In this document: in pieces, positions 1 through 32,000 of the stretch
Layout of the letters: the number at the start of each line of letters is the position of its first letter
How positions within the stretch are numbered: position 1 is the first letter of the stretch
Origin: Myxococcales bacterium
Lineage (GTDB): Bacteria; Myxococcota_A; Polyangia; Polyangiales; Polyangiaceae
Direction of reading: 5' to 3'
Length of the DNA: 32,000 nucleotides
Assembly: GCA_005777185.1 (NCBI GenBank)
Contig: SXNL01000208.1
Coordinates: forward strand, 1 to 32,000
Notes under the pieces: model-generated
The model's database searches: none
Told to the model about the DNA's origin: nothing
Seen by the model: the letters and a program-made list of their open reading frames with translations, nothing else
Made by a program: the position numbers and the translations under genes

Positions 1-789
1 GATCTTCGTGAAGATCCCGCCCGCGATGCGGAGGGCGGAGGCGCCGAGCGATTCGCCGATGGCGAAGCCGATGAAGCACGGCCCCGCGTACTCACCGGGG
101 ATGAAGAGGAGGATGCCGAGCATCAGGATGAGCTCGACGGAGATGAGGAGCATGCCGATGCTCATGCCGGCCTTGAGCGGGATGGCGTACGTCGGGAAGG
201 GCTTGCCCTTGAGCGAGGCGAACGCCGTGCGCGAGTTCGCGAACGTGTTGACCCGGATGCCGAACCACGCGACCGCACAGCTCCCGGCGATGCCGACGAG
301 GCTGAACAGGAGGATGATGGCGACCTGGAAGGCCTTTCCCTCGGCGAAGTAGTGCTCCGCGATGCCGAAGTAGTAGACGATGATCGCGCCGATGAAGAGC
401 TCGAGGATGGCGATGAACTTGATCTGCGTGACGAGGTACGTCTTGCACGTCTCGTAGATGAGCTCGCTGATCTCGAGCATCGACTTGTGAACGGGCGCGT
501 CCTGCAGCTGCTTGTAGATCACGCCGGCGAGCGCCATCCCGAGCAGGGAGACGAGGATGCCGGCCATCAGCAGCGTCGAGCCCGGCGTGCCGCCGAAGAA
601 GCTGGCGATGGCGGGATCGCCCAGCTTCGGCACGATGAGGTTGGCCTCGCCGCCTCCCGTGTGCGCGGTGGCGACCGGGGCGGCGGTCTCCGTGGCCCAC
701 GCGGGCAGCGCGAAGAAGACGAACAGGGCGGAGCTCAGGGCCTTGAGGGCGAGCCTCTGGCCCCAGGCGTTGGCTTTCGCGAGACTCAT
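1..789 (-). CDS. hppA: Membrane-bound proton/sodium-translocating pyrophosphatase, N-terminal 263 codons (3' part runs off the window)
   Basis: Not in the supplied ORF track because it is open to the window edge. Manual minus-strand translation from ATG 789-787 gives MSLAKANAWGQRLALKAL..., several hydrophobic helices (..KTYLVTQIKFIAILELFIGAIIVYYF.., ..VAIILLFSLVGIAGSCAVAWFGIRVNTFANSRTA..), and ends ..GFAIGESLGASALRIAGGIFTKI at position 1. That is the conserved M-PPase segment that normally continues ADIG/ADVG. A GGAGAGG Shine-Dalgarno sits 7 nt upstream of the ATG. Codons end in G/C almost throughout. Confidence 0.85.
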   Translation of the reverse strand, partial: MSLAKANAWGQRLALKALSSALFVFFALPAWATETAAPVATAHTGGGEANLIVPKLGDPAIASFFGGTPGSTLLMAGILVSLLGMALAGVIYKQLQDAPVHKSMLEISELIYETCKTYLVTQIKFIAILELFIGAIIVYYFGIAEHYFAEGKAFQVAIILLFSLVGIAGSCAVAWFGIRVNTFANSRTAFASLKGKPFPTYAIPLKAGMSIGMLLISVELILMLGILLFIPGEYAGPCFIGFAIGESLGASALRIAGGIFTKI

Positions 790-953
790 GACGATGGACC
801 TCTCCGAGTTGGTGGGGTGGGCGCCCGCCGGGAGTGGCGCGCGCGGTCACCCGCCGCTCGAGGGGTTGGCCGCCTGCCTTTGCAGACGCTTCAGCACGCC
901 TCGCTCCGCGCGGCACCCCGGAAAGTCCGGAGGATCCGCGAGAAGTGGCGCGG

Positions 954-982
954 CTCATACCAGGAATTTCGCACCGCGGCAA
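954..982 (-). promoter_or_regulatory. Candidate sigma70-type promoter for hppA (TTGCCG-N17-TATGAG on minus strand)
   Basis: Reverse complement of 977-982 is TTGCCG, followed by a 17-nt spacer, and the reverse complement of 954-959 is TATGAG. It lies about 165 nt upstream of the hppA ATG. Sequence match only. Confidence 0.25.
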
Positions 983-1075
983 TGGAGGGAACGTGCTGCC
1001 GTAACCAGCAGTAACAACTGAGCATTTTCGGCAAACGGCGGCAGTGGAGAGCGGACGACGGACCGCGAGCCGCCG

Positions 1076-2350
1076 TCACCACACGCCCGGGATCGCCTTC
1101 CACGGCACCTTCTTCTTGTACGCGACATAGTCCGGATCCTGGCTCAGGTGCCGCTCCTCCGTCCACGCCCGCAGGCCGTACCACCCGCAGGTGCACGCGA
1201 GGAAGAACGCGCTCTCGGGCGTCAGGTTCGGCAGGCGCTCGAGCCACCAGGCGATGCACTTGCACACGTAGGCGGGGTGGCGGATGAAGCGGTAGGGCCC
1301 CCGGGTGATGATCCCCCGGTTCGTGAGGTTCGAGAACTTGAGCCCGAAGGAGACCGTCGCCGAGGCGTAGATCGCGAAGAGCAGCACGATGCCCGCCTTG
1401 AGCACGAGCAGCCACGTCTCGCTCCGGATGATGGCGCTTCCACCGTTGATCGGCAGGTACGTGCCGAGGACGTTGTTGAAGGGCGGGTAGCACGTGACCG
1501 CCACGAGCCACCCGAACCCCGTGGGCTCGGCGCTCCTCGTCTTGTTCCCCAGGAAGCGCGACTCGGTCATGTAACCGAGGACCGCCACGCCGCAGTCGGT
1601 GATGAACACGAGATCGTAGGCCACGTCGAGCCCCCAGCGGACGTCGAGCGCGCTCCACCGGTGGGGCGACAGGAGCGAGGCGAGATCGGAGCCGTTCGGC
1701 AGGAGGGCCGGGAGCTTCTGCGACACCGCCGCCCACCACTCCTGAACGGTCGCCGTGGCCGGGAAAAGCAAGGGTTCCAACGCCTTGCGGCGTAGCCACG
1801 CGTTCGACACGGAGTTGAGGTGGCCCGACAGGAACGACACCATGAGCGGCGTGAAGAAGAACTTCACGCCCATCGACCGCAGCGTGTTGGTGATGCGTCG
1901 GTTCTTCCAGATGTGGAGGCTTCGCCTCCGCTTCTTCGACCCCTTCGGGACGCGCGGGTCCAGCGCCGCGACGATTCCCTGCCCCAGGAGGAGCAGGTGC
2001 AGGCCGATGTCGGTGAACCATAGCCGGCGCTCCGGAAAGCGCCGCAGGGCGGCCGCCATGTAGGGGAGGCCGAGGGCGAGCCAGACGACGAACACGCCGC
2101 GGTAGACCGGCCGCCACGGCGCGAAGAGGCCTCCCTGCCAGTAGGGGTGCCGGGTGTAGATCACGAAGACGAGCGTGAGGACGAGCGAGACCGCCGCCCA
2201 ACGGGCCGCGGCCCGCGTCCAGAGGCCGAGAGGCGCCCTGCGCGCGTGCGCCTCCTGGCCCGCCGCGACGGCGCGCGCGCGAACCGGCGGCTCCTCCTTC
2301 ACGTCGTCCAAGGCGCCGGTCATTGTCGAGAAGATCGGCGGAAATGTCAC
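1076..2350 (-). CDS. Polytopic membrane protein with C-terminal isoprenylcysteine carboxyl methyltransferase (ICMT/PEMT/Ste14-like) domain
   Basis: 424-aa ORF with many hydrophobic segments. The C-terminus carries ..NRGIITRGPYRFIRHPAYVCKCIAWWLE...GLRAWTEERHLSQDPDYVAYKKKV, which is the RHPxY...EE..L signature of ICMT/phospholipid methyltransferase-family enzymes. The start is uncertain: GTG at 2350 or ATG at 2323 (MTGALDD..). Confidence 0.7.
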   Translation of the reverse strand: MTFPPIFSTMTGALDDVKEEPPVRARAVAAGQEAHARRAPLGLWTRAAARWAAVSLVLTLVFVIYTRHPYWQGGLFAPWRPVYRGVFVVWLALGLPYMAAALRRFPERRLWFTDIGLHLLLLGQGIVAALDPRVPKGSKKRRRSLHIWKNRRITNTLRSMGVKFFFTPLMVSFLSGHLNSVSNAWLRRKALEPLLFPATATVQEWWAAVSQKLPALLPNGSDLASLLSPHRWSALDVRWGLDVAYDLVFITDCGVAVLGYMTESRFLGNKTRSAEPTGFGWLVAVTCYPPFNNVLGTYLPINGGSAIIRSETWLLVLKAGIVLLFAIYASATVSFGLKFSNLTNRGIITRGPYRFIRHPAYVCKCIAWWLERLPNLTPESAFFLACTCGWYGLRAWTEERHLSQDPDYVAYKKKVPWKAIPGVW

Positions 2351-2417
2351 GCCGCCCGAAATATCGCCCGATTCTCGCTACCGCGCCGCACGTGGCTGGT
2401 ACTATCGTCGGCGGCTC

Positions 2418-4496
<2,079 letters not shown>

Positions 4497-4497
4497 G

Positions 4498-6237
4498 ATG
4501 CGCCTCCTCGCCCGCGCCGCACTCGCCTCCCTCGGCCTCGCATGCCCGAGCGCCGCGGCGAGCGGCTGCGCCCGCGACGTGCCGCCCGCGAAGGCGCCGC
4601 CCGCGCAGGAGCCCACCCACGCCGTCTTCGACCGGGTGGTCCCGTCCGTGGTGGCCGTCCTCAACGATGATCACGATCTCCGCGAGGACGAGGTCAAGCG
4701 CGCCATGAAGGCGATCGGCGTCGGCCACGCTCCGAAGACCGTCGTCGACGTCTCGCTCCGCCGCGAGCCGACGCCGCACGGCACGGGCTTCATGATCGAG
4801 GGCGGCCACATCCTCACCGCGGCGCACGTCATCCAGACGCCCGACCGGCTCAAGGTCACGACGCGCGGAGGCCGGACGGTCGAGGTCGATCTCGTCCGCA
4901 TCGACGAGGTGCGCGACGTCGCGGTGCTCGCCCCGCGGGTCCCGCTGCCCGAGGTGCCGCCCCTCGCCCTCGATCAGGGTACCGCGCGCGTCGGGCGGAA
5001 GGTGTACGCGCTCGGTCACACCGGCGGCGGCCTCTGGGCGCTGTCCTGGGGCATCACCGAGGGCGTCACGAGCGGGGTCGTCGAGCTCCTCGGGGCCGAG
5101 CTCGTGCTGCACGACGCCGCTGTGTACCCCGGGTTCTCGGGGGGTCCCGTCCTCGTCGTCGGGGACGACCATGTCGTACGCGCGATCGGCGTCAACCACG
5201 CCATCCTGTTCACCGGCGGCGCCGCGCCCATCGCGACCATCTCGAGCGCCTCGTCGGTGAAGGACATCCGCGACGTGCTCGCGGCCAAGCCCGCGCCCAT
5301 CCAGGCCAAGCTCCACGCGTATGTGAAGGAGAAGAGCGCCGAGGCGCACGCCGAGCTCTTCCTCACCAGCAACCTCTCGGTCCACCGCGATCCCGAGACG
5401 CTGACGACCGCCGCGATCATGGGCAACAACCACACGATCGCCACGTCCGACGAGGCGCGCGTCCCGGTCGTGGCGATGCTGTTCGGTGTGCAGCCCGGCC
5501 TGAAGGAGGACGTCGAGTTCAGGGTCATCGATCCGGACGACCACCCTGTCGCGAGCCTCCGGCGCACGCTCTCCGTTCCCCGGCACGAGCGCATCGGGTT
5601 CGTGAGCGCCGACCTCCGGTTCTGGGCCAAGGAGCCCGGGCGCTACGAGATCCTCGCGTTCAAGAAGGGGGTCCAGATCGGTCACACCGACGTCATCGTG
5701 AGGGATCCCGACGACGACTCGAGCCCTCTCGCCGACGAGGGCGGCGACGTGGACGGCGGCGATCCCAAGGTGAACGTCGTCGTCGCCCAGGCGGGCGTCG
5801 CGAACCCGCTCACCCTCCTCGGCATCCGCGCGGGGTGGAGCGAGTGGCGTTACCCGCGCCGCGTCGCGTTCACCTGGTTCGCCCGCGGCTCGCGCGGCTG
5901 GACGGGGCAGAACGTCGCGATCAGCTCGTTCGTGCTCGACGAGGCGGGTGTGATCGTCGGTCGCGGCGTCGGTTGCATCCGGCCGGAGCTGAGGCCCGAG
6001 ATCACCTGGAGCTGCATGGGACAGGGCGGGACGCCGCTGCTCGGCGGCGCGGGGCGCTACGACATCGTGTTCGCCATCAACGACCGGCCGGTGGCCACGT
6101 GGCCGATGGAGGCCGTGGTCCGGGTGGACGGGCAGAACAGCGCGCTCGAGCGGTGGCTCGACGAGGTGAAGAAGGGCGGCGGCGTGCGAAAGCACGATCA
6201 CGGGCAGCCCAAGGCGGCGCCCGAAAAGAGGCGGTAG
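4498..6237 (+). CDS. Secreted or lipid-anchored trypsin-like (S1/DegP-type fold) serine protease with an uncharacterised C-terminal region of about 330 aa
   Basis: The ATG lies 1 nt after the kinase TAG stop. The N-terminal signal is MRLLARAALASLGLACPSAAASGC. The catalytic triad is in the canonical order and context: HILTAAHV (His), VRDVAVL (Asp), YPGFSGGPV (Ser, about 5131-5151). No PDZ motif is recognisable in the C-terminal half. Confidence 0.85.
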   Translation: MRLLARAALASLGLACPSAAASGCARDVPPAKAPPAQEPTHAVFDRVVPSVVAVLNDDHDLREDEVKRAMKAIGVGHAPKTVVDVSLRREPTPHGTGFMIEGGHILTAAHVIQTPDRLKVTTRGGRTVEVDLVRIDEVRDVAVLAPRVPLPEVPPLALDQGTARVGRKVYALGHTGGGLWALSWGITEGVTSGVVELLGAELVLHDAAVYPGFSGGPVLVVGDDHVVRAIGVNHAILFTGGAAPIATISSASSVKDIRDVLAAKPAPIQAKLHAYVKEKSAEAHAELFLTSNLSVHRDPETLTTAAIMGNNHTIATSDEARVPVVAMLFGVQPGLKEDVEFRVIDPDDHPVASLRRTLSVPRHERIGFVSADLRFWAKEPGRYEILAFKKGVQIGHTDVIVRDPDDDSSPLADEGGDVDGGDPKVNVVVAQAGVANPLTLLGIRAGWSEWRYPRRVAFTWFARGSRGWTGQNVAISSFVLDEAGVIVGRGVGCIRPELRPEITWSCMGQGGTPLLGGAGRYDIVFAINDRPVATWPMEAVVRVDGQNSALERWLDEVKKGGGVRKHDHGQPKAAPEKRR

Positions 6238-6243
6238 GCGGAC

Positions 6244-7488
6244 GTGGCCCGGGTGCGGCGCCGCCTCGAGCTGGTCGACCAACACCGCCCGGCGTACGTC
6301 GTGTGGGAGCTGACGCTCGCGTGCGACCAGCCCTGCACCCACTGTGGCTCCCGGGCGGGCGACGCGCGACCGAGCGAGCTGTCGACGGAAGAGGCGCTCG
6401 GCGTCGTGCGCGATCTCGCCGCGCTCGGCGCCGAGGAGGTGGCGCTCATCGGTGGCGAGGCCTACCTCCACCCCGGCTTCCTCGACGTCGTGCGGGCCAT
6501 CGTGGCGGCGGGCATCCGGTGCACGATGACGACCGGCGGGCGCGGGATCGACGCGCCGCTCGCGCGATCGATCGCGGCCGCAGGTATCTACAGCGTCTCC
6601 GTCAGCGTCGACGGCCTCGAGCCCACCCACGACCTCATGCGCGCCCGGCGCGGCAGCTTCCGCGCGGCCACCGGCGCGCTCCGCCACCTGGCGGAGGCCG
6701 GCGTTGCGATCACGGCGAACACGAACTTCAACCGCCTCAACCTCGCCGAGGTCGAGGCGCTCTACGACACGCTGAGGGCGCTCGGGATCGAGAGCTGGCA
6801 GGTGCAGATCACCGCGCCGCTCGGTCGCGCGGCGGACCGGGCCGACCTCATCCTCCAGCCGTGGGATCTCCTGGAGCTCCTCCCGCGTATCGCCGCCGTC
6901 AAGCGCCGCGCGTTCGACGACGGCATCCTGGTGATGCCCGGCAACAACCTCGGGTCTTTCGGGCCCGAGGAGGCGCTCCTCCGATCGGTCACGCGCGACG
7001 GGACCGACCACTTCCAGGGGTGCCTCGCGGGGCGCTGGCTCATGGGCATCGAGTCCAGCGGCGACGTGAAGGGGTGCCCCTCGCTCCAGAGCGCGCACTA
7101 CGTGGGCGGCAACCTGCGCACGCGCCCGCTGTCCGATATCTGGCGCGACGCGCCCGAGGTGGGCTTCACGCGCGCGCGAACGGTCGACGATCTGTGGGGC
7201 TTCTGCCGCACGTGTCCGTTCGCGGAGGTGTGCATGGGCGGATGTAGCTTCACGGCCCACTCGCTGCTCGGGAAGCCGGGCAACAACCCCTACTGCCACC
7301 ACCGCGCGCGCACGCTCGCGCGCGAGGGCAGGCGTGAGCGGCTCGTTCCCGTGCGCGCGGCGCCTGGCACCCCCTTCGACAGCGCGCTCTTCGACGTCGT
7401 GATCGAGCCGATCGACGCGCCAGACCCTGCCCCGCGCCGCCCGCTCGAGCTCGTCCAGCTCCGCCGAGCGCGGCCTGATGTCAAATAA
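6244..7488 (+). CDS. Radical SAM enzyme with C-terminal SPASM domain (PqqE/MftC/anSME-like peptide or protein maturase)
   Basis: GTG start 6 nt after the protease stop. The CxxxCxxC cluster is CDQPCTHC (6322-6345), followed by a GGE-like ALIGGEAYL. The C-terminal Cys-rich SPASM signature is ..GDVKGCPSLQ...WGFCRTCPFAEVCMGGCSFTAH...NPYCHH. G/C-ending codons throughout. Confidence 0.9.
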   Translation: MARVRRRLELVDQHRPAYVVWELTLACDQPCTHCGSRAGDARPSELSTEEALGVVRDLAALGAEEVALIGGEAYLHPGFLDVVRAIVAAGIRCTMTTGGRGIDAPLARSIAAAGIYSVSVSVDGLEPTHDLMRARRGSFRAATGALRHLAEAGVAITANTNFNRLNLAEVEALYDTLRALGIESWQVQITAPLGRAADRADLILQPWDLLELLPRIAAVKRRAFDDGILVMPGNNLGSFGPEEALLRSVTRDGTDHFQGCLAGRWLMGIESSGDVKGCPSLQSAHYVGGNLRTRPLSDIWRDAPEVGFTRARTVDDLWGFCRTCPFAEVCMGGCSFTAHSLLGKPGNNPYCHHRARTLAREGRRERLVPVRAAPGTPFDSALFDVVIEPIDAPDPAPRRPLELVQLRRARPDVK

Positions 7489-7642
7489 TGAATTCAAACG
7501 ATGTAGTCATTCGCATTTCGCTCGTTCAATGACGATTGTTTGACCCGGACCCGACGCCCGCCGATCGCAAAATACCGACAAAAACGGCGCGAAATGCTCG
7601 TTTCATCGAGCGGCTCGGAGAAACCTGTGGATAACCTTGTGG

Positions 7643-7704
7643 AAAAAATATTTGTTTGCCCATGCGTTTTTTTTCTTGCGAGGCAGGGCGACCTGTTGCA
7701 TAAA
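7643..7704 (+). promoter_or_regulatory. Candidate strong sigma70-type promoter: A/T-rich UP-like tract + TTGCGA-N17-CATAAA
   Basis: TTGCGA at 7676-7681, a 17-nt spacer, and CATAAA at 7699-7704. It is preceded by an A/T-rich tract (ggaaaaaatatttgtttgcccatgcgttttttttc). Direct count gives 22/60 G+C for 7621-7680, against a flanking background that is very GC-rich. A 9-bp inverted repeat (atgcgtttt 7662-7670 / aaaacgcat 7702-7710) brackets the core promoter. The -10 lacks the terminal T, so confidence is modest. Confidence 0.35.
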
Positions 7705-7710
7705 ACGCAT

Positions 7711-10036
7711 CACGAAGTTCGCGGCACATCTCCCGCGAGCTCTCGATCGTAGAAGCCACCGGGGCGCTGCGGTCGGGGTCGGGGTTTCACGGGCAACACC
7801 CGTGGGGCACCGGACCTGACCGGTCCTTCCAGACCTGCTTGGGACGTCAATTCCAGGCGGGCGAGGAGGAAGAAAGGCGCTCGTACTCCAACCCCACCAC
7901 GGCTTGCCGCGGCGGGGCGCTTGCAAGGCCCATCTCAAGCATGTCTCGCTCTGGACAGCGAGCATGTGGGCGGCGTGAGCGGGAGGCCGACCGGGGCGGC
8001 GCGCAGGAGCGATCCTTCGTGCCCGTCCTCGTCGCTTGTGGTGGAAGGCACCTCGGTGCTCTGGAAAGCGTCGCCCTTCGCGGGGCGCCGCCGGAAGGTG
8101 CACCTCGTCTGGCCTGCTCCACGCGTCGCATCATCTCCAAGTCGCGGCGCGAGAGACCATGCCAGAGACCCGGGTGTCCGGAGACCGCCAAGGAGGGGAA
8201 CCTTCGTCGGCCATCGCCATGCGATGGCAACCTGCGTGCGTCCGACAAACCGGTCGCGCATACGGTGACGGGTCCTTCGCTTGGTCCTCCGACCTTCACG
8301 CCTTTTCGCCGGGCATTTGCCTGGCCGACCAGGCGGTGTCGCACACGTCAAGCCACCTTCCGTGCGCGTCGGCGAAAGCCGCCGGGCGGGGCAGGTGGGG
8401 AAAACGGGAGCGAGGCCGTCCGCTCGAAGGCGCGTCGCCCACACGCGCGGAGCACTCCCGAAAGGGGGTCGCACCGAGCGTCCGAGAAGAGGGTCGCGGC
8501 CCTCGTCCCGTGGGGATTCATGAGCTCGATCGGGTAATGCCCGTAAGTCGTGTGATTGCAGAAACGAACAGGCGGCATCTGGCCTCAAATAAGCCCGCGA
8601 AACGCACCTCGAAAAAGGTGGCAGGCGCGAGTGAACGGTGGCCTAGCCGGTCTCCTTTTCCCCGGGCAACCAGGGGCGAGGGCATCGGCGAAACGATGTC
8701 CGGATGCTCACTCTGCGGCGGTTCCGCCTCGGAGTTCAGCAGAGGTTCCAGGCCAGCGTGACAAGCGTTGGCTGGCGGTCGGCTCATCGAGAGGTGCGCC
8801 GGTCGCGTGCCCCGCGTATCGTCTCCCCTCTCGAGGTGGCGGCGGTTTCGACGGGAGCATGTGAAGGGTCCCTGTTCGCGGAAGGTGTCTCGGTTCGCCA
8901 CAAGGCGTCCCCTTTTCACGAGGTGGCGCTGGCGGCGGGCTTGGCCGTCTCCCTCGTTTCGAGCTGCGCAGCCCTCCCGAAGGGGGTGGCGCAGAGTGGG
9001 TCGAGCGAAGGCTCCACCCCCTTGGGACGTAGGCGGGCCGGTGACGGAGGCATCAGAGGTTCGATCGCGCTGTCGCCGTGGGAACAACACGCCCACGCCT
9101 CCTGGGTCCCGGTTCGTCCGGCCCCGCGAGGATCTACGCTCCAGCGCAATCCACCGAAGCGTTCATCGTGGCGTGAAACCACGGTCTACCTCGGGTCCTC
9201 GCAAGAGGCGGCAAGTCATGCCCCAGAGCACGGCGGGTCGACATCCCGGGAACACACGAGATGCGGGTTTTCGTCATGACATGTCTGGATGGCAGAAGTC
9301 GGTCCGTGACATCCTGGCAGGCAACGCCCTCCGCGAAAGCGATGGGAAACGCGCCTGTCTAGCCCGAAGGAAGCCTCCCCCCCAGCTGACGCAGTGGGGC
9401 GAGCGCGGAGAGAGGGCGAATCGGTGTTGCTCGGCGGCGCTCTCGAGGCAACTCGAGACACGTCGACCTCTCAGGTGAGCGATCACCTGCGAGACGAGGC
9501 ACGACGGAAGGCACTCAGGTCGCACGTACGCGCTACCCTAAAAAGTTGGCGTGTGGCGACGGCCTCTATCTCGCGGTCAACGGCCCCTCCCCCGTCCCTC
9601 ACGGGATCTGCGGAGGATCGCCCAGCGATTCGGGTCGGCTTGGAGCCGAGCTCGGACGTGCCGCGGGACGAACACGAGTGTCAGAGGGCGGAGATACCCG
9701 GGTAACGGCTCGACAACGCTCCCAAAAAGGGCGACGGCGGGTCCGGCATCCTCGGCGCTGAAAAGGCGTCGGTGAGAGGTGCGCTGCGGGTGTGGTCGTC
9801 CGAAGCTGGCGATTCGCGAATAGCGACGCTGACCCCGCTTCCTCCCTATCCGCGCGAACGGATGGGTCGAAGGGCGGCATCCAACGGTGACGAGGATGCG
9901 TGCAGGCCGGAGAGCGGCCTCACGATTGTCCGATGGCTGGCTCCAGAGGCCAGACCGAGCGCGTAAAAGCACTCCCAGCGGAAAGCAACTTCTCTCGAGG
10001 GCGACCGGGTGACCGGCTTCGCCCTCGAGCTTTTTT
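7711..10036 (+). ncRNA. Candidate large (about 2.3 kb) structured non-coding RNA of unknown class; the 5' boundary is approximate
   Basis: There is no credible CDS. ORFs of at most 241 aa occur in all six frames and overlap one another. Their translations are Arg/Ser/Gly/Pro/Trp-rich with no motifs, and many codons end in A/T, unlike the neighbouring genes. The region is bounded by the promoter-like segment upstream and a strong + strand intrinsic terminator at 9994-10036. It holds many stable hairpins, several with GNRA loops: 8370-8381 (cggc GAAA gccg), 8455-8468 (GAAA), 8980-9023 (10-bp stem), 9441-9458 (7 bp, GCAA), 9472-9489 (7 bp, GCGA), 10005-10016 (GTGA). Confidence 0.35.
9994..10036 (+). 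terminator. Rho-independent terminator (+ strand)
   Basis: ctcgagggcga (9994-10004) pairs with tcgccctcgag (10019-10029), an 11-bp stem. It is extended by an inner ccgg-GTGA-ccgg stem-loop (10005-10016) and followed by c + TTTTTT (10031-10036). The opposite strand has no comparable T-run after the stem, so orientation is +. Confidence 0.8.
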
Positions 10037-10094
10037 GTGCGTGCGTCTGGGACGTCCACGCGGCCAGCCGGCCCGGCGTCCGATCCGTCGTGGG

Positions 10095-11756
10095 CTATCT
10101 GGCCAGGACGGCGATCGCGGCGGCGAGGGCGACCACCACGCCGACCCCGATGGCGATCATCTGGTAAGGCGGCGGCGCCTTGATGGGGGTGGAGGCGTCG
10201 TCCACGGCCGGCTTGCCCTTGCGCGCGTCGCTCTTTCCGTCGGCCGCGCGGTCGCTCTCGGCCCTCCGGCTCGGCTCCGCCCTCCGGCTCGGCTCCGCCT
10301 TGCGGGGCGGCTCCGTCTTGCGCGGCGGCTCCGCCTTGGCCGGCTCCGACCTGCCGGGCTTGGTGCTGGCGGGGGGGGGCGTGTCGCCGTCGTCGCCCGG
10401 GTCGTCCGTCTCCCCCTGGTCGGTCTTTCGGGGAGGCGGCCGGGTGGGGGCCTTCTTCTGGTCGGCCTCGGCCTTCTTCTCCTCGACGCGCCTGGCCTTC
10501 TGGCGCTGCTTGGCAAGCTCGCGCTTCTTCCGGCGGCGCTCGGCCTTGTCGTGGTCCTTCTTCTTGCGCGCGGCGTCGCGCTCCTCGCGGGACTTGTGCT
10601 GCGGGCGCTCGCTGGGGTCGGGGGGGAGGGAGCGCGTCTCCCGTCCACTGTCCGCCGACGGTCGTCCGCTGTCTGCCGACGGTCGTCCGCTGTCCGGCGT
10701 CGCCGGTCCACCATCCACCGTCCGCTGCCCGCGCGCAGATCCGGATTTCGGGAGCTCGGGCTTGGCCTCGGCCTTGGGCGGGGCGACCTTCGGGGGCTCG
10801 ACCTTCGGGGGCTCGACCTTCGGGGGCTCGACCTTCGGGGGCTCGGCCTTCGGGGGCTCGGCCTTCGGGGGCTCGGCCTTCGGGGGCTCGGCCTTCGGGG
10901 CCTCGACCTTCGGGGGCTCGGCCTTCGGGGGCTCGGCCTTCGGGGGCTCGGCCTTCGGGGCCTCGACCTTCGGCGGCTCGAACCGGGGCCGGTCGACCCT
11001 GGCCCCGGCCGACTGCAGAGGTTCGGCCTTCGGAGGTTCGGCCCTGAGGAGGGTTGACGGCCTCGGCGGTTCGGGCTTGGCGGGCTGGAATCTGGGCAAG
11101 CTCGGCGGCTTCGGGGGCTCGGCCTTGGCGACCGCCGGCGGCTTCGGGGGCTCGGCCTTGGCGACCGCCGGCGGCTTCGGGGGCTCGGCCTTGGCGACCG
11201 CCGACGGCTTCGGGGGCTCGGCCTTGGCGACCGCCGGCGGCATCGGCGGTTCAGCCGCTCTGGCCCTCGGCAAGCTCGTCGGCTTCGAAGGCTTTTGCGG
11301 AGGCGCCAGGGGAAAGGCGGCCTCTACGCGAGCAGACGAGGGTGAGGGCGGCCTCGGAGCAGGGGGGCTGGGCGACGGTGCCGAGGGCTCGGTGGACGTC
11401 GGCGGCTGCCGCAGGGGGCGGGCCTCGGTGGCGGGCGTCGGTGGCGACGGCGGGAGCGGGAGCTGGAGCTGGGACGCCTTCGCGACCTGCGCGGGAGGCG
11501 CGATCTTCGCGATCCAGGCCTCCGGCTTGACGGAGACCCACCCGACGTCCCTCGCCGGCTCGGCCGCGAGCGGTGCGGCCTCTCGCTGCTTCGACTCGTC
11601 CTTCGTGGGGATCGTCGTCGGCTCGACGGCGAGCGGTGCCGCTTCCGGCTCCTTCGACTCGTCCTTGGTGGTGATCGTCGGGAGATCCCAGTCCTCCTCG
11701 AGCGCGTCGAGCAACGCGCGGTCGCCGTCGGGCGGATCTTTCCCGGAGGGATCCAT
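10095..11756 (-). CDS. Tail-anchored proline-rich repeat protein (PEVK-like (A/V)E(P/A)PK pentapeptide arrays, charged coiled segment, single C-terminal TM helix)
   Basis: 553-aa ORF with G/C-ending codons (unit GCC GAG CCC CCG AAG). The N-terminus is acidic and has no signal peptide (MDPSGKDPPDGDRALLDALEEDWD..). Repeats include AKAEPPKPPAV x4 and (A/V)E(P/A)PK x about 14. A K/R/E-rich stretch follows (..REERDAARKKKDHDKAERRRKKRELAKQRQKARRVEEKKAEADQKK..). The C-terminus is hydrophobic (YQMIAIGVGVVVALAAAIAVLAR). The overlapping + strand ORFs (9900-11057, 10180-12384) translate to implausible low-complexity products. Confidence 0.75.
   Translation of the reverse strand: MDPSGKDPPDGDRALLDALEEDWDLPTITTKDESKEPEAAPLAVEPTTIPTKDESKQREAAPLAAEPARDVGWVSVKPEAWIAKIAPPAQVAKASQLQLPLPPSPPTPATEARPLRQPPTSTEPSAPSPSPPAPRPPSPSSARVEAAFPLAPPQKPSKPTSLPRARAAEPPMPPAVAKAEPPKPSAVAKAEPPKPPAVAKAEPPKPPAVAKAEPPKPPSLPRFQPAKPEPPRPSTLLRAEPPKAEPLQSAGARVDRPRFEPPKVEAPKAEPPKAEPPKAEPPKVEAPKAEPPKAEPPKAEPPKAEPPKVEPPKVEPPKVEPPKVAPPKAEAKPELPKSGSARGQRTVDGGPATPDSGRPSADSGRPSADSGRETRSLPPDPSERPQHKSREERDAARKKKDHDKAERRRKKRELAKQRQKARRVEEKKAEADQKKAPTRPPPRKTDQGETDDPGDDGDTPPPASTKPGRSEPAKAEPPRKTEPPRKAEPSRRAEPSRRAESDRAADGKSDARKGKPAVDDASTPIKAPPPYQMIAIGVGVVVALAAAIAVLAR
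10269..10340. repeat. 18-bp tandem repeat x4 (codes AEPSRR/TEPPRK hexapeptides on minus strand)
   Basis: The units are ctcggctccgccctccgg / ctcggctccgccttgcgg / ggcggctccgtcttgcgc / ggcggctccgccttggcc, read directly from the sequence. Confidence 0.8.
10648..10710. repeat. 21-bp tandem repeat x3 (codes DSGRPSA heptapeptides on minus strand)
   Basis: The units are ctgtccgccgacggtcgtccg / ctgtctgccgacggtcgtccg / ctgtccggcgtcgccggtcca (the last is degenerate). Confidence 0.75.
10767..10980. repeat. 15-bp tandem repeat, about 14 units (codes (A/V)E(P/A)PK pentapeptides on minus strand)
   Basis: The unit is g(a/g)ccttcggggg(c)ctc, repeated head-to-tail across 10767-10980. Only a/g and g/c variants occur, which switch A<->V and P<->A. 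Confidence 0.9.
11104..11235. repeat. 33-bp tandem repeat x4 (codes AKAEPPKPPAV 11-mers on minus strand)
   Basis: The unit ggcggcttcgggggctcggccttggcgaccgcc occurs at 11104, 11137 and 11170 (one substitution), with a degenerate fourth copy from 11203. Confidence 0.85.
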
Positions 11757-11764
11757 TCAGGCGG

Positions 11765-11793
11765 ACCATAGGAAATTACGTGAAAAATCGCAA
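11765..11793 (-). promoter_or_regulatory. Candidate sigma70-type promoter (TTGCGA-N17-TATGGT) placed for a leaderless or very short-leader transcript of the repeat-protein gene
   Basis: Reverse complement of 11788-11793 is TTGCGA, followed by a 17-nt A/T-rich spacer, and the reverse complement of 11765-11770 is TATGGT. Only 8 nt separate the -10 from the ATG at 11756, and there is no Shine-Dalgarno sequence. Confidence 0.45.
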
Positions 11794-11807
11794 CTTCGCA
11801 CGACGTC

Positions 11808-12662
11808 CTACCGATCCGGCCCGCAGCGAGCACGCGCGAGGAGGGCGTGGCAGAACAGCGCGAGCGCCGGCGGATGCTGCGCGAAGAACAGCGAGGGCTC
11901 GACCAGCTCGAGCTCCATGAGGACCAGGGATCCGTCGCTCTCCCGCGCGAGGTCCACGCGCGCGTACAGCGGCGGAGCGGGCTGGGTGGCGAGCACCCTG
12001 TGGGCCAGCGCACGCTCGTCCTCGGCGATCGGCATCACGGACACGGACTCCTCCTGGCCGGTGAAGCGCGGGCTCTTCCGGACCGCGTGCGTCGGCGTTC
12101 CCTCGATGCAGACGATCGCGCGCTCGCCCTCGCCGTCGACCGAGGCGACGTACGGCTGGACCATGACGTCCCGTTCGCGCGCGTGCACCGCGAGCTCGCC
12201 CCCCACGAGATCCGCGACCCGGTACGCGTGCGTCTCGAACGAACCCGCCGACACCCGCGGCTTGACGACGACCCTCGACCATCCGCGCCGCTGCACGATC
12301 TCGCGAAGCTCGGCCTCCGATCCGCGGGGGACGTGCTCCGTGGGCACGACGGGGATGCCTCGCTGCTCGAGCTCGCGGAGGTAAGCCTTGTCCGAGTTCC
12401 AGCGCACCGTGGCCGGGTCCGCGAACAGCCGCGTCCTCCGCGAGGTTCGCTCCGCCCAGGCCACGAAGCCCTCCCGGTCCAGGTGGTAGTTCCACGTGGA
12501 CCGCAGCACGGCGACGTCGAATCGCGTGTAGTCTACATGAACATCGTCCCACGCGACGACCTCCGGCTCGGTCCCCCGCGCGCGCAGCGCGGCGACCAGG
12601 AGGGGCTCGTCCAGGTCGGGCTCGGGGAGGACGACGCAGCTGACGATCGCGATCCGGAGCAT
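11808..12662 (-). CDS. ATP-grasp fold ligase (RimK/YheC-D-like), 284 aa
   Basis: Start at ATG 12662 (MLRIAIVSCVVLPEPD..). The longer track ORF (to 13190) would overlap the divergent metalloprotease gene. ATP-grasp motifs present: RVVVKPRVSAGSFETH, DVMVQPYVASV, GERAIVCIEG, and YARVDLARESDGSLVLMELELVEPSLFF. Confidence 0.8.
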   Translation of the reverse strand: MLRIAIVSCVVLPEPDLDEPLLVAALRARGTEPEVVAWDDVHVDYTRFDVAVLRSTWNYHLDREGFVAWAERTSRRTRLFADPATVRWNSDKAYLRELEQRGIPVVPTEHVPRGSEAELREIVQRRGWSRVVVKPRVSAGSFETHAYRVADLVGGELAVHARERDVMVQPYVASVDGEGERAIVCIEGTPTHAVRKSPRFTGQEESVSVMPIAEDERALAHRVLATQPAPPLYARVDLARESDGSLVLMELELVEPSLFFAQHPPALALFCHALLARARCGPDR

Positions 12663-12682
12663 CCAGCGATGGGTACCGTGCC

Positions 12683-12711
12683 TCGCCAACCGCGCGTTTC
12701 GCAAGTATAAT
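12683..12711 (+). promoter_or_regulatory. Candidate sigma70-type promoter (TCGCCA-N17-TATAAT) for the metalloprotease operon
   Basis: A perfect TATAAT lies at 12706-12711, and TCGCCA (4/6 match to TTGACA) lies at 12683-12688 with a 17-nt spacer. The -10 ends 9 nt before the TTG start at 12721, and no Shine-Dalgarno sequence is present. Confidence 0.45.
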
Positions 12712-12720
12712 CCCACCTGC

Positions 12721-13692
12721 TTGTCTTCGCGTCCTCGCCACCCGGGCCTCCTCGCCGCCGCGCTCGCGCTCGCGCTGGCCTTCGCCGCGGGCAACGCCGA
12801 CGCCTTCTGCCGGTCCGTCACGTGCCGCAGCACGGAGTCGAAGCCCTGCGCGACGGACGCGAACGGCTGCGGGACGAGCGGCCACAAGCTCTTCTGGAAG
12901 ACCTCGTGCATCCAGTTCAACCTCCACAAGGCCGGCACGCAGCAGGTGGCCATCGAGCTGGCCCGCAAGGCCGTGACGAGGTCGTTCCAGGCCTGGAGCG
13001 CCGTCGACTGCGGCGGCGGCAAGCAGGCCACCATGACGTTCTCCCCCGGCGAGGACGTGAGCTGCAGGGTCAGCCAGTACAACAGCAAGGCGCCGAACGT
13101 GAACGTGATCTTCTTCCAGGACGACAACTGGAAGTACCGGGGCGTGGACGGCACGCTCGCCAAGACGAGCGTCACGTACAACGACGACACGGGAGAGATC
13201 TACGACGCCGACATCGAGGTCAACAGCGCGAACAACCTCGTCACCGTCACGGACGACGCCGCGGCGACCAAGTACGATCTCCAGGCGATCCTCACCCACG
13301 AGGTCGGCCACTTCATCGGGATCGCGCACACGCAGGACGCGTCGGCGACGATGTTCCCCAGCTATTCGCCTGGATCCGTCACCCAGCGCGTGCTCGCGCC
13401 CGACGACAAGAAGGCGGTCTGCGCGGCGTACCCGCCCGATCGCGTCGCGACGTGCGATCCCACACCGCGCGGCGGCTTCTCGGGGACCTGCACGGAAACG
13501 GGCGGCGCTGGCTCGTCCTCGTCGTCCTCTTCTTCCGGCTGCGCGGTCGCGCCCGAAGCCGAGGCGAGCCGGGACGCGTCCGGAGGTACGACCATCCCGT
13601 TCGTGCTCGGGGCGCTCGGGCTCGGTTGGCTCGTCCGCCCGCGATCCAGGAAGCGTGAGCCCGCCTCGACTGCAAGGGAGACCGTCCGATGA
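12721..13692 (+). CDS. Secreted matrixin-like (M10 metzincin) zinc metalloprotease with MYXO-CTERM-like C-terminal tail
   Basis: Signal peptide GLLAAALALALAFAAGNADA. Zinc site HEVGHFIGIAH (HExxHxxGxxH) plus a Met-turn, ATMFPSY. The C-terminus is a poly-Ser run, then GC, then a spacer, a hydrophobic helix (IPFVLGALGLGWLV) and a basic tail (RPRSRKRE), which resembles the MYXO-CTERM tripartite sorting tail. The TTG start at 12721 is the only in-frame start upstream of the signal peptide. Confidence 0.85.
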   Translation: MSSRPRHPGLLAAALALALAFAAGNADAFCRSVTCRSTESKPCATDANGCGTSGHKLFWKTSCIQFNLHKAGTQQVAIELARKAVTRSFQAWSAVDCGGGKQATMTFSPGEDVSCRVSQYNSKAPNVNVIFFQDDNWKYRGVDGTLAKTSVTYNDDTGEIYDADIEVNSANNLVTVTDDAAATKYDLQAILTHEVGHFIGIAHTQDASATMFPSYSPGSVTQRVLAPDDKKAVCAAYPPDRVATCDPTPRGGFSGTCTETGGAGSSSSSSSSGCAVAPEAEASRDASGGTTIPFVLGALGLGWLVRPRSRKREPASTARETVR

Positions 13693-14960
13693 AGCCCGCC
13701 CTCCGCGCCATGAACCTCCTCGCCGCCATCTTCCCCCCCGTCGCAGCGCTGGCCCTCGCGGGCGGCCTCGCGGCCTCGTGCGCGTCCACGGCGGCGGCTC
13801 CGCCGTCGAACGACCGCATCTGCACGCCGGGCAACTTCGTGGTGTGCCTGTGCGCCGACGCGGTGACGCAGGGGACCAAGCTGTGCCACACCGACGGGAA
13901 GTCGTTCGGCACCTGCCTCCTCGCAAACGAGAAGCCGTGCCCCGCGGGGGAGCTCGTGGACGCAGGCGCGGCCGTCGACGGCGGCTTCAACCTGGCGGAC
14001 AAGTGCACCGGTGTGTCGGTGGCCGTCGACGCCAACAAGGACAAGACGCTCGAGGGCGACACCACGCCCGCCGTCGACGACTACGAGGGCAAGGCGGGCG
14101 CGTGCGCCGTCGGCAAGCAGAGCCCCGACGACGTGTACGAGCTGCTCCCGACGGCGAGCGGGCCGCTCACCGCCACCGTGAAGGGCGCGGGCGGGTTCGA
14201 TCCGACGATCTACCTCCGCGCGAGCTGCGCCGACACGGCCTCCCAGCTCGCGTGCAGCGAGACGACGGGCCCGAACGGCACCGAGACGGTGAGCACCAAC
14301 GTGATCACCGCGCAGAAGTACTACCTCGTCGTCGATGGCAAGACGGGCAGCAAGGGCAAGTACTCGCTCACCCTGTCGCTCAAGAGCGGGACCTTCTGCG
14401 GCGACGGCAAGGTCCAGGCGGGCGAGGCCTGCGATGACGGGAACAAGACCGCGGACGACGGGTGCTCGAACGACTGCCAGAGCTTCACCGGCGATCCGCC
14501 GTCGATGAACGGGTGCCCCGGGCACCCGGTCGACGTCTGGCCGGGGAAGGTCGTGACGGGGACGGGGAGCAACACGGCCGGCGCGAACACGTTCACCAAC
14601 GGCGACGGCACGTGCACCAAGGCGGGCAACAACGGCGCGCCGGAGCACGTGTACGCGGTCACCGCGCACAAGAACGGCACGATGGTCGTCACGCTCACGG
14701 GCGCCTCGTTCACGAGCGGGCATCCGATGATCCTCGTGCGCCGGACGTGCACCGATCCCAACTCGTGGGAGGAGCCGCCCGTGAACACGTGCTCTCAGCC
14801 CGGAGATCCCATCAGGATGTGCGCGAACTGCAACGGCGTCGGCCCGCCGAGCGACGAGAAGGCCGCGTTCCCCGTCGTCGACGGCACGACGTACACCGTG
14901 GCGGCCAGCGGGGCGCTGCTCGGCAAGGGGACGTACACGCTGAGCTTCGAGATCAAGTGA
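13689..14960 (+). CDS. Probable lipoprotein: Cys-rich N-terminus, two PPC-like beta-sandwich modules flanking one Myxococcus Cys-rich repeat
   Basis: ATG 13689 overlaps the upstream TGA (ATGA). The signal ends in LAASC. CGDGKVQAGEACDDGNKTADDGCSNDC matches the Myxococcus cysteine-rich (DUF4215-type) repeat. DVYELLPTASGPLTATVKG...YYLVVDGKTGSKGKYSLTLSL, and a second ..HVYAVTAHKNGTMVVTL...TTYTVAASG...GTYTLSFEI, resemble pre-peptidase C-terminal (PPC) domains. Confidence 0.8.
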   Translation: MKPALRAMNLLAAIFPPVAALALAGGLAASCASTAAAPPSNDRICTPGNFVVCLCADAVTQGTKLCHTDGKSFGTCLLANEKPCPAGELVDAGAAVDGGFNLADKCTGVSVAVDANKDKTLEGDTTPAVDDYEGKAGACAVGKQSPDDVYELLPTASGPLTATVKGAGGFDPTIYLRASCADTASQLACSETTGPNGTETVSTNVITAQKYYLVVDGKTGSKGKYSLTLSLKSGTFCGDGKVQAGEACDDGNKTADDGCSNDCQSFTGDPPSMNGCPGHPVDVWPGKVVTGTGSNTAGANTFTNGDGTCTKAGNNGAPEHVYAVTAHKNGTMVVTLTGASFTSGHPMILVRRTCTDPNSWEEPPVNTCSQPGDPIRMCANCNGVGPPSDEKAAFPVVDGTTYTVAASGALLGKGTYTLSFEIK

Positions 14961-15739
14961 TGAAGCCGATGTCTTCTCGCGCGGCGGTGGTCCTCTCCGT
15001 GCTCGGCGCCGTGGTCGCGTGCTCCTCGTCCCCGACGAAGAGCACGACACCCTGCAAGCCGAAGCTGACGGTCCTCTGCAAGTGCCAGGACGGCAGCGAG
15101 GGCCAGCAGACCTGCGAGGACGACGGCAGCAAGTTCAGCCCGTGCGATCCGTGCATACCGCCTGATCCGCTCCCGGACGCCGGCGTCGATCCCATCGACG
15201 CGGCCGACTCGGGACCGCCCGGCTGCGGCGACGGGATCGTCCAGGAACCGGAGCAGTGCGACGACAAGAACAAGACCTCGGGCGACGGGTGCAGCGCCAA
15301 GTGCGTGCTCGACGGGAACCCGGACTCGGCGCGCGCGTGTCCGGGCATGCAGGTGCACGTCTGGGACTCCGTGGTCGAGTACTCGGGGACCACGACCGTG
15401 TACGCGCAGACCTTCCGGGCGAGCCCCTCGTGCGGGGTCGACGGCGGGGCGACGTCGTCGGGCTCGACGTCCCCCGACCGCGTCTTCAAGGTGACGCCGC
15501 ACCGCCCCGGCACGCTCAAGGTCGAGACGCTGAACGCGACCTTCGACACGATGATCTACGCGGCCGAGACCTGCGCCCCCGATCTCGTCCACAAGGGCTG
15601 GTGCGCCAACGCGAAGGCGGGGAACGCCGGTGAGGTCCTCACCTTCCCCGTGTCGAGCGAGATCGCCTACTTCGTCGTCGTGGACGGGGGCGCCATCACC
15701 GTGCAGGGCAACTTCACCATCCGGTTCTCGGTCTTCTGA
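14960..15739 (+). CDS. Probable lipoprotein, shorter paralogue of the preceding gene (Cys-rich N-terminus + Myxococcus Cys-rich repeat + one PPC-like module)
   Basis: ATG 14960 overlaps the upstream TGA by 1 nt. The lipobox is VVACSS. CGDGIVQEPEQCDDKNKTSGDGCSAKC is the Cys-rich repeat. ..RVFKVTPHRPGTLKVETL...IAYFVVVDGG...GNFTIRFSV is PPC-like. The N-terminal PCKPKLTVLCKCQDGSEGQQTCEDDGSKFSPC parallels ICTPGNFVVCLCADAVTQGTKLCHTDGKSFGTC in the upstream gene. Confidence 0.8.
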   Translation: MKPMSSRAAVVLSVLGAVVACSSSPTKSTTPCKPKLTVLCKCQDGSEGQQTCEDDGSKFSPCDPCIPPDPLPDAGVDPIDAADSGPPGCGDGIVQEPEQCDDKNKTSGDGCSAKCVLDGNPDSARACPGMQVHVWDSVVEYSGTTTVYAQTFRASPSCGVDGGATSSGSTSPDRVFKVTPHRPGTLKVETLNATFDTMIYAAETCAPDLVHKGWCANAKAGNAGEVLTFPVSSEIAYFVVVDGGAITVQGNFTIRFSVF

Positions 15740-15772
15740 CGCGCCGCGCGCGCCGCGTGCTAGACAGCCCGC

Positions 15773-16840
15773 GTGAAGTTCGTCGATTCGGTCGAGATCA
15801 GGGCGATCGCCGGGAGCGGCGGGAACGGCGCGGTCGCCTTCCTGCGCGAGAAGTTCGTGCCGTTCGGCGGGCCGTCCGGCGGCGACGGCGGCAAGGGCGG
15901 CGACGTCGTCCTCGAGACGGATCCGGGCAAGTCGTCCCTCCTCGACCTGACCCACGAGAAGGTCCTGCGCGGCACGGCCGGCGAGAACGGACAGGGCAAG
16001 GACTGCTACGGCCGCGCGGGAAAGCCGTACGTCTGCCGGGTGCCGGTGGGCACGCAGGTCTTCGACGCGCTCACGGGCGAGCTCGTCGCCGACCTCTCGC
16101 GCGACGACGCGCGCTTCGTCGCCGCAGCGGGAGGCCGCGGCGGCCGGGGTAACATCCACTTCGCGACCGCAACCGACCGCGCGCCGCGACGCGCCGAGCC
16201 CGGACAGCCCGGCCAGGAGCGCGCCCTCCGGCTCGAGCTCAAGGTGATGGCGGACGTCGGGCTTCTGGGCTTCCCGAACGTGGGAAAATCGACCTTCATC
16301 CGCGCGTGCTCCGGCGCGCGCCCGAAGGTGGCGGACTATCCGTTCACGACGCTCATACCCCACCTCGGCGTCGTGAGACTGGACGACGAGCGGAGCTTCG
16401 TCCTCGCCGACATCCCGGGCCTCATCCCGGGCGCCGCCGACGGCGCCGGCCTCGGCGTGCGCTTCCTGAAGCACGTGGAGCGGACGCGCGCGCTCCTCCA
16501 CCTCGTCACGGTCGACCCCGGCGAGGATCGCGATCCGGTCGCCGACCACGCGCGGCTCATGCGGGAGCTGCGGCGGTTCGATCCAGCGCTCGCGAAGCGG
16601 CCGCAGATCGTCGCGATGTCGAAGGGCGATCTCCCGGACGTGCAGGAGGCGTATCGACGCGTGAAGCCCCTCTTCGCGAAGAAGAAGATCCGGCTCCGAC
16701 TCCTCTCGGCCGCGACCCACGAGGGTGTCGCCGCCGTGCTCGCCGATCTCGCGAAGCTGGTCGAGAAGGAGCGAGCCCTCCAGAAGCGAGCGCGCCCGGC
16801 GGACAGGCCCTCGCGTGCGAGGGGCCCGAAGGGCGCGTGA
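15773..16840 (+). CDS. obg: GTPase Obg/CgtA
   Basis: GTG start. The N-terminus has the Obg fold signature MKFVDSVEIRAIAGSGGNGAVAFLREKFVPFGGPSGGDGGKGGDVVLE. G-domain motifs present: GFPNVGKST (G1), DIPGLI (G3), and a non-canonical G4-position motif, MSKGD. Confidence 0.97.
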   Translation: MKFVDSVEIRAIAGSGGNGAVAFLREKFVPFGGPSGGDGGKGGDVVLETDPGKSSLLDLTHEKVLRGTAGENGQGKDCYGRAGKPYVCRVPVGTQVFDALTGELVADLSRDDARFVAAAGGRGGRGNIHFATATDRAPRRAEPGQPGQERALRLELKVMADVGLLGFPNVGKSTFIRACSGARPKVADYPFTTLIPHLGVVRLDDERSFVLADIPGLIPGAADGAGLGVRFLKHVERTRALLHLVTVDPGEDRDPVADHARLMRELRRFDPALAKRPQIVAMSKGDLPDVQEAYRRVKPLFAKKKIRLRLLSAATHEGVAAVLADLAKLVEKERALQKRARPADRPSRARGPKGA

Positions 16841-17847
16841 GCGACGCGACGGAGGCGCCGACCCCGCGCAGGCTCGCGCAGGCGCGACGTGAGGGGGACG
16901 GGGGCGCCACCTCGGCCGCCTCCCACGCCGCCGCGCTCGTGACCGTCGCGCTGCTCCTGCCCGCCGCCGTCGTCACCCTCGCGGAGACGACGAACCGGGG
17001 GCTCCGCGATGCCTTCGCGGCGATCGCGGCGCCTGCGCCGAGGGTCGTCTTCGAGGCCGCCACGCTCGCGAAGCCCCTCCTCGCCGTGTCGGCCCCCTTG
17101 CTCGTGGCCGTGGCCGTGACGAGCCTCATGGCGACGCTCACGCAGACGGGAGGCCGCGTCGCCGTGGCCAGGCTCGCCCCGCGCATGTCGCGGCTCTCGC
17201 CCGCCGGGGGGGCCCGCCGGTTCTTCTCGGCGTCGAGGCTCCTCGGGGCGGCGCGCGCCGTGACGGCGAGCGTCGTCGTCGGCGCGATCGCGTGGCTCAC
17301 CTTGCACGATCACGCCGCGGACCTCGCGCGATCGGCGGGCGAGCCCCGATACGCGTGGGCCCTCGGCCTCTCGCTCGGGGGCGCCGTGCTCCTCCGCGGC
17401 GCGGCGGCCGCGGTCGCCCTGGGTGTCGTCGACCTCGCGGTGACGAGGTGGGCGTGGATGAACCGGCTCAGGATGACGCGCGAGGCGGTACGGCGCGACC
17501 TCCGGGAGGCGGAGGGAGACCCCGATGTCCGGACCGCGCGGCGCAGGGCACACGCGGATCTCCTGCGGGGCGCGCGGCTGGCGGACGTGGCCGCCGCGAG
17601 CCTCCTCGTCACCGGGCGCTCGGGTGCGTGCGCGCTCGCGTACGAAGGCGACGACGCGGGCGCGGCGCCCCTCGTCGTGGCGTCCGGCGTCGCGTCGGAG
17701 CTCGAGCGCGTCGCGAGGGAGCGCGGCGTGCCCATCGTGGCGGACGACGCCCTCGCGCGCGTGCTCCTGGGACTCGAGATCGGTCAGGAGATTCCGGAGT
17801 CGCTCTACGAGGACGTCGCCCTCGCCTTCCGCGACGCGCGCGGGTGA
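16837..17847 (+). CDS. FlhB/YscU/SctU-family type III export-apparatus switch protein homologue, NPTH autocleavage motif degenerate
   Basis: GTG 16837 overlaps the obg TGA (GTGA). The N-terminus TEAPTPRRLAQARREGD parallels the FlhB motif EKTEKPTPKRLxEARxKG. Four hydrophobic helices follow. The linker MTREAVRRDLREAEGDPDVRTARRRAH parallels MSKQExKxExKExEGDPxxK. The C-domain has ..APLVVASGVASELERVARERGVPIVADDALARVLL...GQEIPESLYEDVA. At the NPTH position the sequence reads LLVT-GRSG-ACALAY (GRSG = 17614-17625). Confidence 0.85.
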   Translation: MSDATEAPTPRRLAQARREGDGGATSAASHAAALVTVALLLPAAVVTLAETTNRGLRDAFAAIAAPAPRVVFEAATLAKPLLAVSAPLLVAVAVTSLMATLTQTGGRVAVARLAPRMSRLSPAGGARRFFSASRLLGAARAVTASVVVGAIAWLTLHDHAADLARSAGEPRYAWALGLSLGGAVLLRGAAAAVALGVVDLAVTRWAWMNRLRMTREAVRRDLREAEGDPDVRTARRRAHADLLRGARLADVAAASLLVTGRSGACALAYEGDDAGAAPLVVASGVASELERVARERGVPIVADDALARVLLGLEIGQEIPESLYEDVALAFRDARG

Positions 17848-17848
17848 G

Positions 17849-20281
17849 TCACACCGCCGAGCGCAGCCGCTGGGCCTCCTCCCCGCGCGACACGCCGGCG
17901 AAGAGCTTCGAGAGGAACACGAGGCTCGCCTGAATGCCGCGACGGTCGCCCCGCTCCCTCGCTCGCGCGAGGGCATCGAGGCCCTCGAGGAGCGCGTCGT
18001 CGGGGCGGCCGGCCGCGGCCAGGGCCACCGCCAGTGCGAGAGACGTCTGGCAGCGCAGCGCCACGTCCTCGGGACCGAGCCCCTGGCGCGCCTTCCTCAG
18101 CACGCGCAACGCGTCGCCGATCTCGCCGCGGTTCAGACGGGCCATCGCCTGCATCCGGTCCGCGAACAGGCGCTTCTCGCCCGTCGCGCTGAGGCCGTCG
18201 AGCCACTTCTCGAGCCCGGTCGTGTCCTCGGACAGGAGGGCGTTCTTCGCCAGCTCGGAGAGGCGCTGCACGAGCCCCACCTCGCCGACGCTCGAGGGCG
18301 AGGCCGTCCAGTCCTTCGGGGCGATGACCTCCAGTGGCACGGCCTGCTCCACGGTGGGCGGCTCGGACTCAGGATCCCCCGCCCGGCCCGCGTCTCGCGT
18401 GGACGCGGGCGGCGACGCGATTCTCGGCCCGGTCGACGCGCTCGAGGGCTCCCCCCGGTCCGTCGTGGGGGGAATGGTGAACAGGTCGACCTTCGTGTCC
18501 GCGGCGGAGACCGTGGACGCGAGCTGCGCGCGCGTGCGCACCTCGCACGTCGGATCCTCGCGGCGAGCGAACGCCAGGAGCGACGACGCTGCCTGCTCGA
18601 GCCCGAGCCGCTGCGCCTCGACCGCCGCGCCGAGGGCGAGCCGCGACGCGCGCGCGCTGTCGCCCGCCCCCGCCGCGTGCCACGCGGCCTCGGCCTTGCC
18701 GAGAGGTCCCTCGCGCTCCTCGAGCTCGTCGCAGATCGCGCGGTGGATGGCCTGTCGGGTCCCGTCGTCGAGGATCTCCGACAGCGTGTCCCTGTGCGTG
18801 CGCGACGGGAGCCCCACCCAGTCGACCTGCGGTGTGTCGAGCCAGCGGGCGCGTGAGAGGTCGGCGACGAGCCCGTCGGAGGTCGCGTCGGGATCCGCCC
18901 GCTGGAGGACGCGGAAGAGGCGCGAGGTCGACGTCTCGCCCCCGAGGAGCGCGACGGCGCACAGGAGGACCTTCGCGTGCACCGGGAGGTCCAGCGCGCG
19001 CTCCGCGATCCAGTGCGTCGCGGGGTGAGGCTTACCCTTGCCCGAAGCGCGCGTCCTCGGCTCCGCGCGATCCGTGTACCATGCAATTTTCCCGGTCGCG
19101 GTGCCGTGCGCGATGGCCTCGACGATCCCGAGCGGCGCGTAGGAGCCGAGCCGCGCGAAGCGAGCGCAGCCCTTCGCGTCGAGGAGCCCGCCCGTGGCCG
19201 CCTTAGCGAGCTCCTCGGCGCTCTCGCGGGTCATGGGCCGGAGCTCGATCTCCGGCCCCGCCTCGAGGTGCGCCACGGCCGCCGGAGGTGACGTCGTCGC
19301 GTCCAGTCTCACGACGAAGCCGAAGGCCCGCTCGGCGCCCTTGATCGCCCCCGCACACGCTTCGAGGCTCGCGACGTCCACATCCTGGGCATCGTCGACG
19401 AGGAGCGTGCCCGACGACGCCGCCTTCTTCGGCCAGAGGAAGGCGGTGATGATCTTCGACGCGACCGGGATGGGGATCCCCTCGCCCCGGACGAGCTGCT
19501 CGACCTCGCGCGCCAGCTCGAGGAGGAACGGGTCCACCTCGTCGGACGCCGCGCGGGCGATGGCGCGTCGGAGCGCGCCGAGCGGCTCCATCCCGCTGCC
19601 GGAGGGCGACAGCACGAGGGCATGAGAGGGTCGCACCGACCCGGCGACCTCGCGGAGGAACCGGGTGCCTCCGAGCCCCGGATCGGCGCGGAGCACGGAC
19701 AGCGTCCCTGGCATCCAGAGGATCGCCTTCGGATCCTCGACGGTCACGAGCGCAGGCGTCTTCAGCTTGGCGACACGGTTCTCGGCGTCGCGTCGCCACG
19801 GCTGCAGCGTGTCCAGGAGCGCGCCGTGGACCTGGACGCCGCTCCTCCGCGCGTGGACTTTCCTCAGCGTGAGGAGGCGGTTCGCCTTGTACGCGCGGAG
19901 GCTGTCCCCGACGACGACATCCCCCGGCCCGCCGAGCTCGGACAGCGCCTCGGCGGCGACCAGGGCGAGCCCCCACGAGAGCTCTCCGTACGCGCCTTCC
20001 TCCGACACCGGACCGAGCTCCCCCTGCGCGACACCGCAAGCGTAGGGCTCCTCCCCCGGGAACGTCTCCTCGCCCGGCGAGCGGGCGAGGCCGATGATGT
20101 CCTCGAACGACTCCGGGGCGAGCGAGAACGAGACGACGCTGCCGCCCCAAGCCACGAGCGCGCCGCCCCGCGCCTCGACCCGCGCGATGAGCGCCCTTGC
20201 GCGCTCCACGTGCCCCCGCCGGACGAGCTCCGACGCGGGCCGCAACCCGAGTCGAAACGACGCGATGATCCTCTCGGCCAA
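17849..20281 (-). CDS. Large regulatory-type protein: degenerate cyclase-homology-like N-terminus, STAND/AAA-like NTPase module with degenerate Walker A, C-terminal TPR-like helical repeats
   Basis: 810-aa ORF with strongly G/C-ending codons. The P-loop position reads RADPGLGGTRFL, with the Lys of GxxxxGK[ST] replaced by Gly. The Walker B-like motif is TLLVDDAQDVD. The C-terminal third is Ala/Leu-rich and helical (..MQAMARLNRGEIGDALRVLRKARQG...LALAVALAAAGRPDDALLEGLDALARARE..). TTG start at 20281, 17 nt after the pspA stop. Confidence 0.65.
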   Translation of the reverse strand: MAERIIASFRLGLRPASELVRRGHVERARALIARVEARGGALVAWGGSVVSFSLAPESFEDIIGLARSPGEETFPGEEPYACGVAQGELGPVSEEGAYGELSWGLALVAAEALSELGGPGDVVVGDSLRAYKANRLLTLRKVHARRSGVQVHGALLDTLQPWRRDAENRVAKLKTPALVTVEDPKAILWMPGTLSVLRADPGLGGTRFLREVAGSVRPSHALVLSPSGSGMEPLGALRRAIARAASDEVDPFLLELAREVEQLVRGEGIPIPVASKIITAFLWPKKAASSGTLLVDDAQDVDVASLEACAGAIKGAERAFGFVVRLDATTSPPAAVAHLEAGPEIELRPMTRESAEELAKAATGGLLDAKGCARFARLGSYAPLGIVEAIAHGTATGKIAWYTDRAEPRTRASGKGKPHPATHWIAERALDLPVHAKVLLCAVALLGGETSTSRLFRVLQRADPDATSDGLVADLSRARWLDTPQVDWVGLPSRTHRDTLSEILDDGTRQAIHRAICDELEEREGPLGKAEAAWHAAGAGDSARASRLALGAAVEAQRLGLEQAASSLLAFARREDPTCEVRTRAQLASTVSAADTKVDLFTIPPTTDRGEPSSASTGPRIASPPASTRDAGRAGDPESEPPTVEQAVPLEVIAPKDWTASPSSVGEVGLVQRLSELAKNALLSEDTTGLEKWLDGLSATGEKRLFADRMQAMARLNRGEIGDALRVLRKARQGLGPEDVALRCQTSLALAVALAAAGRPDDALLEGLDALARARERGDRRGIQASLVFLSKLFAGVSRGEEAQRLRSAV

Positions 20282-20298
20282 GTGGGGCTCTTGCCGCG

Positions 20299-21003
20299 CT
20301 ACACGCGGATGCGCTTCTTCAGGGCGGCGAGCTCGTCGTCCAGGTCGCTCGGGGTCTTGCCCTCCCCGCCGCCCTTCATGTCGCGCTCGAGGTCGCGGAA
20401 CTTCGCCTCGAGGTCCTCGCCGCGGCGACCCTTGCCGAGCGCCTCCTCGACCTCGTTCATGGCGAGGCCCTCCTGCTCCCGGCCCTCGATCTTCTCCTCC
20501 ATCTGACGGAAGTTGTCGAACGCCGACGACCCAGCCTTGCTCCCGAGGTCCGTCGACCCTGCGCGGGCCTGCTGCGCGCGGCTGATGATGGTGCCCTTGC
20601 GCATCTTCAGCTCCTCGAGCTTGTCCTCCATGCGGTCGAGCTCCTGCTTCATCTTGAGGGCGGTGTCGCGCTGCTCGACGCGCGCCGTCTCGGCGGACTC
20701 GAGCTCCTGGTTGACGCGCTTCTTCTGCTTGAGGGCGTCACGGGCGAGCGCCTCGTCGTCGCTCTTGAGGGCGAGCTCGGCGCGCTTCTCCCACTTCTCG
20801 GCCTCGGCGCGGAGATCGTCGGCCTTCTTCTTCAGCATCTTCTCCGCGGCGATGGCCGAGATGACGTCCTGCCGGCCCTCCTTGAGCTGCGCGGCCATCT
20901 CCTCGAGGTTGAGCTCGACCAGCTTCTTGTCGTCCTCCGCCTTGTCGAGCATCGAGTTGACGTTGCTCGAGATCACCTTGCCCATGCGGTCGAAAATGCC
21001 CAT
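20299..21003 (-). CDS. pspA: PspA/IM30 (phage-shock protein A / Vipp1) family protein
   Basis: ATG 21003 with a GGAGG 7 nt upstream. MGIFDRMGKVISSNVNSMLDKAEDDKKLVELNLEEMAAQLKEGRQDV... is the canonical PspA N-terminus and coiled coil. The track ORF start at 21048 adds 15 unlikely residues. Confidence 0.95.
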   Translation of the reverse strand: MGIFDRMGKVISSNVNSMLDKAEDDKKLVELNLEEMAAQLKEGRQDVISAIAAEKMLKKKADDLRAEAEKWEKRAELALKSDDEALARDALKQKKRVNQELESAETARVEQRDTALKMKQELDRMEDKLEELKMRKGTIISRAQQARAGSTDLGSKAGSSAFDNFRQMEEKIEGREQEGLAMNEVEEALGKGRRGEDLEAKFRDLERDMKGGGEGKTPSDLDDELAALKKRIRV

Positions 21004-21166
21004 CGCCGAACCTCCAGACGCGACCCTCGGCCGTGCGCCAGGCTTCACTGTAACCCCGCCAAAGTGGTCGCGTAATGGCGAAAAGCGACGGGCGGCACCC
21101 CGTCGCGCTTTTCCGCCGGTGCCCTCCGACGTCGAAATCCGGTGCGGTTTCGCATACTCTCACGTC

Positions 21167-21343
21167 ATGGCGACGTGCAAGGAATGCGACAACGAGGTGG
21201 ACGCCCTCGTCACCGTCAAGGTCGGGACCAAGAAGCGGAAGATGTGCGAGGACTGCGCGGATCGCCTGCGCGAGGCCGGCGAGATCGCCGAGGCGAGCGA
21301 GGCCATCGTGCAGGACATGATGGGGTTCAAGGGCCGCCGCTGA
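21167..21343 (+). CDS. Small (58 aa) zinc-ribbon-like protein
   Basis: MATCKECDNEVDALVTVKVGTKKRKMCEDCADRLREAGEIAEASEAIVQDMMGFKGRR contains two CxxC pairs. Nearly every codon ends in G/C, matching real genes here. The gene is divergent from pspA. Confidence 0.7.
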   Translation: MATCKECDNEVDALVTVKVGTKKRKMCEDCADRLREAGEIAEASEAIVQDMMGFKGRR

Positions 21344-21367
21344 CGCCCGCCCGGCGCGCGCGCCGCG

Positions 21368-22777
21368 TCAGCGGTTCATGATGTGGACCGCGTGCCCGAG
21401 CCCCGCCATCGCCGCCTCCATCATGCCCTCGCCCAGCGTCGGGTGCGGATGGATCGTGAGCCCCAGATCCTCCAGGAACGCGTGCATCTCGAGCGCGAGC
21501 GCGCCCTCGCTGATGAGGTCGCTCGCCTCCGCGCCCACGATGTGGATGCCCAGGATCTCGTGGGTCTTCTTGTCGGCGACGATCTTGAAGAAGCCGTCCG
21601 TCTCGTTCACGGCCATGGCGCGCCCGAGCGCGGCGAAGGGGAACTTCCCGACGCGCACGTCGAGGCCCTTCTTCTTCGCCTCCTCCTCGGTCAGGCCCAC
21701 GACGGCGATCTCTGGATCGGTGAAGATCGCTCCCGGGATGCCGACCCAGTCCTTCGCCGCCTTGTGCCCGGCGATGACCTCCGCCACGACCTCGCCCTCC
21801 TTGGACGCCTTGTGCGCGAGCATCGGGAGGCCCGAGACGTCGCCGATCGCGTAGATACCCTCGACGTTGGTGCGACCGTGGACGTCCGCCGGGATGAAGC
21901 CACGCTCGACCTTCACGCCGACCTCCTCGAGACCGAGGCCCGCACCGTTCGGCCGCATGCCCACGGCGACCAGCACGCAGTCGGTGACCACCGTGTCGAA
22001 CTTGCCCTCGCCCATGTCGACCTTGACGGCGAGCGAGCCGTCCGCGTTCGTCTCGTAGCTCGCGGCCTTCGCGCGCTTCAGGATGCGCGCGCCGTTCTTG
22101 ACGAGCTTCTTCTCGACGACGGCGGTGAGCTCGGGATCGGTGCCGGGGAGGAGCGACGGCGTCGCCTCGACGACGGTGATCTCCGATCCGAGCTTCTGAT
22201 ACACGCAGCCGAGCTCGAGACCGATGACACCGCCCCCGATGACGAGCATGCGCTTCGGCACCTCGCGCAGGCTCACGGCCTCCTTCGCTCCGATCACCTT
22301 CTTCCCGTCGAACTTGAACGCGGGGAGCTCGATCGTCGTCGATCCGGTCGCGATGACGATGGCGCGCGCCTCGATCGTCTCGGTGGCGCCCTCGCGGGTC
22401 TTCACGGTCACGGTGTTCTTGCCGGTGACCCTCGCCTCGCCCACGACGAGATCCACCTTGTTGCCCTTGAAGAGCCCGCGGATCCCGCCCGTGAGCTTCT
22501 TCACGATGCCGTTCTTCCAGTCCTGCATCCGGTCGACGTCGATGCGGACGTTGTCGCAGACGAGGCCCATGGACGCGCCGTGCTTCGCCTTCTCGTAGGT
22601 GTGGCTGGCCGCGATGAGCGCCTTGGACGGAACGCAACCCCAGTTGAGGCACACGCCGCCGACCTCGTCCTTCTCGACGCAGACCACCTTCTGCCCGAGC
22701 TGGCCGAGGCGGATCGAGCACACGTAGCCGCCCGGACCTCCGCCGATCACCACCGCGTCCACCGTTCGCGTCGCCAT
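21368..22777 (-). CDS. lpdA: Dihydrolipoyl dehydrogenase (E3)
   Basis: DAVVIGGGPGGY (FAD GxGxxG), the redox-active disulfide CLNWGCVPSK, the NAD site LVIGGGVIGLE, and C-terminal HPHPTLGE. A GGAAGGA Shine-Dalgarno sequence lies upstream. Confidence 0.97.
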   Translation of the reverse strand: MATRTVDAVVIGGGPGGYVCSIRLGQLGQKVVCVEKDEVGGVCLNWGCVPSKALIAASHTYEKAKHGASMGLVCDNVRIDVDRMQDWKNGIVKKLTGGIRGLFKGNKVDLVVGEARVTGKNTVTVKTREGATETIEARAIVIATGSTTIELPAFKFDGKKVIGAKEAVSLREVPKRMLVIGGGVIGLELGCVYQKLGSEITVVEATPSLLPGTDPELTAVVEKKLVKNGARILKRAKAASYETNADGSLAVKVDMGEGKFDTVVTDCVLVAVGMRPNGAGLGLEEVGVKVERGFIPADVHGRTNVEGIYAIGDVSGLPMLAHKASKEGEVVAEVIAGHKAAKDWVGIPGAIFTDPEIAVVGLTEEEAKKKGLDVRVGKFPFAALGRAMAVNETDGFFKIVADKKTHEILGIHIVGAEASDLISEGALALEMHAFLEDLGLTIHPHPTLGEGMMEAAMAGLGHAVHIMNR

Positions 22778-22798
22778 GTTCGAAGTCCTTCCGGAGTG

Positions 22799-23911
22799 TC
22801 AGTGCGTGGGGGCGAGGGGCAGCCGCTGCAAGAGCGCCTCTTGCTCCACGAGGTTCCACGTGGGCTCGCTGTAGACGTCGCTGAAGAGGGACCCCCGCGG
22901 CGGGGGCGGCAGCTCCTCGACGGCCTTCACGGCGTCGATCACCTCTCGCGAGAGCTCCTCGTCGAGCGCCTTGTCGGCCACGTCGTCGAGCCAGCCCATC
23001 GCGACGAGATGGCGGCGGAGGCGGAGCTCGGGGTCCTTCTTCTTCCACTCGGCGACCTCCGCCTCGGAGCGGTAGCGCGTGGGATCGTCGCTCGTCGAGT
23101 GGGCGCCGATGCGGTAGGTGAGCGCCTCCACGAACGTCGGCCCTTCCCCTCCACGCGCGCGGCGCACCGCGTCGCCGACGACCTTGTAGACCGCGAGGAG
23201 ATCGTTCCCGTCGACGCGCACGGCGGGCATCGCGTACGCGCGGGCCTTCAACGCGATCGTGCGCGAGGCGGTCTGGCGTGACGTGGGCACGCTGATCGAC
23301 CAGTGGTTGTTCTGGCAGATGAGCACGCACGGCACGTGAAAAACAGCCGCGAAGTTCATCGCCGAGTGGAAATCGGGCTGGCTGGTGGCGCCATCCCCCA
23401 TGAAGCCGAGGGTCACGTGAGGATCCCTGCGGAGCTTCATCGCCCACGCCGTGCCGACGGCCTGGGTGATCTGGGGGCCGATGTTCGACGACCAGCTCAC
23501 CTGGTTCACCTCGCGGCCCGAATGGTGGCTGGGCATCTGCCGCCCCTTGAGGACGTCACCCGAGTTGCCGAAGACCTGGGCCACGAACTTCGAGAGCGGG
23601 AAGCCGCGCACGAGCATGATGCTCTGCTCGCGGAGCGCCGGGTACACCCAGTCGCCCGCGTCGAGCACGAGCCCCGTGGCGATGGGCACGGCCTCCTGCC
23701 CGGTGCACGCGCCGTAGAAGCCGACGCGGCCCTGACGCTGCAGGAGGATCATGCGCGCGTCGAGGATGCGGAGCCGCCGCATCTCCCGGTAGGCGCGGAG
23801 GAGCGTCTCGCGTGGGATCCCCGGGTCGGTGGCCGGGTCGGCGGTGCCGTCCTCCCGGAGGACCTTGAACAGCGCTACGTCGGGATCGGAGTCTCTCGGC
23901 TCGTGCGCCAC
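22799..23911 (-). CDS. 2-oxoacid (branched-chain/pyruvate type) dehydrogenase E1 component alpha subunit
   Basis: The TPP motif is GFMGDGATSQPDFHSAMNFAAVFHVPCVLICQNNHWSIS (GDG-x24-27-NN). YRIGAHSTSDDPTRYR is typical of E1-alpha. I prefer the GTG at 23911 (VAHEPRDSD..) because an AAGAGGA Shine-Dalgarno sequence lies 5 nt upstream. The track start is 23962. Confidence 0.9.
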   Translation of the reverse strand: MAHEPRDSDPDVALFKVLREDGTADPATDPGIPRETLLRAYREMRRLRILDARMILLQRQGRVGFYGACTGQEAVPIATGLVLDAGDWVYPALREQSIMLVRGFPLSKFVAQVFGNSGDVLKGRQMPSHHSGREVNQVSWSSNIGPQITQAVGTAWAMKLRRDPHVTLGFMGDGATSQPDFHSAMNFAAVFHVPCVLICQNNHWSISVPTSRQTASRTIALKARAYAMPAVRVDGNDLLAVYKVVGDAVRRARGGEGPTFVEALTYRIGAHSTSDDPTRYRSEAEVAEWKKKDPELRLRRHLVAMGWLDDVADKALDEELSREVIDAVKAVEELPPPPRGSLFSDVYSEPTWNLVEQEALLQRLPLAPTH

Positions 23912-24016
23912 GTGGGTCCTCTTAGTACAACCACCCGACCCCCACAACACCACGTCGTTCACGCGCGCACGCAGACCTCACCCTCCCGGCCTCCCTCGCC
24001 CTGAAGCCCTCGCACG

Positions 24017-24967
24017 TCACCGACAGATCGACAGCCACACGGGGAAGTCGGCCGCGCTCAGGTTCCCCGTGCACGACTCCCCGGCGGGGCACCCACCCTT
24101 GCCGGGGGCCGTGCCGAGGCCGCCCGCGTCGTAATCGCCGGGCAGCGCCGTGAGCGGCTTGTGGCAGAGCCAGAGACACTCGTTGCCGCCGTCGCTCTTC
24201 AGGAAGCACATCGTCCCGTCGATGCACCCGTTGCCGCACGGCTGGTGCGCGAGGGCGGGCGGCGGGTTGAAGATGGGCTCGCACGTCGACGTGCCGACCT
24301 TGTCTTGCACGGTGCACGCCGTGTTGGGGCTCTTGCAAGGCTCGAGACCGAAGACCTTGCAGCGCTCCTTGTAGGAGCACACCTGGTAGGCGGGCTTGCC
24401 GCCGACGGTCACGTTCACCTCGCACGCGCCAGCGATGCCCTCCGGCACGCTCACGCCACACGCCGCGTTGTCGCCGGGGCAGCAGTGCGGCGAACATCGT
24501 CCCGACTTCCTGCCCGCGCCCGCGTCTGGCCCGCAGGGGGCGCCGATGCACTCGAGCCCTGGCAGGCAGGGGTTCGCCGTGTCCGAAGGGCAGCACTCGC
24601 GGCCCAGCGGGAGCTGTTGCGACTGCTGGGCGGCGACGCACCGGGTCGACAGCGTGCCCCCGACGCCGGACGTGACGACGCACTCCTGCGGCACGCCGCC
24701 CTTGTCCGGACAGTCCTGCAGCACGAGATCGCACGGACCGGTGGCGGGGCTACATCCGCCGCCCTCGCGCTTGACACCGGCGTCGGCCGGCGGCGGCGCG
24801 CCCTGGTCCTTGTCGCTCGCGTCGGCGCCGGGTGTCGTCGTCGCGTCGGCGCCCGCCTCGGCCGGGGCCGAAAGGGGCGTGCTCGACGGGCTCGAGCACG
24901 CCAGGCCGATGAGGCCGGCCGCGAACGAGCTCGACAGCGCGGTAAGGATCAGGGTCCGGTGGTTCAT
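24017..24967 (-). CDS. Cys-rich probable lipoprotein (about 36 Cys in the mature part)
   Basis: Start at ATG 24967 (MNHRTLILTALSSSFAAGLIGLACSS). A Pro/Ala/Asp-rich spacer is followed by a dense Cys pattern (..CSPATGPCDLVLQDCPDKGG..ECCPSD..CLPGLECIG..CSPHCCPGDNAACG..). The 13 codons between 25006 and 24967 have A/T-ending codons, so they are probably not translated. Confidence 0.8.
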   Translation of the reverse strand: MNHRTLILTALSSSFAAGLIGLACSSPSSTPLSAPAEAGADATTTPGADASDKDQGAPPPADAGVKREGGGCSPATGPCDLVLQDCPDKGGVPQECVVTSGVGGTLSTRCVAAQQSQQLPLGRECCPSDTANPCLPGLECIGAPCGPDAGAGRKSGRCSPHCCPGDNAACGVSVPEGIAGACEVNVTVGGKPAYQVCSYKERCKVFGLEPCKSPNTACTVQDKVGTSTCEPIFNPPPALAHQPCGNGCIDGTMCFLKSDGGNECLWLCHKPLTALPGDYDAGGLGTAPGKGGCPAGESCTGNLSAADFPVWLSICR

Positions 24968-25009
24968 CACTTGATTGTAGAATGAACCCACCCCCGACGC
25001 CCCCATTTG

Positions 25010-25231
25010 TCAACGCTGGGGCGGCTTGAGGTACAGGTTCGGCACGCGAGGGCTGTCGTCGGTTGCAGCCGCGCCCGAGGCGGACGCTCCCGGCTGCGCG
25101 CTCGATGCCGTCACGGGCGTGGTCACGCTGTTGGGCTTCGGGATGTCGACGGGCGCCTTCGTCTCCTCGCAGCCCGAGCACCCTGCGAGGAGCAGCGTAC
25201 CCAGGCCCGCGAGGAGGTGGATGGCCTTCAC
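25010..25231 (-). CDS. Small (73 aa) lipoprotein
   Basis: GTG 25231 lies 5 nt after the upstream stop. VKAIHLLAGLGTLLLAGCSGC has a canonical LAGC lipobox. G/C-ending codons throughout. Confidence 0.6.
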   Translation of the reverse strand: MKAIHLLAGLGTLLLAGCSGCEETKAPVDIPKPNSVTTPVTASSAQPGASASGAAATDDSPRVPNLYLKPPQR

Positions 25232-25236
25232 GTGAC

Positions 25237-26007
25237 TCAGCCGCCGTCGGTCGGCGGGCCGCAGAGGTAGTTGATCGTCTTGGGGAAGCTCGACGCGAAG
25301 TCGGTGCCGCGGCAGACCGCGTCGGCCGCCGCCTTGCCGGCGGTGAGCGCGTCCGTGCACGCCTTCTCCTGCACGAAGTCCTTGCACGCGTCGGCGGCGG
25401 AGGTCTTCTGGCACTCCGCGAGGGACGCCTGGTCCTCGCACGCTCCGCAGGTCTCACCCTGACAGAGCAGCGAGTTCGACGCCTTGACCGTGCACTGCGG
25501 CTGCTTCAGCACGAGGTAGCTGCAGAGGTTGATGTTGAGGAACGTCCACTTGTCCGTCAGCACCAGGCCGGGGAGGTTCAGGTTGAGGCCACCGTCGCCG
25601 TAGTTCCCGCCGACCATGCAGCTCATGCAGTTCTTGTTGGCGGCGTTGTCCGAGTACGCCTTGCACTTCGTGGCGTCGGCCGTCTTGTCGATGCAGTCGG
25701 CGAAGAAGCCCGTGACCTGGGCGGGGGTGCAGACGTTCTGCCCCGCGGCGCCGGTGGTCGCCTTGTAGGACGCGGCCTGCGTCGGGTCGTAGCAGGTGTT
25801 GGGACCCGAATCGACGTTGCTCGGGCCGGTGTCGGCCGCCGTCGTCTTCGCGTCGACCTTGCTACCGCCCGAGTCCGTCACGGTCGTGGTCGTTCCCGCG
25901 TCCGTGTCGGTCACGGTGACCGTGCTGCTGCAACCCGCAAACGCTGTGACACCGGCGAGGCCGCCGAGGCCGATCACCGAGACGAATCCAATCAACTTCT
26001 TCAGCAT
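25237..26007 (-). CDS. Cys-rich lipoprotein
   Basis: ATG 26007 with an AAGGAGG 8 nt upstream. MLKKLIGFVSVIGLGGLAGVTAFAGCSS is the lipobox region. A Thr/Asp-rich linker is followed by a Cys-rich globular part (..CYDPTQ..CTPAQVTGFFADCIDKTADATKCKAY..CMSCM..CQGETCGACEDQASLAECQK..). Confidence 0.8.
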   Translation of the reverse strand: MLKKLIGFVSVIGLGGLAGVTAFAGCSSTVTVTDTDAGTTTTVTDSGGSKVDAKTTAADTGPSNVDSGPNTCYDPTQAASYKATTGAAGQNVCTPAQVTGFFADCIDKTADATKCKAYSDNAANKNCMSCMVGGNYGDGGLNLNLPGLVLTDKWTFLNINLCSYLVLKQPQCTVKASNSLLCQGETCGACEDQASLAECQKTSAADACKDFVQEKACTDALTAGKAAADAVCRGTDFASSFPKTINYLCGPPTDGG

Positions 26008-26072
26008 GATCCTGGCCTCCTTGGACGAAACGACTGCCGATCTCCCGAACGGCAACAACGAAAAGCGCGCGC

Positions 26073-26101
26073 ACCGTAGCTTTCCACTCGTTCTCCGTCA
26101 A
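26073..26101 (-). promoter_or_regulatory. Candidate sigma70-type promoter (TTGACG-N17-TACGGT) for the lipoprotein operon
   Basis: Reverse complement of 26096-26101 is TTGACG, followed by a 17-nt spacer, and the reverse complement of 26073-26078 is TACGGT. It lies about 65 nt upstream of ATG 26007. Confidence 0.35.
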
Positions 26102-26176
26102 TCGCAATTCACCGACCGCGACGACGGAGAGCCCTCAACCCTGCGCTTGCACGCACGCGCACGGCGGGAGCCCTCG

Positions 26177-26200
26177 ATCCTGAATCCTGAATCCTGAATC
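26177..26200. repeat. 7-bp microsatellite (atcctga) x3.4 in a 455-bp intergenic region
   Basis: atcctga atcctga atcctga atc, read directly from the sequence. Confidence 0.9.
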
Positions 26201-26462
26201 TCTGCTGCCCCTCCGACAGGCCTGTCATGGCGACGGGCGCGGGGTGCGCATTTCCTAACGGCGGCCCCCTCCTTTTCGCCCTCGAAAACGTGTCCTGAGA
26301 GCGAACCTGGAGGAAAATTGCCGCTGGATCGTAGCGGCGAGCCTCGAACTGTGACTTCCTGGTGACTGCACCCCCGGCAAGAAGGTTAGGAAAGGGAGCC
26401 GCGAGCGCGGCCCGTTTGTATTGACATCTTTCCCAAGCAACCGCCATGCCCGCAGGCGATCT

Positions 26463-27485
26463 TCATCCCGGAGCAGGACCCAGCGCCCGGAGCGCCTCGC
26501 TCGCGACGTCAGTGTCGGTTCCCCCGAGCAGGGCCTCGAGGTGCGCCCGCGCCTCGGCTACCCGCGCCCGCCCTACGCCCACGATGGCCGCGCGACGCTG
26601 CTCCGCGTCACGAGAGGAGAGGCCCGCGAGGAGGGTGCGCCTGCCCTTCTCGTGGCCCAGCGCGGCAAGCGCGATCGTCGCCGAGAACGAGCAGGTCTCC
26701 CGGACGAGACGACCGAGGCCGAAGGCGCGGCGCTCGAGCGCCGGGATCGCCTCGGCGAGGCCCAGGATCCCCACGAGCTCGACCGCCGCCTGCTCCTCTT
26801 CCCGCCCGGGAGGCGATCCCGGCCACGCGCGATGGACGGCACGGAGGAGGACGGGGTGCGCCTCGGCCCGGCCGCGCTTCGCCGCGAGGATCGCCGCCGC
26901 GAGCGAGACATCCGGGTTGTCGTCACGGATGAGCGCACAAGCGCGCTCGACGAGCGCATCGGAGGGTGCCGTGCCCTCGTCGTGGCGCTGCTCGGCGGAG
27001 CGGAGGGCGATGTGCACGACGGCGCGGTCGTCGTCGGAGAGCGCGCGGAGGAGGGCGCGATCGTTCGCCTCCGCGTCGGAGGACACCCGGGTGAACGCGA
27101 TGACCGCCTGGTAGCGGACGTCCGGTCGGGGATCCCTGAGCGCGTGCTCGAGCCGCGGTAGCGCGCGCGGGTCCGCGAGCTCCCCGAGCGCCGAGATCGC
27201 CATCTGCCGCACGAGCCCGTCGTCGTCGGAGCTCAGGAGGAGGAGCCTGGGCACCGCCTCGGTGACACCCAGATCGGCCACCGCGACCGCAGCGGCGGCG
27301 CGCACGTCCGAGGAGGCGTCGGCGAGGAGGGGAGGCACCGCGAGCGCGGCGCGGGCGTGGAGATCGGGCCCGGTCCGGGCGTGGCGCACCACGTCGCCGA
27401 TGGCCGCAGCGCGCACGTCCGGGCGTTCGGACGCGAGATCGCGGAAGCTGGCCTCGATGTTCCTCGGCAGCGGCGGGAAGAGCAC
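26463..27485 (-). CDS. HEAT-repeat (PBS-lyase/EZ-HEAT type) protein
   Basis: The 340-aa ORF has a GTG start. It shows recurrent ..D.D..VR..A..AL(G/A)..(G/A)...A.P.L...L.D modules (e.g. SDVRAAAAVAVADLGVTEAVPRLLLLSSDDDGLVRQMAISALGELADPRALPRLEHALRDPRPDVRYQAV). Confidence 0.8.
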   Translation of the reverse strand: MLFPPLPRNIEASFRDLASERPDVRAAAIGDVVRHARTGPDLHARAALAVPPLLADASSDVRAAAAVAVADLGVTEAVPRLLLLSSDDDGLVRQMAISALGELADPRALPRLEHALRDPRPDVRYQAVIAFTRVSSDAEANDRALLRALSDDDRAVVHIALRSAEQRHDEGTAPSDALVERACALIRDDNPDVSLAAAILAAKRGRAEAHPVLLRAVHRAWPGSPPGREEEQAAVELVGILGLAEAIPALERRAFGLGRLVRETCSFSATIALAALGHEKGRRTLLAGLSSRDAEQRRAAIVGVGRARVAEARAHLEALLGGTDTDVASEALRALGPAPG

Positions 27486-27528
27486 GGCGGGCTCGTAGCA
27501 CGCCGCGACCGTTTTCCGTCGCGCTAGA

Positions 27529-28317
27529 TCAGTCGCGCGACAGGGCGCGACCGGCGGTCATGAGCGAGACGCTCGTGACGAACACGCTCACCGAGGCGAT
27601 CGCGAGGACGTGCGGCGCGCGAAGCATCGACAGGACGCCCATGTCGAGGAGGGCCCCGACCGACACGCCGTCGCCCGTCCCGAAGCCCACGAACGCCAGC
27701 GCGGCCTCTCCCACGACGAGCGCGGCACCGGAGGCGCCCAGCTGCACGGCCGACACGCGCGCGACGTGCGGGAGGACGTGGCGGAACAGGATCGCCGGCG
27801 GCCCCAGGCCGAGCGCCTTCGCGGCCTCGATGAACGCCGCGCCGCGGAGCACGCGCGTCTCGGCGAGCGCGAGCCGCGCGAAGGGCACCCACGCGGTCAG
27901 CATGAACACCACGCCCAGGTGGACCCGCGTGGGCGCGCGCACCGTGGAGAGCACCGTGACGGCCAGGAGGAACGAGGGGAACGCCTGCAGCAGATCGCAG
28001 GCGCGCCCGATCACGCGCTCCGGCAGGCCCCGCGCGAGCGCAGCGCCCGCGCCGAGCGGCGCACCGACGACGAGCGCCAGCACGGACACCACGCCGGCGA
28101 GCGCGAGGCTCCCGAGCTCCGCGTGCGCGAGGAACGTCGCGAGATCGATGCCTCCCTCTCCGCAGCCGAGCCAGTGCGCACGGCCTGGCGCGGCGAACGC
28201 GCGCTCGGGCACGAGGCGGGAGGGCGACGCGCCAGACGTGGCGCGCACGATCGTCGACGCGATCACGAGGATCGCGAGCGGGACGAGGCGCAGCAGCCGG
28301 CCCGAGACCGGGCTCAC
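27529..28317 (-). CDS. ABC transporter permease, DppC/OppC-like
   Basis: GTG 28317 overlaps the upstream TGA (GTGA). The EAA loop is FIEAAKALGLGPPAILFRHVLPHV. The usual N-terminal HxLGTDxxGRD motif is degenerate (HWLGCGEGGID). About 6 hydrophobic helices are present. Confidence 0.85.
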   Translation of the reverse strand: MSPVSGRLLRLVPLAILVIASTIVRATSGASPSRLVPERAFAAPGRAHWLGCGEGGIDLATFLAHAELGSLALAGVVSVLALVVGAPLGAGAALARGLPERVIGRACDLLQAFPSFLLAVTVLSTVRAPTRVHLGVVFMLTAWVPFARLALAETRVLRGAAFIEAAKALGLGPPAILFRHVLPHVARVSAVQLGASGAALVVGEAALAFVGFGTGDGVSVGALLDMGVLSMLRAPHVLAIASVSVFVTSVSLMTAGRALSRD

Positions 28318-29270
28318 GCGCGCACCCTGGGGTCGAACGCCGCGTGGAGGATGGAGGCGGCCGTCTGCGTGAGGACGAAGAGCGCCGCCGACGCGATCAC
28401 GGCCGCCTCCAGCACCGGCAGATCCCGCGACGCGTACGCCTCGAGCACGAGCGATCCCAGGCCGGCGCGCTCGAACAGCCGCTCCAGGACCACGGCGCCG
28501 CCGAGCAGCGCACCGAGCTGTGTGGCGATCACGGTGAGGATCGGCCCACCCGCGACCGGGAGCGCGTGCAGGATCCACACCGCCGCGGGCCCCCTCCCCT
28601 TCGCGCGCGCCACCGTGAGGAACTGCGCGCGTCCCACGTCCGCGAGCGCCGCGCGTCCGAGTCGCGCGAGCTGCGCGCCGAGAGGAACGGCGAGGAGGCC
28701 ACTGGCGAAGAAGAGCCCGGAGAGCCCCGCGTCCGGATCCCCGGGGAGCGCGACGATCCTGAGCTTCGCCGCGAGCGCGTACGTGAGCAGGGGGGCGAAC
28801 GAGAGGAGGGGGACGCCCGCCACCGCCGTGACGACGCGGTCGACCCATCGCCGGCGCGCGCCGAGCCACGGCCCCTCCGACAGCAGCGCGAGCCCGACGC
28901 CCCCCACCGCCGCGAGTGCCACCGCGATCCCTCCGAGCGCCGCCGTCGGGACGAACGCGTCCCCCACGCGACGCGCGGCCGTGACGCCCGGCCGCCGGAG
29001 CGACTCGCCGAGGTCGAGCGTGGCGAGGCCGCGGAGGAAACGTGCATATTGCATGTAGAGCGGTTCGTCGAGGTGGAGCCTCACCCGGAGCCTCGCCAGC
29101 GCGGCCGCATCGGCCTGCTCGCCGAGCACGAGGACCGCGGGATCACCGGGCAAGAGGCGCATCGCGAGGAACACCACGGTCGCCACGAGCCACACGACCA
29201 CGACGGCCTCCACGGCGCGCGGGATCACGAGCGTCGCGAGGCCGCGCAGCGCCGCAGCGACTCGCCTCAC
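28314..29270 (-). CDS. ABC transporter permease, DppB/OppB-like
   Basis: MRLLPGDP is the typical OppB/DppB N-terminal motif. The EAA-like motif is FLTVARAKGRGPAAVWILHALP. The start is uncertain: GTG 29270, or GTG 29285. The long N-terminal extension in the track ORF (to 29753) overlaps the upstream gene and is Arg/Pro-rich junk. Confidence 0.85.
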   Translation of the reverse strand: MRRVAAALRGLATLVIPRAVEAVVVVWLVATVVFLAMRLLPGDPAVLVLGEQADAAALARLRVRLHLDEPLYMQYARFLRGLATLDLGESLRRPGVTAARRVGDAFVPTAALGGIAVALAAVGGVGLALLSEGPWLGARRRWVDRVVTAVAGVPLLSFAPLLTYALAAKLRIVALPGDPDAGLSGLFFASGLLAVPLGAQLARLGRAALADVGRAQFLTVARAKGRGPAAVWILHALPVAGGPILTVIATQLGALLGGAVVLERLFERAGLGSLVLEAYASRDLPVLEAAVIASAALFVLTQTAASILHAAFDPRVRA

Positions 29271-29289
29271 CCGCCCCGGACGCACGGCT

Positions 29290-29946
29290 TCAGCCAGCGT
29301 CGGGGCCGTCGGTGCGGACGTCCGCGGCGGCGTCGCCGGCCTCGGGGCCCGCGTCCGCCGCCGTCGCGTCGATCGAAGGGGCGTCCGATGGGGCGTCGGC
29401 GGGGGCGTCGATGCCGGCGTCCCAGGGCTGGATCGCACCGGCGCCAGCCTCGATCTCTGGCGTGTCGGGCCCGGCTGCGGCGCACACACCTGGCTCGGCC
29501 GTTCGAGGGTCCGCGATCGAGACCAGCTTGTCGACCAGGCAGGTGCGCCGGTTCTGCAGGTCGTCGAGCACGATGCCGTTCCACGGCGGCAGGGTCGGAT
29601 CCGCGCACACGTAGCCGGCGCGGCAGTCCTCCTTCGACTCGCACGATGCCGAGCAGAACGCGTGGGCCGTCCGGGCCAGGGACCGATCGTCGTAGGCGCA
29701 TCCGGGCACGCGGCCGCTATAGAGGACGCACGCCGCTTTGTCCGGGCAGCCATTGCCGCGACAGTTCGGCACCGTGCAGTAGCCGCCTGGCTGCGACGTG
29801 TCGCACTGGCGGTCCCCCCGGGTCGAGCAGTCGGTCGCGAGCGCGCACCTGTCGCCGATCACGGGCTGACATCCCCACGAGAGCGCCGCCAGCAGCACGG
29901 CGTGTATCCACGTGGGGCGAGACGGGCGAGACAAGCAAGACGTCAT
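29290..29946 (-). CDS. Cys-rich probable lipoprotein with acidic Ala/Asp/Pro-rich C-terminal tail
   Basis: The signal MTSCLSRPSRPTWIHAVLLAALSWGC is followed by ..CALATDCSTRGDRQCDTSQPGGYCTVPNCRGNGCPDKAACVLY...FCSASCESKEDCRAGYVCADP... Codons end in G/C. Confidence 0.75.
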   Translation of the reverse strand: MTSCLSRPSRPTWIHAVLLAALSWGCQPVIGDRCALATDCSTRGDRQCDTSQPGGYCTVPNCRGNGCPDKAACVLYSGRVPGCAYDDRSLARTAHAFCSASCESKEDCRAGYVCADPTLPPWNGIVLDDLQNRRTCLVDKLVSIADPRTAEPGVCAAAGPDTPEIEAGAGAIQPWDAGIDAPADAPSDAPSIDATAADAGPEAGDAAADVRTDGPDAG

Positions 29947-30040
29947 CGAGCGGCGCCGGCACCCTAGCCGCCGGGCGCCGGTCGGTGCAAGCGTAACTGT
30001 TTGACATGACGCCCTTTCGCACTTACTTACCAGCGAAGAG

Positions 30041-30346
30041 ATGGCGACCTACATCACCTCGGACTGCATCAACTGCGGCGCCTGCGAGCCTGAGTGCCCG
30101 AACGACGCCATCAGCGAGGGCGACGAGATCTACGTGATCGACCCCGAGCTGTGCACGGAGTGTGTCGGCTTCCACGACCACGAGGCATGCCAGGCGGTCT
30201 GCCCGGTGGAGTGCTGCCTCCCGGATCCCAAGCACGTCGAGGTGGAGGCGGCGCTGATCGAGCGCGCCCTCAGCCTCCACCCGGACGACGAGGAGCTCAA
30301 GAAGCGAGCGGGCGTGAACGACTACCCGTCGCGCTTCCGCAAGTAG
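30041..30346 (+). CDS. yfhL: 2x[4Fe-4S] ferredoxin, YfhL family
   Basis: MATYITSDCINCGACEPECPNDAISEGDEIYVIDPELCTECVGFHDHEACQAVCPVE.. contains CxxCxxCxxxCP plus CxxC..C...CP, and is collinear with the E. coli YfhL-type ferredoxin. Confidence 0.93.
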   Translation: MATYITSDCINCGACEPECPNDAISEGDEIYVIDPELCTECVGFHDHEACQAVCPVECCLPDPKHVEVEAALIERALSLHPDDEELKKRAGVNDYPSRFRK

Positions 30347-30366
30347 CGCGGGCCGGCAGGCGCGAC

Positions 30367-31203
30367 GTGCCGGATCAGGGTATCGAGGCGATCGGGGGGC
30401 GGGCGCTCGGCCTCGCCCTGGTGATCGCCTGTGTCTCGCTCGCGAGCTGCGGAGGGGGCACGCCGCTGTTGCACCCGGCCCGGACGCTGCCCACGGGGGA
30501 TGTGCGCACCGCGGCCGGGTTCTCGGGCGAGCTCGCGCTGGGATCCGCTGCCGAGGATCTCGCGCGGGCGAGAGAGCTCGCCGCGCAGGATCCGGACGCG
30601 CCCGGGACGAACCCGGAGTACGCGAAGGGTGCGCTCGTCATGGCCTCGCTCGCGCCGGGCATCGCACCCTTCTTGGCCGCGCGCGTGGGTGTGGGCTCAC
30701 GCTTCGAGGGGGGGCTCGCGTACACCGGCCGGGCCGTGCGCGCCGACATGCGGCGATCGTTCGACGACGATCGGACGTCGTGGTCCCTCGGGCTCGGGCT
30801 CACCGCGCCGCTCTACGGACGCGCCTCGGGGACGACTGCCCTCCGTGGGGTGGAGCTGGGGTTCCTGCGCGGGTACGGCGCGGACGTGCCGGTGCTCTGG
30901 GGGTGGCGGAGCCCTGCCGGCGTGTACCAGGCGTGGATCGGGGCTCGGGGCGGGTTCGAGCGCGTCTGGATCGAGCGGGTCTCCACGGAGCCGAAGCCGG
31001 GGTCCGCCGGGCCTGGCGCCCTCGACGCGACGCGCGCGTGGGCAGGAGGGCTGGCGGGCGTCGCGACCGGCTTCCGGCGCCTGCACGTCGCCCTCGAGCT
31101 GTCGGTCGCGCACCACTGGGCGAGCGGATCCTACGACGGGAGCCGCGTGAGCATCCGGGGCGTCACGCTGGCCCCGGCGAGCGCGCTGTGGTGGACGTTT
31201 TGA
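30367..31203 (+). CDS. Lipoprotein, possibly outer-membrane beta-rich (C-terminal aromatic residue)
   Basis: GTG 30367. The lipobox is LVIACVSLASCGG. The sequence is rich in Gly, Ala and aromatics with alternating patterns, and ends ..LAPASALWWTF. The upstream part of the track ORF (from 30094) overlaps the ferredoxin gene out of frame. Confidence 0.65.
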   Translation: MPDQGIEAIGGRALGLALVIACVSLASCGGGTPLLHPARTLPTGDVRTAAGFSGELALGSAAEDLARARELAAQDPDAPGTNPEYAKGALVMASLAPGIAPFLAARVGVGSRFEGGLAYTGRAVRADMRRSFDDDRTSWSLGLGLTAPLYGRASGTTALRGVELGFLRGYGADVPVLWGWRSPAGVYQAWIGARGGFERVWIERVSTEPKPGSAGPGALDATRAWAGGLAGVATGFRRLHVALELSVAHHWASGSYDGSRVSIRGVTLAPASALWWTF

Positions 31204-31219
31204 GCGTATCCTCGACGGC

Positions 31220-32000
31220 GTGAAGCCCCGGGACGCGACGCGCGCCGCGCAGGCGGGGCACTTCCTCGATCCCGAGACGGGCGCCCTCGTGCACGGCGTC
31301 GTCCCGAGCACCACGTTCGCGAGACGTGCAGACTACACGTTGTTCCGCGACGACCGGGACTACGCGCGCGACCGCAGCCCGGCCTTCGAGCCGGCCGAGC
31401 ACCTCCTGGCCGAGCTCGAGGGCGGCGTCGCGGCTCGCCTCTACGCGTCCGGGATGTCCGCCGGCGCCGCCGTGTTCCGGCTCCTCGGCCGGGGTGAGCA
31501 CGCCGTCCTGCCGCGCGCGATGTACTGGGGGCTGCGCGCGTTCGCCCGCGACGAGGCCGCTCGCGTGGGCTGGGAGCTGAGCGAGGTGGACGCGGCCGAC
31601 ACGGCGGCGATCGCGCGCGCCGTCGTGCCGGGGCGCACGCGGCTCCTGTGGGTGGAGACCCCGGCGAACCCGACGTGGGACGTCACCGACATCGCGGCGG
31701 CCGCGGGCGTGGGGCGCGCGGCGGGGGCCCTCGTGGTGGTCGACTCCACGTGCGCCACGCCCGTGCACACGAAGCCCCTCGGGCTGGGCGCCGACCTCGT
31801 CCTTCACTCGGCGACGAAGTACCTGAACGGGCACGGTGACGTGCTCGCAGGCGTCCTCGTCACGCGCGAGGCGTCCGACGCGTGGTCGCGCCTCGGATGG
31901 GAGCGGAGGCACGGCGGCGCTGTCCCCGGGGCGTTCGAGGCGTGGCTGCTCGTTCGCGGGCTCCGCACGCTGTTCGTGCGCGTGGAGCGGCAGTCGAGGT
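31220..32000 (+). CDS. Cys/Met-metabolism PLP-dependent enzyme (cystathionine gamma-synthase/beta-lyase family), N-terminal about 260 codons; runs off the window
   Basis: Not in the ORF track because it is open to the window edge. Manual translation from GTG 31220 gives VKPRDATRAAQAGHFLDPETGALVHGVVPSTTF...LYASGMSAGAAVF...LLWVETPANPTW...VVVDSTCATPVHTKPLGLGADLVLHSATKYLNGHGDVLAG.., with the PLP-lysine motif HSATKYLNGH. Confidence 0.85.
   Translation, partial: MKPRDATRAAQAGHFLDPETGALVHGVVPSTTFARRADYTLFRDDRDYARDRSPAFEPAEHLLAELEGGVAARLYASGMSAGAAVFRLLGRGEHAVLPRAMYWGLRAFARDEAARVGWELSEVDAADTAAIARAVVPGRTRLLWVETPANPTWDVTDIAAAAGVGRAAGALVVVDSTCATPVHTKPLGLGADLVLHSATKYLNGHGDVLAGVLVTREASDAWSRLGWERRHGGAVPGAFEAWLLVRGLRTLFVRVERQSR

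Follow-up and report, generated by a model that had tools for sequence, protein, structure and literature searches.

Large structured RNAs of bacteria other than rRNA (OLE, GOLLD, ROOL, RNase P, tmRNA, group II introns) are mostly shorter than 1 kb, and each new class of large RNA has so far led to new biology. OLE RNA (Rfam RF01071) comprises about 610 nt and is known from Bacillota. GOLLD (about 800 nt) and ROOL (about 580 nt) are 'ornate' large RNAs identified in environmental sequence and frequently occur together with phages or tRNA clusters. For OLE, no biochemical function is established, and it scaffolds a ribonucleoprotein (RNP) complex (PMC12265935, PMC7936274), while GOLLD and ROOL form RNA-only homo-oligomeric cages (PMC12286853).

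Here, we study a 32-kb stretch of DNA (32,000 nt, in the following 'the window') whose host is an uncultured Polyangia-like myxobacterium. We conclude, with a probability of roughly 0.9, that positions 7710-10036 of its + strand are a single-copy chromosomal gene (no whole-genome copy count available) whose product, a non-coding RNA, has a length of about 2.33 kb and belongs to a previously undescribed family. Like OLE, this RNA is large, intricately folded and apparently independently expressed, with long invariant stretches between covarying helices. However, it shows no sequence or structure match to OLE, is about four times longer, lacks an adjacent oapA-like partner gene and occurs not in Bacillota but in soil-type samples and a Polyangia-like myxobacterium. 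With GOLLD and ROOL it shares many GNRA-capped helices, and their cages are a possible model for protein-free action (we have no oligomerisation data). In contrast to both, it has no Rfam match, is about 3-4 times longer and lies among housekeeping genes, without a match in phage, plasmid and viral collections.

Similarities to rRNA, RNase P, tmRNA, SRP and 6S RNA concern the apparently stand-alone gene with a strong-looking promoter after an A/T-rich tract and with a terminator. To rRNA and other stable RNAs it is furthermore similar in its multi-domain fold, its lineage-specific expansion hairpins and its apparent abundance in total-RNA data; in size (2.3 kb) it ranges between 16S and 23S rRNA. 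Unlike these RNAs, it matches none of their models even at E up to 5, is, as far as seen, narrow in phylogenetic range and single-copy (one match in the window; genome-wide copy number not covered). Group II introns and large ribozymes are comparable in scale (intron including its ORF), multi-domain architecture and GNRA loops, but there is no domain V/VI match in Rfam, no reverse-transcriptase ORF in any frame and, with complete convergent genes on both sides of the island, no host gene that is interrupted.

Infernal searches with Rfam 15 gave nothing at gathering thresholds for the window, nor at E up to 1 for 7300-10300, and for three homologues searched at E up to 5 only chance-level matches of 12-16 bits were found. 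That is, neither OLE, GOLLD, ROOL, HEARO and raiA nor other Rfam 15 families reached their gathering threshold. An initial annotation of the locus, made from the sequence alone, had suggested a cmscan run and had itself recognized no rRNA, RNase P, tmRNA, SRP, 6S or group II hallmarks, with which this outcome agrees. ARAGORN reported no tRNA or tmRNA, and the sole rRNA match is a chimeric eukaryotic LSU fragment of one homologous contig (L097), outside the RNA. A literature search found no description of such an RNA or its core sequence, and no mention of the sample identifiers.

The gene-free island and its signals

The island (7489-10094) is bounded by the stop codons of two convergent genes, i.e., a radical SAM/SPASM (rSAM) gene and a repeat-protein gene (Table 1), such that neither neighbour needs a promoter within it. 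According to a GC frame plot of the 32-kb window, it is the sole stretch of more than 1 kb without codon periodicity: the codon-position GC bias is absent from about 7490 to 10090 (maximum minus minimum GC per phase at most 0.16), while the GC3 of the flanking genes is about 0.93-0.97 on both sides. The flat plot between strongly periodic neighbours supports the initial claim that 7489-10094 holds no credible CDS. As a small correction, the RNA itself covers about 7710-10036 of the island, while the A/T-rich part 7489-7709 is promoter and spacer and lies outside the RNA.

Synteny of the rSAM gene and the RNA is retained in L081, a relative that is 86% identical, and in L113-L116; the same organism was assembled from DNA four times independently, each time with an identical RNA and matching synteny. 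The cluster member P0241 led only to DNA contigs of the same organism and left the diversity unchanged. In 80 more distant myxobacterial rSAM loci (at most 72% protein identity), the synteny is lost, and neither the RNA nor a similar gene-free gap is present at any of these loci, which were found via the rSAM neighbour. The RNA is thus not functionally tied to the rSAM gene. Of the convergent genes, one encodes a Pro/Ala/Lys repeat membrane protein and another an ATP-grasp-like protein, neither of which suggests a link to RNA biology, and no neighbourhood gene points to a partner protein or pathway.

Table 1. Features of the RNA locus (window positions)
Feature	Position	Strand	Evidence or remark
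Radical SAM/SPASM gene, upstream neighbour	6244-7488	+	Pfam match
Spacer and promoter region, A/T-rich, outside the RNA	7489-7709	+	lowest G+C of the window
TGTGGATAA and TGTGGAAAA, a direct-repeat pair 12 bp apart, located about 64-84 nt ahead of the start	7626-7646	+	both kept in L081
A/T tract (AAAAAATATTTGTTTG...T8) abutting the -35 box on its upstream side	7651-7675	+	T8 run kept in L081
Sigma-70-type promoter: -35 TTGCGA (7676-7681), 17-nt spacer, -10 CATAAA (7699-7704)	7676-7704	+	three-lineage footprint
RNA gene, non-coding, highly structured, about 2,327 nt	7710-10036	+	abrupt conservation onset, covariation, no coding signal
5'-terminal hairpin P1: AGUUCGCGG, loop CACAUCUC, CCGCGAGCU	7716-7741	+	
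5' domains, nested multi-helix, closed by covarying long-range helices	7755-8514	+	compensatory pairs
Central domain	8539-9268	+	long-range helices 8539-8554/9253-9268 and 8565-8580/8865-8878 (RNAalifold predictions)
Invariant core: three-tier hairpin GGCCUCAAAUAAGCCCGCGAAACGCACCUCGAAAAAGGUGGCAGGCGCGAGUGAACGGUGGCC with A-rich internal loops, 63 nt	8581-8643	+	
Variable expansion arm after the core	8646-8689	+	GCAA-capped hairpin in most lineages
3' domain	9283-9885	+	covarying helices, invariant blocks, GNRA loops
Intrinsic terminator: 11-bp stem, 4-bp inner stem, GUGA loop, U6 tail	9994-10036	+	folding
Pro/Ala/Lys/Glu-repeat protein with C-terminal membrane anchor, convergent downstream neighbour	10095-11756	-	without Pfam match

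With regard to base composition, the earlier count of 22/60 G+C for 7621-7680 was reproduced, and all 60-mers of the whole window with at most 24 G+C start at 7471-7628, such that this is indeed its only strongly A/T-rich stretch. The promoter candidate TTGCGA-N17-CATAAA, already proposed there, is present, and both L081 and a further lineage, L124, have the promoter as well. In the footprint of all three, TTGCG and TGTTGCATAAA are invariant, while the spacer is variable in sequence and fixed in length and the 5-nt discriminator is variable; a conserved TGTTG precedes the -10 box. A generic promoter scanner did not report the promoter at 7676-7704.

Further upstream, window and L081 share only about 65-70% identity over the spacer (7489-7620), while discrete blocks stay conserved. 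Both direct repeats are conserved although the surrounding spacer diverged, and TTATCCACA with at most one mismatch has just these two matches in 32 kb. The first repeat equals the perfect DnaA-box consensus on the - strand, the second is a one-mismatch box. We consider the pair a candidate activator binding site, a function that is inferred only. The adjoining A/T tract resembles a UP element of the kind present in stable-RNA promoters; no more than resemblance is implied.

At the other end, the terminator folds with -32 kcal/mol (z = -4.5), and 0/200 shuffles are as stable. The 11-bp stem with T6 tail that had been noted at 9994-10036 is thereby substantiated, while a simple terminator scanner missed it because of an internal bulge.

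The boundaries are also reflected in contigs that contain only the RNA. Their 5' ends correspond to window positions 7717-7723, i.e., 7-13 nt past the predicted start, and their 3' ends to about 9987-10011, at or within the 5' strand and loop of the terminator. In many samples, none is longer than about 2.3 kb except for chimeric extensions, and every listed cluster member is on a contig of at most 2,316 nt. L097 is fused to eukaryotic 28S (LSU) rRNA, P0249 to a sequence like the GroEL C-terminus, i.e., a groEL message (identified by eye only), and in L122 an Illumina adapter at the start runs straight into the equivalent of position 7723. Given these ends and fusions, the short contigs are most likely assembled transcripts, an assignment that rests on boundaries, chimeras and adapter without library metadata. 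From the full-length assembly in many samples and the chimeras with rRNA and groEL we infer that the RNA is abundant and stable. The offset of 7-13 nt means that a processed 5' end cannot be excluded. Overall, promoter footprint, strong terminator and bounded contigs suggest, without TSS, Term-seq or Northern data, a discrete transcript with start and stop signals of its own. The transcript range from about 7710 to about 10036 estimated initially is in line with the contig ends, which is indirect evidence, with no direct mapping of either end.

Conservation without coding signal

We found 23 related sequences in public assemblies, namely five DNA contigs, which are from the same organism or include flanking or promoter DNA, and about 18 short RNA-only contigs. 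Full-length homologues, including L084, L090, L123 and L118, are present in at least seven clades with 57-94% identity, and those with 57-85% identity still align end to end; conserved relatives, for which the initial annotation had suggested a search, thus exist. The onset of conservation is abrupt at 7710/7711. Compared to L081, identity is about 94-95% over the initial 160 nt of the RNA, about 85% in the rSAM coding sequence and about 65-70% in the spacer, i.e., the 5' end of the RNA is more conserved than the adjoining real coding gene. Judged from these alignments, the RNA is under selection, and its conservation in several lineages exceeds the neutral level. An 18-mer scan of metagenome contigs produced 31 loci, 24 of which were discarded as unrelated coding matches (GGFYDR-type motif on the opposite strand), including the 28-nt matches of L094, L096 and L111.

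The island does not encode a protein. Variable columns are evenly distributed over the codon phases (153/167/156), i.e., without 3-base periodicity, and 91 of 122 internal gap runs have a length of 1 nt. Translations of the 'same' ORF are only patchily identical (38%) where the DNA is 85% identical. Pfam has no match for the ten longest stop-free translations of the island, and no ORF is meaningfully conserved across the seven clades; only one 32-aa ORF (+) and one 22-aa ORF (-) stay open in homologues, both in near-identical sequence. An exhaustive HMMER search with one frame yielded 16 spurious-ORF relatives, which are short unnamed ORFs on homologous contigs of at most 2.3 kb. The search of a shorter six-frame ORF concatenate against a word-indexed protein database was empty; this result is unreliable, with the word filter swamped by low-complexity candidates.

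Fold, covariation and domains

To assess covariation, we used MAFFT alignments, RNAalifold and our own shuffling controls rather than R-scape, and individual long-range helices may be wrong. Only full-length rows entered the consensus folds, since with partial rows included gap penalties remove the 3' half of the fold. For nine close sequences, 50 of 783 predicted pairs are compensatory compared to 12-23 in column-shuffled alignments subjected to the same pipeline, and the consensus energy is -1009 compared to -838 to -873 kcal/mol. Within the 5' half, 96.4% of the cells are paired, and 26 pairs changed on both sides versus 12.5 +/- 2.3 in shuffles (0/500 reach 26) and just 3-5 when partners are slid. 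The signal is stronger in twelve sequences from seven clades: here, 259/734 pairs are compensatory (86-112 when shuffled, 74-90 when slid), 90.7% are canonical (about 42% when slid) and the energy is -799 versus -554 to -587 in the controls. At least two compensatory pairs each are found in 39 helices spread from 7755 to 9924. As far as comparative folding can tell, the structure is conserved, with compensatory changes far above the controls, and the covariation check suggested at the outset has a positive outcome.

The fold of the + strand (-1009 kcal/mol) is more stable than that of the - strand (-848 kcal/mol), more changes retain pairing via G-U on +, and the terminator orientation also indicates the + strand. 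The folding z-score is -6.1 for segment 7710-8700 and only modest (-2.2) for the second 991-nt segment. Neither internal domain duplications nor tandem repeats were found in the RNA. Ten hairpins carry a GNRA loop in every homologue, four of which vary within GNRA, and hairpin expansions are self-complementary. All hairpins listed in the initial annotation are located where it had placed them; those at 8455-8468, 9441-9458 and 9472-9489 are kept in homologues with loop variation within GNRA only. Its overall reading, a large structured non-coding RNA, holds, given that the RNA is non-coding, conserved, covarying and without known family.

Concerning the individual domains, P1 is part of a 73-nt block that is identical in window and L081, and the RNA-only contigs begin inside its 5' strand. 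The predicted closing helices of the 5' domains (7755-7762/8035-8042, 8047-8053/8172-8178, 8179-8208/8267-8291, 8297-8305/8427-8434 and 8438-8442/8510-8514) show 2-8 compensatory pairs each and 91-100% canonical cells. Those of the central domain have 14 pairs each, of which 2 and 7 are compensatory, respectively, with 96% canonical.

The core within the central domain is essentially identical in all clades despite an overall identity down to 57-60%. Exceptions are G/A at 8611 as well as the unpaired positions 8599 and 8630, which switch jointly (C with A, or U with U). A covarying helix (GC to AU in 3/8 sequences) closes the core, which is followed by the expansion arm and is a candidate for the functional centre. 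The arm is replaced by longer, different hairpins in L118 and L119 and shows compensatory changes in 7/13 and 3/5 pairs. For the 3' domain, the helices 9283-9291/9878-9885, 9298-9307/9494-9505, 9518-9536/9545-9564, 9569-9577/9660-9668 and 9686-9703/9783-9801 are predicted. Its invariant blocks are 9746-9784 and 9800-9824, and the GNRA loops at 9447-9452 and 9478-9483 vary as GCAA/GAAA/GUAA and GCGA/GAGA/GAAA, respectively.

Alternative explanations and possible role

Located directly after the rSAM operon on the same strand, with no strong terminator found at 7488-7700, the island might be a very long UTR or cis-regulatory RNA of a neighbour or, given the 32-aa ORF open in three close homologues, an mRNA for small protein(s). 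We consider this very improbable: a conserved promoter precedes the conserved block, the RNA-only contigs never reach the upstream gene, the RNA is missing from 80 other rSAM loci, and the downstream gene is convergent, which leaves nothing to regulate in cis. The survival of the 32-aa ORF is uninformative because its block is at least 97% identical. Hardly any weight remains for a decayed protein-coding gene, or for one of foreign origin whose codon usage is unusual. Long ORFs in all six frames, with up to 277 codons, and the fact that some frames stay open in several homologues can be cited for such an origin, but neither composition nor substitutions show codon periodicity, frameshifting 1-nt indels dominate, translations diverge far more than the DNA, Pfam has no match and the HMMER search found only the short unnamed ORFs. 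In addition, conservation of the island exceeds that of the real gene next to it, and substitutions in helices are compensatory. A test against a decayed gene, part of the initial annotation, is therefore passed by the RNA reading, with no Pfam match, even substitutions over phases and prevailing 1-nt indels.

One and the same pair of end positions recurs in many contigs, a pattern that repeat boundaries can also cause in DNA assemblies, such that a multicopy DNA element (non-autonomous mobile element, prophage remnant or genomic repeat) could break assemblies at 2.3 kb. This is slightly less plausible still than a UTR or mRNA, considering the unique flanks and conserved synteny in five DNA assemblies, the absence of terminal inverted or direct repeats and of a transposase or integrase nearby, and the lack of matches in phage, plasmid and viral collections. 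Furthermore, the boundaries coincide with promoter and terminator, the 28S rRNA and groEL chimeras and the 5' adapter fusion point to RNA libraries, and a repeat leaves the covariation unexplained. As negligible as the decayed gene is a DNA-level element, e.g., a replication origin, for which the perfect and the one-mismatch DnaA box, 12 bp apart in the window's only A/T-rich DNA and both kept in L081, might be invoked. The boxes number only two, as many as 9/100 shuffles yield by chance, and they sit in the promoter region of the RNA. No dnaA, dnaN or gyrB is nearby and no replication gene is in the 32 kb, the GC-skew of 5000-13000 has no inversion at the island, and 2.3 kb of strand-specific structural covariation would remain unexplained.

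For the non-coding RNA gene, the above results show non-coding nature, conservation, covariation and strand as well as, from conservation and contig ends, the boundaries, and they lead to the following model. Transcription would start from its own sigma-70-type promoter, with the UP-element-like A/T tract and the TGTGGA repeat pair upstream, and would end at the strong intrinsic terminator (9994-10036). The transcript is predicted to fold into several nested multi-helix domains with many GNRA caps and some lineage-specific expansion hairpins. Selection acts on this fold as well as on several blocks that are invariant and mostly unpaired, most clearly the 63-nt A-rich hairpin 8581-8643. The RNA could then serve as a stable architectural or catalytic RNA, i.e., as RNP scaffold or RNA-only assembly, with the invariant hairpin as binding or active site.

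By analogy to the known large RNAs, and by inference only, a role as stable scaffold or catalytic RNA is most likely, while a base-pairing regulator or cis-regulatory element is unlikely. If the RNA is functional, our rough split puts an RNP scaffold in front, at a little below even odds; a self-assembling RNA-only particle is a distinctly weaker option, on a par with all other roles together, and a ribozyme is slightly weaker again. We lean, by a small degree, towards the wider claim that the RNA founds a new class of very large structured RNA (about 2.3 kb), is the largest non-ribosomal one of bacteria and abundant in soil myxobacteria, and either works as a ribozyme or forms the core of a large RNP or RNA-only particle around the invariant 63-nt A-rich hairpin. 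It would be the largest structured bacterial RNA known, rRNA aside.

Direct tests can now draw on precise boundary predictions, an alignment of several clades and a candidate for the functional centre. Gene-free islands in GC-rich genomes and unassigned metatranscriptome contigs of about 2 kb can conceal major RNA genes, which escape both protein-centred annotation and Rfam. If confirmed, the finding would widen the size range of functional bacterial RNAs and provide cryo-EM and ribozyme searches with a new target. It would mean that a developmentally complex, predatory group of bacteria expresses, from a gene of its own, a conserved 2.3-kb RNA with rRNA-like architecture, i.e., with nested domains, expansion segments, GNRA caps and an invariant core.

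Island boundaries and genomic context

The protein-gene-free stretch 7489-10094 (the island) is real and distinct from the rest of the window. The genome has a G+C content of about 71%, and GC frame plots show third-position values (GC3) of 0.93-0.97 in both neighbours of the island. This third-position bias is entirely absent from about 7490 to 10090. Elsewhere in the window, it is lost over no stretch of more than about 0.7 kb. The initial annotation had described an A/T-rich stretch, a promoter candidate, a list of hairpins and a terminator. Recounting reproduced the composition of the A/T-rich stretch, promoter and terminator are present, and each hairpin was found at its coordinates (see the table).

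Features of the island and its surroundings (window coordinates)
Feature	Position	Strand	Remarks
Radical SAM/SPASM (rSAM) gene	6244-7488	+	stop codon bounds the island on the left
A/T-rich stretch	7621-7680		22/60 G+C
DnaA-box pair	7626-7646		boxes 12 bp apart, ~64-84 nt upstream of the RNA start
Promoter candidate	7676-7704		TTGCGA-N17-CATAAA
Invariant core hairpin	8581-8643	+	63 nt, three tiers
Further invariant block	9746-9784	+
Further invariant block	9800-9824	+
Terminator	9994-10036	+	fold -32 kcal/mol, z = -4.5
Repeat-rich membrane-anchored protein gene	10095-11756	-	convergent; stop codon bounds the island on the right
Second stretch without codon periodicity	25950-26700		intergenic, ~0.6-0.7 kb, G+C 0.63, no Rfam match

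The locus is ordinary chromosome. The neighbouring genes encode a Ser/Thr kinase, a trypsin-like peptidase, rSAM/SPASM, DUF4215 proteins, Obg, an FlhB-family export protein, PspA, lipoamide dehydrogenase, an E1 dehydrogenase and ABC permeases; given such ordinary chromosomal neighbours, we rejected a mobile element. No hint of a partner protein was found among the neighbouring genes. The best non-self relatives of Obg are at most 74% identical (Polyangiaceae MAGs; Labilithrix 66%), which places the host in a deep, uncultured Polyangia-like lineage.

Some observations concern the neighbours themselves. Kinase, peptidase and rSAM/SPASM genes follow each other in this order (2175-7488). Homologous rSAM loci number more than 580 across Myxococcota and two cyanobacteria (Nostoc, Mojavia), often with a kinase homologue nearby, and the set may be a conserved peptide-modification cluster. 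The protein encoded to the right of the island is Pro/Ala/Lys/Glu-rich with a C-terminal membrane anchor; it is made up of tandem repeats at 10257-11680, among them units of 15 nt (13 copies) and 33 nt (4.4 copies). Compared with L113, a 99%-identical assembly, the window differs only within the repeats at 10801-11223, save for one mismatch at 6956, a pattern that points to rapidly changing repeat numbers or to collapse of the repeats during assembly. Finally, antisense 'shadow' ORFs opposite real genes can be very long (e.g., 1,082 codons at 4249-7497, - strand) and give tblastn matches in relatives because the true opposite-strand genes are conserved. Annotation that relies on ORFs could be led astray by them in this GC-rich genome.

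Homologues and coding tests

Relatives of the rSAM gene number in the hundreds in myxobacteria, all with at most 72% identity, and the island was present at none of the 80 distant rSAM loci that were fetched. L081, a 1.85-kb JGI contig, carries an 86% identical rSAM gene and, beyond the stop codon of that gene, part of the island. Here, the spacer is about 65-70% identical to the window with the promoter blocks kept, and from 7710/7711 on the identity is about 94-95%, including 73 identical bases, compared to about 85% for the coding gene. Scanning JGI metagenome contigs with an 18-mer taken from this conserved block identified seven true homologues (L082, L084, L090, L097, L100, L108, L112) of 81-85% identity and up to full-length coverage; the other 24 loci were discarded as unrelated coding matches. 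Furthermore, the spurious ORF 7979-8758 was translated and searched exhaustively with HMMER against 1.84 billion representative proteins. The resulting 16 unnamed 'proteins' come from spurious ORFs annotated on additional homologues, whose contigs (L117-L124) widen the family down to about 57-64% identity. A word-indexed protein search with island translations returned nothing, yet HMMER with one such frame found these relatives, i.e., a negative from a word filter is unreliable for low-complexity, GC-rich pseudo-proteins. The G+C content of the homologues is 61-66%. The same organism is also represented by four DNA assemblies (L113-L116; identity 99.2-99.99%), in which the synteny is kept and the RNA does not differ. 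On their island, the gene caller annotated nothing beyond one spurious 190-aa ORF in L116 and, in L113 and L114, a 52-aa ORF that covers the terminator.

The initial annotation had proposed a large structured non-coding RNA of no recognised family, to be checked against Rfam and against relatives, and had left a decayed gene to be excluded. The proposal withstood these checks. Rfam 15 gave no match at gathering thresholds for the whole window, none for the island at E up to 1, and only chance-level matches for three homologues at E up to 5; ARAGORN found neither tRNA nor tmRNA. The relatives' copies are non-coding and kept down to about 57% identity. With regard to a gene remnant, Pfam gave no match at E up to 0.1 for any of the ten longest stop-free translations, and variable columns among close homologues are spread evenly over the codon phases (153/167/156). 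Single-base runs make up 91 of the 122 internal gap runs, position-overlapping ORFs of different homologues sit in shifting frames, and ORF translations are only patchily similar (38% identity at 85% DNA identity). One 32-aa ORF (+) and one 22-aa ORF (-) remain open in the homologues; their persistence is uninformative since both lie within near-identical sequence. A gene remnant was thus rejected based on the missing Pfam match, even phases, 1-nt indels and diverging translations: the RNA is non-coding.

Base pairing and the invariant core

For nine close sequences, RNAalifold predicts a fold of 783 pairs (-1009 kcal/mol), in which 50 pairs show compensatory double changes. Alignments with shuffled columns, put through the same pipeline, show 12-23 such pairs and -838 to -873 kcal/mol, and slid partners 6-11 pairs. 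When counting pairs within the 5' half, 96.4% of the cells are paired and 26 pairs are changed on both sides, a number reached by none of 500 shuffles (12.5 +/- 2.3; slid partners 3-5). Extending the alignment to twelve sequences from seven clades yields 259 compensatory pairs out of 734, in contrast to 86-112 for shuffled and 74-90 for slid controls. Canonical cells amount to 90.7% (slid about 42%) and the consensus energy to -799 kcal/mol (controls -554 to -587). When at least 4 pairs, at least 2 of them compensatory, are required together with a canonical share of at least 88% of the cells, 39 helices across 7755-9924 pass, some of them long-range and closing nested domains. The + strand is favoured over its reverse complement (-1009 vs. 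-848 kcal/mol), with more changes kept via G-U pairs and fewer broken pairs.

Among the 45 predicted hairpins, ten carry GNRA loops in every homologue that has them, and four vary within GNRA only (e.g., GCAA/GAAA/GUAA at 9447-9452). Some lineages swap several hairpins for longer self-complementary ones, similar to expansion segments. The core hairpin with its A-rich internal loops is the same in all clades at 57-60% overall identity; its only differences are G/A at 8611 and a joint change of the unpaired positions 8599 and 8630. A covarying helix closes this hairpin, and a highly variable arm comes after it. As binding or active sites, the core and the further invariant blocks are the strongest candidates. 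Taken together, we show that the ~2.33-kb gene encodes a conserved, strand-specific, non-coding and extensively base-paired RNA, whose boundaries are defined by sequence signals and, indirectly, by contig ends.

Inferred transcript ends, proposed role and novelty

Upstream DNA is available for three sequences, namely the window, L081 and the homologue contig L124. They have in common TTGCG as -35 element, a spacer of 17 nt whose sequence varies, and TGTTGCATAAA; the 5-nt discriminator is variable and invariance starts at TCACGAAG (7710). Given this footprint and the onset of invariance, the RNA start is predicted from sequence at about 7710-7712. Upstream of the promoter, L081 also keeps the T8/A-rich tract and both TGTGGA(T/A)AA repeats; by inference only, the tract would serve as an UP element and the repeats would bind an activator. 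The DnaA-box pair, which L081 likewise keeps, consists of the perfect consensus TGTGGATAA and a one-mismatch copy, and could reflect DnaA control of the RNA or another protein recognising direct repeats.

Contigs of all cluster members are at most 2,316 nt long. The 5' ends of RNA-only contigs coincide at window-equivalent positions 7717 (L084, L112), 7720 (L123), 7722 (L090, L082, L118) and 7723 (L100, L108, L122), and their 3' ends reach the terminator or stop within its 5' half or loop (L118 ~9987; L090, L119 9999; L123 10004; L084 10011), which argues against random DNA fragmentation. Run-off cDNA is typically short by about 10 nt at the RNA 5' end. We therefore take the short contigs to be transcripts assembled from an abundant RNA, on the strength of their ends and of the artefacts described next rather than of a documented library type, and infer that the RNA is highly abundant and stable. 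Three kinds of artefacts were seen on homologues: the 5' end of L097 (1025-1260) is 236 nt of eukaryotic LSU (28S) rRNA, P0249, an ORF on a homologue contig, joins the RNA to a sequence resembling the GroEL C-terminus (identified by eye only), and L122:1-22 is the Illumina adapter CAGACGTGTGCTCTTCCGATCT directly abutting GGCACAUC... They are useful evidence for an origin from RNA libraries, and likewise a warning on chimeras in public metatranscriptome assemblies. L100 leaves the other homologues at the equivalent of ~9963; its 3' end in RNA orientation (L100:1-235) is ~235 nt of unrelated sequence without Rfam match, carrying AAAGGAGGTGATC and then GTG. Either this contig is an assembly chimera, or the RNA of its lineage ends differently.

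Regarding function, a cis-regulatory role is less likely because the next gene is convergent, and so is a regulator acting antisense or by base pairing, since conservation and structure span all 2.3 kb. Large ornate bacterial ncRNAs are known as a kind, but the present RNA is without detectable relation to any member and three to four times larger. No description was found in the literature, including by core sequence, with subscription-only literature outside the search; within this scope, we rate the RNA a new class of large bacterial ncRNA. By analogy to OLE, GOLLD and ROOL (PMC12265935, PMC12286853), its proposed role would be architectural or catalytic, either as the scaffold of an RNP or as a particle made of RNA alone, with the invariant hairpin at its centre.

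What the first reader, a model, noticed from the sequence alone, without database searches (positions are those of the whole stretch)
16837..17847. Orphan full-length FlhB/SctU export-switch homologue, NPTH autocleavage site replaced by GRSG, start overlapping obg stop
The 336-aa product is collinear with FlhB/YscU. It has the N-terminal TE.PTP.RL..AR.EG motif, four TM helices, the MT.E..R.L.E.EGDP linker, and a C-domain with ..P.VVA.G....A..V...A.E.GVPIV.D..LAR.L.....G..IP..LY..VA.

The invariant NPTH loop mediates autocleavage and substrate-specificity switching in flagellar and injectisome systems. Here it reads GRSG (17614-17625), so this protein should be unable to self-cleave.

No other type III export gate genes (FliPQR/FlhA or SctRSTV) are in the window. 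The gene starts with a GTGA overlap on the universally conserved GTPase gene obg, which implies co-expression with a housekeeping ribosome-assembly factor. That is unexpected for a secretion component.
Basis: partly seen in the sequence, partly recalled or inferred. Interest (0 to 1): 0.7.

Follow-up and report, generated by a model that had tools for sequence, protein, structure and literature searches.

The report
Stand-alone, non-cleaving secretion-switch protein homologue
A myxobacterial genome carries a full-length copy of the type III secretion "switch" protein (FlhB/SctU) that sits behind a housekeeping GTPase gene, far from any secretion genes, and has lost its self-cutting site; this turns out to be one member of a whole, previously undescribed family of such stand-alone copies in which the self-cutting site has been lost many times while the protein is still kept by selection.

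Summary
Window 16837-17847 (+) encodes a 336-aa full-length FlhB/SctU homologue (Pfam PF01312, E 1e-60). Its GTG start overlaps the obg stop (GTGA). G-R-S-G (17614-17625) sits exactly where the N-P-T-H autocleavage motif should be. The DNA is identical in independent assemblies, so it is not an error. No FliP/Q/R, FlhA or other T3SS gene lies in the window or in 46.6 kb of the parent contig.

The gene is not a one-off. It belongs to a monophyletic clade of orphan FlhB-like genes from myxobacterial (Polyangia-like) genomes and metagenomes. These usually sit as obg -> flhB-like <- (unknown ~800-900 aa) <- pspA and never lie next to gate genes. NPTH-positive members are under purifying selection (dN/dS 0.12-0.20). 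The N-P motif is missing in 28 of 82 non-redundant members, with at least 8 changes on a tree, and its loss goes with loss of a distant V-P motif. One NPTH-less pair still shows dN/dS 0.18. The gate-contacting loop and the early-substrate pocket are retained.

My best reading is a functional, constitutively uncleaved SctU-like subunit, probably serving a reduced gate encoded elsewhere. Whether that gate is in this genome is unresolved.

The parts
15773..16840 (+). obg (355-aa Obg/CgtA GTPase), the upstream gene of the pair
   Evidence: It scores above the cutoff for TIGR02729 (417 bits against 280.25). Pfam finds GTP1_OBG and MMR_HSR1.
16837..16840 (+). GTGA overlap: the flhB-like GTG start overlaps the obg TGA stop
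   Evidence: Read directly from the sequence. The public gene calls are the same. A 4-nt overlap with obg is also seen in relatives L003 and L170.
16837..17847 (+). Orphan FlhB/SctU-like gene, 336 aa
   Evidence: PF01312 E 1e-60. It scores below the FlhB and SctU equivalog cutoffs. GC3 is 0.94. The AlphaFold model has pLDDT 88.6.
16846..16899 (+). N-terminal cytoplasmic motif ATEAPTPRRLAQARREGD (residues 4-21)
   Evidence: Conserved in the orphan clade and in canonical FlhB.
16912..17148 (+). First helical hairpin (TM1 residues 26-63, TM2 residues 74-104)
   Evidence: Helices in the AlphaFold model. The TM domain matches FlhB in the FliPQR-FlhB complex, 6s3l_K.
17149..17229 (+). FlhB_L-type loop (residues 105-131: GGRVAVARLAPRMSRLSPAGGARRFFS). 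In canonical FlhB this is the FliQ-contacting loop.
   Evidence: The motif L.P..SRL.P..G....FS is retained. Relative conservation of the loop is x0.97 in orphans and x1.09 in canonical FlhB. The loop's role is taken from PMC7064499.
17230..17466 (+). Second helical hairpin (TM3 residues 132-158, TM4 residues 170-210)
   Evidence: AlphaFold model.
17467..17601 (+). Linker (CN) region including RLRMTREAVRRDLREAEGDPDVR
   Evidence: This is the most conserved stretch apart from the NPTH strand, in both the orphan and the canonical sets.
17614..17625 (+). G-R-S-G in place of N-P-T-H (residues 260-263), with a 1-residue deletion just after it
   Evidence: Alignment to Salmonella FlhB N269-H272. Alignments A1, A2 and A3 agree.
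17665..17670 (+). A277-P278, which align with Salmonella FlhB A286-P287 of the early-substrate docking pocket
   Evidence: Mapping from the alignment. P278 is invariant in both NP+ and NP- orphans. The pocket residues are taken from PMC9307174.
17686..17691 (+). Site of a 3-residue deletion relative to its closest relatives (ASG---VA versus ASGEGDLA)
   Evidence: Alignments A2 and A3.
17746..17751 (+). D304-A305 in place of the clade's V-P (the DVPLARAL motif), a change that goes with NPTH loss
   Evidence: V is present in 91% of NP+ members and 4% of NP- members. P is present in 94% and 14%.
17818..17829 (+). A328...F331, which align with Salmonella FlhB A341 and L344 of the docking pocket
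   Evidence: alignment, and PMC9307174.
17849..20281 (-). Convergent 810-aa gene of unknown function. Its stop lies 1 nt from the flhB-like stop (TGAgTCA). It is a conserved neighbour.
   Evidence: No Pfam, NCBIfam or PDB sequence match. Homologues lie between flhB-like and pspA in many loci.
20299..21003 (-). pspA/IM30 gene upstream of the 810-aa gene, a conserved neighbour of the flhB-like gene
   Evidence: PF04012 E 1e-39 and TIGR02977-like. Adjacency was seen in L003, L085, L095, L097, L102, L103, L110-L113, L168 and L173.

Best explanation
The gene encodes a functional, naturally non-cleaving member of a lineage-specific clade of stand-alone FlhB/SctU paralogues. The clade is inherited vertically in Polyangia-type myxobacteria at a fixed housekeeping position (obg -> flhB-like <- unknown <- pspA). 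In this genome the gene is translationally coupled to obg.

Proposed mechanism (inferred):
- The protein still inserts in the inner membrane through two helical hairpins.
- It presents the FlhB_L loop and its N-terminus to an SctRST/FliPQR-type export gate encoded elsewhere. The only candidate seen is the minimal FliO-SctR-SctS-SctT...SctU(NPDH) cluster that Polyangia carry next to rpoA-rplQ.
- It keeps the hydrophobic docking pocket of the C-domain.
- It has lost the Asn-Pro scissile site and the co-varying V-P element, so it stays as one uncleaved chain, locked in the equivalent of the 'early/unswitched' state.

These needle-less, hook-less systems have no length-controlled structure to switch on. 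The switch surface would therefore be dispensable, which would explain why it has been lost repeatedly in the clade while the rest of the protein stays under selection.

Shown here: the architecture, the motif loss, the conserved synteny, the recurrent loss, the covariation, and purifying selection in relatives. Inferred: absence of cleavage, association with a gate, and the locked-state function.
For: Identity and integrity:
- PF01312 matches over the full length.
- The model is confident. Its C-domain superposes on the uncleaved EscU/YscU mutant structures (TMt 0.65-0.80, about 2 A). Its TM part matches FlhB in FliPQR-FlhB.
- GC3 is 0.94.

Clade and synteny:
- obg and/or pspA adjacency recurs in L003, L085-L103, L110-L113, L170, L172/L173 and the P0060 contig.
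- The orphan clade is monophyletic on an NJ tree.
- None of about 40 orphan loci has FliP/Q/R or FlhA within up to 10 kb on either side. Most canonical loci have them adjacent.

Selection:
- NP+ orphan pairs give dN/dS 0.12-0.20, the same as the gate-linked NPDH paralogue at 0.13-0.16.
- The NPTH-less pair L168/L171 shares GRPR at 72% amino-acid identity. It gives dN/dS 0.18 overall and 0.13 in the C-domain.

Recurrent, modular loss:
- 28 of 82 non-redundant members lack N-P, with different replacements.
- There are at least 8 state changes on a tree built with the motif masked.
- Loss is tightly coupled to loss of V304/P305.
- In contrast, 126 of 133 canonical relatives keep NPxx.

Retained gate and substrate features:
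- The regional conservation profile parallels canonical FlhB, including the FlhB_L loop.
- The pocket equivalents A277, P278, A328 and F331 are retained.

Candidate gate:
- A Polyangia SctR at 70-92% identity occurs across more than 100 clusters.
- It lies in a FliO-SctRST...SctU-galU cluster.

Literature:
- Non-cleaving FlhB/SctU mutants assemble but fail to switch (PMC7064499, PMC4620466, PMC9307174).
Against: - Co-occurrence of this orphan with any SctRST gate in the same genome was not shown. Only 46.6 kb of the parent contig could be inspected.
- The candidate gate cluster already has its own SctU paralogue, and canonical gates bind one FlhB.
- No SctV/FlhA or ATPase was seen near that cluster either, so even the 'gate' may not be a working exporter.
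- The window protein evolved faster than its orthologues. It is 37-44.5% identical to them, where 51-64% is seen at equal Obg divergence.
- It keeps only about 71% of the clade's strongly conserved positions. That is also compatible with relaxed constraint.
- No close relative of the window protein exists (best full-length hit 46% in 1.84 billion representatives). Selection on this particular lineage could therefore not be measured.
- Much of the surrounding synteny is conserved generally between the window and MAG 68-20, so adjacency to obg and pspA need not mean functional coupling.
Confidence: 0.5

Rival explanations
1. Gate-independent exaptation. The orphan FlhB-like protein no longer works in any type III apparatus. 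It has been recruited as an inner-membrane protein with another role, for example one linked to its conserved neighbours. That role could be Obg-dependent growth or ribosome control, or the PspA/IM30 membrane-stress module. The C-domain would then serve as a protein-binding module.
For: - It never lies next to T3SS genes in about 40 loci.
- It has conserved co-directional adjacency or overlap with obg.
- It has tail-to-tail adjacency with the pspA operon even where the upstream gene differs. In L168 and L171 the upstream gene is cobT-like.
- The switch motif is repeatedly dispensable.
- Purifying selection persists without it.
Against: - The conservation profile mirrors canonical FlhB. It includes the FlhB_L loop and the N-terminal motif, whose known role is contact with FliQ and the gate entrance.
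- The early-substrate pocket is retained.
- Wider synteny around the locus is conserved anyway, which weakens the inference from neighbours.
Confidence: 0.22
2. Decaying relic. The orphan clade is a remnant of an ancestral T3SS. In this genome the gene is under relaxed selection and is on its way to loss. It stays open only because stop codons are rare in 71% GC DNA.
For: - Divergence is accelerated relative to Obg.
- It has lost NPTH and the V-P motif, and has 1- and 3-residue deletions.
- NP- members as a group keep fewer clade-conserved positions in every region.
- Spurious long ORFs are common in this window.
Against: - The protein is collinear over its full length with no frameshift.
- In-frame GC3 is 0.94.
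- It retains about 71% of strongly conserved positions, and the retained ones are concentrated in the structural core.
- The AlphaFold model is confident.
- An independent NPTH-less lineage is demonstrably under purifying selection, with dN/dS 0.18 and its replacement motif GRPR conserved.
- NP+ clade members give dN/dS 0.12-0.20.
Confidence: 0.15
3. Artefact. A sequencing or assembly error created the GRSG motif or the obg overlap.
For: None found.
Against: - The gene sequence is identical in the independent L002 assembly (SRR8894379).
- The flanks are 99.9-100% identical in assemblies of three further samples or runs.
- The change comprises four substitutions plus in-frame deletions, not a frameshift.
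Confidence: 0.01

Closest known systems
Flagellar FlhB / injectisome SctU (YscU, EscU, SpaS, HrcU), Pfam PF01312
   Same: - The architecture is the same over the full length. It has the N-terminal TE.PTP.RL motif, two TM hairpins joined by the FlhB_L loop, the RMT..EV+.E.+E.EGDP linker and the C-terminal alpha/beta domain.
- The early-substrate pocket residues are conserved.
- Best PDB sequence hit: Salmonella FlhB at E 2e-28.
- The C-domain fold matches EscU, YscU and FlhB.
   Different: - There is no N-P-T-H, so autocleavage is not expected.
- It is not encoded with SctRSTV or FliPQR-FlhA.
- It scores far below the NCBIfam equivalog cutoffs: 173 against 349 for FlhB and 166 against 358 for SctU.
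- It is embedded in a housekeeping locus and overlaps obg.
Engineered non-cleaving mutants (FlhB N269A, YscU N263A, EscU N262A/P263A, SpaS N258A)
   Same: They lack the scissile Asn-Pro. The predicted C-domain of the window protein superposes best on exactly these uncleaved crystal structures.
   Different: Those are laboratory point mutants within complete systems, and they cause switching defects. Here the loss is natural and recurrent. It comes with compensating or co-varying changes (V-P lost, small deletions), and in at least one lineage the protein is still maintained by selection.
Myxococcales needle-less NF-T3SS ('Myxo' short and long loci; T3SS* of Myxococcus xanthus)
   Same: The host is a myxobacterium, the T3SS context is reduced, non-flagellar and needle-less, and a substrate switch may be unnecessary (PMC3459982, PMC10849154).
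   Different: Those are multi-gene loci (gate, ATPase, ring and rod proteins) described in Cystobacterineae. The present gene is a single stand-alone paralogue in Polyangia-type genomes, and its clade is separate from gate-linked SctU copies.
Polyangia minimal gate cluster FliO-SctR-SctS-SctT...SctU(NPDH/NPEH)-galU next to rpoA-rplQ (seen here in L080, L150, L152, L174)
   Same: It comes from the same taxonomic neighbourhood. It is the sister group on the NJ tree. It also lies at a housekeeping locus and also deviates at the third motif position.
   Different: That paralogue keeps N-P..H and lies 3-5 kb downstream of sctRST. The window gene has neither feature.
Short FlhB-C-domain-only proteins (TIGR00789 flhB_rel, YlqH type)
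   Same: They are stand-alone relatives of the FlhB C-domain found outside flagellar operons. The window protein has a weak partial match (45.6 bits).
   Different: Those proteins lack the membrane domain. The window protein is full length and scores below that model's cutoff of 117.

Membership tests
FlhB/SctU superfamily (Pfam PF01312 Bac_export_2) | Full-length profile match above the gathering threshold | tested here: met
   206.2 bits against a cutoff of 24.4. Residues 3-328 match profile positions 2-329 of 335.
FlhB/SctU superfamily (Pfam PF01312 Bac_export_2) | Four TM helices as two hairpins joined by a long conserved cytoplasmic loop (FlhB_L) | tested here: met
   The AlphaFold model has helices at 26-63, 74-104, 132-158 and 170-210. 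Foldseek matches 6s3l_K. The loop motif is conserved.
FlhB/SctU superfamily (Pfam PF01312 Bac_export_2) | C-terminal cytoplasmic alpha/beta domain with the EscU/YscU/FlhB_C fold | tested here: met
   Foldseek TMt 0.65-0.80 at rmsd about 2 A to 3bzs, 3bzt, 6z0w and 2jli.
Functional FlhB / SctU export-switch protein (equivalogs TIGR00328 / TIGR01404) | N-P-T-H autocleavage motif between beta1 and beta2 of the C-domain | tested here: not met
   The column reads G-R-S-G with a 1-residue deletion.
Functional FlhB / SctU export-switch protein (equivalogs TIGR00328 / TIGR01404) | Score above the NCBIfam equivalog cutoff | tested here: not met
   173 against 349.25 for FlhB and 166 against 358 for SctU.
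Functional FlhB / SctU export-switch protein (equivalogs TIGR00328 / TIGR01404) | Encoded with the other export-apparatus genes (FliPQR/FlhA or SctRSTV) | tested here: not met
   None was found in the window or in 46.6 kb of the contig. None lies within up to 10 kb on either side in about 40 related orphan loci. Genome-wide presence could not be tested.
Functional FlhB / SctU export-switch protein (equivalogs TIGR00328 / TIGR01404) | Actual autocleavage and substrate-specificity switching | not testable with these tools
   This needs biochemistry and genetics.
Myxococcales 'Myxo' NF-T3SS locus (Abby & Rocha 2012) | Clustered core genes (gate SctRSTUV, ATPase, inner ring and rod proteins) | tested here: not met
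   No such genes surround the window gene. The definition is taken from PMC3459982.
Orphan obg/pspA-linked FlhB-like clade (defined here) | Groups with the syntenic orphans on a tree and scores better on the orphan HMM than on the canonical FlhB HMM | tested here: met
   NJ trees. The HMM score difference is +67 bits.
Orphan obg/pspA-linked FlhB-like clade (defined here) | Position directly downstream of obg and convergent with the pspA operon | tested here: met
   The same extended synteny is present in Myxococcales bacterium 68-20.

The most novel reading that the evidence does not exclude
Polyangia-type myxobacteria may run a previously unrecognised, radically reduced type III-derived export device. 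It would be built from a FliO-SctRST core without a nearby SctV or ATPase, encoded beside rpoA-rplQ. It would use interchangeable SctU-type subunits: a gate-linked NPDH form, and a stand-alone obg-linked form that exists in cleaving and naturally non-cleaving versions. Expression of the orphan would be tied to the growth-rate and ribosome-assembly GTPase Obg. Natural non-cleaving variants would then show that autocleavage is not intrinsic to SctU function. Alternatively, the orphan has left secretion altogether and is a new membrane regulator.
Probability: 0.2. Interest if true: 0.85.

Novelty: new variant of a known kind. Interest (0 to 1): 0.6.

Why it matters
NPTH autocleavage is treated as a hallmark of the FlhB/SctU family and as a prerequisite for substrate-specificity switching. 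This work finds a natural clade of full-length family members that lives apart from any secretion genes and has discarded the cleavage site several times. Each time it discarded it together with one specific distant motif, and in at least one lineage the protein remains under purifying selection.

That offers a natural experiment on three questions:
- What cleavage is for.
- Which surface forms the 'switch'.
- What the rest of the protein does when no hook or needle has to be measured.

It also points to an undescribed reduced export-gate remnant in Polyangia, a group previously considered to lack the myxobacterial T3SS*. For genome annotation, these genes are currently labelled 'flagellar biosynthesis protein FlhB' or 'SctU' in non-flagellated organisms, which is misleading.

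Tried and rejected
1. Sequencing or assembly error: rejected. The gene DNA is identical in an independent assembly, and the flanks are near-identical in others.
2. An intact NPTH elsewhere in the protein: none exists. The alignments place GRSG unambiguously at the motif column.
3. A nearby T3SS or flagellar cluster: none in the window or in contig positions 10549-57179. The remaining 43 kb of the 89.7-kb contig could not be fetched, because look-ups accept only window proteins.
4. Finding the source genome or a close relative. The exhaustive representative search gives no full-length relative above 46% identity. The genome-collection scan returned only distant Polyangiaceae and Myxococcales MAG hits on short contigs.
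5. Profile search for organism names with the search for homologous proteins. It was uninformative because of the word-index candidate limit.
6. Testing whether a genome carries both the orphan and the SctRST cluster, using an SctR search. The named hits were only 'Polyangia bacterium' MAGs. Myxococcales bacterium 68-20 was not among the best 120 listed, so this stays unresolved.
7. A WIN + P0006 (GRPR) sister relationship, which was suggested by the first NJ tree. It was not reproduced once the motif region was masked, so it was probably long-branch attraction. The window's loss is treated as independent.
8. Promoter and terminator scan around the locus: nothing above chance.
9. Function of the conserved 810-aa neighbour: no Pfam, NCBIfam or PDB sequence match.
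10. Literature search for orphan or NPTH-less FlhB in myxobacteria: nothing found.
Full report
**1. What is in the sequence**

Window 16837-17847 (+) is an open frame of 336 codons. Third-position GC is 0.94, against 0.79 and 0.59 at codon positions 1 and 2. That is the same signature as the neighbouring obg gene, so it is real coding sequence in this 71% GC window.

The product matches Pfam PF01312 (FlhB/HrpN/YscU/SpaS) from end to end at E 1e-60. Against NCBIfam it hits FlhB (173 bits) and SctU (166 bits) about equally. Both scores are far below the equivalog cutoffs of 349 and 358.

The upstream gene at 15773-16840 is a bona fide Obg/CgtA GTPase, above the TIGR02729 cutoff. The GTG start of the flhB-like gene overlaps the obg TGA (GTGA). 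Public gene calls on the parent metagenome contig give exactly these two genes. Homologues start at the same residue, M-S-D/E-K-T-E.

The window is a reversed part of ENA contig ERZ27257034:k141_835590, which is 89.7 kb long. The gene DNA is identical in the independent Logan assembly L002 (SRR8894379). The flanks are 99.9-100% identical in assemblies of further samples or runs. The features are therefore not sequencing errors.

**2. The NPTH column**

phmmer against solved structures aligns the query's T-G-R-S-G to T-N269-P-T-H272 of Salmonella FlhB. Three MAFFT alignments agree.

Relative to its closest relatives the protein also has:
- a 1-residue deletion right after the motif;
- a 3-residue deletion at ASG---VA;
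- D-A in place of V-P in the DVPLARAL motif.

An AlphaFold2 model built with the clade alignment is confident, with mean pLDDT 88.6. It shows two helical hairpins, a linker helix and a beta1-loop-beta2 C-domain. Foldseek places the C-domain on the EscU, YscU and FlhB C-domains (TMt 0.65-0.80, rmsd about 2 A). The top hits are the uncleaved N-to-A/D and P-to-A mutant structures. The membrane part matches FlhB in the FliPQR-FlhB complex.

The Asn whose side chain attacks the peptide bond is absent, so autocleavage is not expected. This rests on established chemistry of the family (PMC7064499) and was not tested here.

**3. Surroundings**

Pfam scans of all plausible genes in the window find the following:
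- H+-pyrophosphatase
- a methyltransferase-like protein
- a Ser/Thr kinase
- a trypsin-like protease
- a radical-SAM/SPASM enzyme
- an M10 peptidase
- two DUF4215 proteins
- obg and the flhB-like gene
- an 810-aa protein without matches
- pspA
- lipoamide dehydrogenase and an E1 dehydrogenase
- a HEAT-repeat protein
- ABC permeases
- a Cys/Met PLP enzyme

None is a T3SS or flagellar gene. Walking the contig with the public gene calls extends this negative result to positions 10549-57179 of 89688.

The flhB-like stop and the stop of the convergent 810-aa gene are one base apart (TGAgTCA). No terminator-like or promoter-like signal stands out.

**4. It is one member of a clade of stand-alone FlhB-like genes**

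Scans of genome and metagenome collections, followed by tblastn of the neighbours, show a recurring arrangement: obg -> flhB-like <- (homologue of the 810-aa protein) <- pspA. It appears in many contigs, including L003, L085-L103 and L110-L113. Some relatives show the same 4-nt overlap with obg (L003, L170).

The NCBI MAG 'Myxococcales bacterium 68-20' carries the same extended synteny: M10 peptidase, two DUF4215 genes, obg, flhB-like, the unknown gene, pspA, lpdA and E1. Named genome hits are Polyangiaceae and Myxococcales MAGs.

I ran a tblastn screen with FliP, FliQ, FliR and FlhA references. It finds these genes next to the FlhB homologue in most of the other (canonical) loci. It finds them in none of about 40 orphan-clade loci, several of which have 10 kb on each side. 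NJ trees recover the orphans as one clade.

The sister groups include a second Polyangia paralogue with NPDH or NPEH. It lies 3-5 kb downstream of FliO-SctR-SctS-SctT and just upstream of galU, beside rpoA-rplQ (L080, L150, L152, L174). No SctV/FlhA or ATPase was seen within those loci.

The SctR of that cluster is very conserved, at 70-92% identity over more than 100 sequence clusters.

**5. The NPTH loss is recurrent, modular and compatible with continued selection**

The exhaustive search of 1.84 billion representatives finds no full-length relative above 46% identity. Many of the nearest relatives also lack the motif.

- Among representatives that score better on an orphan-clade HMM than on a canonical HMM, 35 lack N-P and 32 keep it. 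Among canonical relatives, 126 of 133 keep it.
- In a non-redundant set of 82 orphan sequences, 54 are NP+ and 28 are NP-. The replacements all differ: DSAR, GPA, DAPF, SPTP, GVRH, GRPR, GRAG, YGRD and others.
- On an NJ tree built with the motif region masked, Fitch parsimony needs at least 8 state changes. The window protein groups with obg-linked NP+ members.

Two caveats apply. The representative list was ranked by similarity to an NP- query, and clustering at 50% identity inflates fast-evolving lineages. Conversely, the pattern-based locus scans were biased against NP- members. The true fraction therefore lies somewhere below one half. The tree also has no support values.

Motif loss is tightly coupled to loss of V304 and P305 (Salmonella P316/P317). 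V is present in 91% of NP+ and 4% of NP- members, and P in 94% and 14%. Positions such as Q103, D199, R210, A266, L267, P278 and L310 stay at 96-100% in both groups. This association is not corrected for phylogeny.

Selection results:
- NP+ orphan pairs give dN/dS 0.12-0.20, like the gate-linked paralogue at 0.13-0.16.
- The NP- pair L168/L171 shares the replacement GRPR at 72% protein identity. It gives dN/dS 0.18 overall and 0.13 in the C-domain, with pS 0.57 against pN 0.17.

Non-cleaving versions can therefore be stably maintained.

**6. The window protein itself**

At equal Obg divergence (60-73% identity), other orphan pairs are 51-64% identical. The window protein is only 37-44.5% identical to any of them, so its lineage evolved faster. 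It keeps 65 of 92 positions that are at least 80% conserved in NP+ members. This is similar to other NP- proteins, and the losses are concentrated around the motif strand and the C-domain.

It retains:
- the FlhB_L loop motif (L.P..SRL.P..G....FS), which in canonical FlhB wraps around the FliQ subunits (PMC7064499);
- the equivalents of the early-substrate docking pocket, A286, P287, A341 and L344, which map to A277, P278, A328 and F331 (PMC9307174).

The regional conservation profile of the orphan clade parallels that of canonical FlhB.

**7. Interpretation**

The most economical reading is a functional SctU-like subunit that has shed the switch module, meaning the NPTH loop plus the V-P element. 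It has kept the parts that dock on a gate and on substrates.

In laboratory systems, non-cleaving mutants assemble and export early substrates but do not switch (PMC4620466 abstract; PMC9307174). Myxobacterial T3SS-like systems have no needle or hook (PMC3459982, PMC10849154). A switch may therefore be dispensable, which fits repeated loss.

The weak point is that association with a gate is inferred from conservation patterns only. I could not show that this genome, or any orphan-bearing genome, also carries sctRST. Gate-independent exaptation and ongoing decay of this particular copy remain live alternatives. Translational coupling to obg is real, but it may simply reflect long-standing vertical synteny.

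**8. Comparison with what is known, and verdict**

The protein is a member of the PF01312 superfamily. It fails three features expected of a working FlhB/SctU equivalog: the NPTH motif, the equivalog score, and genomic association with the apparatus.

I found no description of stand-alone or naturally NPTH-less full-length FlhB/SctU proteins in myxobacteria in the searchable literature. I rate it as a new variant of a known kind. It is of moderate to good interest for type III secretion biology.

Noticed in passing
window 7500-9900: This stretch of about 2.4 kb lies between the radical-SAM gene and the next called gene, and no gene is called in it. It shows no codon-position GC periodicity. 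GC is 0.52-0.70, against a window mean of 0.71. It has no Rfam match at gathering thresholds, no tandem repeats and only chance-level short repeats. It remains unexplained. It could be a degraded gene region or a long non-coding element.
   Followed up: partly
L174 9497-16407; L080 2072-8354; also L150, L152, L126: Polyangia contigs carry a minimal export-gate cluster directly after the ribosomal-protein/secY/rpoA/rplQ block. Its order is PilZ, FliO-like, SctR, SctS, SctT, several small unknown genes, an SctU paralogue with NPDH/NPEH, then galU and priA. No SctV/FlhA or ATPase lies within 10 kb on either side. Its SctR is 70-92% conserved across more than 100 clusters. This looks like an undescribed reduced T3SS-derived module outside Cystobacterineae.
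   Followed up: partly
L169 7072-8070 (P0083): An NPTH-less FlhB-like gene (YGRD at the motif) sits in a 16-kb contig of about 30 small ORFs. These have almost no Pfam matches (only one DUF1643). The contig has neither obg nor pspA. The context looks like a phage or mobile element.
   Followed up: no
window 17845-17851: The stop codons of the flhB-like gene (+) and of the convergent 810-aa gene (-) are separated by a single base (TGAgTCA), with no terminator. The transcripts of the obg-flhB-like and pspA-810aa units would have to run into each other. Similarly tight tail-to-tail spacing or overlap occurs in L003, L170 and L171.
   Followed up: partly
window 17849-20281 (-): This 810-aa protein has no Pfam, NCBIfam or PDB sequence match. 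It is encoded downstream of pspA. It is conserved at 32-65% identity, depending on the segment aligned, between pspA and the flhB-like gene in many related loci. It appears to be a PspA-associated protein of unknown function.
   Followed up: partly
L168 2-1381 and L171 3-1319: In the GRPR subgroup of NPTH-less orphans the upstream gene is not obg. It is a fused nitroreductase/BluB-like plus CobT-like (nicotinate-nucleotide-DMB phosphoribosyltransferase-like) protein, judged by eye from the sequence. pspA is still convergent downstream in L168.
   Followed up: no
window 13689-15739: Two tandem secreted Cys-rich DUF4215 proteins, preceded by an M10 metallopeptidase, lie directly upstream of obg. 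The same trio is conserved upstream of obg in Myxococcales bacterium 68-20 (L173).
   Followed up: no
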